In this document: positions 1 to 54,029 of the stretch, piece after piece
How positions within the stretch are numbered: position 1 is the first letter of the stretch
Layout of the letters: each line of letters starts with the position of its first letter
From: a virus
Taxonomy: Duplodnaviria; Caudoviricetes
Virus record (IMG/VR): IMGVR_UViG_3300011116_000659
Span: 1-54,029 of that record
Length of the DNA stretch: 54,029 nucleotides
Strand: one strand, 5' to 3'
Made by a program: the position numbers and the translations under genes
The notes under the pieces: model-generated
The model's database searches: none
What the model saw: only the letters and a program-made list of their open reading frames with translations
Told to the model about the DNA's origin: nothing

Positions 1-500
1 TCCCAAGCCGTGATGAAGACCTTGTTACCAAAGTCAGGGTGGATGAACCTGAGAGGCACAGCCTCCTGACCGGCAAGGATGACCGGCTGCCACGTCGTCC
101 ACTTCGTAACTTCCTCAGCCCACGTCTTACGGGCACTGGCCTTGGTGATGACCAGCTTGAAGTCACGGTGGTCGTAGGCCATGTACACCAGACCACAGAG
201 AGTCTTACCACCACCCGGAGGAATCCAGATAGAGGCACCATCCTTGTGCATGACATGGCGAAGGGCATTCAACTGGTAGGAACGCAGTACACTTGCCATG
301 TCCTGGCGAAAGACGGGGGCCGAAAGGGCTTCCGACGTGGCCGCCCGCCCGTGCGAAGCGTCGAGCGAGGGCGGCAGGACGAGGCCGGTAAGCGGTGCGT
401 AGTTGATGGGCACACGGTATCCGCCTTGCTTGTTCGCGTAGACACCAGGAATATCAATGTCCATCGGGGCATTGGTATTGATGAAGAGTGAACGGCTCAT
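1..500 (-). CDS. SNF2/SF2-type helicase, N-terminal part (truncated by window edge; not in ORF track)
   Basis: Manual translation from ATG at 500 (overlaps stop of 497..766): MSRSLFINT...LRSYQLNAL (Q motif)...IPPGGGKT (Walker A)...LVITKASARKTWAEEVTKW (motif Ia); frame open to position 1. Confidence 0.85.
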   Translation of the reverse strand, partial: MSRSLFINTNAPMDIDIPGVYANKQGGYRVPINYAPLTGLVLPPSLDASHGRAATSEALSAPVFRQDMASVLRSYQLNALRHVMHKDGASIWIPPGGGKTLCGLVYMAYDHRDFKLVITKASARKTWAEEVTKWTTWQPVILAGQEAVPLRFIHPDFGNKVFITAW

Positions 501-766
501 AGAATGGGCTCCTCAGAGGCAGGGCAAGGGAAGTACCACTTATTGTTCTCGTCCCGCACCTCAAGAAGGTGGGGGTTCACGATAGATTCAATCGGTCGAA
601 GTGTGGCAGTGAGGGTAGACTGAATCTTGATGTTGTCGTCTGGTGTTACCTCGACTACTCTAAAGATAGAGCTACCGAGCCGACAGATCGTACCCTCAGG
701 GAAGGCGAGGATAAGGTCCATCGTGCCATACTTATGAGATTTCTGTTGACTCTTGTTGTACTTCAC
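497..766 (-). CDS. Small protein, FPIG-motif family
   Basis: MDLILAFPEGTICRL; tightly packed with neighbours. Confidence 0.75.
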   Translation of the reverse strand: MKYNKSQQKSHKYGTMDLILAFPEGTICRLGSSIFRVVEVTPDDNIKIQSTLTATLRPIESIVNPHLLEVRDENNKWYFPCPASEEPIL

Positions 767-929
767 GGATTACTCCATTGCTTGACATTCTGGTGTAGCT
801 ATCCGGTCCGACCACGGTATCTGGATGGATTGGTTGTGTTCCAACTATCGTACGTATACCATCGGATGTGTACTCAACAGCATACGTATAGCAGGGGGTA
901 GAGATTGGTTCAGTCAATGTAGGCGTCAT
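732..929 (-). CDS. Hypothetical microprotein (65 aa)
   Basis: Overlapping chain of small minus-strand ORFs. Confidence 0.6.
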   Translation of the reverse strand: MTPTLTEPISTPCYTYAVEYTSDGIRTIVGTQPIHPDTVVGPDSYTRMSSNGVIREVQQESTEIS

Positions 930-1095
930 CTGTGTAGGTCTGCCAGAGTTCTGCGTTGTCAGTTACAACCATGTTACCATACACAATATCAACGGCTTCA
1001 TCAGACCCATACACCAGTGGCTCACTACTGACCATGAGTCCGGTGATAGCCCGGTGCTCAATCCCGCTAATGCACAGCTTATACTCAGTGGTCAT
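910..1095 (-). CDS. Hypothetical acidic microprotein (61 aa)
   Basis: ATGA overlap with upstream ORF; begins MTTEYKLC. Confidence 0.65.
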   Translation of the reverse strand: MTTEYKLCISGIEHRAITGLMVSSEPLVYGSDEAVDIVYGNMVVTDNAELWQTYTDDAYID

Positions 1096-1283
1096 TGAAT
1101 ATTCAGAAACCGGGTGTAGTGCTGAACCTTATCAGCATGCTTGATAGGAGGCACCGACTCATCACAAACGATTTTCACCTCTATATTAGTTCCACTGTAC
1201 TCTTGCCACAGTGGCACTCCAACGAGCGGCCCCCGTGGGTTCTCATACTCTATTGGACTTAGGTGGATGCAACGTTCAAACAT
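1092..1283 (-). CDS. Hypothetical microprotein
   Basis: MFERCIHL start overlaps end of primase-helicase. Confidence 0.6.
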   Translation of the reverse strand: MFERCIHLSPIEYENPRGPLVGVPLWQEYSGTNIEVKIVCDESVPPIKHADKVQHYTRFLNIQ

Positions 1284-4041
1284 CGAGCACCTCAACGGAT
1301 TCCTCGATAGTGATAGGCTCTACGGTCTGAGCCTTTGCGCGGATACCGAGCAGACTTTCCTTGTTCGCGCGCCAGAGACGGTCAGAGCTACCCGCCATCC
1401 GAGTCGGCCAGCGGTAGTCGTTGCCTTGATACCGTTCAAGCAGACCCCGGCGTGCCCAAGTAGCGGTGAGCGTGGTAGGGCTACCAGGGAATCCGGTATC
1501 TTTCAGGAACTTCTGAACGGCCGGAGCATTGAAGTACATTTCCGTCCAGTTATCTCCGCCATCCCACCTACCCAGCCAACCCCCCGTCGGGCCAGTGCCC
1601 CGGTTGTCAACCGTGTAGAAGTTATGACGGTGTGAGAGTGCCCAGGAGTAGAAGGCTGCGAAGGAACGGAGCGCCGGGTCTACCACACCCGACTGCTGGT
1701 CAATCTCAATGAGCGCGTCGGCCAACAGACGGCATACCTCCCCAGGGTCGAAGTCGGGATGGTCCACTCCGCTATCACGGAGCGTCTTCTTGATGAGAGA
1801 ACCGGCGAGGTCAATCACAGCGATATGCGAGGATACGCGGTCGGCAGCGGAATGCTTGCTACCCAAGTAAGTCAGCCACTTGTCACGACGCTTTGCCCAC
1901 TGACCACGTAGTACCTCGGAAGAATACCCGGTCATGGTCTGCACAACAGCCGGACCCAGCGTGCCATAGTTAGCATACATCGGGTCGGCAATCGGTGCAA
2001 CGATACGGCTCACCTCGCCACCCGTAAGCGCGTCGAATGGTGGCGCTTGGATAGACAGAAGCCGCGCACGGGCACCCCCGGACTGGCCCAAGCCATAGAT
2101 TGGCTCCTCACCCGTAGAGAACAGGACGAGGTTCCACTGACTTGATGCCTCCAGACCACCGGGCTTACCACGTCCACGCCCCTCACCGGACACGGCGCGG
2201 TAGATAGCCCACTCAAGAGCCTGAGTCAGCCTATCACCGGACTCACTCGCGGTCTTCGTGTCATCGAGGAACATAGGCAGGTGCCCAAGGAAGGCAGCCT
2301 TGCGCTCAAACCCTACCTTGGTGTTATCCCACGACGCCTCACAGTCGATAGGCTTGGCGAAGACGCTCTCAGCCATACGCATCGACGTGGTCTTACCAGT
2401 GCCAGTGCCCGAGGCCCACTCAAAGGCGAAGCTCTGACACCCTACCCGTTGCAGCAGAGGAGAGGCGACGGCGGCCATGATACCGACCACTGCCATCGGA
2501 TAGGCAAGCAACTTGTGGAACCCCTGGGCCCACCCGCCGAGGGTGCCCACGGACTGGTAAGAGCGCGCGAGCTTCGCCGTCCCGTCCGCCGGGGTCTGCA
2601 CAAGCTCACGCATCATACCATCGTCGCCGGCAATCCAGGTGTTACCCATGAGGAAGCTGTCACCGAACCAGCCCAGACGAGAAGCGGTCATCTGCACGGG
2701 GATACGGGCACGATTGTGAGACACAAACTCAGAGAAGAACCGGGTAAGCTCTTTCTTGTTACTCTCGTTCACGTCCAGCCCCATACGACCGGCGCGCTCC
2801 GTGAGCTTGTTCGCGGACCCACACTCATCCCGGCGCAGCACTACGCTGTGAGTACCATGGTGAGTGATGTGGGACCACTCGATCTTCCACCACTCATCGT
2901 GTGTCTCACCATCCTGGTACAGCTTCGTGACCAGCGGTGCCGTGAAGCTGATGACGCGGTACTTGTCCCCACCTGCCTCCTTACGCTTCTTCTTACTGCC
3001 GTCATTCTTCCCCTCCTCCTGGGCACTCTGGTTCAACGCGACCAGGGCGTGAGAGGTGGAGCGGAGATAAGGCACAGGGTAGATGAACTCACCGACACCG
3101 AGGGACTGCTTGACAGCCCACGTCATACCGGCAGGGTGATTGTGGTTGGCAGAGGTACAGGAGATATAGAGAACCCCCCGCACGAACCGTGCCCAGGCAG
3201 AGTAGCTACCCGAGGTATTCGCAGTATCCTTGTGTGGGCACTGACACCGTGCCTTACCAGGCTCAGAGGGCCGCGAGTAGGTGACGATATCTTCCGGGGT
3301 AATCTGACTGACCAGCGTGGTCTGCATAGGGTCGGCTTCCCATTCAATGAAGGAATCGCCAACCTCGGACTCTTCCGCCAGCGGGACAGACACCTTGGTA
3401 TTGAGGGTGCCCAACTCTTCGGGCACACCAGCCATAGCACCGGGCTCTACCTCAACGGAGGGAGCCGTGGGCACACGGAGCGCAGCCGTGTTGATGTAGT
3501 TGGACATACCAGGCACGGGGAGAACGTGCAGACGGCTCGGCTCACAGCACGTCTTATCAACGACCAGCCCTTCCGTGGGCATAGGCTTCCCCTTGCCGCC
3601 CCGATGCACAACAATCGTGCTCCCGAGTTCGGCGGCGATACCTTCCCACTCGTGCCCTACCTGAGAGATAGGGATAGGGGTAGCCAGGGGGATGACGACG
3701 CGGGCACGCACGGCGCCGGGACGGGACTGCCACGTCTCCCAGGCATAGTAGCCACAGCCCAGCGTATCAAAGGTATCCGTGATATCCTGGAACGTAGCGC
3801 CGTTCGACTCATCGACATCGAACACAATCGACGTGACCCGCGTGACAGACAGCGCGTCCAGCTTAGGGTGTGTGTCATCACACTCAGCGTATAGAGCACA
3901 CCAATGGGTGAGCTTCGTCGGCGCGGGCGTAGCTTCAAGCTTGGTGAGAAGACTCTGAATCGTCGTAGGCCATGTGACCACGACCTTCTTTGCATTGACG
4001 GTCGAGCGGTCGTAGACCCCATGCAACATATAGAACAGCAT
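1276..4041 (-). CDS. Primase-helicase (N-terminal primase-like domain, Zn-binding motif, DUF927/Cch-like helicase)
   Basis: IVFDVD, RARVVIPL and DKTCCEPSRL primase-like motifs; CQCPH Zn motif; SRLGW; Walker A SGTGTGKTT; LPMFLDD; GEGRGRG; FSTGE. Confidence 0.85.
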   Translation of the reverse strand: MLFYMLHGVYDRSTVNAKKVVVTWPTTIQSLLTKLEATPAPTKLTHWCALYAECDDTHPKLDALSVTRVTSIVFDVDESNGATFQDITDTFDTLGCGYYAWETWQSRPGAVRARVVIPLATPIPISQVGHEWEGIAAELGSTIVVHRGGKGKPMPTEGLVVDKTCCEPSRLHVLPVPGMSNYINTAALRVPTAPSVEVEPGAMAGVPEELGTLNTKVSVPLAEESEVGDSFIEWEADPMQTTLVSQITPEDIVTYSRPSEPGKARCQCPHKDTANTSGSYSAWARFVRGVLYISCTSANHNHPAGMTWAVKQSLGVGEFIYPVPYLRSTSHALVALNQSAQEEGKNDGSKKKRKEAGGDKYRVISFTAPLVTKLYQDGETHDEWWKIEWSHITHHGTHSVVLRRDECGSANKLTERAGRMGLDVNESNKKELTRFFSEFVSHNRARIPVQMTASRLGWFGDSFLMGNTWIAGDDGMMRELVQTPADGTAKLARSYQSVGTLGGWAQGFHKLLAYPMAVVGIMAAVASPLLQRVGCQSFAFEWASGTGTGKTTSMRMAESVFAKPIDCEASWDNTKVGFERKAAFLGHLPMFLDDTKTASESGDRLTQALEWAIYRAVSGEGRGRGKPGGLEASSQWNLVLFSTGEEPIYGLGQSGGARARLLSIQAPPFDALTGGEVSRIVAPIADPMYANYGTLGPAVVQTMTGYSSEVLRGQWAKRRDKWLTYLGSKHSAADRVSSHIAVIDLAGSLIKKTLRDSGVDHPDFDPGEVCRLLADALIEIDQQSGVVDPALRSFAAFYSWALSHRHNFYTVDNRGTGPTGGWLGRWDGGDNWTEMYFNAPAVQKFLKDTGFPGSPTTLTATWARRGLLERYQGNDYRWPTRMAGSSDRLWRANKESLLGIRAKAQTVEPITIEESVEVLDV

Positions 4042-4043
4042 GA

Positions 4044-4247
4044 CTATCCTGCGAGTTCATTGGTTCGCTTCACACGGGCATCGACGACGGAGTTGACAAC
4101 CTCCGCCAAGTCAGGGTGGTCCTTCACATGCTTGTCAATCAGTGTCTCAATGAGGGCAGACGGCTGCATACCTTGAAGGTGACACAGTGCCTCGAAAGCG
4201 TACTGAGTACGCTGGTCGGCTCGGTATGAGCGGTGGACAGTAGCCAT
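4044..4247 (-). CDS. Ribbon-helix-helix (CopG/Arc-like) DNA-binding protein
   Basis: HRSYRAD beta ribbon then helix-G-x-x-x-SALIETLI helix pattern; 67 aa. Confidence 0.6.
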   Translation of the reverse strand: MATVHRSYRADQRTQYAFEALCHLQGMQPSALIETLIDKHVKDHPDLAEVVNSVVDARVKRTNELAG

Positions 4248-4513
4248 TATTCCTTCTCCGTGATAAGTTCGATTTCGTGTGGAAACATGATGCGAAGTAG
4301 AACCTCTGAGTACTGGACCCGAATCCCATCAAGGATGTAAGACTCGACCACCCCTATCCACCCAGGGCGTACCTCACTATATGGGCAGCTTAGCACCCGT
4401 ACCTTAGCACCAATGGGAAAGGCGAGAATGAGGTCAAGTGATACCCCCGGCTCGATTTCCACCATATCCGCGGGACCGCTCCCGTGCCACGTCGGCACCG
4501 AAGGATTGCTCAT
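4247..4513 (-). CDS. Small protein, FPIG-motif family
   Basis: SLDLILAFPIGAKVRV...IGVVESY; start at 4513 gives ATGA coupling. Confidence 0.8.
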   Translation of the reverse strand: MSNPSVPTWHGSGPADMVEIEPGVSLDLILAFPIGAKVRVLSCPYSEVRPGWIGVVESYILDGIRVQYSEVLLRIMFPHEIELITEKE

Positions 4514-4746
4514 GGTACGTTCTCCTCTTCTGGACGGATGATACGAACGTTCGCTATTAGCATCCATGCCTGCCGGTGATTACTCTCACTATGGTCAAGC
4601 TTCACATGTAGTGCATAGCTTCCCGGGATAGGTTCTGAGTGACCGACGACAACCGCACTCCGCTCCATGCTCTCATGCCATACATGGGCACCTATGGGGT
4701 ACCGTAGGATGAGGTCGAACATGCTATTGATGTCACTCATAGTCAT
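4510..4746 (-). CDS. Small protein, FPIG-motif family
   Basis: MFDLILRYPIGAHVWHESM...VVVGH. Confidence 0.8.
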   Translation of the reverse strand: MTMSDINSMFDLILRYPIGAHVWHESMERSAVVVGHSEPIPGSYALHVKLDHSESNHRQAWMLIANVRIIRPEEENVP

Positions 4747-4933
4747 CTGCCGTTAGTAATACTGAGTAGTCTGTATATTTGAATGTCTCAGACTTGACTG
4801 TCTCATTCAACTTCTGGCCATAGGCGGCGAAGATAGTGAAGGTGATGTGACTCCGGATGACAGGATCAATCACATTATCTATCCCTACATAGCATAGCTC
4901 TGGCTCGCACTCTTCATTATCCGGCATCGTCAA
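4733..4933 (-). CDS. Hypothetical acidic microprotein
   Basis: Packed between neighbours; EECEPELCY near N terminus. Confidence 0.6.
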   Translation of the reverse strand: MTMPDNEECEPELCYVGIDNVIDPVIRSHITFTIFAAYGQKLNETVKSETFKYTDYSVLLTADDYE

Positions 4934-5081
4934 CTCCGACCATGGTGTCGTCTTCTATGAGCATGGTGCTAACATCCTGGTAACGGTCAATCGGATTATA
5001 GCCGAAGAACCAGTCGGTCATCGCCTCACCGTCATCAGCGTAGTTACGGTGCTCGATAAGATGGCACTCTTCGATGGTCAT
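4917..5081 (-). CDS. Hypothetical acidic microprotein (54 aa, not in ORF track)
   Basis: Manual translation MTIEECHLIEHRNYADDGEAMTDWFFGYNPIDRYQDVSTMLIEDDTMVGVDDAG; ATGA coupling to 5078..5293. Confidence 0.65.
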   Translation of the reverse strand: MTIEECHLIEHRNYADDGEAMTDWFFGYNPIDRYQDVSTMLIEDDTMVGVDDAG

Positions 5082-5293
5082 GGGTGCGTCTCAGTGACAA
5101 ACTCAAGCTGCACCCAGCGTACATTACTATGCCGCATCGAGAGTGCCGGGACATCACGACCACCCATCCGGACAGTCGTATGTCCGACCACGACATCCTT
5201 CTCATTGAGCATGGAGTGGTAGAGCCAGGTACCCACGGGGTACAGGAGTATGATGTCCATAAGGGACAACGTCTCACGTTCCTTGACAGTCAT
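5078..5293 (-). CDS. Small protein, FPIG-motif family
   Basis: LMDIILLYPVGTWLYHSM...VVVGH. Confidence 0.8.
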   Translation of the reverse strand: MTVKERETLSLMDIILLYPVGTWLYHSMLNEKDVVVGHTTVRMGGRDVPALSMRHSNVRWVQLEFVTETHP

Positions 5294-5487
5294 GATATCA
5301 CCTTGAGGTCATCTAACTGACCGTATGTGATCCGGATACGTCTATCAGTATGCAACGTAGACATGAGGAGGACAGGCAAGCCGAGCCGTGTGCTATACCC
5401 GATGACGGTCCGTGTCTCCCCCATGCTCTCATGATACACGACCGTACCAATAGGGAATCGAAGCATCAAGTCCATCATTGACATCAT
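5290..5487 (-). CDS. Small protein, FPIG-motif family
   Basis: MMDLMLRFPIGTVVYHESM...TVIGY. Confidence 0.8.
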   Translation of the reverse strand: MMSMMDLMLRFPIGTVVYHESMGETRTVIGYSTRLGLPVLLMSTLHTDRRIRITYGQLDDLKVIS

Positions 5488-5699
5488 GGCAGTACCTCAA
5501 TCTCATCAAGGCTTTCCCAGAAGGAATCTTGGATACCAGGACCATGTGAGATAATCAGACGCCAGTAGTTGTACACTTGTCCGTATCCCGCGACGGTGCC
5601 CTCGCTATGTCGCAAGTTCTTGAGACGGTTGTGCTTGACTCGGGCACCGATAGGAAACCGGAGCACCAAGTCAAGGGGTGGCTCTTTATTCAGAGACAT
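5484..5699 (-). CDS. Small protein, FPIG-motif family
   Basis: PPLDLVLRFPIGARVKH...GTVAGY; probable start MSLNKE at 5699. Confidence 0.8.
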   Translation of the reverse strand: MSLNKEPPLDLVLRFPIGARVKHNRLKNLRHSEGTVAGYGQVYNYWRLIISHGPGIQDSFWESLDEIEVLP

Positions 5700-5919
5700 T
5701 GGGATACACCATATCCATGCAGTATCCCATCGTGTACGTAACAGACACACCGTCCGCGGTGTATCCCTCAACAGAGGAATCCTGATAGCAGAGGTGAGAC
5801 GTTACCTCGACCCAGCCATTGAAGCAGTCACGCCACTTGGTACCAACAGGGAAGTGAAGCATCTGCTCCATAGGAGAGAGCGTCGAAGAGGGGAAAGTCT
5901 TATCGGACTGCTCGGGCAT
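5686..5919 (-). CDS. Small protein, FPIG-motif family
   Basis: PMEQMLHFPVGTKWRD. Confidence 0.7.
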   Translation of the reverse strand: MPEQSDKTFPSSTLSPMEQMLHFPVGTKWRDCFNGWVEVTSHLCYQDSSVEGYTADGVSVTYTMGYCMDMVYPNVSE

Positions 5920-5966
5920 AGTCTACTCCAGATTGAATGTACTTGGGTGATTGGACGACGACGTAC

Positions 5967-6191
5967 TCAGTGTTCATGTTTGGTATACCATATATTCTTC
6001 CTGTATTCATCATCCCCCCACACCTTGACGGGCGAGTTATATGGTAGCCGCATGATACTCATTGTCCCTGACTGAACGTATCCCATCTGGGAGTTACCAT
6101 AGTCACCTCTACCAGACACGACCATACTCCCCTGTGACGTACTGTCTACAGTCCAGTAGGTATCATCAGCGATGGCATACTCAGTCGCCAT
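5967..6191 (-). CDS. Hypothetical microprotein
   Basis: Probable start MATEYAI at 6191 overlapping the upstream stop. Confidence 0.6.
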   Translation of the reverse strand: MATEYAIADDTYWTVDSTSQGSMVVSGRGDYGNSQMGYVQSGTMSIMRLPYNSPVKVWGDDEYRKNIWYTKHEH

Positions 6192-6381
6192 CGTCCACCC
6201 CCTGTATCCCATGGGTAAACACCTGGATAGGGCTATCATCCATTGTGATGCCAGCCTCATGGGTCCAAACATTATTGTCTGTATCACTGTATCCATAGCC
6301 GCCACTACGCAGAAACCTGAGCCGTGCGTTGACCACATACTTAGGACTTACATATACATGTTCAGTGTGCTCATCGGTCAC
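6181..6381 (-). CDS. Hypothetical microprotein
   Basis: Start/stop overlap with both neighbours. Confidence 0.6.
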   Translation of the reverse strand: MTDEHTEHVYVSPKYVVNARLRFLRSGGYGYSDTDNNVWTHEAGITMDDSPIQVFTHGIQGVDDGD

Positions 6382-6587
6382 TTGAGCCCCCGACTTGGGA
6401 ATGGTGGCAGGCTAATGACAAGCCCAACAACTGAGTACACCTCTTCTGTTCTATACCTTGAATCACCATACACACCTACACCGTATACTTGTGCATAGTC
6501 ATTCGAGTTATAGAACCCGTCGAAGAGGCCCAGGCTATTAGTTGCCCAAGCCTCTTCAACATACTCAGTGTCCTTACGAGTGGACAC
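6378..6587 (-). CDS. Hypothetical Tyr/Gly-rich microprotein
   Basis: Start/stop overlap with both neighbours. Confidence 0.6.
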   Translation of the reverse strand: MSTRKDTEYVEEAWATNSLGLFDGFYNSNDYAQVYGVGVYGDSRYRTEEVYSVVGLVISLPPFPSRGLK

Positions 6588-6903
6588 TACCCTGCTTCTC
6601 CCACTCGGCGGCGGCGGGCTCAGTGCAGAACATCACAGCGGTGACATCCTGGAGCGTGATACGAAGGACCGCCGGACCGATGCGGGCTTCCCCGATGGGC
6701 CCACACGAGGCGAGCCCCATGAAGCCCTTGTTGTCACTGTTCCACGAGAGACAGTTACGGCAGCGGTACACCTTCATGGTACGCTTCTCATGGTCCGCCT
6801 CATCGATGTACCCGAAGAACACACCGCGGTGTGCCGTGCAGATAACGACGGGGACGTAACCAGTGGGGACGGTGACTTCGGGCTGAGACTCAAACTTGTT
6901 CAT
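6574..6903 (-). CDS. DUF6948-like small beta-barrel phage protein
   Basis: VVICTAHRGVFFG...RNCLSW...GFMGLASCGP pattern; probable start MNKFES at 6903. Confidence 0.7.
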   Translation of the reverse strand: MNKFESQPEVTVPTGYVPVVICTAHRGVFFGYIDEADHEKRTMKVYRCRNCLSWNSDNKGFMGLASCGPIGEARIGPAVLRITLQDVTAVMFCTEPAAAEWEKQGSVHS

Positions 6904-6904
6904 G

Positions 6905-7759
6905 TCAGTAGTTCCGTGAGAGAGGAAGGTCGTTGATGGATTCGATGTCGAAGGAGAACGTAGCGAGGTTGAAGATAACCTGAGCCGTACGATACCGCTC
7001 GGGCATAGCGGTACGCTCAGGGTCAATCAGAATGGCAGTGCCCTTGAATGATGGAATGTGGTCGAAGCCAGCCTCCTTGAAGAGAGGAAGAAGATAGGGA
7101 GAACGAGAGCTACGTGGGTCACGCGGTAGGTTACCGGTAAGTTGTTCGGTATCCAGCTTGTATGACCTACTGGAGGGAAGGAGAGGTACGGTACGGAACG
7201 TGTTCGGATTCTCTACCATATCAAGATAGGTGGCCACGTTGTACCTGAACACGGGGTTCGACGGAGACTTACCAGTCGGATAAGTAGTGTACGTCAGGCA
7301 GGGCTCTACTCCCCAATCCCGTGAACGCCGAGCGATATAGCTGATTTCGATGTAGCTCTTTGCCCTACCATAAGGACCCTCGTAATGGACCTTGAGGGCA
7401 GCGGACACACCCGCTTCCATACGGGAATAGAGCCCATACTTATAGATGCGCTGCTGCTCATCCGGCGTGCGCTTGGTAACACGGACCGGGGTGAACGGCT
7501 TCGCCTTCCGCCAAAGCTGCTCGTCACCATAGCCCAGACTCGCACCATCCTTATCCTTGCCGGTGATACGGGACAGGCAGCACACCCGTACCTTGGGGTC
7601 CATTTCCCAGAGCAGGCGGGAGCCGGCATACCCCGGGCAGTCGAGCATCACACGGCGCCCGTCAGACATGAGAGCGATACGATGGGTACCCTTACCCCCC
7701 TCCGTGAAAGAGCACGGGACCACGGCGATATCGACAATCTTGGCTTTGTTCTTACCCAT
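6905..7759 (-). CDS. Hypothetical protein (284 aa)
   Basis: Long ORF in operon orientation with tight packing. Confidence 0.75.
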   Translation of the reverse strand: MGKNKAKIVDIAVVPCSFTEGGKGTHRIALMSDGRRVMLDCPGYAGSRLLWEMDPKVRVCCLSRITGKDKDGASLGYGDEQLWRKAKPFTPVRVTKRTPDEQQRIYKYGLYSRMEAGVSAALKVHYEGPYGRAKSYIEISYIARRSRDWGVEPCLTYTTYPTGKSPSNPVFRYNVATYLDMVENPNTFRTVPLLPSSRSYKLDTEQLTGNLPRDPRSSRSPYLLPLFKEAGFDHIPSFKGTAILIDPERTAMPERYRTAQVIFNLATFSFDIESINDLPLSRNY

Positions 7760-7970
7760 GTTTGATTCCCCAGATTCCAGTGTTGTAGTAACTATGATTT
7801 GGACTCACGACATCCCACAACTCAAGTGGACACCCTTTGACATAGTAGACTCCTGTAGTCCAGTGAGACCTACCATATCTGCTTACGTTATGGGCGAAGG
7901 CTTCCATACCAACTTTGTATGGTGACACCTCTGGTATGTAGATCACACCACCTAGGCATACCTCTTTCAT
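7752..7970 (-). CDS. Hypothetical microprotein
   Basis: MKEVCL start with ATGA coupling. Confidence 0.6.
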   Translation of the reverse strand: MKEVCLGGVIYIPEVSPYKVGMEAFAHNVSRYGRSHWTTGVYYVKGCPLELWDVVSPNHSYYNTGIWGIKHG

Positions 7971-8167
7971 ACTATCCCCCACCCAGGACCAGGATAACTA
8001 CTCGGATTGAACGCCTCGTCCGTTGTGTTATCGGAAATGTCCACCCCGTCCAGGGCACCGTTCAGATACATATAACCGTATGCCTCTACCCCGTCACGAC
8101 CGAAGGTGCTCACTATGGTATCTCCTAATGAGGTACCATAGCTCAGTGGAAGGTGACACAGTTCCAT
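7967..8167 (-). CDS. Hypothetical acidic microprotein
   Basis: MELCHL start 1 nt after upstream stop. Confidence 0.6.
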   Translation of the reverse strand: MELCHLPLSYGTSLGDTIVSTFGRDGVEAYGYMYLNGALDGVDISDNTTDEAFNPSSYPGPGWGIV

Positions 8168-8168
8168 A

Positions 8169-9044
8169 TTAGAAGCGGAAGCCGGCGCTGTCGAACTGGC
8201 CCATGGTAGCGAGGAGGCACGCGGTCTGACACTGAGCCACGGCTGCCGTGATATCGGGGAGCGCCTGCCCGAGCGAGGTTTCATACTCCGAGAGACGGGC
8301 ACTCAGAGACTCCAGACGGGAGCGCATACCAGTCATGGCCCGGCTGTCAACGACACCGTTGCACCCGACCAGCTTATCCTGAATCTCCTTGGTAACGGCA
8401 GCCGCCTCAGCCCGGATGGAACTGATAGCAGCACGCACACTGTCATCGTCAACGTGAACGGTCATGATACCGATGTCCACCCCGGGCACAGCCTGAGAGA
8501 GCAGGGCCCGGATGGTACGAAGCTGGTCGATACGACCGGCGGGAATCCACCAGACACCGCCACGCTCGCGGAGACGGATACCATTGAGGGTGCCCATGAT
8601 ATCAGCAATCATGTCGGACACCTTGGTATTGTCCACCATACCACGCTCGCTGTCAATCTGCGCGTAGATACGACGGCGCTCGGCAGTCTCGTCCGTGACC
8701 GACTCATAGAACCGGATGTCAATCGACTCCGTGGTACGGGTCGCGTACAACTCGCACGTCAGGGTGTTGTCCCCGCCGATGTCACGGTACCCCTCACGGA
8801 TGGCGAGCACACCGTATCCACGGTGGCTACCCTTGAGAGACTCCACACGCTTCCCGTTACGACCACCGTACAGAGAGACGAGGGCCGCACGCATGGCGTC
8901 GAGCGTGCTCGTCTCAGACGGGAGGATGTGAGGTGGGAGCCCAGCCGCAGAGAGGAAGCCCTTGAGCATCTCACGCGGAGCATCACACGATGACCAGAAG
9001 ATGACGGCGCCAGAGGCAGAGACGGAGGTAGAGGTAGAAGACAT
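8169..9044 (-). CDS. Conserved phage protein, tentatively DUF3150/DUF6744-like
   Basis: GAVIFWS, GIRLRERGGVWWIP and C-terminal coiled coil; close to the AAA/vWA pair; probable start MSSTST at 9044. Confidence 0.6.
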   Translation of the reverse strand: MSSTSTSVSASGAVIFWSSCDAPREMLKGFLSAAGLPPHILPSETSTLDAMRAALVSLYGGRNGKRVESLKGSHRGYGVLAIREGYRDIGGDNTLTCELYATRTTESIDIRFYESVTDETAERRRIYAQIDSERGMVDNTKVSDMIADIMGTLNGIRLRERGGVWWIPAGRIDQLRTIRALLSQAVPGVDIGIMTVHVDDDSVRAAISSIRAEAAAVTKEIQDKLVGCNGVVDSRAMTGMRSRLESLSARLSEYETSLGQALPDITAAVAQCQTACLLATMGQFDSAGFRF

Positions 9045-9049
9045 GGTAG

Positions 9050-9295
9050 TTACTCCTTCACGATTGAGATATCTTTCACAATGCACTGACCAGGATTGGT
9101 CACAGTGCCTTCGATTCTGGTACGAATATCACCCCAATCATTCTCATAGTGGTACATAACGGTGCCCCGCATGGTGCCTCCGATGACCTCACCTACCATC
9201 GTGGATGCTACCTGCGTCCCCATTACCACAGTGCCCACGGGGGCCAGGAGATAGGCATCCACCACAGACGGGAGGTCAATGATATCGCGGCTCAT
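9050..9295 (-). CDS. Small protein, FPIG-motif family (divergent)
   Basis: VVDAYLLAPVGTVVMG...GEVIG. Confidence 0.65.
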   Translation of the reverse strand: MSRDIIDLPSVVDAYLLAPVGTVVMGTQVASTMVGEVIGGTMRGTVMYHYENDWGDIRTRIEGTVTNPGQCIVKDISIVKE

Positions 9296-9645
9296 GGCAG
9301 CACCTTGAGAAAATGGGGCAGCACCTTGAGAAAATGGGCTTCGTAGCGGGTATCCTTATGAATACCATCCCACTTCACAAGCATGAAGTGGACGGGCTTA
9401 GGCTTCTGCCCCCAGCCTGCTGACTCAGCCTGAGTATCACTGTACCCGACCACGTACCCCACGTACCCCACGATGCCACGGTTACCCATGACACGGGTGC
9501 CCGGGGGCAGCCTGAGAAGAAGCTCGGTGTCCGGGTATGCGGGGCCGGCGCTACCACGCAGGATGATATCCATCTGTGACTCGACAGCCGTGGCAGCAGT
9601 CTGCGTGTGACCACGGTTGATCGGACGAATGGGAAGCTGTCGCAT
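9292..9645 (-). CDS. Small protein, FPIG-motif family, SH3/KOW-like
   Basis: DTELLLRLPPGTRVMG...GYVVGY...LVKWDG; probable start MRQLP at 9645. Confidence 0.7.
   Translation of the reverse strand: MRQLPIRPINRGHTQTAATAVESQMDIILRGSAGPAYPDTELLLRLPPGTRVMGNRGIVGYVGYVVGYSDTQAESAGWGQKPKPVHFMLVKWDGIHKDTRYEAHFLKVLPHFLKVLP
9296..9337. repeat. Perfect 21-bp tandem duplication
   Basis: ggcagcaccttgagaaaatgg x2; gives HFLKVLP twice at the C terminus. Confidence 0.95.
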
Positions 9646-9646
9646 C

Positions 9647-10969
9647 TTACTTGTCCATCTTGATAGACGTGGCCCACGCCGGGCACCCGTCGGTCGTACC
9701 ACCATTGCTCGTAACGACGATGATAACCTTCGTCGCCGGGGTCGGAGGAGCAGAGGGCCAGCCGGTATAGCCGTCCGTCAGGACGATGATGATGTGCGGC
9801 TTCTCACGCGCACGGTCGTACGCGAACTGGATACCGTAGCTCATGTCGGTACCACCACCGCCAGTGAGCTTGACATCGCTGGCACGGGTAACAATCTGAG
9901 GCTCCGACGCCTCCGTGTCCACCGTGTACACAGTGATAGGAGCGTCGAGCGTATGACACACACCCTGAATCTCACGCAGCCCCTCACTAAGGTCGGCGCT
10001 GCTCATAGACCCGGAGGTATCGAGGACACACGCGATGGTAGGACGGTACGTCTCCGTCGAAGGGAGGAGGATATCACCCCCCATGGAGAACGAGGTGGGG
10101 GAGATACGTCGGTAGGTCCGCTCGTCATACCCGTACGTGGTGTTACACGCCATGCTCACGGCAGCATGAAGGTACTTCTCCCACGTCACACGGGCCGGTT
10201 CGAGGATGTCCTTCGCCTGCCGCAACAGACCGGCGGGGATGTTACCCTTACCCTTGGAGGACATATCAGCGATGTCCTTAGCGCACTGCTCCTTAGCAAT
10301 CTGCACGTCAACGGTGCTACGCGTACCCGTAGCAGGGTCATCACCCGGCTTCTCCCACGGGCCGGGCTTATCACCGACGGCGCTCCCGTGAACATCGGGC
10401 CCGCCCCCATTTACGACAGACGTGGAGCCCTGCCCAGAACCCGGCGTCTGACCGCTCTGGTTGTTACCACTCGGGCCCTGACCGGGCGAGGGATTCCCCT
10501 GACCCTGGCCGTTCTTACCCTGCTGCTTCTGTTGCTGCTGTTGTTTCTGCTGGAGCAAGGCGATGTAATACTCCTCCGCCTTACCATCCACGGGCAGTCC
10601 AAACTTCTCAGGCAGGCACGCGCTCTTAGGGCACGCCAGCTTCATGAGTACCAGGGTGCGGTTGATCTCACAGTCGGTGGCGACATTCCAGACCTGGAAG
10701 TCCGTCACACCAAGGCTCTTGGCACGGGCCGCATGATTGAGCCAGAGGTGCATCATCTCATGGGCCACTACAAAGGCCCCCTCATCCACCGTGAGAGAGG
10801 CGAAGAAGCTACGGTTCCAGTAGACACGGGCATACTTGTCAACGGCAGCGGTCGGTACCTCTTCCGTCTCAACGGGCATGAGGGTGGTAAGGAAGGAACG
10901 GAAGTACGGCATCACATCCGCGCTCATAGCACGGAGGAGAGAGATACCATAGGTGGTGGGCTGAGCCAT
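9647..10969 (-). CDS. DUF2201-type metallopeptidase + vWA domain protein
   Basis: HEMMH zincin motif; WNVATDCEIN; Q/G-rich linker; MIDAS DTSGS, GGGGTD, IIIVLTDG. Confidence 0.9.
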   Translation of the reverse strand: MAQPTTYGISLLRAMSADVMPYFRSFLTTLMPVETEEVPTAAVDKYARVYWNRSFFASLTVDEGAFVVAHEMMHLWLNHAARAKSLGVTDFQVWNVATDCEINRTLVLMKLACPKSACLPEKFGLPVDGKAEEYYIALLQQKQQQQQKQQGKNGQGQGNPSPGQGPSGNNQSGQTPGSGQGSTSVVNGGGPDVHGSAVGDKPGPWEKPGDDPATGTRSTVDVQIAKEQCAKDIADMSSKGKGNIPAGLLRQAKDILEPARVTWEKYLHAAVSMACNTTYGYDERTYRRISPTSFSMGGDILLPSTETYRPTIACVLDTSGSMSSADLSEGLREIQGVCHTLDAPITVYTVDTEASEPQIVTRASDVKLTGGGGTDMSYGIQFAYDRAREKPHIIIVLTDGYTGWPSAPPTPATKVIIVVTSNGGTTDGCPAWATSIKMDK

Positions 10970-10971
10970 TG

Positions 10972-11247
10972 TTATTCTCCGAGGAGGGTGAGAGTCTTAC
11001 AGCCGACAGTGACACGGGAGCCCGCGACACCAGGCTGCATGAGACGAATGCCGACAGTGGATGTCCAGTCTGAGTAGCCCCAGACGACGTACTTAGCCCC
11101 AGCGTACAAGACATGGCACCCGGGAGGAAACTGCACGATGATATCAAGCAATGCCCGAGCAGCCCCGTTGTTACACGAGGAGATACGCGCGATATCGTAT
11201 GTACCTGCGGCGATAGGGTCGATGTCATCAATCTCAGTGTTCGCCAT
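10972..11247 (-). CDS. Small protein, FPIG-motif family
   Basis: LLDIIVQFPPGCHVLY...VVWGY; probable start MANTEI after GGAG. Confidence 0.7.
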   Translation of the reverse strand: MANTEIDDIDPIAAGTYDIARISSCNNGAARALLDIIVQFPPGCHVLYAGAKYVVWGYSDWTSTVGIRLMQPGVAGSRVTVGCKTLTLLGE

Positions 11248-11305
11248 CGTAACTCCGAAGTGTATGTCATGGTGTACCCCCTCACGGTGATACACCATGG
11301 CGACA

Positions 11306-12457
11306 CTACGACTTGTAGATACCAGTCATCTGCGACATGGCCGTGGCCGCCGCCCGGATATCCGGATGGTTGATAAGGTCCGCCATGAAGACGGACGATG
11401 CGCCCGGACCACCACTGTTCATACCAAACAACGTGGGCAGGGCCACGGTGCTGACCTCGGGCATACCATACTTGTTGATAGCACGGTAGATGTCGAGGCA
11501 CTTACGCCATGCCACGAGGGTGTTACGACGACGAGCCTCGACCGAAGCGGACATCGTCTCAGCCCACAGGATATCAATCCGGGCTGGCACGTTGTAGTTA
11601 CCCGGCGCGTCGAGTACCTCAGCACCAGAGCGGAGGTCGCTCTTACTGATAAACTGATAGAACTCCGATGCCACGGAGCCGACCAGACCGAGCCCGAGGT
11701 TATGTACGATGTCGGCGTACACACCGTTCCGGATGTCACCGAGGGTGGACACAACCGCGATGACACGGGCGAAGTTATCCCAGCTACGCGGGGATGCCCA
11801 CGGGCCACAGATGGTACGACCCCACGGCTTACCATGCGTCTCCGTCGTCTTAGGTTCGAGCAACGCCTTGAGAGGATTGGTCCGGAGGAAGGACGCAATC
11901 ATCATACGAGCGTGACTCAGATGGGCCGGCGTCACTTCGGGCCACGCCTTGGGAAGGGTCGGGATGTTACCGGCCCCGCCCATGAAGTAGTCAATGGTAT
12001 GCGAGGGGTCATACGACCACTCCAGGTGGCAGATACGGTTTGCCGCCGCGGGGGGAAGACAACGCGGCCCCGCCATACGCTCCTGGTAGAGACGGAGACA
12101 CACGTTCGCGACCGCCGTGGTAACGAACCTGTTAGCTTCATCCATGACGAGAAGGCTCGGCGTCTCACACGCCTTGACGATCCAGCTATCATGCAGACGG
12201 TTGATGGTACCGTCGATGCCAACGCTGGCAAGGCCGGAGATATCTTCCGGCATGAGGTACGAGACAGCAGTGGTGGTCAGACCAGCGCGGTCGTAGAAGT
12301 CGCCGTCGTCATCCGACGGGAGGAAGCCCAGGCTCTTAGCAAGGGCCGGGGTACCGCTCGTCTTACCGACACCCGGCGGACCGTAGGCACCGACCGGCAC
12401 GTCGGCCTTGAGACAGATGGCAATGAGAAGGAAGGTGTTGTTGGGATCGAGGTTCAT
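11306..12457 (-). CDS. MoxR/AAA_5-like AAA+ ATPase (appears to lack the sensor-I segment)
   Basis: Walker A GPPGVGKT; PEDISG; Walker B LLVMDEANR; PAAANR; WASPRSW. Confidence 0.85.
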   Translation of the reverse strand: MNLDPNNTFLLIAICLKADVPVGAYGPPGVGKTSGTPALAKSLGFLPSDDDGDFYDRAGLTTTAVSYLMPEDISGLASVGIDGTINRLHDSWIVKACETPSLLVMDEANRFVTTAVANVCLRLYQERMAGPRCLPPAAANRICHLEWSYDPSHTIDYFMGGAGNIPTLPKAWPEVTPAHLSHARMMIASFLRTNPLKALLEPKTTETHGKPWGRTICGPWASPRSWDNFARVIAVVSTLGDIRNGVYADIVHNLGLGLVGSVASEFYQFISKSDLRSGAEVLDAPGNYNVPARIDILWAETMSASVEARRRNTLVAWRKCLDIYRAINKYGMPEVSTVALPTLFGMNSGGPGASSVFMADLINHPDIRAAATAMSQMTGIYKS

Positions 12458-12468
12458 AGTGATTGCTC

Positions 12469-12807
12469 CTACCAGTTAGCCGTGAAACGAACGATGCCAG
12501 TGATGTAGTGAACAGCAGGATGGAAGTTGGTGATAGAGGGGAGGGAAGAGAGGAGCCACCCGTCCTCCTCGTACGGGGTGCCCATCACATCGAGCGTGAT
12601 AGACTGCGTAAGAGGGTCGGCCCCATCGGCGATGAAGTAGAGACGGCCCGGGTCGGCATCGATGGTAAAGAGCCGGCCCTTACCGGTCGGCAGACCCTCG
12701 ATGGTACGGAGGGATGCCGTACCGATAAGGGTACGGGTATCCATCTGATACTCGGAGCCCTGCTGATACAGGACGAATCCACGCAAGAGAGGTTCGAGAT
12801 AGAACAT
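12469..12807 (-). CDS. Hypothetical protein
   Basis: 112-aa ORF in operon orientation. Confidence 0.7.
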   Translation of the reverse strand: MFYLEPLLRGFVLYQQGSEYQMDTRTLIGTASLRTIEGLPTGKGRLFTIDADPGRLYFIADGADPLTQSITLDVMGTPYEEDGWLLSSLPSITNFHPAVHYITGIVRFTANW

Positions 12808-12812
12808 GGTTG

Positions 12813-13289
12813 TTACCGTCCGTTGATGATGGTAATGATAGAGTCCCGGCTAACAAACTCCGGGAAGTGATTGTGATAGATGGCAAAGTGATATGGGGGA
12901 GCGTTGCGGTCCGCCGTGTGAGCGCCATACTGACGGATGCTATGCGCCGTGTACCGGAACGATGAGGTAACGATGGACCGGTCCGCCTCAGTCAGCACTT
13001 CAGGTGCGACATACGCGAGGTGAAGAAGGGCGTTCTCAACACCAGTGTTCAGACCATCGAAGTAACAGAAGCGGTGAAGCGCGTCATAGGACATAGTGTC
13101 CCACGCATCGTGCTTCTCACCGGTCCACGTATTAGCAGTGTACGCGCTCCGCTTATAGCCCTGCTGCGTGAGCGTACACAACTCAAAGACCGGGATGTCA
13201 CGCCCGTGGAGCATGACATTCAGAGCGATGTTATCCAGCCGCGCGAGGTACGCGCGACACTGACCAGGGAAGGCGAAGATAGAGAGCAT
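12813..13289 (-). CDS. Hypothetical protein
   Basis: 158-aa ORF with GGAG upstream. Confidence 0.7.
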   Translation of the reverse strand: MLSIFAFPGQCRAYLARLDNIALNVMLHGRDIPVFELCTLTQQGYKRSAYTANTWTGEKHDAWDTMSYDALHRFCYFDGLNTGVENALLHLAYVAPEVLTEADRSIVTSSFRYTAHSIRQYGAHTADRNAPPYHFAIYHNHFPEFVSRDSIITIINGR

Positions 13290-13354
13290 GTTGTTACTCC
13301 GGTGTACCTACTCCTGACTACCACGGGTGCCCGTGATAGGCAGGCGGAGACACA

Positions 13355-13558
13355 TCAGTTGTCGGTATCCATGAGAGTGTTTGTCTCACGGGAAGGCATC
13401 AGAATGGGATCGCCCTCACGCCACGCCTTATGAAACAGGGTGTTAGCCTGCTCCACAGTGAGATGGGTGTGGCGGTTACCGCTACCCTGACAGCAGACCG
13501 TGTCACCAACCAGCTTGGCATCGAGAATGATATCCCCGCTTGCACTGAGGATGAACAT
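13355..13558 (-). CDS. Hypothetical protein
   Basis: TGATG coupling; GGAGG upstream. Confidence 0.65.
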   Translation of the reverse strand: MFILSASGDIILDAKLVGDTVCCQGSGNRHTHLTVEQANTLFHKAWREGDPILMPSRETNTLMDTDN

Positions 13559-13746
13559 CAGACCGCCTCCATGAGGGCAGCCTCGATGTCACGACGGGCA
13601 GCCTGACGCGCCGTCGTGTGAACGGGGATGGCCTTACGCCAGCCCCGAAAGAGGATACCAGGGTCACAGCCGCACGCCTGGATGGACTTACCATCCGTCT
13701 TGATGCGGCGCCCGTAGCGGGGCTCGTTGTGGTAGGACTTCGCCAT
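13558..13746 (-). CDS. Small basic hypothetical protein
   Basis: 62 aa, Arg-rich, CGC motif. Confidence 0.6.
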   Translation of the reverse strand: MAKSYHNEPRYGRRIKTDGKSIQACGCDPGILFRGWRKAIPVHTTARQAARRDIEAALMEAV

Positions 13747-13747
13747 A

Positions 13748-13906
13748 TCACCGGCTCCGCGGGGTGTGGTAGGGGGAGAACGGGTTGTGAGACGGGGCCG
13801 GGGTCGCCGCCATCACGGAGGCGATGAGAGCGCCACCCGGGAGCACGATGACACACGCGAACGCGAGCTTGAAGAGAGGGTCGATGGTCAGAAGGAAGTC
13901 GTACAC
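13748..13906 (-). CDS. Small membrane protein (52 aa, not in ORF track)
   Basis: GTG start after AAGGTGA; MYDFLLTIDPLFKLAFACVIVLPGGALIASVMAA hydrophobic stretch. Confidence 0.55.
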   Translation of the reverse strand: MYDFLLTIDPLFKLAFACVIVLPGGALIASVMAATPAPSHNPFSPYHTPRSR

Positions 13907-13987
13907 TGGTATCACCTTGGCTTGTGTGTTCCGGTGGTATGCCGGCTATGGTACCCGCTGCTCACGGGTACCATCGACGACGTATCA

Positions 13988-14263
13988 CTACGCGGGGGCA
14001 CCGTACTTACGTACCAGCTTGTTGAGAGACGGGGCACTCGGCGGCGCGTTCTCAGGGAGCCGCGTGATATGCGTGGCGAACCAGACCGGACTGACCGTCG
14101 CCTCCCCTCCCTTATCACAGGTGAGGATACGAGCCGCAGCACGCGGGTCGATACGACTGTCCCATGTATCATACTCCCCCGTAACAATAGTGAAGTTGAC
14201 GACACCACGGATGGCATCGATCACCTTGATACGAGCATCGTACCACTTCATAGAGAGGACCAT
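13988..14263 (-). CDS. Hypothetical early protein
   Basis: Probable start MVLSMKWY after GGAG. Confidence 0.6.
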   Translation of the reverse strand: MVLSMKWYDARIKVIDAIRGVVNFTIVTGEYDTWDSRIDPRAAARILTCDKGGEATVSPVWFATHITRLPENAPPSAPSLNKLVRKYGAPA

Positions 14264-14726
14264 CGCAGTTACACTCCAGAGATTGATGTTATGACCATGC
14301 CCGATGATAGCTGATACCACGGGGCAGGGTAGACGGGTGGCGACCGACCGGGGATAGAACGCGGTCAGCGTGTCACGTATCCCGATGGGCCCCCTGTGCC
14401 ACGGTACCACGCTCCGGGATTGTCAGGAATGTGTCAAGGAACGGGCGCGACCGAACCGAGCACAAGCAACGTCGCGACTATGGGCGTGTATGGGTAGCCG
14501 GCCGGCGCTCCGGAGCCATCCCGCGCGCTCGCACCCGACACCCGACCGACCCCTTGGGCCCATGCTCGGAGCGCGCCCTACGTGCCGTGTGGCGCCCCTA
14601 CGTACCGGTCGGTCACCGTGCGACGGGCCCCCCTTGCTTGTGAGCATGGTAGGGCCCGTCATAGGGTGCGATGTCTTAGGGGCCCGTCTCTCACCGGTCC
14701 GGGTGTGCCCATGGGAGTGTGAGACA

Positions 14727-14769
14727 GAAACGACAAAGCCCCGGACACCGTGTTAGGGCATCCGGGGCT
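14727..14769 (-). terminator. Intrinsic terminator after 14791..15612
   Basis: Stem agccccgga/tccggggct (14737-14769, extendable) followed on the minus strand by ttgtcgtttc. Confidence 0.65.
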
Positions 14770-14790
14770 ACGTGTCAGGGATGGGTGAGG

Positions 14791-15612
14791 TTACTTGTTC
14801 CGACCACCGTTCCGACCCTGACCCGTGGGGGCCGTGGTAGCGGTCGGGGGGGCCATGGCCGCACGGACGCGCGCCGCCGCCGCCGCGTCGCCGTTCGCCG
14901 CCGCGAGCGCATCGTCCACGGAACACCCGGTCAGAAGGGCGAGCATCTGAGCAGATTTCAGAGCTTCCGCCTTCCGCGTCTCTTCGACGGCCACACTCAC
15001 CGCTGCCTTGATACGCGCGTCCGTGTCACGGGCCGGCTTGACTGCCTCGCCCTTGATGGCACGCGCGTCCGTGTCACGGGCCGGCTTGACTGCCTCGCCC
15101 TTGATGGCATCGCTGAGGACCGGACCGATGGTGAACCCGCCGAAGAGGGTCCGAAGCTCGTCCCCGACCGTGGTACGCGGGCGCGTGGTACCGGCCCCCA
15201 TCACCATCGCCGCGCGGTAGAACGTGACCGACCGGCCGTCGTACGACGTGACGAGATAGGGCAGCGCGCGGGCGTCCGTCTGGGCGTCCCGAATGCGGGT
15301 GAGGTAGGCGGCGATGCTCTTCCCCGCGTCGTCATCGCTGACATCGGCCTTGACGGTCAGCTTGACGTTGACGTACCACGCCGACTGCGCCTTGAGCACC
15401 GGGTCAGCGTCCGTGTGGATGTTGTGGCGCGCGACGTTGACGAGCGGGAGGAACGTGACGGACGCGGTGATGTCGCCCGTCTCACACGTCGTCTCCTCGG
15501 GCGACGCGTACGGGGTGCCGAGCTTGTTTACGATGGCAGCCGTCTCTTCCGGGGTCATCGCGGCGCGGGTCTGGGTGGTCGTGGTAGCGGGGGTGGTCGT
15601 GGTAGCGGACAT
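14791..15612 (-). CDS. Isolated Ala/Thr-rich hypothetical early protein (273 aa)
   Basis: AGGAG upstream; own terminator; GC-rich codon usage. Confidence 0.75.
   Translation of the reverse strand: MSATTTTPATTTTQTRAAMTPEETAAIVNKLGTPYASPEETTCETGDITASVTFLPLVNVARHNIHTDADPVLKAQSAWYVNVKLTVKADVSDDDAGKSIAAYLTRIRDAQTDARALPYLVTSYDGRSVTFYRAAMVMGAGTTRPRTTVGDELRTLFGGFTIGPVLSDAIKGEAVKPARDTDARAIKGEAVKPARDTDARIKAAVSVAVEETRKAEALKSAQMLALLTGCSVDDALAAANGDAAAAARVRAAMAPPTATTAPTGQGRNGGRNK
15013..15108. repeat. Perfect 48-bp tandem duplication
   Basis: 15013-15060 = 15061-15108; encodes AIKGEAVKPARDTDAR twice. Confidence 0.95.
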
Positions 15613-16396
15613 GGTAGGCTCCTGACTTGACGTGACTTGTGAGTGAGTGAACGCGCTACAGAGACAGCGCGCTTGTTTGGTGGTACGGGTAGCCGGGTTA
15701 GGCCGGCGCGGGTTTCAAGCCGCAAGCTCCACTATCCTGTCATCGGTCCGTGTCACACCATTTCTGCTATCTTCGGCGCGGCTTGACACTTTCTTGACAT
15801 TTGACGGCCGCGAACGTACGTAATCCGCTCGCGATGGTACCCCCATGGGAACACCGGAGAGGGGTCTACAGCGCGTCGTGGTCCGGGGCCATGTCATCCC
15901 CCGGGTGTGTCCGCTCCCGTCGTTCCTGAGAGAAACGTACATTCTTGCCTGTTACGACGTTCGTGTATTCTGACTCGCGACGGGGCAGACGTGTCCGCCG
16001 GTCGGTCATTCGTCGGGAGTGACAAGTCACACGGGTAGCCGTCTCTCTCTCCGCCGGGTGAGAGTGACCGACCGGTCATTCCGTCGTATCTGTTACCGTT
16101 CGTCTGTTGCGACGGTGGTTCGCCAGAGGGTCCGGAGGGTCGCCGTCGAGGTGGGGGGGCACCGTCGGAATGGGGCCGGGGGATTTAGGGGGCCGGGGGA
16201 CTCCTCCCCGCCCCAAGTATACCAAACCACACATTGACCTCGCAATCTCAGCCTCCATCCTCCTCTATCCGCACTATACCCGTTCCTCATCCTCTCCTCA
16301 GACCACCATTGCGATAGAATATACTGGTTTAGGGTACCCTTCCCTTGAATGGAATAGTGACGATTCCAGGCCCATCTTTTTTGGCGTATACCCCCT

Positions 16397-16757
16397 TGTA
16401 GACAACGCACGATCGTCGGTTTTCTGCTTTCAGCGACACCCATCAAACGGAATAGTGGCGGTTAGAGGAGAACAGTTCAACTAAAATACCCCCTTGTAGA
16501 CAAGTATTCTTTCCAAAAAGGCACCCCTTATAGAGGCGCACTTCATGTTGATACATCAAGTCTATGTACAGGAACTTGGTGTTTATACTAAAACTTGGTG
16601 TTTCACTCGAAAATCCCCCAATATTAGAGGCTCCTTTTCCGCGAGAATACTTGTCTACAAGGGAGTATTTTACAAATGAAAGGCCCGTCCATCCCTGCTT
16701 TTCCTGTACTGGAACTGTCGTCAGGAACCGGAAACGGGAGAACGTGCGTTGTCTACA
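16397..16757. repeat. Large degenerate inverted repeat centred at 16577 (candidate origin, packaging or operator region)
   Basis: 16482-16510 vs 16644-16672 match 28/29 as reverse complements; 16397-16411 vs 16743-16757 match 15/15; both pairs share one centre; AT-rich. Confidence 0.9.
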
Positions 16758-16830
16758 CGAAGGGTTTTCCAAGGTTCGAGGCCCATTTCACCGTTGCAGA
16801 TTGATCCTGCATTTTTTTGCCGAATACTAC

Positions 16831-16859
16831 TTGATGAGCCCGTACACCAAGGTTAGGCT
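16831..16859 (+). promoter_or_regulatory. Sigma70-type promoter
   Basis: TTGATG-N17-TAGGCT upstream of ATG 16885. Confidence 0.5.
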
Positions 16860-16884
16860 ACCCAGACCCACCCGAGGTGCCCCC

Positions 16885-17673
16885 ATGGTCCGCAGCCCGA
16901 AGCCAACCAAAGTCTCTGAGCATATCCAGCACAAGCATGACTGTCCCGTGCTTGACTTCACCAGTATCACCAGCCCCCATGAGGACGGATATATCGTCAC
17001 GGGAAAAGACCTGCTGTCGGCGCTCCGTGAGCATCTGCCGACGGCGGGTGTCAGAGAGGTGAATGCCTACGCTTACTATAACAAGTTCCAAGAGTTCGTT
17101 GTCTACGAAGGACCGAACCCTACGAGGCGGTTCTACAATACGCGGGAGTTCTTCGCGTATGAGGAAGTATTGCGGCAGAGAATACTTGCTGGTACGGCGA
17201 AGCGCCGTAAGCCGAGTGACCCGCTCCCTGAGGCGAACTACCGGCGACCCCCTGGTCGGCCGCCTGCGGGCACGCCTCCGATTCCGATGCCGAAGCCTCG
17301 TGTCATCGCGAAGACCATCACGGCTAAGTCTCAGTGCTTGCCGTTGCTGTTTACCGTGGGAGATAAGAAATCAGACATCCTCCTCCCTGGGCACTGCGCG
17401 GACTGGAAGGACGGGCACTTCGGTATGACCGTGTGGAACGTCACCGCTCTGCTCAAGCTCGTGTATGAGGAGAAGGTGACCATGCACGATGCACTCTGGT
17501 GGCTGTATTACCATAAGGTGGGTGTCCGTCAGTGGCGTGACCCGAAGGGAAAGATTCATGTGGTCTACTTGATGACCTCACCTGAACTGGTTAGTATGCA
17601 TCGCCGGTACTCGCTGACCTATCCGCTGGGTGGGCCCATTGAGAAGGCTGTTCTCTCTGGAGGTGTCGAATGA
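16885..17673 (+). CDS. Hypothetical, possible DNA-binding protein (AT-hook-like motif)
   Basis: GAGGT before ATG 16885; RRPPGRPP motif; first gene of the + arm. Confidence 0.65.
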   Translation: MVRSPKPTKVSEHIQHKHDCPVLDFTSITSPHEDGYIVTGKDLLSALREHLPTAGVREVNAYAYYNKFQEFVVYEGPNPTRRFYNTREFFAYEEVLRQRILAGTAKRRKPSDPLPEANYRRPPGRPPAGTPPIPMPKPRVIAKTITAKSQCLPLLFTVGDKKSDILLPGHCADWKDGHFGMTVWNVTALLKLVYEEKVTMHDALWWLYYHKVGVRQWRDPKGKIHVVYLMTSPELVSMHRRYSLTYPLGGPIEKAVLSGGVE

Positions 17674-17777
17674 CCGTACATCAAGTGGCAGTTGAGACAG
17701 TGACCATTATCAGTCTGAGTATGTTGCTCGGTGCCATCTTCGGCTACATGATGGGAGGTAACAATGTCAACCGCTAA
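17670..17777 (+). CDS. 35-aa single-TM microprotein (not in ORF track)
   Basis: GGAGGT SD, ATGA overlap; MTVHQVAVETVTIISLSMLLGAIFGYMMGGNNVNR. Confidence 0.6.
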   Translation: MTVHQVAVETVTIISLSMLLGAIFGYMMGGNNVNR

Positions 17778-17892
17778 TCTCTCTCAGGACCAGATTCGTC
17801 AGATTGCCTTCCTGGCTATGCTGGAGGCGAAGGAGGATGATATTCAGCTATCCCTTTTCGATAAGACTCTGGGCGTCGAGCGGTTGACATAG
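17764..17892 (+). CDS. 42-aa microprotein with QLSLF clamp-binding motif (not in ORF track)
   Basis: GGAGGT at 17754-17759; MSTANLSQDQIRQIAFLAMLEAKEDDIQLSLFDKTLGVERLT. Confidence 0.7.
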   Translation: MSTANLSQDQIRQIAFLAMLEAKEDDIQLSLFDKTLGVERLT

Positions 17893-17911
17893 AGAAGGTA
17901 CGTGTTACAGT
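17884..17911 (+). promoter_or_regulatory. Sigma70-type promoter with extended -10
   Basis: TTGACA-N16-TACAGT with TG at 17903-17904. Confidence 0.65.
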
Positions 17912-17952
17912 GGCGCCATGGCGGTAATCCCCGCTGCTCCACCGAGGACACG

Positions 17953-18420
17953 ATGACTCTCGCACATGCCCTGTACAATGCCTACAATGCTGGGGGTGAC
18001 CCTGCGACTGCGAACAAGAACTACCGGGGCGAGCCCTGCCCGGAGTGGGACGACCTCCCCGAGAACATCCGTGCGAAGTGGGAGGCATGTGTGTCTCTCA
18101 TCAATCAGGAGTTTGGGGCACTCCCGTCTACGGGTGCGAGCTTTGGCTCTGCCATTGCTTATCTCAAGATGGGTTTCCGGGTCCGTCGCGCTGGCTGGAA
18201 CGGGAAGGGTATGTGGCTTGCTCTGTCCTGTGATAGCGGACGTGAGACGAAGGCCGAGAACTTCTGGTCTGAGCACAACAAAGCGTATGCTGAGCAGAAC
18301 GGCGGTACCGCTACCGTTCTCCCGTGTATCACCATGAAGACTGCCACGGGCGAAATCCTCATGGGCTGGCTCGCCTCACAGACGGATATCCTTGCTGTTG
18401 ATTGGGAAGTGGTCGCGTAA
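17953..18420 (+). CDS. tad2: DUF2829 / Tad2-like anti-defence sponge with an extra N-terminal domain
   Basis: FGSAIAYLKMGFRVRRAGWNGKGMWL...ITMKTATG...GWLASQTDILAVDWEVV; GAGGA before ATG 17953. Confidence 0.8.
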   Translation: MTLAHALYNAYNAGGDPATANKNYRGEPCPEWDDLPENIRAKWEACVSLINQEFGALPSTGASFGSAIAYLKMGFRVRRAGWNGKGMWLALSCDSGRETKAENFWSEHNKAYAEQNGGTATVLPCITMKTATGEILMGWLASQTDILAVDWEVVA

Positions 18421-18437
18421 CAAGATAGGAGGGCGCC

Positions 18438-19754
18438 ATGGCTCGTCAGATTCAACTCCATGGCGCCCCTGTATCGCCGGTCAACTGCATCGATGAGAAC
18501 GGTAAGTTCATCGACTACTATGACGGGCGCCGGCGTCCTGTGCCTCAGCATGACTGCAAGGTCTACTCGTTCCGACCACACCTGCATCTGATTGACCATG
18601 TGTTCCAAGGGATGCGCCGAGTTCAGACGATTCCACTGGACTCTTACCGCTTGCCCAACATTCTGAGCCTTACCACCCTCACGCCTGGGCCCGAGGAAAC
18701 GGCGTCGTCGTGGAAGGTACGCAACTCGGCGGGGAAGGCTGCCCAAAGTGTCGGGTCGTTCTGTATTGGCAATAGTGCTGACTATGCCTCTATGGTCCTC
18801 GATGAGAACTGGCGAGTCTATCGTCCTGCGTGGCATCCCACGATTCATGCTGCGTTTGGGCTTGAAGACCCTCCCACGCCTCGTGAGGTAGTCAACTACC
18901 TTGTAGCTAAGAAGGGTCCGTTCTGTACTGGCATCATGTCTCGTACAAGCGTGTGCGGGCTTTCGATGCTTACTTATTACTGCATCGGGGCACACGCGCC
19001 CTCGCTCGCGCGCATCTTCTCATTGACGGAAGAGGAGTTGATAGGGGCGATTGCTCTTACCATCAAGCAGCTATGTGGGCACCTCGCCTTCAAGCTGTGG
19101 GCATCCGGGTCTGACCTCACACCGCTGTGTCATACGACTCCTCTGACGCACTACTTCAATACCATCATGACGCAGCGTGTCACTGGTATGAATGACAACA
19201 CCAAGCGGTTGTTGCCTTCCCAGATTGCCGCCCTGCGTAACAAGGACTCATACTTCCAGTTGATTGCTATCGAGGGTCTACGTCTCAATCCGATTCAACG
19301 GATGCGTACCCTTCACGATATCGCCTGGAAGACCAACGCCGCGAAGCGTCACATGGAAGAGACGTGGTGGTGGGGCTCTTACGCCTCTAAGAACTGGCGT
19401 AAGAATAAGTGGATGTTCCGTCACTTGCAGACCGGTGTTGGGCTCGACCCTACCATCCGGCTTGAATACTTCCCGTTCCGGGGTGAGGCACCTCCGGATA
19501 AGAAGCTGCATATGCCATTCGACTTCATGAAGGAGCTTGCGAACCTCTATGGCAAAGAAGGAATCAACGAAGCCGAGTTTGCCCGCGTGTACGCCAAGTG
19601 GGCAGATTATGAAACTGCTCGAACCGGGAGCCCTCCGCGACCCCGAAGCAGTTACCGATTTGCAAGCTGCCCTACTGACGGGGTTGCTTCGCGGCGACAT
19701 ACCGATGATTTACTCGAAGGAACTGAGGGACTGGAGTTCCCAGATTCAGAGTAA
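18438..19754 (+). CDS. Hypothetical protein (438 aa)
   Basis: AGGAGG SD; long ORF; no motif recognised. Confidence 0.8.
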   Translation: MARQIQLHGAPVSPVNCIDENGKFIDYYDGRRRPVPQHDCKVYSFRPHLHLIDHVFQGMRRVQTIPLDSYRLPNILSLTTLTPGPEETASSWKVRNSAGKAAQSVGSFCIGNSADYASMVLDENWRVYRPAWHPTIHAAFGLEDPPTPREVVNYLVAKKGPFCTGIMSRTSVCGLSMLTYYCIGAHAPSLARIFSLTEEELIGAIALTIKQLCGHLAFKLWASGSDLTPLCHTTPLTHYFNTIMTQRVTGMNDNTKRLLPSQIAALRNKDSYFQLIAIEGLRLNPIQRMRTLHDIAWKTNAAKRHMEETWWWGSYASKNWRKNKWMFRHLQTGVGLDPTIRLEYFPFRGEAPPDKKLHMPFDFMKELANLYGKEGINEAEFARVYAKWADYETARTGSPPRPRSSYRFASCPTDGVASRRHTDDLLEGTEGLEFPDSE

Positions 19755-19995
19755 CGTTCACGCGGCTGCTGCTGTCAAGAACAAGAACGGTCCTCAGACG
19801 GGCGGGTCATTCATCCGTGAGCTTGTCATTCGGGAGCGTACTGAGCTTGGTAGCCAGCCTACACCCCCGTCTCTCACGGAGAGGCTGTGGAATGACGTGG
19901 AAAAGAAGTCTGAACTATTGCGTGAGACGATTCCGCTTATCACGCAGGAGCACGTTCCCCGTGTCATCGATGTGAAGGACGAAGACGAGGAGTAA
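19549..19995 (+). CDS. Possible terminase small subunit (start uncertain)
   Basis: Ends 2 nt before terL; helical; acidic tail; function assigned by position only. Confidence 0.45.
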   Translation: MAKKESTKPSLPACTPSGQIMKLLEPGALRDPEAVTDLQAALLTGLLRGDIPMIYSKELRDWSSQIQSNVHAAAAVKNKNGPQTGGSFIRELVIRERTELGSQPTPPSLTERLWNDVEKKSELLRETIPLITQEHVPRVIDVKDEDEE

Positions 19996-19997
19996 CA

Positions 19998-21683
19998 ATG
20001 ACCCCGGCCGAACAACTCAAGTTCCTGCGCTCCCCTGGTAAGAGCCTCCCGCAACTCGCGGAAGTGCTCGACCAGGAGACGAGTACGTTCGTGCCGTACG
20101 ACCCGACCCGTCTTACTGCCTCGCTACAGACCGAGGTGCTCAACTACCTCGATGAGCCCCCGCGTACTGACTTCGGACAGACCAAGTGGCTGACCGTACT
20201 GACTGCCCGTCAGATGGGTAAGAGCCTTGTGGTTGAGTACGGACTGTACTCTAAGACGGCGTACACGCCCGGGTGGGACCATACGTGTATCGCTGACATC
20301 GATGAGCGTGCCAAGTACCTGCATAAGCGGGTACATCAGATGCACGTACGGTGGCCCGAGTCCGTGAAGTCACCGACCCTCAAGGGAAATGAGCAGCTTC
20401 AACTGACGTTTGACCCACTCGTCGGCGGTAAGATGCGTGTTTTGTCGGCCGAGACAAGCGCCGTGGGTATCGGTCAGTCTCCAGATAGCTTCCACGCCTC
20501 TGAGTGTGCCTTCTGGTCGGACTTCTCTGGCACGATGAGCATGATTTACCCCTCGATTGTCAACCGTGCTAACTCCATCGCCGTGTTTGAATGCACTCCC
20601 TGGCTCGCCGGGAACGATTGGCATGAGCATGTGGTGATGGCACGGGAGGGGAGTGGCCGTCATATGTACTTGTTCCGTCCTTTCTGGGACGGGAAACTCA
20701 ATCGGCGCCCCTGGCCCGCCTCTTGGGCACCCGACCAAGAGGAGATCCGGCTACTCAATGACTATCAAGCTAAGGGATTGAGGCTTGAGCATCTGGCATT
20801 CCGTCGTAGTATCATGGATACGGACGCTGAGATTCGCCGTAATCCTGAACTTTTCAAGGTATTTTACCCGTTTGATGACGTGACCTGCTGGATTACCGGG
20901 GCACAAAGCGCGATTCCTGGGCACGCGCTTGATAAGCACAAGCGGGATGACCTCATTTCTGCTAAGGAAGGCTACTATGAACACGTTTCTCCCGACCCTG
21001 AGTGCCGTTATGTCATTGGTGTTGACCCTTGCGGTCATGCTTCTCGCGACCACGCTGCTTTTCAGGTGCTTGAGGTGTCTCGGGATGGCTGGTATCAGGT
21101 GGCTTGGTTCGCAGATCACGCTGATCCTATTGTTTTTGCGCGTAAACTCCAAGAAGTTGGGCTCCGATACAACCGCGCGCTGATTGTAGTCGAGAATAAT
21201 GGGGTCGGTCAGGCAATCGTGAGCCTTTTGCGTGACTGGAACTACCCGAATCTCTACTATGATGACAAGGGACGCCCTGGTGTGACCACGACTGGCCCTT
21301 CTCTTGAGCAAATGACCGCTCAGTTGATCGATGGGCTCATGGATGAGCTTACTTTGTCCGATAAACGGACGATTGACCAGCTTATGACGTACAAGCATGA
21401 CAAGCGGGTCGAAGAAAACGTGAATAGCGAGCTTATTAGGGGTGGCCCTAACAAGCGGAGGCGTGAGAGGCACCATTGGGACAGTGTTTCCGCCCTTATG
21501 TTCGCTGTTGTGGGTGCCCGAGTGACCCCGCGGGGTAAGAAGGCCCCCAAAGAGCTACCCGCAGGCGACAATCCCATTCATACAGGGCTGTACCGCGCCG
21601 ATGAGAGGGCCCGAGAGTGGAAAAAGATGCAAGCTCAGCGGCGCTCGGCCCTGGGCAGGGACCGTAACGCATGGTATAAGTAG
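19998..21683 (+). CDS. terL: Terminase large subunit
   Basis: Walker A ARQMGKS; Walker B FHASECAFW; coupling ECTP; nuclease IGVDP, VENNGVG, HWDSVSA. Confidence 0.95.
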   Translation: MTPAEQLKFLRSPGKSLPQLAEVLDQETSTFVPYDPTRLTASLQTEVLNYLDEPPRTDFGQTKWLTVLTARQMGKSLVVEYGLYSKTAYTPGWDHTCIADIDERAKYLHKRVHQMHVRWPESVKSPTLKGNEQLQLTFDPLVGGKMRVLSAETSAVGIGQSPDSFHASECAFWSDFSGTMSMIYPSIVNRANSIAVFECTPWLAGNDWHEHVVMAREGSGRHMYLFRPFWDGKLNRRPWPASWAPDQEEIRLLNDYQAKGLRLEHLAFRRSIMDTDAEIRRNPELFKVFYPFDDVTCWITGAQSAIPGHALDKHKRDDLISAKEGYYEHVSPDPECRYVIGVDPCGHASRDHAAFQVLEVSRDGWYQVAWFADHADPIVFARKLQEVGLRYNRALIVVENNGVGQAIVSLLRDWNYPNLYYDDKGRPGVTTTGPSLEQMTAQLIDGLMDELTLSDKRTIDQLMTYKHDKRVEENVNSELIRGGPNKRRRERHHWDSVSALMFAVVGARVTPRGKKAPKELPAGDNPIHTGLYRADERAREWKKMQAQRRSALGRDRNAWYK

Positions 21684-21685
21684 CC

Positions 21686-23533
21686 ATGCTCAACACCGAT
21701 GCAATCGCTGACATCATCAAGGCTCATATCGCGGCTCTTGCTGAGGATTCCAAGGTTTGGGACCGGCACCGTGAAATGTACAAGTGTGCCCAACTCAAAC
21801 GTGTTGATGCTACGGACCCGATTGATACCGGTAACGACCAGGATGTCGTTTTTGAGTCTGGGTCGCTATATGCGTACACTGACTCGATGGTGTCAAGCAT
21901 TGTGCCACCAAATCCCAAGATTACGGCTACTCCCTACAACTCTGGGCACCGTGTCGCGGCAAAGGCACGCGAAGCACTGGTAAACTCGACGTTTGCCCGT
22001 GTGAAGGCCCACCGAACCCTGTGGTCTGCGGCTACTCTATCTGCTGTCTACCCGCGTTCCTTTATCAAGGTGGTATGGAAGCACCCGGCACAGCGTCCTG
22101 ACTACATCAACATCGACCCGCGGCATATCTTCTATGACAAGGAGGTAACCAAGTGGGAAGACGTGCGTTACGTCATTGAGGCCACGGTTCTTACTCGGGG
22201 AGAGTTTGAGTCCCGTGTTCCTATCAATGCCCCTGACGCTCCTCCTGACCGTCGCCGTGTGTACGACCCTGAGGTAGCAAAGAAGGTCAAGTTTGACTGC
22301 TATCCTCAGTGGTTGCAGCGTGACCAGGCTCAGAAGACGACTGCGAATAAGCAGATGGATGTCTTCAAGTGGGTGGTTGTGTACGAGGTGACGGACCTGA
22401 CTGAACCTGTCCCTCGTTACTATCACTATCTTGAGAATGAGAAGGTTCCGCTCTATGCTGGGCCCTCTCCATACTACTTCGTGCGTAATCCGTACTGGAT
22501 GGTCAAGTTCAATGAGAACTTGGAGGACAGCGGTGGTCTGAGTGACGCTGCTATCATTGAGAATCCGGTTCGCCGGCTTGATGAGGCGCGGACGCTTGAG
22601 CTTCGCCATGCCCAGGCGACTATTCCTGTTACCGTACTCAATGCGATGGCTGTGGACGACGTTGACGATGCGAAGACCAAGCTTCGTAACTGTACCAGCC
22701 CCGGTGATATCCTCGATATCGCATTGAAGAATGGTATGGCTATGAAGGATGCACTTGGTCAGACTCCTACGTCTGCTTTGTCGCCGTCTTTCACCACCGC
22801 GAAGACCGCCCTTGAGCAGGAAATCATGTTCCGCCTCGGGATGCCTCAGTATACCCGTGGTATGGCCGGCGCCTCGGATGTTGCTACTGAGCTTGCGCTT
22901 ATTGATAGCGCACTTCGGACTCGTCAGGGTCGCCGTATCGAAGTAATCTCTGACGCTATCTGGTTCATGGCCTCTGCCACGATTGGGCTCTACGAGCAGT
23001 TCTTGGCTGAGAATGATACCATCTTCGTGCGTATCATGGACGGTCAGTCTGAGAAGCTGGACCGGACTATCCTCCAGTTCCGCACTCCGGAGGAAGGTAA
23101 GGAGATTATCGCCAAGGGGCAGTTTCCATCTGATGACCTCAACATTGACTATGAGGTTGTCCCCTACTCCCCGACTGAGAACAGCAAGTCTGCTCAGTTG
23201 AAGAAGATTGCTGAGTTCATGCCGATGCTGCAAGCTAATCCGGCTATGATTAGTCAGAAGAAGCTGTATGCCCGTCTTACCGACCTGCTTGAGCTGGGCG
23301 ATCTCACCCCTTCTGAGGACGAGCTACGGGCACTCGCGGGCCCGGCTGCTCAGCCGGGGGCTGGAGGTGGTCAGACCGCGCAGCCCGACCCCAATAAGAT
23401 TGGGACGGGTACCGATGAGTCTCTGAACGGCGGGGAAATGCCCTCTGCTGTTGAACCTCCCCCGGTTACCGCCGAGCAGTCTGCTATCGGCGGGGGTGCC
23501 GGTGCGAAACTCCCGAATGCCCTGAGGAAATAA
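21686..23533 (+). CDS. Portal protein
   Basis: 615 aa directly after terL; IKVVW, IDPRHIFYD, ATE motif typical of podovirus-like portals. Confidence 0.85.
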   Translation: MLNTDAIADIIKAHIAALAEDSKVWDRHREMYKCAQLKRVDATDPIDTGNDQDVVFESGSLYAYTDSMVSSIVPPNPKITATPYNSGHRVAAKAREALVNSTFARVKAHRTLWSAATLSAVYPRSFIKVVWKHPAQRPDYINIDPRHIFYDKEVTKWEDVRYVIEATVLTRGEFESRVPINAPDAPPDRRRVYDPEVAKKVKFDCYPQWLQRDQAQKTTANKQMDVFKWVVVYEVTDLTEPVPRYYHYLENEKVPLYAGPSPYYFVRNPYWMVKFNENLEDSGGLSDAAIIENPVRRLDEARTLELRHAQATIPVTVLNAMAVDDVDDAKTKLRNCTSPGDILDIALKNGMAMKDALGQTPTSALSPSFTTAKTALEQEIMFRLGMPQYTRGMAGASDVATELALIDSALRTRQGRRIEVISDAIWFMASATIGLYEQFLAENDTIFVRIMDGQSEKLDRTILQFRTPEEGKEIIAKGQFPSDDLNIDYEVVPYSPTENSKSAQLKKIAEFMPMLQANPAMISQKKLYARLTDLLELGDLTPSEDELRALAGPAAQPGAGGGQTAQPDPNKIGTGTDESLNGGEMPSAVEPPPVTAEQSAIGGGAGAKLPNALRK

Positions 23534-23534
23534 G

Positions 23535-24008
23535 ATGCCCTTCGTTCCGAAAATTGACAAGCTCAACGGGGGTACCGTAAGCATGGCTGATGCCCGTGCT
23601 GAGGCAGCGAAGCTTGGTTATAAGAATCAGGAAGAGTATATGAGGGCGATGGAGGAGGAGGATACCATTGAGCGTCCGAGTGCATTTACCAGTGAGACTC
23701 CACGCTCACTGGCTATCGCCACGTATGCGAAGAAACATGGTATGGATACCGATGCTGCTGCCGCCGTTTTCCAGCGGGTCGCTGCTACGGGTGATGGCAC
23801 GTTCGTCGGTGGTGATGCAGAGGATAGAATGCTTTACAGCCACTATGGTGCAAATAAGAAACCAGGACCGTATCAAAACCATGGTAGCTATGATACGAAG
23901 GTTCCACGCCCTAATGGGAACGGGGGCATTCTGGGTACTGTTGATGCTACTGCCGATGACGTGAAGCGCCTTGGGATGACAGATAAGCCGAAGCGAGCTA
24001 CGGAGTAG
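23535..24008 (+). CDS. Hypothetical protein
   Basis: Packed in the head module. Confidence 0.7.
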   Translation: MPFVPKIDKLNGGTVSMADARAEAAKLGYKNQEEYMRAMEEEDTIERPSAFTSETPRSLAIATYAKKHGMDTDAAAAVFQRVAATGDGTFVGGDAEDRMLYSHYGANKKPGPYQNHGSYDTKVPRPNGNGGILGTVDATADDVKRLGMTDKPKRATE

Positions 24009-24012
24009 TAAG

Positions 24013-24441
24013 ATGCCTATCACTCAGGATGACCGGCTTGCCGCCGCTCAGGCTGCCTCGACGGGAGAGAAGTTGCAGGGTGCCTTCGGCTCCGTGCCTG
24101 CCCTCGCTCGCTCTGTTGCTGGGCCCTCCGTCGCTGATAAGAAGGCGGAAGCTGCCCGTATGACGGGGCAGAACTATGGTGAGTGGAAGATGGACCCTGA
24201 GAAGGGGTGGGTCCGAGAGGCGAAACAGGGTGGTGTTACCATCTACGAGCCATGGTCTGGACCTTATGGTTCCTCGCCCTTGAACCCCAAGGGCCCGAGT
24301 GATAAGCAGATTATGGACCCGGCGGCTAGTCCGAATCCTAATAACAAGGGACTTGTCGGGAGTATTCTTAGCACTGTGCTTGCCCCTGTCGGATTCGTAG
24401 GTGAGACTCTGGCTCAGAACCGCAAGGCACTTGGGAGATAA
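24013..24441 (+). CDS. Hypothetical protein
   Basis: Packed in the head module. Confidence 0.7.
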   Translation: MPITQDDRLAAAQAASTGEKLQGAFGSVPALARSVAGPSVADKKAEAARMTGQNYGEWKMDPEKGWVREAKQGGVTIYEPWSGPYGSSPLNPKGPSDKQIMDPAASPNPNNKGLVGSILSTVLAPVGFVGETLAQNRKALGR

Positions 24442-24442
24442 C

Positions 24443-24892
24443 ATGAACAAGGCAATCCGTACTGTCCACTGTCCTATGTGTGGCACCCTTGAGGATGTCT
24501 TCGTTGACCTCGACTCATTCAATGGTACGACTTTCGCGTGCCCCACTGAGGGATGTGAGTTCCGGGTACAGCCTGAGATTGGTATGCCACAGGTCGTAGG
24601 CATTCAGTCGGCTACTCCTGAGTACAGCAAGCAGTTGAACAAGACGTTCTATAGCAATGCTGAGAAGCGTGACTATCTCAAGAGCAAGGGGATTGTTGAG
24701 TTCAGCAAAGGTGACTCCACTGACCGGAAGTTTGCTGATGCGGCCCGCGCTCGGGCTGATATCGCTGCCCGTAAGATGGGGCACAACGATGAAGATGCCC
24801 GCCGTAGTGCTGTGAAGAAAGAGGAAGCCAAGGGCTGGACGCCTACGCCGGGTGATGGTAAGCTTGCCGTAGGACGCACCGTCCGAGGTTGA
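24443..24892 (+). CDS. FmdB-like zinc-ribbon protein
   Basis: CPMC...CPTEGC; common between portal and scaffold genes. Confidence 0.7.
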   Translation: MNKAIRTVHCPMCGTLEDVFVDLDSFNGTTFACPTEGCEFRVQPEIGMPQVVGIQSATPEYSKQLNKTFYSNAEKRDYLKSKGIVEFSKGDSTDRKFADAARARADIAARKMGHNDEDARRSAVKKEEAKGWTPTPGDGKLAVGRTVRG

Positions 24893-24893
24893 T

Positions 24894-25232
24894 ATGCCTT
24901 CCGACACTCAACTGAGCCAAGTCGCCGCTGAGCTTGATGCTCAGATTGGTAAGATGCTTGGTAAGCCCTCTCCCTCTGGTGATACCATGGCTGCCTCTCC
25001 CGAAGTCTCCAAGATTCTCTCTGACGCTGGTTGCTCTGACCCCGATGGTGTCGTGTCGGCCCTTGAGGCTGCCGGCTATTACATCGAGAAGAAGGGTGAG
25101 GGTGAGAAGAAGGAGAAGGAGGGCAAGCCCGGTGATGCCAACGCCGAGGCTGGTGCCGAGACGGATATCACCGACATGCCGATGCCCGACGCTCGGAAGA
25201 GTGCGGCCAAGTTTGCTTTCGGTAAGCAGTAG
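24894..25232 (+). CDS. Hypothetical protein
   Basis: GAGGT SD; 112 aa. Confidence 0.7.
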   Translation: MPSDTQLSQVAAELDAQIGKMLGKPSPSGDTMAASPEVSKILSDAGCSDPDGVVSALEAAGYYIEKKGEGEKKEKEGKPGDANAEAGAETDITDMPMPDARKSAAKFAFGKQ

Positions 25233-25240
25233 GAGCTACC

Positions 25241-26128
25241 ATGGCTGATACCACCCAGACCACTACCACTACCGGCGATGCCGGTGCTGCCTCTGCGGCG
25301 GCAGGGGCAGGCTCGGCCGGAACGACGGGGGCTGACACCTCGGGGCAGGCCACGGGCACCCCCGGGGGCACTTCCGGGGCGGGGGCTGCCGGGGCCGATG
25401 GCGGTTCGTCTGCGTCTTCTACTACGTGGGACGTGGGCACCTGGGATGGCAAGCCGGAGTCAGTGCATGAGTCTTACCGCCCGTTCTATGAGCGGGTGTC
25501 GAAGACCTATGAGGAGAAGCTCAAGGAGCGTGAGACGGAGCTTGCTCAGTACCGTGACGTTCTCTCTGGTATCGGGGATGACCCACGCCTTACCGCTGCT
25601 GAGAAGAAGGCCGCGGAGCTTGAGGAGAAGCTGAACCTCACTCTCAAGGAGCAGGAGTCTGGGAAGCTGACCCATGCCGAGGCAACCAAGAAGGTTGAGG
25701 CGTTGCAGGCTCAGCTTGACAAGATGACCGAGACGATTGCTCAGAAGGAAGCTCAAGCCTTCAAGGACCGTCACAAGGACATCGTGTCTGACCCAGCGAA
25801 GCGGCAGGAGCTTGTTACCCTCCTCGATGAGGGCTGGGACGAAGAGGCTGCGGCTGCCTTGGTCGGTCGTAGTAGCAAGGTCCGTGAGAGGGCCTTTGAG
25901 CTTGTGAAAGAACATGGGCTCTCTGGTACCGGACACCGGCTCGCTGTGAAGACCGCCATCAGCGAACTGACCACCGACGATATTTCTTCACCTGCGGCCT
26001 TGCTGACGAGCGGGGCCCGTGGTACGGTTGCCCCTGTGAGGTCTTCCGAGCGGAACGTGCGTAATCTCTCCCGGGATGCTGCACGTACCGAAGCTGCTCG
26101 TCTCGCCCTCGTCAGTTCCAAACGTTGA
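25241..26128 (+). CDS. Capsid scaffolding protein
   Basis: Disordered N terminus, charged coiled coil, immediately upstream of the MCP. Confidence 0.75.
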   Translation: MADTTQTTTTTGDAGAASAAAGAGSAGTTGADTSGQATGTPGGTSGAGAAGADGGSSASSTTWDVGTWDGKPESVHESYRPFYERVSKTYEEKLKERETELAQYRDVLSGIGDDPRLTAAEKKAAELEEKLNLTLKEQESGKLTHAEATKKVEALQAQLDKMTETIAQKEAQAFKDRHKDIVSDPAKRQELVTLLDEGWDEEAAAALVGRSSKVRERAFELVKEHGLSGTGHRLAVKTAISELTTDDISSPAALLTSGARGTVAPVRSSERNVRNLSRDAARTEAARLALVSSKR

Positions 26129-26143
26129 TAGGAGGCTCCTCCG

Positions 26144-27238
26144 ATGCCCGTCACTCCTGATGCCCTCAATCTCGCGACCATTCATCTTCTCCCGAAGCTG
26201 ACTGACGTGTTCTTTGACGGTCACCCCTTCCTTGGGAAGATGGTTGACTCGATTGAGAAGCGCCCGTCTGGTGGTGAGTACGCTGCGTTCACCGTTGTTA
26301 CGGATGGACCTGGAAACATCAAGAAGCTGGTGTCGGGGTCTGAGGCGTACGCCTATGGCCGTCGGTCTATCACCAAGCAGGGTCGCGTGTACATCCCGAC
26401 CCATATCTACGCCTTCGCGGTTGAGGGTCAGGCCCTCCGTCACGCGAGTGGTGAGACGGGCATTGCCAATCTGCTCAAGCTGTACCCTGAGAAGGCGATG
26501 CTTGATTACAAGCAGAAGGCTGTCGCCCAGATTCTCACTGGCAATGGCTCGACCTATGACATCGATGGCCTTGCCACGCTGAATGGTACGACCACCTACA
26601 ACCCCGATGGTACCGCTCTCGCTGGTATCCTGGACTTCGTTGCCAAGGGTTCGCAGTCTGACACGGTGTTCAACCTCCCGAAGGAGGGTGCTGCCGGTGG
26701 CACCACTGGCTGGTACAACCAGTTCGGTGCTGTCGCCGCGTTCCCGACCAATGGCAAGCGCAAGATGCGCGAAGTGTATGGGTCGTGCGAAGTCCGTTCC
26801 GGTGACGAGGGCCCCCCGACCCTCGGGTTCTGTGACGCCACCTCGTACAACAACTACTACGAGTCGCTGGATGACCAGGTTCGGTATGCCTCTGAGCGTC
26901 CGAACACCAAGGGTGAGGCGGGTGCAACTCAGACGAACAAGTCTGGTATCCTCTTCCACGAGCTTGAACTGTTTGAGGATGTGTCTATCACGGACAACCT
27001 CGCCTCGTTCAGTGGTATCACCACTGATGGTATCATGTACTTCCTGAACCCGAAGACCTGGGGTATTCTTACCCTCGGCTCTGACGCTCAGCATGAAACC
27101 AAGGGCTTCTTTGAGGTCCGTGGTCCCTTCAAGCTGGAAGGCCGCGACGCCTGGGGCTGGGAGATTGTCTGCTCGTGGCAGATTTACTGCACGATGCTCA
27201 AGGCCAACGGCTGCCTCAGCGGTACCGCTCTCACCTAA
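26144..27238 (+). CDS. Major capsid protein
   Basis: 364 aa after the scaffold; AGGAGG SD; IDGL and MYFLNPK segments typical of HK97-fold capsids; strongly biased codons. Confidence 0.85.
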   Translation: MPVTPDALNLATIHLLPKLTDVFFDGHPFLGKMVDSIEKRPSGGEYAAFTVVTDGPGNIKKLVSGSEAYAYGRRSITKQGRVYIPTHIYAFAVEGQALRHASGETGIANLLKLYPEKAMLDYKQKAVAQILTGNGSTYDIDGLATLNGTTTYNPDGTALAGILDFVAKGSQSDTVFNLPKEGAAGGTTGWYNQFGAVAAFPTNGKRKMREVYGSCEVRSGDEGPPTLGFCDATSYNNYYESLDDQVRYASERPNTKGEAGATQTNKSGILFHELELFEDVSITDNLASFSGITTDGIMYFLNPKTWGILTLGSDAQHETKGFFEVRGPFKLEGRDAWGWEIVCSWQIYCTMLKANGCLSGTALT

Positions 27239-27250
27239 GGAGACTCGCCT

Positions 27251-27784
27251 ATGTCGTCCAACAACTTCGCCGTTGACCTGTCTGCTCTTGATACCGTCCA
27301 GCGTCACCCGCTTGGTACTGAGTATGAGGAGCCTACTGGCTTCATCGACCTTTCCGCTCCGTCTGGTAGCCGCAATGCTGTCAGCCGTGGCAAGCGTATC
27401 TGGATTTACGTCCAGATTGCGTCTGGTACCACGCTGACCGCTGGTCAGACGGTGAGTCGTGCGGCTGGTACGGCTACCTATGAGAACTGTGTCATTGGTG
27501 CTGTCGATTGCTCCCCCGAGCGTATCGTCGGACTGGCTCAGGGAGCACTCGGTAGTGCCGGTGCTGTTACGTATGGCTGGGTTCTCCGTGAGGGGGTCGG
27601 GCTGTATGTCGCGGATACCGGCGGTACCACGGCGGACCGCCCCCTCATCGCTGGCAATGCGGTGGCTGGTGCGCTTGATGATTCCGGTGGTACGACCACG
27701 GACTCTGCCAAGTCGATTGGCTGGGCTATCACGGGCGGTGCTGCGGCCAGCACTTGGGTCGGCCGGTTCCGCTGTCGCGGCTAA
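27251..27784 (+). CDS. Capsid decoration/cement protein
   Basis: Follows the MCP; HPLGT, WIYVQ, YGWVLREG; Gly/Ala-rich. Confidence 0.65.
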   Translation: MSSNNFAVDLSALDTVQRHPLGTEYEEPTGFIDLSAPSGSRNAVSRGKRIWIYVQIASGTTLTAGQTVSRAAGTATYENCVIGAVDCSPERIVGLAQGALGSAGAVTYGWVLREGVGLYVADTGGTTADRPLIAGNAVAGALDDSGGTTTDSAKSIGWAITGGAAASTWVGRFRCRG

Positions 27785-27841
27785 CACCTAACAAGGTGGC
27801 CCAACAGGGCAGAAGCTCTATGATGGGCCGAGAGGTTCATC

Positions 27842-29287
27842 ATGGAGCTTTCTGCTATTCGGCAACTCGTTCTTGAGCAGATGGACTGGACTCCGAGTCA
27901 GTCTGATGAGTTCAAGGCAAAGTTCAATCGGTTCGTGAACCGGGCGTATCAGTACCTCTTTGAGGATGCCCCGTTCCTACTGCAAGATAACTTCACGCTC
28001 CGTACGCTGCCTGACACGTTCTCTGCGGCTGCGTCGGGCACGGCTGACCGTCTCACGCGGAATGCAGTTGACCCGTATATCCTTGAGCGGTCCCCTAATA
28101 CCGGGGCCTCTACATGGATTTTCGACGGGTCATGGGACGGTCGGTGGTTGGAGATCACGGACACCGATGGTACGCTCCGGCGCGTTCAGACGCGCGAGTG
28201 GTGGCAGATGAACGACGGGACGGAACGTGTCTCGCTTACTCGCCCGTGGCAGGGTGCCACCGGTGTGTATTACCAGTACCGTGTCTATACCCCGGTGTAT
28301 TACCTCCCTGGTGACGTTGTCACTATCAAGAACGCTCAGCTTCATCACAACGCGAACTACCAGTTGAAGGTATCTACCCGTGGTGATATGGAGTCTGGGC
28401 GTCTCGTTGATTTCAACGGGCGGACTACTGGACTTCCCCGTGTCATTTACCCGGGTACTCCCTTCGCCCTCGACGCCCCCACCCGGGCACCCTCGGTGAC
28501 GACGGTACAGGTACCGACGTGGGATGGACCTGATAACGCGGGTCAGTTTGACTTCTGTTATACGGTTTGCTGGGGTCGCCGTGACGCCTGGGATTCCACG
28601 GCTCAGGACTATGTTGAGCCCGTGTGGGAGTCCTCGCCGTCTCCGTGGTCTGCCAAGGTCAGTACCACCAACGGTGGCTTCTGCATCAAGATTTACAACA
28701 TCCCGAATGTTGACAAGCAGTTGAACTTCGGGTCTGATGTCCCTCTGCGTGAGGGCCGGTCCGGTCTGTATATCCGCATCTGGGCGCGTCGATACGATGC
28801 GGCTGTGAACGGAGCTATCACGGACCCGATTGAGAGTCCGGCTGTGCCCATGCTCCTGACTGAGATTGCTGGGAACGCGACCGAGTATTTCTATACCGGC
28901 AGTGTGTTTCATGACTATCTCCGTCGGCTCAAGCGGGTGAATAGCCACTTCGGTGTCTGTCTCTTCCCTCAGCCGGACAATCGGTATGAGATTGACATGC
29001 GTGTGCAGCTTCGTCCGACGGAGCTTACGAACGACCAGGATGCTCCTCGTATCCCCGAAGATGCGATGGAACTGTTCTTGCAGCGTGTCCTTGTCATCGC
29101 GTACGAGTATAACAACCAGCCGGAAATGTCTCAACTCGCGATGGCGCGATACAAAGAAACTCTTGGTATGGTCACCAAGCGGTACTCCAGTATCAACTAT
29201 CAGAAGGAAACTAAGCGGCTCGCTCGTATCAACAGTGGCGTCACCGGCCTGCGTGCGCGCTCTGTGACCTACACCGAGCCGACGTAG
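27842..29287 (+). CDS. Head-tail adaptor (tail tubular protein A-like) with large insertions
   Basis: N-terminal helix FVNRAYQ; YYLPGD; LFPQPD...Y; LTNDQDAPRIPE; C-terminal helices. Confidence 0.7.
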   Translation: MELSAIRQLVLEQMDWTPSQSDEFKAKFNRFVNRAYQYLFEDAPFLLQDNFTLRTLPDTFSAAASGTADRLTRNAVDPYILERSPNTGASTWIFDGSWDGRWLEITDTDGTLRRVQTREWWQMNDGTERVSLTRPWQGATGVYYQYRVYTPVYYLPGDVVTIKNAQLHHNANYQLKVSTRGDMESGRLVDFNGRTTGLPRVIYPGTPFALDAPTRAPSVTTVQVPTWDGPDNAGQFDFCYTVCWGRRDAWDSTAQDYVEPVWESSPSPWSAKVSTTNGGFCIKIYNIPNVDKQLNFGSDVPLREGRSGLYIRIWARRYDAAVNGAITDPIESPAVPMLLTEIAGNATEYFYTGSVFHDYLRRLKRVNSHFGVCLFPQPDNRYEIDMRVQLRPTELTNDQDAPRIPEDAMELFLQRVLVIAYEYNNQPEMSQLAMARYKETLGMVTKRYSSINYQKETKRLARINSGVTGLRARSVTYTEPT

Positions 29288-29321
29288 CGTGTTACACTGA
29301 CCATTCCACCAGGAGGCCCCC

Positions 29322-29660
29322 ATGGGCTACAAGCCGAATGAAGGTAAGGGAATCGAAGTTGAGCCCGACGTTCTGCTCTATGAGCAGACTGACGCGAGTG
29401 GGAATATCCACTATGCTCGTTGTCTCGGATGGACCAATGACAAGGTGAAGGGTCTTCGCCATGCCTGGGTTCTTCACCCGAGCTTTGGCACTGAGCAGAT
29501 GACTCCGGAGGAGGGTCGTCTGTCCGGGTTCAAGCCTATCCGTGTCGTGCTCCGTGAGAAGTATGACGCTGACATGGCTGCGATGGAAGCTCGTATTGCC
29601 AAGCTTGAGGCGTTCGTCGCTGATGTGGCTGCCGCGCGTGCGGCCAAGGGCAAGGCGTAA
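29322..29660 (+). CDS. Hypothetical protein with C-terminal coiled coil
   Basis: AGGAGG SD; extended -10 CGTGTTACACT at 29288-29298. Confidence 0.7.
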   Translation: MGYKPNEGKGIEVEPDVLLYEQTDASGNIHYARCLGWTNDKVKGLRHAWVLHPSFGTEQMTPEEGRLSGFKPIRVVLREKYDADMAAMEARIAKLEAFVADVAAARAAKGKA

Positions 29661-31780
29661 TGGCTACCGGGCGTCCCCTTACTACTGATATCCAGGCTAT
29701 CCGTGTTGAGACGGGTAGCTTCCTGGCATCGGCTAAGTATGCCAACCGCATTGAGAACATGGTTCTCACTTCGGATGGGACGCTCGCGTCTGTTATCGGT
29801 CCGAGTAAGTACGACCCTCACCGGGCGGACAATGATTGGGGTAACCTTCATGGTATCTATCATTGTCTGCTCATGGGTGGCACGCGCGACGTGCTACTCA
29901 TTCAGAACGGACAATACATTCAAGTCCATCAAGGATGGGACCACACCTGGGGTAACCTTATCGGCCCGGAAGGCTCCGGCGCCCAGGTTGAGAGTACAAT
30001 CCATGACCATCAAGGTATCCAGTTTCCTTTGCAGTGTGTGAGCACACCTACCGGTGTTGTTATCATCCCGCAGGGTAGCCGGGCATTCTTCTATGATGGC
30101 GAGGTTGTTTTGCCCCTTGGCTTCGACCGGGCACCCGGGGCACCCTTGGCCCTGGGCCCCGAGTCGTCTACCCCGTCCATTGCCAACGCGAATGATAGCG
30201 GGTACGCTGTCAATCGCTCTGATGCTAATGGGTATCAACTTCACGATGACTTCGGGTATGGGCGTATCGGTACTGGATTCTACACCACTATGTCTGACGG
30301 AAGTGGTGGGATTGATACGGCCGGTGGTGTGAACCATAGTCGGTATCAGTATGCTCAGCAGTGGGTAGACTACTTCGGTAACGTCTCCCCCGTCTCTCCA
30401 CGGTCGAACACTGTTGATATCTCCACGCAGTATGGTGCCGGGGATAAGCCTGAGAAGTTTCTGAAAGAGCTTTGCGTCCAGAACATCGAGGATGGGCCCA
30501 CGGGCACTGTCGGTAAGGACTTGCTGCGCTCTAAGGATATGCTAAGCTCGGGCACTACTGACCTGTTCTCCATCCCAACCAACATCGGGTCTGCCGTCGT
30601 TAGTTCCTACGCGACTATCCCCGATGGCTGCACCCGTCGGTACTACGACAATGCTCCTGATGCCTGGCTTATCCGCAAGCCCGTTTACCCCCGTCCCGTG
30701 CCTGTCTTCAAGCTTGGTTGCTATGCTTACGGACGGTTCTGGCTGGCGAACACTACGTCTGATCCTGGCCTGCTGATTCCGTCTCAGGCCGGTCGGTATG
30801 GTACCTTCCTTCCGGAGGACGAAATGTTCCCGGATGCGAACGGTGCTGAGATTATGGGTATGTGGCTGACTAACCAGGGGTTTCTGGTTATGACGGAAAC
30901 CAGCACGTACCTTATCTCCATGGATGAGACTGGACAGCGGTTCCGCTCTGGGACGCTTGACCCTGAGAAGGGGTGTGCGGCTCCGTCTTCTTTTGCGAAC
31001 ATGCCTGACGGCTCTTGTGTCTGGATGGGCCGAGATGGCTTCTACCAGTACAAGCAGGGGGTAATCTCGTTTATCTCGGAAGACATCCGAGATGAGTTTG
31101 CCAAGATTACCACTACCCGTATGCGGCAGGCTACCGCCTACTTCGACCCGGTGTCCCGTGAGTATCGGTGTTGGGTGCCCATCAATGGCTCCTCGCGTAA
31201 TACCATCTGTTGGGTATTCGATGGGGAAGGGTGGAAGCGCCGTACGGATATCCAGGCTGTGCAGGTGTGTCTTACCAAGGACCACCGTAAGTATGCGCTG
31301 GCTGTCGGTACCTCCACCAACTACACAGGTGATGTGAAGAAGGGTGTGTGGCTGCTCGACCATGAGAACAGTGAGCATATCCCTGAGGCACGAACGGCCA
31401 TCGTAGAGACTTCCTGGCTTGAGCCTTTCCGCTCTCAGGAGAGGAAGACTCCGATGGAAGTCAATCTATGGCTCCGTGAGACGTACAACGGGTATGGTAC
31501 GATTACTACATATCGCGATTGGCGCCTGTCGAATCCTATCGTCACTGATACCACGAACATGACGCTCGTTAGTCGTGACGATATCCCACCGACGTATGGT
31601 ACTACGGTCTATGGGGCCGGAGCTAAGTTCGTTCGGCGCCGTGGGTACTGGAAGAAGTGCTCCATCGATATCCCGTCGTGCGAAGTCTATAAGCTCAAGT
31701 TTAGTAGTACCAAGCGGTTTGAGTTCATCGGTATGCGGGTTCTTGAACGTGTCCACCCGGGCACTGGACGGATGGACTGA
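29660..31780 (+). CDS. Tail nozzle / tail tubular protein B-like beta-propeller
   Basis: IENM...DGTL; GRFWLA; GCAAPSS; WMGRDGFY; ISEDI; 706 aa. Confidence 0.75.
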   Translation: MATGRPLTTDIQAIRVETGSFLASAKYANRIENMVLTSDGTLASVIGPSKYDPHRADNDWGNLHGIYHCLLMGGTRDVLLIQNGQYIQVHQGWDHTWGNLIGPEGSGAQVESTIHDHQGIQFPLQCVSTPTGVVIIPQGSRAFFYDGEVVLPLGFDRAPGAPLALGPESSTPSIANANDSGYAVNRSDANGYQLHDDFGYGRIGTGFYTTMSDGSGGIDTAGGVNHSRYQYAQQWVDYFGNVSPVSPRSNTVDISTQYGAGDKPEKFLKELCVQNIEDGPTGTVGKDLLRSKDMLSSGTTDLFSIPTNIGSAVVSSYATIPDGCTRRYYDNAPDAWLIRKPVYPRPVPVFKLGCYAYGRFWLANTTSDPGLLIPSQAGRYGTFLPEDEMFPDANGAEIMGMWLTNQGFLVMTETSTYLISMDETGQRFRSGTLDPEKGCAAPSSFANMPDGSCVWMGRDGFYQYKQGVISFISEDIRDEFAKITTTRMRQATAYFDPVSREYRCWVPINGSSRNTICWVFDGEGWKRRTDIQAVQVCLTKDHRKYALAVGTSTNYTGDVKKGVWLLDHENSEHIPEARTAIVETSWLEPFRSQERKTPMEVNLWLRETYNGYGTITTYRDWRLSNPIVTDTTNMTLVSRDDIPPTYGTTVYGAGAKFVRRRGYWKKCSIDIPSCEVYKLKFSSTKRFEFIGMRVLERVHPGTGRMD

Positions 31781-31782
31781 TA

Positions 31783-33216
31783 ATGGCACACAAGCTCCCC
31801 AAGTATCGCTTTCGTAACGATGAGCCCATCGCTGCGGAGGAGATTGCTGCGAACCACCGTACCGTAAAGGATGAGCTTAGCAAGCTCAATGAGCACAACT
31901 TTGCCAGTAACGCATTCCCCGACCGAACGTATGCGGCCCCGGGGTTCACTCTCCATCTGAACAATGACTTTGTGGAGTTCGATGCGGCTGTCGGATATAC
32001 TCAGATGGATGGTGGTACGGACGGGTTTGTGCCCGGTGATACGTCGTACCCGCGTGACTATGCTGCTAGTGGGGGCGCTCCTCCCGGGTCTTTTGATGAT
32101 ACACGCTTCACACTCTCTGGGCACAGCGAGTGGCAGAGTATCATGCAGCTTGAAAAGTTCACGGGTAACTCTCTTCTGTGGGTACTTGCTTCTTTTCAGC
32201 AGCAGAGTTTTCGTGACCCTGATGACCCCTGTGGTCAGTACGCCATCCGTATCGACGGTACGGTGGTTGATGAGACGATTACCGGTGGGCTTGATAGGTC
32301 GAATGACCCGTATGGTGAGTCGGTAAACAGTATCGCACTCCCCTTCGTGACTGACCTAATCCTCCCCCTCGCGGCTGGTAACCACATCATTGAGCTTGTC
32401 GGGCGTGTTCCTCAGTCGGGCAGCCTCCTCCAGCTTGACGATGTGAGCACGGTCGCAGTATTCAACCGAGAACTTATCCTCCTCGTACTCGACCCAGAGA
32501 GCACAGCGGTCGATGGTACCGGGTCCGAAGTGACTCTGGTTGAGGAAGGATACACGATTGATGCCGCAACGATGCAGCAAGGGTACGATGATATCAAGGA
32601 TGATATCAACGACATCGAGTTCCCGGATATCCAGCCCGAGTCCCTTACCGCGGAACACTGTCCGACGGCGGTAGAGAATGCACGCTCTGTGTCTATCTCT
32701 GGGACGGTTGCCCATACGTATACTAACAAGTATACGTATTACGGGGATAGCACCATCGGGAGCCCGGGATGGCAACTCGTTGACGATGGTACTCACTCGC
32801 TGTTCCTTGACACGATCTCTACCATTGACATGACAGATTCTTCGCTTGTGGGCATCCTCGTCGGTACTGATGTGAATGTCGTAAGCCTTGTGTCTGCTGG
32901 TCCGGATGTTGCGGCACTACATCATCAGTATGCTATCTTCACCATCATGTTCCGTGATGAGAATGGAGACTGGCACAACATCAAGAAGACGGAGCGGTAT
33001 CTCAACTCTGAGTGGGATACTACCGAGTTCACGCTTGACCTGCATAAGACTGTTTCGATCCGTACCGTCATCACTGCTGATGATATTGCTCCCCACACCA
33101 ATGTAACGGGTATCATGGTAGCTGTGGCGACGGATGACCGAAGCATCAACAACGATGTTGTGACTGCAACGCTCCGTGATGGCAACCTCTGGTATGCCGC
33201 TCTACAGGGGGAATAG
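31783..33216 (+). CDS. Tail-associated structural protein (two similar modules)
   Basis: Acidic, beta-rich; position after the nozzle. Confidence 0.6.
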   Translation: MAHKLPKYRFRNDEPIAAEEIAANHRTVKDELSKLNEHNFASNAFPDRTYAAPGFTLHLNNDFVEFDAAVGYTQMDGGTDGFVPGDTSYPRDYAASGGAPPGSFDDTRFTLSGHSEWQSIMQLEKFTGNSLLWVLASFQQQSFRDPDDPCGQYAIRIDGTVVDETITGGLDRSNDPYGESVNSIALPFVTDLILPLAAGNHIIELVGRVPQSGSLLQLDDVSTVAVFNRELILLVLDPESTAVDGTGSEVTLVEEGYTIDAATMQQGYDDIKDDINDIEFPDIQPESLTAEHCPTAVENARSVSISGTVAHTYTNKYTYYGDSTIGSPGWQLVDDGTHSLFLDTISTIDMTDSSLVGILVGTDVNVVSLVSAGPDVAALHHQYAIFTIMFRDENGDWHNIKKTERYLNSEWDTTEFTLDLHKTVSIRTVITADDIAPHTNVTGIMVAVATDDRSINNDVVTATLRDGNLWYAALQGE

Positions 33217-33921
33217 ATGCCTATTACGTTCGCGGCTACCCCTGCTGATGGTGATGTCGTTGGTCCGAACCTACTGAACACGAATCAGTATGCCCCTCAG
33301 ACCCCCGGCAGTAGCTTTGCTGATATCAACGGGGAGCTTGACCATAACTACACGAATGCCGGGTGGAAGGTCCGGTCTTCCCTCATCCGGAACCGTACGT
33401 TGGGGAATGGACGCATGGTTGGCTCGACCATGCCGAGTGACGTACTTACGGTACTCAACCCATCGGATAACACCCAGGATGGTGCCTATACCATGGTGCA
33501 TGGGTCTGGTGTACGGTTCTTCCTGCCTCGTCAGCCCACTATCATGTGGCTTACCTGGCAGATTGTTACCGCATCGGATTTTGGTATCCATGTGACTGAC
33601 AATGAAGCTATCTTCAAGGCGTACCTTGATGACGCGGAACTTCCTGGTCAGAGCCGGCATCAGCCTCCCGCGTGCTACTTCAACGAGCGCCACCGATTCA
33701 CCGACCGTATCTGGTCTGGGTCAGTCATGCTGACGGGGAATGACGTACCTGCCGCAGGCTGGCACAGTGCCAACATCCGGTATTGGGGCGGAGGATTCGC
33801 TATCCGGAACCAGGCGCAGCGTGACTTGCTTGGTATCACCGACACTCAAGAGGCTGACCAAGAGTTCGGTGGTATGATTCGATTCCGTGTCAGAAACATG
33901 AAGTTCCTTTGGCTCCGGTAG
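33217..33921 (+). CDS. Tail-associated structural protein
   Basis: DGDVV...LN-type N terminus; position. Confidence 0.6.
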   Translation: MPITFAATPADGDVVGPNLLNTNQYAPQTPGSSFADINGELDHNYTNAGWKVRSSLIRNRTLGNGRMVGSTMPSDVLTVLNPSDNTQDGAYTMVHGSGVRFFLPRQPTIMWLTWQIVTASDFGIHVTDNEAIFKAYLDDAELPGQSRHQPPACYFNERHRFTDRIWSGSVMLTGNDVPAAGWHSANIRYWGGGFAIRNQAQRDLLGITDTQEADQEFGGMIRFRVRNMKFLWLR

Positions 33922-33922
33922 G

Positions 33923-33951
33923 TTGACACCACCGGAGCAGTGCGGTAAGAT
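33923..33951 (+). promoter_or_regulatory. Consensus sigma70-type promoter
   Basis: TTGACA-N17-TAAGAT filling the intergenic gap. Confidence 0.75.
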
Positions 33952-33957
33952 GGAGCC

Positions 33958-34500
33958 ATGGACGCTCCTACGCCCGCACCGCTGAGTGACTCTTCTACTT
34001 ACAAGCTCGACGCCTTCGGTGGTATCAACCCCGGGGATCGTTCTCGTAAGTATCTTCTGAGTGATCTCAAGAAGATGGAGAATGGTCAACTCGGTATGTC
34101 TTCCTCTGAGAAGCGCGCAGCGGTTGACTCTGCCAACTCCCAGGCCGCTGCGAATATGCAGGGTCAGGCTAAGGACATGGGGCAGGCTGCGCTTGCCTCG
34201 GGGCCCATGTCTGCCGTGTCGGGGCGTGCAGCGCAGGTACAGCGTGACGCTGCCGCGCAGCTTGGTAACGCCGGGGCACTCGCGTCTGCGGAGGTGGAGA
34301 AGACTTCCCAGGCATTGCGTGAGCAGCAGCGTCAAGCCATCCGTGGCTCTCTTGAGCGTGAGCAGGACCGTAACCGTCAGGACACTCAGTTCTGGATTAG
34401 CACCCTTCTGAATCCCCAGCTTGTCTCGGGCACTGGTAGCATGATTTCCAAGGGTGTTGAGCAGGCGAATACGGCTGCGGCCAACGCAGCTAAGACTTAG
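33958..34500 (+). CDS. Small ejection (pilot) protein
   Basis: Ala/Gln-rich, helical; first of three size-graded genes. Confidence 0.6.
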   Translation: MDAPTPAPLSDSSTYKLDAFGGINPGDRSRKYLLSDLKKMENGQLGMSSSEKRAAVDSANSQAAANMQGQAKDMGQAALASGPMSAVSGRAAQVQRDAAAQLGNAGALASAEVEKTSQALREQQRQAIRGSLEREQDRNRQDTQFWISTLLNPQLVSGTGSMISKGVEQANTAAANAAKT

Positions 34501-34508
34501 GAGATACC

Positions 34509-36890
34509 ATGGCCGATGCACCCGTTGATGTCCGGGACGCCCGTGACCCTATCCTTGAGCGTATCCGCTCTCGTGTGAATCCTCTTGACTCTGCAAAGGA
34601 CTTTCAGCTTTACGAGGCTGAGAAGGGTGCTGAGCTTGCCCGTGGTTCACAGAGCACGTTCCGTGCGCTCGTTCATCTTCCCCCTATCGACGGGGAAATG
34701 ACTGAGGCGCAACGACAGGCCCTCCTCGCAAAGTATACCGGAATGCTGGCTGATCTCAAGAAGGTCGAGTCCAGTATGAAGGCCGAGGATATGAAGTCCC
34801 AGCGCGGATACCAGACGGCTATGTCCAACTTGTCTTCCGCCCTGTTGAAGTATGCGGCGTCTGAGAATGCTTCCTATGCGACGACTGTGTCTTCTGCAAT
34901 GCAGGCCGCTACGGAGCGTATGACGGCGCTCTCCACCGAGCAGGATTTGTACGGCACTGCCACTCTTCCTGACAAGGTCCGTTCTGCATATGCTGAGGAC
35001 ATCAAAGACCTTGCTACGTCTGTCTCGCCGGATGGCACCATCCGTGACGGTGCGACGTATTACACCAAGCTCGACGCCCTCTTGAAGAAGACGAAAGACC
35101 CGCGTGAGGTCATCCCTCTTCTGAGTGAAGTGGCGGCTACTGCTGGTGTGACGGACCCTCAGCACTTCATTACCAGCCTGAGTGGTATGCCCAAGGATGC
35201 TGCCGCCGGTGCCTCTCTCCGTAGGCAGCTTGCGGCTGGTCAGGCTGCGTATGCCTCTGCGATGGAACGTCAGGAGCAGATTACGGGGCAGATTACGGAG
35301 GTTGACCAGACCTTCCGTGACCGTGCCAAGGGGGAGCCCGGATGGGTTCAGGACATGCTTGCTATGTCCATGCGTGGTATCGCTGGCATTGATACCAAGC
35401 CCTCTCCGGAGCTTGCCGCCGCACTTGGTATCGGACCGATGGATGGTAGTACCACGGAGGGTGGTGTCCCGCAGACCGGACCCGATGGGAAGCCTATCCC
35501 TGGGAGCAAGACTGCATACAAGCTTGAGGCAAACCCGTATACCGCGGACGCGAAGGCACATATCGAGCAGCAGATTGATGCCCTCATGGCGGGTACTGAC
35601 CCTCGGTATGTCCAGCTTCGGAAGGCTATGATTTCCTCTGATGCTTTCAAGAAGTTCAAGGAAATCCATGGGTATGAAGACGATGAGGTTGCCTTCCAGG
35701 CGTGGGGGAAGGCGGCGAAGTTCCATGCGAGTAAGACCAAGGCGGATACTCGCGCGGCCATGGACCGGGAAATCCTGAGCGGACGCCAGGAAGCGGGCGT
35801 GCTCGACCAAGCCGGCGCCCGTGTTCGCACGGCTATTCGTGACCTTTTCGGTGGTAAGAAGAAGACTCTTACCCAGAAGGAGGCAACGGATGTGATGGCT
35901 GCCGGGGAGGAAACCCCGGACGATTCTTCCACCCCCCTCACCCCCACGGGCACCCCGGCCGAAGAGGCGGACCCCACGTCCCCTGAGAAGCCGGCTCTGG
36001 CTTCTCAGACCGAGAACCCGTCTGCTGGTATTACCAACGGCTCGTCGCCGCCTGTGACCACGGAGGAAAAGGGTGGTAGTAAGTCTGAGGCACGGGCGGC
36101 GGCTTCCGAAGAGAAGGCTGCGAAGTACCGTATCGTGAACGACCCCCGCAATCCCGACTACATCTATCGGCAGTATGCTGATGGACGTATCGAGTTGATT
36201 GGTACTCCCAATGATGCTACCGTGTCCCCCAAGAACCCCCGTGCTCAGACTGGTAGTGGGAAGACCAAAGTGGAGTCTGTCATCGGTGCCTATGTGGAAG
36301 AGTCTGAGAAGCCGGACCCGAAGAAGACGGCTCTTGACCTTGAGGACGTTCAGCCCTCTCCCGAGCGTCCTCCGCAGGGTGAGAACATGAACATGACCCC
36401 CAAGGCGCGTGGCAATGAGGGTGCGAAGATTGGGGTCATTGAGGGTATCGCCCGTGCCGGAAGCGGTGATATCAAGATGGGGGCCAGTGGTCCCGGGCTC
36501 AAGCTCGGACGTGCCGGAGAGCTTGTTAGTACGGACAAGCCCCACACCCCGTCTGAGGCACCTGACCCGAACCTGGTCAAGCCGGAAGAGAAGGGCGTCA
36601 AGGGAGTTGGCAACAGTCGTGGAGAGATCGACTACTCCAAGGAAGAGGCAGATGCCCGTATGAAGATGCCGGTGGTCAACCGTAAGGAAGCCACTCGCCC
36701 CCTCAGTGTGCAGGAGCAAGAGGTTCCTTTGGAACAGAAGCTCAATCCTGGTCTTATCCCTGTCTCTCCCGAAGAGAAGAAGCGCCGGGCTACCCTCCGC
36801 AAGGTGTTGCTGGACGACGCCGGGTATGATACGGATACCGGGCTGTCACCCAACATGAGGGAAATCCATGAAACCTACGGCACCGAGTAA
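34509..36890 (+). CDS. Internal virion / ejection protein (793 aa)
   Basis: Helical N-terminal half, disordered Pro/Glu-rich C-terminal half; position. Confidence 0.6.
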   Translation: MADAPVDVRDARDPILERIRSRVNPLDSAKDFQLYEAEKGAELARGSQSTFRALVHLPPIDGEMTEAQRQALLAKYTGMLADLKKVESSMKAEDMKSQRGYQTAMSNLSSALLKYAASENASYATTVSSAMQAATERMTALSTEQDLYGTATLPDKVRSAYAEDIKDLATSVSPDGTIRDGATYYTKLDALLKKTKDPREVIPLLSEVAATAGVTDPQHFITSLSGMPKDAAAGASLRRQLAAGQAAYASAMERQEQITGQITEVDQTFRDRAKGEPGWVQDMLAMSMRGIAGIDTKPSPELAAALGIGPMDGSTTEGGVPQTGPDGKPIPGSKTAYKLEANPYTADAKAHIEQQIDALMAGTDPRYVQLRKAMISSDAFKKFKEIHGYEDDEVAFQAWGKAAKFHASKTKADTRAAMDREILSGRQEAGVLDQAGARVRTAIRDLFGGKKKTLTQKEATDVMAAGEETPDDSSTPLTPTGTPAEEADPTSPEKPALASQTENPSAGITNGSSPPVTTEEKGGSKSEARAAASEEKAAKYRIVNDPRNPDYIYRQYADGRIELIGTPNDATVSPKNPRAQTGSGKTKVESVIGAYVEESEKPDPKKTALDLEDVQPSPERPPQGENMNMTPKARGNEGAKIGVIEGIARAGSGDIKMGASGPGLKLGRAGELVSTDKPHTPSEAPDPNLVKPEEKGVKGVGNSRGEIDYSKEEADARMKMPVVNRKEATRPLSVQEQEVPLEQKLNPGLIPVSPEEKKRRATLRKVLLDDAGYDTDTGLSPNMREIHETYGTE

Positions 36891-39800
36891 GAGCGGGACT
36901 ACTTCTGCCGCTGATGCCATGTTTCATGCTATGTCTCAGGCAGGCATTGGTGCGTCTGAGACTCCGGAGACTGAGCCGAAGGTAGAGGAGAAGCCGGCTG
37001 TTGCCCCCCCGGTGGTTGCCCCCCCGGTGGCAAAGCCCGTGGCCCCCACGGCTACCGTATCTGCGCCCCCTCCCGCAAGTGCAGATACGTCGTGGACTGG
37101 TACGTACAAGTCTGGTGGCATGGCTGACCGTGAGGAGTCTCATGACCCTGCGGTTGCCTATGATGAGTCCAGCCGTGTGCCGGAACATGACTCCGCTCTG
37201 TGGCGATTCCTCACTACTCCCGACCCTACCCGCATGGCAATCGCGAAGGCTAAGGAGCCTGCATATGCTGAGAAGGTAGAACGTGGTCGTGATGTCTCCG
37301 ACTACAAGGAGCATCTTTACGAGCAGTGGCAGTCTGACGCGAAAGAAGAAGAGGAGGACTTGCGGAAGCAGTTGAATATGCCCGCAGGTGATACTGAGAT
37401 TCCCATGATTGACGATGGGAGCAAGCTCGGTGTTGATGTGTCGCGTCTTGAGCAGAAGGTCGCACTCAAGGCGATGGATGATGAGTCCTATGACAAGTAT
37501 CATGTCTCGTACGACGCACTTGACAAGAAGCTTGAGGAGCTTGGCGTTGACAATCCTGAGGATGTGAAGGCGTCCATCAGTGCCCGTGCCCATGACAAGG
37601 CGCGTCGCCAGGTTGGCGCGGCGTTCACCGGCAAGCGGCATCTGTCTGCTTTCCTCGTGGACGATGACAAGCTCATGAAGGAGATTGACGAGATTCCTGG
37701 CTCTGCTGGCGTGTTCTCTGCTGGTATCTCCCCGCAAGAGTTCTATGCCATCGGTGCTCCTAAGACGTTCACTGTCCTCGGTAAGGATGGTGTCACCACG
37801 TCTCTGACCGGTAAGGAAGTTCGGAGTGAGCGTTGGGGTGACTACCTCAAGCGGCTCATGTTCGACTCTGTCCCGACCATTCTTGCTTCTCGTGTCAAGT
37901 CTGCCGGTAAGCACCAGTCGAAGGCCGGTGAATATCTCTACGACGGAGAGTGGAAGAAGGCTCTTGATGAGCATCTTGCTTCTACGGCTGCCATGCTCGG
38001 TGAGAAGGCGGATACTCCGGAGGAGCGTGAGGCGTATATCCGTATGCTCCGCTCTAACCCTGACCTGTTGCAGCATGTCGCTGATACCTTCCGTAAGGGT
38101 GCCGAAATGACGGCGGCGTCGGATACCATCGACGCTACCCCTGAGAATACGAAGCGCACTGGTGATGTCGCCGCTGCTATCGGGCACCTGATGGGCTTTG
38201 ATATGATTGCCGTGTCGCCGGATGCGTTCACGGTCGGTCTGTCCGGAACCACCAAGCTCGTTGGTGAGGGACTCCACCTTATCCAGACCCGTAAGGCGCT
38301 TTTCGCTATCAAGGAAGTTGAGCGCGTTGTGAACGGTGGTGGCAGTGCGAGTGACGCCGTGTCTGCTCTCAAGCGTATTGACCCTGCACTCGCTGACGTT
38401 GTCGAAGCGGAAATGCGCGCGGCTACTCGTGGCGATAACTCGATGTCTTCTGCCATCGGGCAGTTGAAGACGGACGCTGGACGGCTTGCCGATGAGGCTG
38501 CCGCGGCTTCTAAGAAGGCTGCCGAACTGGAGAAGGAATACCCCGAGACGGTCAAGGCTGCCGGTGAGGCGATTGAGAGTGAGGCGGCTCATAAGCAGGC
38601 GCTCGCAGACCAGACGGCGAAGGCGCTTGCCAAGGAGCACCGTGCCAAGCTGGCTGAATCCCTCAAGGCGAAGGCTGCCGCGAAGACTGCTGAGTCTGCC
38701 AAAATGACCAAGCAGGCGGAACTGCTTGAGGCTAAGGACGCTCTCACGAAGTCCAAGGCTGCTCTTGAGGAATATATCGCGGGGTCTTCTGCCCAGCGGA
38801 AGGCACTCACGGGCACTCAGCGGTCTGCGGATAAGATTGAGGAGTCGTACACCAAGGCTCAGGCTGCTGCCGAGCAGTATTACAAGGACAACCGCGGTCT
38901 GATTGACTCGGTGGCCGAAGATATGGTTGCGTCTGAGGAGAAGACGCAACGTATCATGGAGCTTGAGACTCGTAAGAAGCAGGCTGAGGAAGCTGCTACG
39001 ACCCTCCGTGCCCAGATTGATGAGCTACAGAAGCAGCATGGAAAAGTTGACCCTGGCTATATGCCGGCGGTCGATGCCGCTCGTAAGGAGTTTGAGTCCG
39101 GGAAGCTCAAGCTGGCTGACTACACCAAGCGTATCGCTGAAATCAAGAAGGAGTTTGACCCTATGAAGGGTGCTCCTGCTGAGGTTCAGAAGCAACTCAA
39201 GACTGCTAACTCGCTTCTCAAGCGGGCTGTCGAGGAGCAGAGTGCTGCTATCTCTGAGGCGGATAAGCTCACCAAAGAGTTGAAGGAGACTACGGAGTCC
39301 ATCAAGCAGAAGGGCCCCGAAGCTGTGAAGGCGTGGAAGGAACTCTTGAAGATGAAGGCCAAGGCCAAGTCGCTTGCTGATGAGGGTGCTGCCCTTGTTG
39401 GTAAGACGGGTGGTCTGGGCATCGGACAGGAACTCCTTGAGCATGATAGCAAGGCGTTGACTCAGTTGAAGGCTGAGCACGCCAGTGCCATTGCTACCAT
39501 GAAGCGCGTATCCGCTGAGTACGGCGGTGTTGAGAAGGCGCTAAAGGAAGCGGATAAGATTGCTGTGGAAGCCACGAAGGCTGCTGACGCGGCGCGTGGT
39601 GCCCGTCTGCGTCACTCTGAGCGGGCTATCAGTTCGTCTCAGGCGATGGCTCAGAAGGCCGCAGCGGCGCGGGGGAAGGCCGCAGCGGGCGCCGTCGAGG
39701 ACATCGCGGCTACCAAGGGCAAGGTGGCAGACAAGCTGGACGAGAGCGCGCGGAAGGCCGCGCAGTCGGAGGCGTGGAAGGCAGCGGCGCTTCGCACTGT

Positions 39801-42800
39801 CCGTGACTATGCGGAAGGACTCAAGCGCAGCCGCAGTATGCGGGCACAGATGGATGCTCTTACCACGTCCAAGAGTCTTATCACGGATGGGGTTGACCTC
39901 CACAAGGTAGCTGGCACTGCTGATGTGTCAGTCCGTAATACGGACATGCTCAAGAAGCTCACCGACCTTGCTGGGCCCGGTGGCCTGGGCATCTTGGCAA
40001 AGCAGGAGACTCCGCTTGGTGATGTTGTGCGTAAGCTTATCAACACCAAGGGCACCTGGGTTGTTCTCAGTCCGGCTGAAATCTCCACGATTCAACGGGC
40101 ACCCCGCGAGGTCGCCGGGGCCCTGCTCCGTGGTAGTGATAAGTACCCGCAGCTTCTCACCCACTCGACTGTCCAGAACCTTGACAAGATCGAGCATACC
40201 AAGGCGACTTCCTGGTCGCTTGAGGGTATCCGTCGTCGTGTCACCACTCTTCCGCAGCGTCTCTCCAAGTCATTCGGTCCTGGGTATGTGAAGCTCGGTG
40301 CTGTTGAGGAGCAGTTGCCTGAGATTATTCGTGCGATGTCGAATAAGACTGCTCAGGCGAATGATGAGCTTGCTTATCTGCATCTTCACGGTAAGTGGAA
40401 GGACGTGAGTGAAGATACGAAGAAGGCTCTCACGCTCCTCGGCATTGATGCCAGTGCTGATGAGAAGGGGGCCGTGCAGGCTGGTCTTATTATTGACTAC
40501 CTGGATACCACTCGTCCACTCCCGTATGGTCCTGGTGCTACTCTCCAGAATACGAGCACCCTGTCTGGTCGCTCTATCTTCTGGCAGTTCCGTCATCAGG
40601 CACTCAATGATGCCCGTGTCGCTTCCTTTGTGGAGGAGCTTGATAAGCTTCCCGAGGGTGCTGACATGGCACCGCTCATCGACAAGTTTGCGGATACGTC
40701 TGCCCCTCACTTGGTCGGTATGGCGCGTACGTGGTTCCCGAGCACGACGGAGAATGTCAATCCCCATACGGCTGCCATCATCCTCCGTGACATGATGGAG
40801 GAGTTGAAGTCATCGTACGCTGCCGATGGCGACTTCGTACACTTCATGGCCGCGATGAAGAAGCGTACGGCGGCGCCAACGTATGTTGGTACTGACATCG
40901 TGCGTGACGGGGAAGTCATCGCCGGTTCTCTCCGTCCACGCTCTCAGACGGGCCTTGGGGGCACTGATACTAACATCGTCCGTGTGATGGGCTTCACCGG
41001 TAGCCTCGTGTCTCATGGGTCCAATCTCTATGAGACGGATGCCATGCTTGCCAAGGCTGTCGGCGGCGTCATCGATACGGAGACGATGCGACACGTTGAT
41101 GCATTCCTTAGCGGTGCATATAGCGGCGTAGACGGCAAGCCAGTTGATATGCGGAAGGTGATGGACTTCTTTGGCCGTGCTGGGCTTCCTATGACGGCGG
41201 ACCGTCAGGTCATCCGTGATTGGGCCGGCAACGTGGGGGAGCGGACGGTTGCCGCCGCACTCCTCGGGAGCGACCCCAAGGCACCTGTGTGGGCCACCAA
41301 GCAGCTTGTGGAGCAGCTTGATAGCGAGCTTGGTAACGTCGCGAAGCGGCTTGAGGGACGTACCCGCTTCGACGGACCCATCGGGGCTAACGCTCAGGTT
41401 CTCGTAAACGTGTGGCGTCGGTCTGTTACCACCGGGTATCTCCTCCCCAATCCTTCCTTCTGGACTACCAACTGGCTTGGTAATGTCACGCAGGCATGGA
41501 CAGTGCTTGGTCCTGAGAAGGCATTGCAGGGTGGTATCGATACCATCGCACCGAATATCCCCCTCGTTGGTAAGTTCGTTCAGGATTTCATGTCTCGTCA
41601 GGCTGATAAGGCGGCTGGTAAGGCTGTCATCGGTCCTGTCATGGAGTGGCTGTTCAATCCGCATATCGCGGCTGTGGCCAATGGGGAGCAGGGCTTTGTC
41701 AAGTTCAAGAGTGGACTTGTCATGGACTATGCCACGATTCGTCGTAACTGGATTGACCAGGGTGTCGTTGATACCATGCTCCGTGAGGAGTTGACGGACG
41801 TGTTCTCCCGCCGGGATGTCACGTCTATCAGTGCCCGTATCCCGCGATGGCTTTCTGGTGAGAGTGCGTACCATCGTACGCTGTCTGACTTCCAGACCAT
41901 GACGCAGCAGCGTGCCCGTATGTCCCTGTGGCTCCGTCTGGTGAATGATGGTCACCAGCCTACGGAAGCAGGCAAGCTGGTGAATGACGCGTACTTCGAC
42001 TGGAAGCACGGCGCCCCGCCTATCAAGGCATTCATGGCGTTGCTTCCCTTCTGGCGCTTCACTGCTCTTGGGCACCGGCAGGCTTTCCGGGCACTCATGC
42101 AGGGTATGTATGACCCTGAGGGTGCTATGAAGGCCGCTATGATTGGGCAGTCCCAGCTTGGGCACATGCGGCAGCAACTCTATGCCGTAAGTGAGCTTGA
42201 GAACCTTATGTTGCCCAGCCAGCAGGGGCCCTATGCTTCGCAGGATGAGAAGACCCTCGCGCTCGCCACAGATGAAAGCCCTATGTGGTACAGTGGGCGC
42301 ACCCGTATGTCTCTCCAGGTGGTTGATGATGCCACCCGTCGTCAACTGTTCCTCGACTCCGGCAAGGACAAGCCCTATGCCTTGTACTCCTTGCCTGACA
42401 ATACCACTCTCGGATTCGTTGACGTTCAGATTGGACTCGCCGCTGCCCTGGGCTCGCACTTGTACGCCGGAGCCTACGGGGATGCAGTCGAACCGCTTAT
42501 GGTTCAGTCTGTTGGGGAGCTCACGGGTGAGGCTGTAGACAAGAGTAACCCTTGGCTGTCTGAGCCTATGCATACGTTCTTCAACAGCATTGGTCTTGAC
42601 CCTGACAGTGGGCAGGAGAGTAAGGACCAGTGGGGTACGGCTGAGAAGGCGTTGGTTGCACGTCATCTTGCCGGGAAGTTTGGTATCGATCCGGATAAGG
42701 TCGCCTATCAGCCTGAGGATGGGCATGGCCGGTGGCGTATCAAGCCGATCGCGGCTGTTCTCACTGAGCTTCCGGGTATGAATAACCTTACGCAGAACTA

Positions 42801-43038
42801 CGCCCGGTTTGCCCTCAATCCGTACCGATTGCAGGACGACCCGCGGGCTGTGAAGTCTGTCACCTATATCATGACGAAGATGATGGGTACTGGCCCTAAC
42901 TACTACAGCCCTGAGACTCGTCTGAGGGAACTCCGGTCTGATGCTGAACGCAAGCTCAAAGCGGTGGACGCCTCGACGCGGCCGACGTGGCAAGGTTTCG
43001 ACCCGGCCGACCTTGACAAGAAGGAGCGGGCCCGGTAG
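36868..43038 (+). CDS. Large internal virion / ejection protein (2056 aa)
   Basis: Long Ala/Lys/Glu coiled coil; C-terminal WRRSVT...PSFWTTNWLGN, AYFDW, LPFWRF motifs typical of large podovirus ejection proteins. Confidence 0.7.
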   Translation: MKPTAPSKSGTTSAADAMFHAMSQAGIGASETPETEPKVEEKPAVAPPVVAPPVAKPVAPTATVSAPPPASADTSWTGTYKSGGMADREESHDPAVAYDESSRVPEHDSALWRFLTTPDPTRMAIAKAKEPAYAEKVERGRDVSDYKEHLYEQWQSDAKEEEEDLRKQLNMPAGDTEIPMIDDGSKLGVDVSRLEQKVALKAMDDESYDKYHVSYDALDKKLEELGVDNPEDVKASISARAHDKARRQVGAAFTGKRHLSAFLVDDDKLMKEIDEIPGSAGVFSAGISPQEFYAIGAPKTFTVLGKDGVTTSLTGKEVRSERWGDYLKRLMFDSVPTILASRVKSAGKHQSKAGEYLYDGEWKKALDEHLASTAAMLGEKADTPEEREAYIRMLRSNPDLLQHVADTFRKGAEMTAASDTIDATPENTKRTGDVAAAIGHLMGFDMIAVSPDAFTVGLSGTTKLVGEGLHLIQTRKALFAIKEVERVVNGGGSASDAVSALKRIDPALADVVEAEMRAATRGDNSMSSAIGQLKTDAGRLADEAAAASKKAAELEKEYPETVKAAGEAIESEAAHKQALADQTAKALAKEHRAKLAESLKAKAAAKTAESAKMTKQAELLEAKDALTKSKAALEEYIAGSSAQRKALTGTQRSADKIEESYTKAQAAAEQYYKDNRGLIDSVAEDMVASEEKTQRIMELETRKKQAEEAATTLRAQIDELQKQHGKVDPGYMPAVDAARKEFESGKLKLADYTKRIAEIKKEFDPMKGAPAEVQKQLKTANSLLKRAVEEQSAAISEADKLTKELKETTESIKQKGPEAVKAWKELLKMKAKAKSLADEGAALVGKTGGLGIGQELLEHDSKALTQLKAEHASAIATMKRVSAEYGGVEKALKEADKIAVEATKAADAARGARLRHSERAISSSQAMAQKAAAARGKAAAGAVEDIAATKGKVADKLDESARKAAQSEAWKAAALRTVRDYAEGLKRSRSMRAQMDALTTSKSLITDGVDLHKVAGTADVSVRNTDMLKKLTDLAGPGGLGILAKQETPLGDVVRKLINTKGTWVVLSPAEISTIQRAPREVAGALLRGSDKYPQLLTHSTVQNLDKIEHTKATSWSLEGIRRRVTTLPQRLSKSFGPGYVKLGAVEEQLPEIIRAMSNKTAQANDELAYLHLHGKWKDVSEDTKKALTLLGIDASADEKGAVQAGLIIDYLDTTRPLPYGPGATLQNTSTLSGRSIFWQFRHQALNDARVASFVEELDKLPEGADMAPLIDKFADTSAPHLVGMARTWFPSTTENVNPHTAAIILRDMMEELKSSYAADGDFVHFMAAMKKRTAAPTYVGTDIVRDGEVIAGSLRPRSQTGLGGTDTNIVRVMGFTGSLVSHGSNLYETDAMLAKAVGGVIDTETMRHVDAFLSGAYSGVDGKPVDMRKVMDFFGRAGLPMTADRQVIRDWAGNVGERTVAAALLGSDPKAPVWATKQLVEQLDSELGNVAKRLEGRTRFDGPIGANAQVLVNVWRRSVTTGYLLPNPSFWTTNWLGNVTQAWTVLGPEKALQGGIDTIAPNIPLVGKFVQDFMSRQADKAAGKAVIGPVMEWLFNPHIAAVANGEQGFVKFKSGLVMDYATIRRNWIDQGVVDTMLREELTDVFSRRDVTSISARIPRWLSGESAYHRTLSDFQTMTQQRARMSLWLRLVNDGHQPTEAGKLVNDAYFDWKHGAPPIKAFMALLPFWRFTALGHRQAFRALMQGMYDPEGAMKAAMIGQSQLGHMRQQLYAVSELENLMLPSQQGPYASQDEKTLALATDESPMWYSGRTRMSLQVVDDATRRQLFLDSGKDKPYALYSLPDNTTLGFVDVQIGLAAALGSHLYAGAYGDAVEPLMVQSVGELTGEAVDKSNPWLSEPMHTFFNSIGLDPDSGQESKDQWGTAEKALVARHLAGKFGIDPDKVAYQPEDGHGRWRIKPIAAVLTELPGMNNLTQNYARFALNPYRLQDDPRAVKSVTYIMTKMMGTGPNYYSPETRLRELRSDAERKLKAVDASTRPTWQGFDPADLDKKERAR

Positions 43039-43041
43039 TAT
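43013..43041 (+). promoter_or_regulatory. Consensus sigma70-type promoter
   Basis: TTGACA-N17-TAGTAT upstream of 43105. Confidence 0.7.
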
Positions 43042-43104
43042 GTAGATGCTCGCACCCGGGGATATCTCGTCCCCTCTGGGTTCACATGCAAGCCGAGGTG
43101 TCTC

Positions 43105-44028
43105 ATGGAGCAGAAGTCTATCGCCCCCCAGCGTCTCTACACCGCTGGTGATGACCGGAACGTTGGTCGTCATACCCTTGTTCTCGCCGGTGGCACGGTT
43201 GCCAAGGGTGACATTGTTATGCCGGACTCTACGACGGCTGTGGCATCCAACTCTATCTCGGTCACCAAGGCCGCCGCCAACAACGGCAAGGTGGTCAACT
43301 CTCCTCTGTTCGTGGCTGCCCATCCGGGTACTGCTGGTGGGAGTCTCCGGGTTGCTGAGTGGTGGGTTCTGTCCGGTCAGAACACTTCTGGTGCTGCGGT
43401 TGATGACCCTGTCTACCTGAGTGATACTGCCGGTGGGTGGTCGCTCTCTCCTGGCACGTCCAAGCGTCGTATCGGTACGGTTCTGGTGGTTCACGCCAGT
43501 GCGGGTGTCGTTCTTCTGGCTCCGAACAACGTCTTGCAGACGGTGGTTGACAGCATCAGCAACACTGCCGTGTCTACTGCCATCACTGGTACCACCGAAG
43601 TTGCTACCAACTTCGACCGTACCCAGACCATCAAGGCGAACCGGCTTCGCCCTGGTTCTCGTGTCCGTGTCCGTGCGTGTGGTATCCACACGGCGACCAC
43701 GGGTGCTGAGACGCACACGATGGCCCTCAAGTTCGGGTCTGTCACTGTCGCGAGCAAGGCCGCGATTGACCCTGCGAACAACGATATCTTCTACTTCGAC
43801 TTCGACATCGTCATCCGGACGATTGGTGCTGGTGGTACTCTTGCCGCTACCGGTGTGATGGGCTTCGGTGCCTCTGGCACTATGAATCCCACGGCTGTGT
43901 TGAAGGGTAGCACTGCCATCGATACTACGGCCGACATCGTGGTTGCCGTGAACATCACCCGTCAGGCTGCGGCGACTGATGCTGATAGTGCCCAGCTTGA
44001 GATTCTGGCTGTCGAAATCCTCGACTAA
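43105..44028 (+). CDS. Minor structural protein (capsid-fibre/decoration-like)
   Basis: DPVYLSDTAGG...RIGTV decoration-type N domain plus beta-rich C domain. Confidence 0.6.
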   Translation: MEQKSIAPQRLYTAGDDRNVGRHTLVLAGGTVAKGDIVMPDSTTAVASNSISVTKAAANNGKVVNSPLFVAAHPGTAGGSLRVAEWWVLSGQNTSGAAVDDPVYLSDTAGGWSLSPGTSKRRIGTVLVVHASAGVVLLAPNNVLQTVVDSISNTAVSTAITGTTEVATNFDRTQTIKANRLRPGSRVRVRACGIHTATTGAETHTMALKFGSVTVASKAAIDPANNDIFYFDFDIVIRTIGAGGTLAATGVMGFGASGTMNPTAVLKGSTAIDTTADIVVAVNITRQAAATDADSAQLEILAVEILD

Positions 44029-44039
44029 GGGGGTGCCAC

Positions 44040-44444
44040 ATGCAGCCTGTCTCTTTCCGGGTTGTCCGTAAGAGTGGTACCAGTGTCAATACCATTGGTA
44101 CCGGTACGGATATCACTCTCCAGATTGGGGAGGACAAGGGAGCGAATGCGACGGACACTGACCGTGTGAAGGTCCGTGTCCAGCGTATCAAGCTCAAGAA
44201 TGTCGCAGGGGCGACCATCGCGACGTTTCAGCCGGCGCTGTTCTCGGCGTCGGGGGCTGCGCTTGGTGACATCGAGCAGGAGTACAACGGATTCAATACC
44301 GTCAAGGCTGACCTGTACGATGACAATGACTTGAATCTGTACATGCTCACCGACACCCGGGGGAGGCTGTTTCTTCGGCCGACCCCTGACGCCGGTGCTG
44401 ACAATCAGTTCAAGTACAGTGTCACATATGAAGTGCATTTCTAA
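44040..44444 (+). CDS. Hypothetical beta-rich, probably structural protein
   Basis: 134 aa; position. Confidence 0.6.
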   Translation: MQPVSFRVVRKSGTSVNTIGTGTDITLQIGEDKGANATDTDRVKVRVQRIKLKNVAGATIATFQPALFSASGAALGDIEQEYNGFNTVKADLYDDNDLNLYMLTDTRGRLFLRPTPDAGADNQFKYSVTYEVHF

Positions 44445-44454
44445 CGAGGATACC

Positions 44455-44772
44455 ATGCGTAAGCTCTGGCTCTTGTACCTGGGGCCCGTACTCATGGTAC
44501 TCCTCGTGTCTTCGGCGGCAGCCCAGGACATCGCCCACATTACGGGGGAAACAGTTACCACCCCCCCTTCTGGGCATTCACCGGACTATCTCTTACAGCT
44601 TGGGCCCTATGGGGTCTTTGCTTGGGCAGCCTGGATGATGCGTGGTGCCTTGGAGACGTTGAAGAACGGTATCCAGGTAAGTATTGTGCATCGGCATGAG
44701 CTTACCCATGCTGGCATTGAGTCCCTACGGAAGGTGCTCAACGGCACAAAGGATAACGAGGAACAGGAATGA
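44455..44772 (+). CDS. Holin-like membrane protein
   Basis: MRKLWLLYLGPVLMVLLVSSAAA hydrophobic segment, a second TM, charged tail; overlaps the putative lysin. Confidence 0.55.
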   Translation: MRKLWLLYLGPVLMVLLVSSAAAQDIAHITGETVTTPPSGHSPDYLLQLGPYGVFAWAAWMMRGALETLKNGIQVSIVHRHELTHAGIESLRKVLNGTKDNEEQE

Positions 44773-45215
44773 AGCTTGTCAATATGCGCGACGTGTTCTC
44801 CGAGCACGCGACCCTGGGCACACTGACCATCGATGATAAGCACTTCGGTTATGTCTGCGAGGACACCGACCGTGGGCTTGACTCCTCGATGCCCCTCGCT
44901 GAAATCAAGCGACTCAAGGTGAAGGGGCGTACTGCCATTCCGACGGGTGTGTACAGGGTCGGGATTCGGTACAGCCCGGGGCATAAGAAGGACATGCTGT
45001 ATCTCCAGGACGTGCCTGGGTATCAGTACATCCTTCTCCATACCGGTAACACGGCTGAGGACACGGAGGGCTGCCAGCTTCTCGGGTTGACTCGCTCTGT
45101 TCCGAGTATGTCTGTTGGTAAGTCTACCCCGGCGATTGCTTGGATTGAGGCTCAGCTTATGCCTCTCATCCGGCAGGGCGCCGAAGTTACGTACGAGGTA
45201 CGGGCTCAGCGGTAG
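44769..45215 (+). CDS. DUF5675-family protein, putative endolysin
   Basis: TLGTL...CED...TAIPTGVY...DVPG...ILLHTGN...DTEGC.LLG. Confidence 0.8.
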   Translation: MKLVNMRDVFSEHATLGTLTIDDKHFGYVCEDTDRGLDSSMPLAEIKRLKVKGRTAIPTGVYRVGIRYSPGHKKDMLYLQDVPGYQYILLHTGNTAEDTEGCQLLGLTRSVPSMSVGKSTPAIAWIEAQLMPLIRQGAEVTYEVRAQR

Positions 45216-45224
45216 AAACACGAA

Positions 45225-45251
45225 CGCCCCGTAGGGGTTACCTACGGGGCG
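45225..45251. terminator. Hairpin between convergent arms, probable bidirectional terminator
   Basis: cgccccgtagg-ggtta-cctacggggcg, perfect 11-bp stem. Confidence 0.7.
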
Positions 45252-45389
45252 CTGTGGGTAGGTCGTCGTGCTAAACCAAGATGGAGTCGGTATCCCGAAA
45301 GCATACTTGGCGCCGTACGGCTGTGCTACTACCATTGCACCTGAGTCGGCTCCCCCTCGTGATGTGGGGACGAACGGACCCTGGCTCTC

Positions 45390-45866
45390 TCAGAGGATGT
45401 CGTCGCCGTCGTCAGACGCGGGCTCAGTCACGTCAGACGCAGACTCGTTGGTTGCCTCGGTCGCCGGAGCCGGAGCCGTGACGCCCGCACGGGCCGCCTC
45501 AGCCTCAGCGATGAGCTTGTTGAGGTTCGCCACCGTATCAGCGGAGTACGCCACACGGCCGTTGGTACCACCGCGGACACCGGAGCTACCCGTGACACGC
45601 TCGGGGAGTGCAACACCAGTCTTGCGAAGGGTCTTCGCGCGGGCCTGAACAGCCTGCACGGAGATATCGAGCGCAGCGCCAATCTCAACAAGAGACGGGT
45701 GGTTGACCCATGCATGCACGAACTCAGCGACGGGCACCCGCTCCTTGCGCCGGGCAGCATCAAGGCGGGCCTGACCCTCAGGGGTCATCACACGGGCCTT
45801 ACGGGTGGACTCAGCCGCCGGAGCGGGAGCAGTGACGGGGGTAGGAGTGGAAGCGGAACGGGCCAT
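45390..45866 (-). CDS. HTH DNA-binding protein with acidic tail
   Basis: SLVEIGAALDISVQAVQARAKTLRKTGV; C terminus DDGDDIL. Confidence 0.65.
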   Translation of the reverse strand: MARSASTPTPVTAPAPAAESTRKARVMTPEGQARLDAARRKERVPVAEFVHAWVNHPSLVEIGAALDISVQAVQARAKTLRKTGVALPERVTGSSGVRGGTNGRVAYSADTVANLNKLIAEAEAARAGVTAPAPATEATNESASDVTEPASDDGDDIL

Positions 45867-45917
45867 GATGATTCTCCAGGGTGGAAGAGGGGGACATCCC
45901 CTCGGGGTGAATACTAC

Positions 45918-46286
45918 TTACCATACCGGTCCCAGACCCGCAAGGGCACTGGTGCAAGATTCTAAATCTTTTCTCGCTGCCCGGATGTCCAGGGGAGTAC
46001 CACGCGCCCGCAGGACACGGGCACCTGCCCCCGGCGGGCACAGCCGGAGCCATGCCGACAGCCGGAGGTGCTTGCGCCGCGAGTTGCATATGATACAAGC
46101 GGTCATAAGGCGCCTTGGGTCGTTGTCACGGAATCGGCTGTGCTTTGGGAATACATGGTCAAGGGTAAGATAGCCGGGTTCGTCACAGTAGACGCAGCGC
46201 ATACCATCGCGTAGATAGATAGCCCAGCGTTTCTCTTTACGAATCCAGTTACTCCCCTTTCCATTCTTACGCTTACGCTTCGTCAC
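45918..46286 (-). CDS. HNH endonuclease
   Basis: IYLRDG.RCVYC...LTLDHV...ND...L.TACIICN; probable GTG start at 46286. Confidence 0.85.
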   Translation of the reverse strand: MTKRKRKNGKGSNWIRKEKRWAIYLRDGMRCVYCDEPGYLTLDHVFPKHSRFRDNDPRRLMTACIICNSRRKHLRLSAWLRLCPPGAGARVLRARGTPLDIRAARKDLESCTSALAGLGPVW

Positions 46287-46782
46287 GGAAGTGTTCAAGC
46301 TGAACCCAGAGCCTCTGGGCGTCGAGTGACCACAGCCCATTCTCAGGCTTGTGATGGCGTGAGAGTCCGTTCACGAACCCCGGGCGGGTGTTCACACAGA
46401 CTGCCGTGAGAATCCGGATACCCGAAGTGGTATCACCAGGGCTGTACTTCAACTCCGTCTCATACGCGAGCAAGCGCGCAGCCAGGAAGTTGAGGAGGAC
46501 GCGCTTGGCATCGCTGCTGCACTTGATTTCGCCGGAGTTACGGCACAGTTCGATGAGATGGTTGAGATCGCTCTGATACTTGCTCTTGTCGCCGGGCTCG
46601 ATTGGCGAGAGAGTAGCCATGACATCCCGAAGAGACTTCGGGCGCCGGATGTTCTCGTTCAGAGCCGAGGTGATGAGGTTCGCGGAGGACACCGACCATG
46701 CCTCAGCAAAGGCCGCTCCATGCGAGTCATAGATGGTGTAGTACACATCATCATCTTCCTTCATTTCACGGTATGTGAACAT
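46273..46782 (-). CDS. Hypothetical protein
   Basis: 169 aa; TAATG coupling. Confidence 0.7.
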   Translation of the reverse strand: MFTYREMKEDDDVYYTIYDSHGAAFAEAWSVSSANLITSALNENIRRPKSLRDVMATLSPIEPGDKSKYQSDLNHLIELCRNSGEIKCSSDAKRVLLNFLAARLLAYETELKYSPGDTTSGIRILTAVCVNTRPGFVNGLSRHHKPENGLWSLDAQRLWVQLEHFRDEA

Positions 46783-46994
46783 TACGAGTCCCCGTTGACA
46801 GCCTTCTCAAGGCGTCGGATTTCGACCTGACGGTCGAGTTGTTGATTGCGGATGACAGAGGCGTTCGCCGCCCACACCCCCCGTGCCTCAGGGCTCAGAG
46901 TGCCCATGGTGCGGGTGATAGAGTCGAGCTTACGACCCTCACGGATATGCTCAAGGCAAAGAAGGTCACGCTTGTTCTTATCGGTGGAAGCCAC
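46782..46994 (-). CDS. Hypothetical protein
   Basis: AGGAG SD; 70 aa. Confidence 0.65.
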   Translation of the reverse strand: MASTDKNKRDLLCLEHIREGRKLDSITRTMGTLSPEARGVWAANASVIRNQQLDRQVEIRRLEKAVNGDS

Positions 46995-47154
46995 GATTGT
47001 CTCCTGTAATGATCCAGATTATCAGACGGAATGCTACCCAGCCCCATGAGAATATCGATACGAATACCGCGTAGAGTGGTGGGGTTCCACTCATAAACTC
47101 AATGAGCAGGGCAACGAGGACACCCCAAAGGTAATACTGCGTGTCGTCGTCCAC
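46978..47154 (-). CDS. Small two-TM membrane protein
   Basis: YYLWGVLVALLIEF...LYAVFVSIFSWGWVAFRLIIWII; GTG start just after the ATPase stop. Confidence 0.6.
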   Translation of the reverse strand: MDDDTQYYLWGVLVALLIEFMSGTPPLYAVFVSIFSWGWVAFRLIIWIITGDNRGFHR

Positions 47155-47155
47155 G

Positions 47156-48319
47156 TTAGACGTAGACGGTCGCCCAGCCCGGGACCGAGACACCAATGGT
47201 GGACGTGATGATAACCTGCACCGGCGCCCCCGCAAGGGCAGTCATGGTAGCAATCAGGTTATCAACACTCCACATACGGTCATCCAGCACCACCACACCG
47301 GGCACACCGGGGGTGGCGAGCGCCGCCGCGAATGCCGCGAGGACACGGGCCTCCGTGCTACCGGAGAGGGCAGCATACCGCTTACCATTCCGGACGAGGT
47401 AGGCATACCCCGTGTTACGGTCGATGGACAGAGCCTCGCCAGGATAGAGGAATGGAGCGACCCGAGACTCAAACGTGGCGACCAGTTGGGCACTCATGGC
47501 ATCAAGGGTACGGGACTTCGTTGCAGCCTCTTGCTTGCGTACAGCCGCAATCATTTCCGCTGCGTCTCGTGCCCGGCGATGCTCGTTGATATCAGCCCAG
47601 GCATGGAAGGACTTACTGTCCGCAACAATGTCATCGATGAAGACCTGCTTGGTAGTGAACGCATCCTTACCATACAGGGCCCCCACAATGTTCAGCAAGC
47701 GCACGCGCTCCGCATCCCCGGCCGACTTCGCGTCCGCCGCGAGCCGCCTCAGCACACTGGTAAAGCCGAAAGACTCAACCTTCTGGGTCAGGGTTTCGAT
47801 GGTAACCGTGTCGGGATTACCCTGACGGTTGATGATATCCTCAGCCCGCTTTGCCGCCGCCGTCGCATCTTTGGCCTGCTGCTCGGTCGCGGCGACATCC
47901 TCATAGGCAGCCTGCCAAGCTGCGTCACCCATCAGACTGGCAAGCAGTTTGTAGATACGGTCGATAGACCCGCTGAACGCTTCTCGAATGTCACGGCTGT
48001 CCAGGTTGACGGATCGGTTCGGGCCCTTGTGGTCAGCCTTCTTACCGACCGGAAGGCGATAAGAGAAGACTTCGCCGGTGTTCTGAACCGCTGCAATGTC
48101 AAGCCCGTTGGGGTCGCCTGCCATGGTGTTGAGAGCGGCGCCCAGCTTCACTTCGTCGCGGAAGAGGAGCCCGATGGCACTACCACGGAGAGCAAGCTGA
48201 ATGCTCTGAGTAATGGCAGACTTGCCAGCTTCGTTGTCACCAACAATGAGTGTCTTTTCCCCAAGGTCATAGACACGCTTGGGCCCCTTGAGGTTCGTAA
48301 TAAGAGAAGACGTGTGCAT
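47156..48319 (-). CDS. SMC/Rad50/RecF-like ABC ATPase
   Basis: Walker A GDNEAGKS; short coiled coil; signature LSGST; Walker B VVVLDD; QVIITS. Confidence 0.85.
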   Translation of the reverse strand: MHTSSLITNLKGPKRVYDLGEKTLIVGDNEAGKSAITQSIQLALRGSAIGLLFRDEVKLGAALNTMAGDPNGLDIAAVQNTGEVFSYRLPVGKKADHKGPNRSVNLDSRDIREAFSGSIDRIYKLLASLMGDAAWQAAYEDVAATEQQAKDATAAAKRAEDIINRQGNPDTVTIETLTQKVESFGFTSVLRRLAADAKSAGDAERVRLLNIVGALYGKDAFTTKQVFIDDIVADSKSFHAWADINEHRRARDAAEMIAAVRKQEAATKSRTLDAMSAQLVATFESRVAPFLYPGEALSIDRNTGYAYLVRNGKRYAALSGSTEARVLAAFAAALATPGVPGVVVLDDRMWSVDNLIATMTALAGAPVQVIITSTIGVSVPGWATVYV

Positions 48320-48323
48320 TGTG

Positions 48324-48785
48324 TTACCTCGTAGTCAGCTTGTAGCCGGTCTGGTGGTCATTCGGGTCTTCGCATTCGACACTGACAATCCTGCGTAGCT
48401 CTACCAAAGTGGGCGAAGACCCCTGGTTGGTTGAGAACATGGCGAGAAACGCAGGAAGATTGTTGATAAGGCATCCCTGGATAATCTTACTGGTCGCGGT
48501 ACCGACGTACCCTCCGGCCACCTCGGGCACTACGACCATATCATACAGGCGGGTGCCCGTGAGAGTGTTGATACCAATGGGGATAGACCGTGCCCAATCG
48601 TCCCAATCGTCCTTGAATCGACGGGCAAAGTCATTCTCGCCAAAGGTAAGGTCAAACTTCATGTCTCGGTTATTCTCTGCTGCGCGTGACTTGCAGTAGG
48701 TAGTAACCGCCTGACCCGCCATCTGCAACCAACGGGGGTCAACATCCTTTCGGTGGGCGAGGAAGATGGAGACTCGCTTACTCAT
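48324..48785 (-). CDS. Hypothetical alpha/beta protein, possibly TIR/NDT-like fold
   Basis: IFLAH N-terminal strand; YDMVVVP; GTAT. Confidence 0.55.
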   Translation of the reverse strand: MSKRVSIFLAHRKDVDPRWLQMAGQAVTTYCKSRAAENNRDMKFDLTFGENDFARRFKDDWDDWARSIPIGINTLTGTRLYDMVVVPEVAGGYVGTATSKIIQGCLINNLPAFLAMFSTNQGSSPTLVELRRIVSVECEDPNDHQTGYKLTTR

Positions 48786-48982
48786 GGTACACTCAGCTTC
48801 CTGGTAAAGCCGGGGTGGATTGGTTGTGATAGTGTCTTACCAACGTGTGATGCGTTCAGCCACCATACACCAGCAACTTGACAGTATCCTGTGACATCTA
48901 CAGTGTATCCCCTGTATAGCACCTTCTCACCAATGGGGTACCTGAGTACAAGGTCAAGCGGTGGGTTAGGTCGGTCGCTCAT
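48782..48982 (-). CDS. Small protein, FPIG-motif family
   Basis: PPLDLVLRYPIGEKVLY...VTGYCQV. Confidence 0.8.
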   Translation of the reverse strand: MSDRPNPPLDLVLRYPIGEKVLYRGYTVDVTGYCQVAGVWWLNASHVGKTLSQPIHPGFTRKLSVP

Positions 48983-49287
48983 ATGATTCGTCCTTGTCGG
49001 ATGTGTTGATAGCCCAGACGTGCGGGAGGGGTACCCGGGCCACGGTTCACGATGGCTACTCCAGGCTCAGTATATCCTTCGATATACACGGTGCCACCAC
49101 TGCGCGGACCTTCGATGAGCCGTACCCGTGTGCCCGGAGGGTGGGCGAGGGCCATGTCCATGATAGAGGTAAGTGGAATCATCGCATTGAGGAGTGGGCT
49201 TGACTCATTGAACTGCTTGACAAGATCGTCGTGCATGGCCTTTGACATAGCAGTAAGTAGGTTAGCATCGATTGTCATCTTTGACAC
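48979..49287 (-). CDS. Small protein, FPIG-motif family (KOW-like)
   Basis: IMDMALAHPPGTRVRLIEGPRSG...IEGY. Confidence 0.7.
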   Translation of the reverse strand: MSKMTIDANLLTAMSKAMHDDLVKQFNESSPLLNAMIPLTSIMDMALAHPPGTRVRLIEGPRSGGTVYIEGYTEPGVAIVNRGPGTPPARLGYQHIRQGRII

Positions 49288-49314
49288 CCTCGTAGATTTC
49301 AGTGTAGTGTAGCA

Positions 49315-49518
49315 TCAGTCTGCCCACTCCCTAAGTTCTGATGTAGTAAAGTATCGTATGGCAGCAGTCTTTGTTGTCTCTGTGACAAAGTAGGCACCGT
49401 CATCCCCATAGGCACTCACATCGACGGCAAAGACTATCTTCCTTTTTACCGGCCTCTCTCTGACATAAGTAACGTATGATCCGATTGGAAACCGTAGAAT
49501 AGCCTCCAGGTACGTCAC
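49315..49518 (-). CDS. Small protein, FPIG-motif family
   Basis: YLEAILRFPIGSYVTY; GTGA overlap with the polymerase stop. Confidence 0.75.
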   Translation of the reverse strand: MTYLEAILRFPIGSYVTYVRERPVKRKIVFAVDVSAYGDDGAYFVTETTKTAAIRYFTTSELREWAD

Positions 49519-52172
49519 ACTGCCTCCCAAGTGGGCCCAATCTTCTTCTCTGCCGTGTAGGTCAGGAGAGCGCCGGTCTTCCGGCGCCGCGTCATCGATG
49601 CCTCAAGGGTCTTACCAAACTCCTCTGCGACATCCTCGGGCACCTCCCACATGGAGCTATCATGGGTCTGAGTGACCATGCCGATACGACGCTTGAAATC
49701 CCAGGTAACCCAGGGCTTGTATGCAGAGGTATCAATGATGCTGGTAGCCTCCGTGGCGAACCACGGTTGGTGCCCAATCAGAAGCTCAATGAGGGCTTCC
49801 ATAACAATGCCGAACCCACCAGCCTGGATAGGGTGGTTGATACGCTCGTTCTTGGTAGCGTCTCCACGGAAGTAGCGGCGCCGGCCCCAGATGGTATCAG
49901 CAACGAAGCCATGCCGTTTGAAGTCGGCTTCCACCGAATCCCACCAGATGGGCACCTCGGGGTCTGCGGAGCTAAGACCGTCGCACACCTCACGAATCAT
50001 ATCTTTGGTGTACTGAGCATAGGGGAGATTACCATGCTCGTCCTCGACAGAGACAACTTGCTCCCAGATTTTCTTATACCATGCACCGTACTGCCACGCA
50101 TAGCGTACGTTCTTGGTCACTCCCCGTGTGTCTTTGAATAGTCCTTTGCCTTTTTTAGTTCGGAAGACAGTGCGTCCGCCGCACATAGCCACGGTAGTGC
50201 CATTGGGAAGGTGACAAGGCACACCAGGGCCAGCCCCGCAATGCAGACATGCACCAGAAGGGGCCCCAGGAAGGTTCCAAACTTCCGCACCATAGATATG
50301 CTCCATAGTCTCGTTGTGAAGGTCAAGTAGGTTATTGAAGATGCTCAGCATACGAGGGGATGCTGACTCCTCCGCAATCGCTTTCGCCTCAAGAGCATCC
50401 GCGTCACACCCGATGAAGATATGACCGGGCTCGGGAACAAAGCAGTCACGCAACAGGGACGGAATGTTCTGCGCGTTAGGGTCAGAGCTACTATAACGAC
50501 CCGTAGCAGGAAGACGATTGTAGCTCGGGTGGATACGTCCATCGGCGCCGAGGTGAGAATCGGGCCCAGGGAGCCAGCGAGCAAGGTACGTACCGATAAC
50601 CTTGGTGGCTTGTCGATACATACGTAGGGCGTTCAAGATAACCCGCTGGTCTGCGGTCAGCGGGTACTTGGTAATCATCGTACGGATGGTGTCATCGTCG
50701 CACGAGGGTGCCCCGGTAAGCTCGGAGTAGGAGACGGGAGATAGGTTCCAGTCAACAAACAGGAGCCTGGACAGTTGAGTCAGGCTGCCAGGATTGAACG
50801 AGGAACTGATATTCTCACGCATGGTCAGAAGGGCAGTGTCACGCTTCTTCTCCTCAAGAGCCATGTGCTCATGCACCTTCTCTTGGTCCACCCTCATACC
50901 GATACGCTGCATTGCCCACCCGATCTTCTGCAAGAGGTGTTCCCTCTCGATAAGATGGGTCTGTCCGCGCGCCGCCACTTGGGAGAGGAGGGGTGCCCGG
51001 ATGCGGTGGGTGACTGCACAGTCTTTCGCGTTGTACACCCAGAGAGCCATATCCGTCTTAGCATCTTCACGGGTGTTGTCCGCCTTCCACGCCTCGGTGA
51101 AGTCGGTACGGTAGCTGCCCTCATAGCCCAAGCCGTGAGGCATTTCATTGTCAGCCAGGAGACTGAGCAAGATAGTATCAGTGTCCAGCTTGGGGGTCAC
51201 ACCAAGCTGCTCCTCACAGTTGAGACGGTCATACTGACCGGCGTTGTGCCCAATCAGCTTGGCGGGCGGGTTCTTGAGGAAGGCGCGGAGCGTCGGCTTG
51301 ACGTGCCCCTCCCACTCTTTCTTCGTGAAGATAGGTGACCCGTCGATACGGCGAACGGCAACAGTGAGGGCGCGGTCGCCGGTCGCGAAGCCGATACAGC
51401 GGAGCTTGGCAGACATGGCCTTGAGCCCGTCCGTCTCAACGTCGTAGCTGATATACTCCGGATTCTTCTCAGTGAGGAAGGTTGGGAAGTGGAGCGTGAA
51501 ATCCATGAGCGATGTAACAATAATCGTCTCAGGGTCAGTCCAGGTCAGCTTGTTCTTGAAGTAGCGGATAGACTTCGCGATGTCGTTGCGGAACGTGTCA
51601 CGCCACTTCGGGTCTTGGAGAACACGGCGCGGGTGCAGGGTGTACCCCACCTTGCTCGTACGCCCGTCAAGCCAAGTCACTTCCTCACAGGCGCCGCGCA
51701 GTGAGTCAGGGGAGTAGTTGGCTCCCTTGATAAACTTGCACGCATCGCCGAGGACAATGATATACTTGAAGTCCTGCACCCCCCGCCCTTGGGCACACGC
51801 GACAAGCGGGTGAAGCCCAAAGCCCTTCTTCTTACCGATGGCAAACGCCTTCTTGATATCGCCATCGTTTGGACGACAGGCAGCCACGTTGAAGAAACGG
51901 CAACGGTTACGAGGAAGCCCGATAAGGTCGAAGGCGTCCATCAACTCACGTCCGTTACGGTCCGTGAAGGGTCGTCCGTTTGTCACATCGCTATCACTCG
52001 GAAAGTCTCCGAGCACAGCGATAACATCATCGGGGTGCGTCTCAGGAGGCACCGGTCCATTGAGAATCATTGACGAAAGAGCGCAGCCATGGCACGCAGA
52101 GTCGGGGCACCTGCCTTCCCCAGAATCCGTGATAGTCACGGTGGTGTTTCCCCCCTTGCTCTTACGCGCCAT
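49515..52172 (-). CDS. polA: Family A DNA polymerase with N-terminal uracil-DNA glycosylase-like domain and 3'-5' exonuclease
   Basis: UDG-like: CHGCAL, GDFP, GRPF, NVAACRP, TLHP; Exo: YDVET, HNAGQYD, YNAKD; Pol: TGRYSSSDPNAQNIP, DADALE, RGVTKNVRYAWQYG, NHPIQ, THDS. Confidence 0.95.
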   Translation of the reverse strand: MARKSKGGNTTVTITDSGEGRCPDSACHGCALSSMILNGPVPPETHPDDVIAVLGDFPSDSDVTNGRPFTDRNGRELMDAFDLIGLPRNRCRFFNVAACRPNDGDIKKAFAIGKKKGFGLHPLVACAQGRGVQDFKYIIVLGDACKFIKGANYSPDSLRGACEEVTWLDGRTSKVGYTLHPRRVLQDPKWRDTFRNDIAKSIRYFKNKLTWTDPETIIVTSLMDFTLHFPTFLTEKNPEYISYDVETDGLKAMSAKLRCIGFATGDRALTVAVRRIDGSPIFTKKEWEGHVKPTLRAFLKNPPAKLIGHNAGQYDRLNCEEQLGVTPKLDTDTILLSLLADNEMPHGLGYEGSYRTDFTEAWKADNTREDAKTDMALWVYNAKDCAVTHRIRAPLLSQVAARGQTHLIEREHLLQKIGWAMQRIGMRVDQEKVHEHMALEEKKRDTALLTMRENISSSFNPGSLTQLSRLLFVDWNLSPVSYSELTGAPSCDDDTIRTMITKYPLTADQRVILNALRMYRQATKVIGTYLARWLPGPDSHLGADGRIHPSYNRLPATGRYSSSDPNAQNIPSLLRDCFVPEPGHIFIGCDADALEAKAIAEESASPRMLSIFNNLLDLHNETMEHIYGAEVWNLPGAPSGACLHCGAGPGVPCHLPNGTTVAMCGGRTVFRTKKGKGLFKDTRGVTKNVRYAWQYGAWYKKIWEQVVSVEDEHGNLPYAQYTKDMIREVCDGLSSADPEVPIWWDSVEADFKRHGFVADTIWGRRRYFRGDATKNERINHPIQAGGFGIVMEALIELLIGHQPWFATEATSIIDTSAYKPWVTWDFKRRIGMVTQTHDSSMWEVPEDVAEEFGKTLEASMTRRRKTGALLTYTAEKKIGPTWEAV

Positions 52173-52203
52173 GGCTGCTCCCTATCAAGTGTGTTGGGTC
52201 GGC

Positions 52204-52821
52204 CTACAGGAAGTCGAGGTCATCCCCGCCTTCGGCCGCCGCAGGCTCAGCCGCCGGAGTCGCCGCAGCCGCAGCCTGGGTCGCGGGCTTCGCAGCCGCC
52301 GCACCCGGGCGACCCTGGGCGACCGGCTGGGTCGCCGCCGCAGCCTGGGCCGGCTTCGCCTCGGCCGCCGTGGTGGGCTTCGCCGCGTCCTTCGCAGACT
52401 CAGCCTTGAACGTCGCCGCGTCCACAAAGCGATACTTCGCGTACTGCGTATCACCACCACCGGAAGACGGGGGCGGCGCAGTGTAGTGGAAGTGGGCGAC
52501 CTTGCCAACGAGCTTCATCACGTCGAGGGTCACCTTCTTGTTGGGGCTCTCCTTCACAGCACCCACGCTCACAAGGAACGCGAGGAAGAACGGCTGCCCC
52601 TTGGCAAGGTCAAAGCTCTCACGAACCCGACCACCCGTCGTATCGAGGTAGACCGCGAGACGGCCCGCGTCACCAGACTTGTTCTGGTCAACGAAGTGCT
52701 TGACATCGCCAACAGTACCCATGTACCAGCCAGTCTCAAGGACCGCGAGAGAACCGCTGGCCGGGGTGACACCAGTGAAATCGAACTCAAGACGCAGAGA
52801 GTCAGCCATTGTGTGCTCCAT
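52204..52821 (-). CDS. ssb: Single-stranded DNA-binding protein (DUF669-like)
   Basis: FDFTGV, GWY, LVGK; Ala/Pro linker; acidic tail GGDDLDFL; lies between the Sak4-like ATPase and polymerase. Confidence 0.65.
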   Translation of the reverse strand: MEHTMADSLRLEFDFTGVTPASGSLAVLETGWYMGTVGDVKHFVDQNKSGDAGRLAVYLDTTGGRVRESFDLAKGQPFFLAFLVSVGAVKESPNKKVTLDVMKLVGKVAHFHYTAPPPSSGGGDTQYAKYRFVDAATFKAESAKDAAKPTTAAEAKPAQAAAATQPVAQGRPGAAAAKPATQAAAAATPAAEPAAAEGGDDLDFL

Positions 52822-52857
52822 GTTGATTGCGTGGTAGATAGAACCCCGTGCAGACCA

Positions 52858-53034
52858 CTATAGCACGGGCGTGAGTGAATCAGAGGTAGGAAATCTCGCC
52901 GGGGTAACACCCGACGGTGACATTCTGCTTTGGGAAGTAGACGATGATACGTCCCTCTTTGTCACAGGCACCACAATCTGGAGGTCTTTCCAGATACCAC
53001 CAAGGGTCTTGACGTTCATAGTTGCCTTTGCCAT
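52858..53034 (-). CDS. Small hypothetical protein
   Basis: MAKATMNVKT after GGAG. Confidence 0.45.
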   Translation of the reverse strand: MAKATMNVKTLGGIWKDLQIVVPVTKRDVSSSTSQSRMSPSGVTPARFPTSDSLTPVL

Positions 53035-53038
53035 TGTA

Positions 53039-53926
53039 TTACTCCGCGATGATTGAAGTGTCAACCTGAGAGGTGCCCGTATCGAGCCATGCCATCGGGT
53101 CATTCCGACGGGCAGAGAACACGACACGATGCAGTGCATCGATAGCCGCCCACTTCATATGACGGGCATCGAACTTGCCAGCAAACTTTTCAAAGCCGGG
53201 GCGGACAGCCTCTCGCCACTCCGTAACCCCTACCTCTTGAATCCGCAAGGCCCATTGGTCAACAGCCTTCGACATCCACGTTTCCGGGTAGGGGATGTCG
53301 ATGCCACTGAGCCGAAGCCCCTCAGCGATGTTCATAGGCCCAAGGTCGGGGAAGATGCTGAGACGGTCGCCAGCCACCCACTTACCACGGGAGCGGGACC
53401 ATAGGACGAAGGGCCAGGGCTGCATCGTCTCATCGGAGACAGCGCGCAAGACAACGTCAACGCTACCAGAGAAGGACTCCGGTGCCTGACCGGGAAGCTG
53501 GGGGCCCCCGCGGACGTACTTACCAGAGGACATACGGTCGGGCTGCTCGTGGGCCGTCACGATGAACGTGATACCACGACTCATTGCCTCGGTGGCGTGC
53601 TTGCCAAGGTCATTCAACTGACCGTCAAGCTTCTGCCAGTTGATTTTGTTACCACCCTGCTCACGCTTGATAGCAAGGGAGAGGTCATCAACATAGATGA
53701 TGTGGGGCTTGCCCTTCAACTCAGTGGAAAGAACCTTGTTCACATCACTGAGAGTTTCAGCAACACGCACATTCATGCGGTCGCGGGGGATGCCACGGTG
53801 AGTCTCGGCGGGGCTCACGGCACCGGGGGCAGCAATGACCGTACCATGCCATGACGCGCACATAGCAGCGTCAGTCTTACCAACCTTGGACGGTCCATAG
53901 AGCAGAAGACGGGGGATTGTCGGCAT
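53039..53926 (-). CDS. Sak4-like / AAA_24 ATPase (ssDNA annealing)
   Basis: LLLYGPSKVGKT; IYVDDLS; IVTAHE; P.LPGQ; VDVVLR; next to SSB; start MPTIPR at 53926. Confidence 0.8.
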   Translation of the reverse strand: MPTIPRLLLYGPSKVGKTDAAMCASWHGTVIAAPGAVSPAETHRGIPRDRMNVRVAETLSDVNKVLSTELKGKPHIIYVDDLSLAIKREQGGNKINWQKLDGQLNDLGKHATEAMSRGITFIVTAHEQPDRMSSGKYVRGGPQLPGQAPESFSGSVDVVLRAVSDETMQPWPFVLWSRSRGKWVAGDRLSIFPDLGPMNIAEGLRLSGIDIPYPETWMSKAVDQWALRIQEVGVTEWREAVRPGFEKFAGKFDARHMKWAAIDALHRVVFSARRNDPMAWLDTGTSQVDTSIIAE

Positions 53927-53990
53927 GGTCAACCTTGAAGGTGTAGGCGAGGCGGAAGGAGACGGAGACGGTAGCGGTGTAGGTTCAACA

Positions 53991-54019
53991 AGCGTAGCCC
54001 GGGGCCCCGGGAGCGTCAA
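53991..54019 (-). promoter_or_regulatory. Sigma70-type promoter of the replication operon
   Basis: TTGACG-N17-TACGCT; spacer contains the palindrome cccggggccccggg. Confidence 0.6.
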
Positions 54020-54029
54020 GGGAAAATCA

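Follow-up and report, generated by a model that had tools for sequence, protein, structure and literature searches.

Can a phage protein of 42 residues take the replication machinery of its host out of action by means of a five-residue peptide? The question is raised by a small ORF in the window, the term used here for the whole stretch of DNA that was analysed, which is 54,029 b long, forms one IMG/VR virus record, is classed as linear and has a CheckV completeness estimate of 98%. The product of the ORF carries the pentapeptide QLSLF. This is an exact match to QL[SD]LF, given as the prokaryotic clamp-binding consensus in PMC12867686. According to PMC12309361, QLSLF is also the native C-terminal motif of B. 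subtilis PolC, and a QLSLF peptide binds B. subtilis DnaN with a similar KD (7.2 uM) in PolC or DnaE flanks. An interpretation of the small protein as a ligand of the host clamp is plausible, yet it rests on five residues of an orphan protein.

The phage genome and its relatives

The phage carries its own DNA polymerase, as the first-pass annotation of this DNA had supposed. The enzyme belongs to family A (PolA), and at its N-terminus a UDG-superfamily domain (PF03167) precedes the exonuclease and polymerase domains (Table 1). Its gene lies at the far right end of the window on the minus strand, together with that of a Sak4-like protein. The left arm, also on the minus strand, encodes a DUF927 primase-helicase, a DUF2201 metallopeptidase/VWA protein and an ATPase. 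No DnaN-type domain was found in the 98%-complete record, by a search that as a control found the domain in 11 of 14 known genomes. The plus-strand block opens with a conserved upstream gene and continues with a 35-aa ORF, the 42-aa ORF, a Tad2-like (Thoeris anti-defence 2-like) gene, a 438-aa gene and a 152-aa ORF. These are followed on the same strand by the large terminase (TerL), a portal-sized protein and structural genes. The window contains no Rfam family, and promoter-like and terminator-like sites are no commoner in it than in shuffles.

A low-coding gap of ~1.2 kb (15630-16830) between divergent gene blocks precedes the plus-strand block. It contains three exact copies and one near copy of TTGTCTACAAGGG, with two pairs 98 bp apart; four matches at up to two mismatches are attained by 3 of 100 shuffles. 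An 87-nt imperfect inverted repeat (16482-16672) lies in the same gap, which from its sequence could be an origin or an operator array. A 273-aa protein without a family (14791-15612, minus strand) has a Thr-rich N-terminus and an internal duplicated 16-residue peptide, and its gene bears an exact tandem 18-nt repeat at the 5′ end (15573-15608).

Cultured phages are very distant from this one, with TerL and PolA at most ~25% identical, and IMG/VR scans with single proteins (the 438-aa protein, TerL and PolA) returned no close relative. Metagenomes contain 374 TerL homologs at E 1e-10 or better, of which the nearest are 85, 81, 80 and 79% identical and all others at most 62%. A 36-sequence TerL alignment led to 164 related loci in total, 80 in IMG/VR, 80 in metagenomes (among the matches listed) and 4 in genomes. 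The closest relative among these loci is L162, the TerL of which is 85% identical; the relatives with TerL at 79-81% identity have no record in IMG/VR.

Two TerL relatives (53% identity) occur in MAG records, L242 (Myxococcales, 3.5 Mb) and L243 (Proteobacteria, 57 kb), the first of them inside a 3.5-Mb 'chromosome'. They could be a hint to the host or an artefact of binning or assembly. A further relative, L126 (TerL ~55% identical), encodes a 1,015-aa protein without a Pfam family (1523-4570, plus strand). This protein contains PDPNQLDLFPEE, QLRLPL and QQNLF in low-complexity stretches and, judging from these strings, may carry several clamp-binding motifs. Homology of the L126 protein to the flanking genes of the window was considered and rejected, there being no similarity.

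A small ORF with the signals of a translated gene

The coordinates and the protein sequence that the first-pass annotation gave for the 42-aa ORF are borne out, as are the Shine-Dalgarno (SD) sequence that it called strong and the position of QLSLF (Table 1). The product is acidic (pI 4.39). A survey of 34 gene starts in the window found a core SD match of at least 4 nt at 26 of them and a six-base match at five, and the start of the 42-aa ORF is among these five. To score codon usage, a model was trained on 19 genes of the window that are long and confidently assigned. For the ORF it gives a log-likelihood of 0.49-0.54 bits/codon, compared with a mean of 0.47 (sd 0.19) for true in-frame windows of 42 codons, and the five remaining frames across the same stretch score between -0.01 and -1.4. 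Spurious ORFs were represented by 230 stretches, 35-60 codons long, that lie within real genes and are open in a wrong frame. Their mean is -0.71 and their maximum 0.254, and none of the 230 attains the score of the 42-aa ORF.

Table 1. Features of the window discussed in the text (aa, amino acids; SD, Shine-Dalgarno sequence).
Feature	Position	Strand	Evidence and remarks
Upstream conserved gene, ~279 aa, no function assigned	16834..17673	+	Start 16834 or 16885
35-aa hydrophobic ORF	17670..17777	+	ATG overlaps stop of upstream gene (ATGA); GGAGGT upstream; codon score 0.233
SD GGAGGT of 42-aa ORF	17754..17759	+	4 nt before ATG 17764
42-aa ORF	17764..17892	+	ATG 17764, TAG 17890-17892 (stop included); product MSTANLSQDQIRQIAFLAMLEAKEDDIQLSLFDKTLGVERLT; no homolog found
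QLSLF, exact match to beta-clamp-binding consensus QL[SD]LF	17845..17859	+	Residues 28-32 of 42-aa protein
11-bp direct repeat GGCGCCATGGC, copy 1	17912..17922	+	Before Tad2-like gene
Tad2-like (Thoeris anti-defence 2-like) gene	17953..18420	+	PF11195, E 1.8e-21, 76.9 bits vs cut-off 25
11-bp direct repeat GGCGCCATGGC, copy 2	18432..18442	+	Contains start codon of 438-aa gene
438-aa gene, conserved, no function assigned	18438..19754	+	35% identity to L162 homolog
Family A DNA polymerase (PolA), UDG-like N-terminal domain	49515..52172	-	PF00476 7e-33; PF01612 1.3e-7; PF03167 9.3e-7; phrog_17 4.7e-79

The start of the 42-aa ORF overlaps the end of the 35-aa ORF by 14 nt, and the layout of 17670-17892 is, as far as sequence can tell, that of a translationally coupled operon. 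Codon usage, the SD sequence and the gene overlap together make it very probable that the ORF is translated. The first-pass annotation had described it as uncalled, which proved incorrect: the exact 42-aa sequence is already a record both in a collection of 5.8 billion proteins and in the ESM Atlas, and must therefore have been called by at least one gene caller. Three sequencing runs from one study, one of which may be the source, contain the stretch, with no RNA run among those listed, and the run contigs over 17764-17892 show no variant.

An accessory segment with a Tad2-like gene

The upstream gene is 25% identical (E 4e-8) to the syntenic gene of L162, and the N-terminal part of the 369-aa ORF to which it belongs scores as non-coding by the codon model. 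The 35-aa ORF has no family in Pfam or PHROGs. The gene next downstream of the 42-aa ORF is the Tad2-like one, with ATG 17953 as its probable start and an AGGA core ahead of it; PF11195 does not match the 42-aa ORF itself. The 438-aa gene was found in 30 of the 80 metagenome loci (among the matches listed).

In L162 the homolog of the upstream gene overlaps the start of the 438-aa homolog by ATGA. The two abut directly, and L162 therefore lacks the whole segment 17670-18420. By this sequence comparison the region evolves fast and the segment in it is an accessory insertion. Within the segment, the Tad2-like gene is flanked by two copies of GGCGCCATGGC, which occurs nowhere else in the window, and none of 100 shuffles contains two or more copies. 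The first copy opens a 12-codon remnant ORF (17918-17956), the stop codon of which overlaps the ATG of the Tad2-like gene, again as ATGA. The repeat and the remnant ORF resemble a scar left when Tad2 was inserted with its translational coupling preserved. In that history, which is read from the repeat alone, Tad2 looks like a separate insertion and the micro-ORFs would once have stood directly ahead of the 438-aa gene. In L162 the upstream gene has a longer C-terminal tail; the idea that the 42-aa ORF is what remains of such a tail was rejected for lack of similarity.

Two further features of this region were noted. The 438-aa gene and the 152-aa ORF that follows it overlap by ~218 nt in different frames (19537-19754), and their homologs in L162 overlap by ~137 nt (L162 5318-5454); the arrangement could represent conserved dual coding, a misplaced start or a frameshift site. 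In one sequencing run (X1), second contigs over the upstream gene (17056-17508) are 84-86% identical to the window, with 42 differences in 258 nt and 31 in 223 nt, and the sequence is identical from 17597 onward. This pattern suggests either that a strain in which the upstream gene has diverged co-occurs, or that a recombination boundary lies just before the micro-ORFs.

How rare is the motif?

QLSLF is not terminal in the 42-aa protein, as it lies 10 residues from the C-terminus. The amphipathic helix and acidic linker that the first-pass annotation saw ahead of it are recognisable as an N-terminal helix in an AF2 model, followed by EAKEDD. QL[SD]LF occurs once across the six frames of the window. 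Mononucleotide shuffles (n=200) give a mean of 0.075 occurrences per window, with at least one in 7.5% of shuffles, and the six frames of 240 other phage loci (1.95 Mb) contain three distinct occurrences, which is the same rate as in shuffles. Residue frequencies predict 0.011 occurrences per predicted proteome (54 proteins, 15,494 residues), 5e-4 in the proteins of the window of up to 80 aa and 2.7e-5 for one protein of 42 aa. The protein is itself rich in L, Q, D and S, and residue shuffles of it make the motif in 200 of 200,000 cases (1 in 1,000). The motif is thus rare, yet chance cases in small proteins are expected across a scan of ~250,000 windows.

The other 53 predicted proteins of the window, PolA included, have no clamp-type motif except under the loosest pattern, Q..[LMI].F, which has two matches, in TerL and in a 706-aa structural protein.

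The 42-aa protein is an orphan

Homologs of the protein were sought at several levels. A phmmer search of 1.84 billion representatives of every length matched only the protein itself, and so did a word-indexed search of the 5.8-billion-protein collection at near and longer lengths. Neither Pfam (E up to 0.01) nor PHROGs has a family for it, phmmer against the PDB gave 0 matches at E up to 10, and the ESM Atlas holds no usable look-alike. Among 50,697 phage records there was no tblastn match at E up to 10, and blastn of the 3.5-kb neighbourhood found no match among cultured phages.

Searches by gene context gave the same picture. At 80 Tad2 loci there was no similar ORF upstream (best E 2.2). 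By tblastn at E up to 10, the 80 IMG/VR and 4 genome loci related through TerL gave no match, and the 80 metagenome loci (among the matches listed) gave one junk match at E 2.8. The protein had a match in 0 of 4 whole records of complete relatives. Small ORFs with loosened clamp motifs were counted at 162 loci, with three on the gene strand and seven on the opposite strand; there is no enrichment, and these ORFs look spurious. No ortholog that could show conservation of the motif was found in any of the collections searched.

Structure model and co-fold with a sliding clamp

The AF2 single-sequence model of the 42-aa protein has a helix over residues 8-34 and a mean pLDDT of 69. Averaged over blocks of 10 residues, pLDDT is 82/87/60/53/41. 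The N-terminal helix is thus modelled fairly confidently and the motif-bearing C-terminal half is not; low pLDDT in that half is compatible with a flexible, accessible motif. The model places QLSLF within the helix. Clamp motifs in the bound state are extended.

The first-pass annotation had named co-folding with DnaN as a way to check its proposal. The partner was E. coli DnaN, taken as a stand-in for the clamp of the host. Three runs gave 0.43, 0.53 and 0.44, with a median of 0.44, and none of three controls rose above 0.00. At least 83% of contacts are common to the runs, the partner pLDDT is at least 53, and the score carries no information on the position of the motif. The check thus came out above its controls (0.44 vs 0.00) but only in the 'weak support' band and with a foreign clamp. 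In the calibration of the method, 51 of 78 solved complexes attained the mark, as did 2 of 108 mismatched pairs. Only 5 of those 78 solved complexes, and all 4 passing mismatches (of 180), had scores of 0.60 or less; a pass in this range is wrong more often than it is right, unless the pairing was already likely on other grounds. The co-fold score may also reflect memory of solved clamp-peptide complexes.

Known clamp-binding systems

Phage proteins that address the host clamp are already known and include Gp168, Gp240 and MuC. Twort Gp168 and G1 Gp240 are described in PMC8565349 as phage inhibitors of the host clamp. An atomic model of the Gp168-clamp complex has been built. According to the same paper, Gp168 occupies the DNA channel of the clamp and not the protein-binding cleft; it has no consensus motif. 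The role predicted for the 42-aa protein resembles that of Gp168 and Gp240: both are small, come from phages and have been proposed or shown to put the host clamp out of action and so to stop host replication. No homology to them emerged, as the PDB gave 0 sequences at E up to 10, PHROGs no family and tblastn no phage match.

MuC of phage Mu binds the clamp via QHDLF and QPDLF. When overproduced it kills by binding the clamp, and replacement of L by A removes the binding as well as the lethality (PMC12867686). The 42-aa protein is like MuC, a member of the Mor/C family with clamp motifs near its termini, in being a phage protein with a clamp-type motif. In contrast, MuC as described there is a 16.5-kDa DNA-binding transcription activator with near-consensus motifs, whereas the motif of the 42-aa protein is the exact consensus. 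Pfam (E up to 0.01) finds no Mor/C DNA-binding domain in the 42-aa protein, and 42 aa are too short for the 16.5-kDa Mor/C fold.

Cellular ligands of the beta clamp are represented by B. subtilis PolC, the QLSLF of which (PMC12309361) is identical to the pentapeptide of the 42-aa protein and to the consensus. In the 42-aa protein the motif lies close to the C-terminus behind an acidic stretch that may be flexible, which would resemble the arrangement in cellular ligands. Unlike these ligands, which are enzymes or regulators tethered by the motif, the 42-aa protein has no other recognisable domain and no ortholog in the collections searched. A full-text search of the literature, judged from listings and abstracts, returned no stand-alone phage microprotein that uses a canonical motif as a decoy.

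Could the protein plug the host clamp?

The reading that we tentatively prefer, as possible rather than probable, is that the 42-aa ORF encodes a translated accessory microprotein, which would sit as a plug in the protein-binding cleft of the host clamp. The N-terminal half would form a hydrophobic or amphipathic helix, and the C-terminal half an acidic linker followed by an exposed QLSLF. The pentapeptide would dock onto the DnaN sliding clamp of the host, in the hydrophobic cleft that binds proteins. As no part of the microprotein is catalytic or binds DNA, it would act as a competitive plug. It would keep clients such as the replicase, the clamp loader, repair polymerases and Hda-type regulators off the host clamp, while the family A polymerase of the phage would copy phage DNA without a clamp. 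If the helix mediated oligomerisation, the protein would bind both clefts of the clamp dimer with greater avidity. Expression, clamp binding, competition and any oligomerisation via the helix are what we infer.

The plug reading fits a phage that has its own polymerase and no clamp, a proteome in which clamp motifs are absent elsewhere, and a gene that is dispensable in relatives. It also counts in its favour that the ORF lies in an accessory segment that varies between relatives, with the Tad2-like anti-defence gene as its neighbour. Against any role at the clamp stand the lack of conservation, the helical model and the weak co-fold. Against the plug in particular, the lack of a homolog means that the sequences give no sign of selection on the motif, and the closest relative, L162, lacks the gene. 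The clamp competitor of the first-pass annotation thus keeps the sequence facts, the signs of translation, the phage polymerase, the absence of a phage clamp and a weak co-fold on its side, and has against it that no homolog was found.

These points can be weighed roughly. The chance of the motif is ~3e-5 per protein, and a true binder is estimated to have the exact consensus about a quarter (~1/4) of the time. With a prior of 1e-4 to 1e-3 for a clamp-targeting microprotein, the posterior is estimated to range from about even to strongly in favour.

A fuller version goes further. It describes a stand-alone 'clamp plug', composed of a self-associating helix and a consensus peptide, that saturates the clefts of the host clamp and thereby turns off host replication, repair and initiation control, leaving the clamp-independent polymerase of the phage unaffected. 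In all these particulars it is doubtful. The 35-aa hydrophobic peptide, the translation of which comes just before that of the plug, might also anchor the plug to the membrane.

Rival readings

Nearly as likely as the clamp plug is a function that has nothing to do with the clamp. The ORF would still encode a real and translated accessory microprotein, in which QLSLF would be a chance string on the hydrophobic face of a helix. Such a microprotein could serve in anti-defence or host takeover, act together with the co-translated 35-aa membrane peptide, or be a small oligomeric helix protein. Conservation cannot be demonstrated in the collections searched, the gene sits in a fast-evolving accessory segment next to the Tad2-like gene and is missing from L162, and AF2 draws residues 8-34 as a single helix, all of which agrees with a chance motif. 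So do the weak co-fold and the L/Q/D/S-rich composition, by which one in 1,000 of the protein's own shuffles yields the motif, as well as the expectation of ~5e-4 per phage in small proteins when very many windows are scanned. Chance accounts less well for a match of five residues out of five, given the value of 2.7e-5 per protein, and for the place of QLSLF, which follows an acidic linker and lies in the half modelled with low confidence. The peptide data of PMC12309361 also suggest that QLSLF binds independently of its flanks; in that case binding to the clamp would be probable for any exposed copy. No other function is backed by a match in Pfam, PHROGs, the PDB or the Atlas.

The other two readings are less probable. 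An adaptor, which we regard as improbable, would hold a phage protein by its N-terminal helix and tether it to the host clamp by QLSLF. The candidate cargo is the polymerase, the primase-helicase or a transcription factor, and the effect would be processivity, or late transcription coupled to replication as with MuC and T4 gp45. A protein in two parts, a hydrophobic helix and a motif, would suit this purpose, as would the position of the gene at the head of a rightward block that leads into the terminase, portal and structural genes, and MuC is a precedent for the use of clamp motifs in late transcription (PMC12867686). The protein, however, lacks a DNA-binding domain and a match to the Mor/C family. 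Relatives with the same core genes manage without the 42-aa gene, which is therefore not a core part of the replisome or the transcription apparatus. Least probable of all, and very unlikely, is an untranslated or functionless ORF that is open by chance, in an accessory segment that was rearranged recently. Its status as a singleton in every database searched would agree with this, and so would the signs of rearrangement in the segment, namely the 11-bp direct repeat around the neighbouring gene. Such an ORF would not be expected to have a codon score in the coding range and above all 230 spurious controls, or an SD sequence among the five strongest of 34 starts, and the overlapping, tightly packed genes leave no room for a non-coding reading.

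Implications for phage takeover

If the 42-aa protein does not bind the clamp, the case would illustrate that exact short linear motifs arise by chance in orphan phage ORFs, and motif matches without conservation would deserve a low rank. If the plug reading is true, this would be the smallest natural clamp antagonist and the first from a phage to use the canonical cleft. The bacterial sliding clamp is a validated antibacterial target, and a protein of this kind that binds would be a natural minimal peptide antagonist of it. Binding would also reveal a strategy of phage takeover that is unlike that of the DNA-channel blocker Gp168. Taken with MuC, it would suggest that mobile elements often address the clamp via bare consensus peptides.
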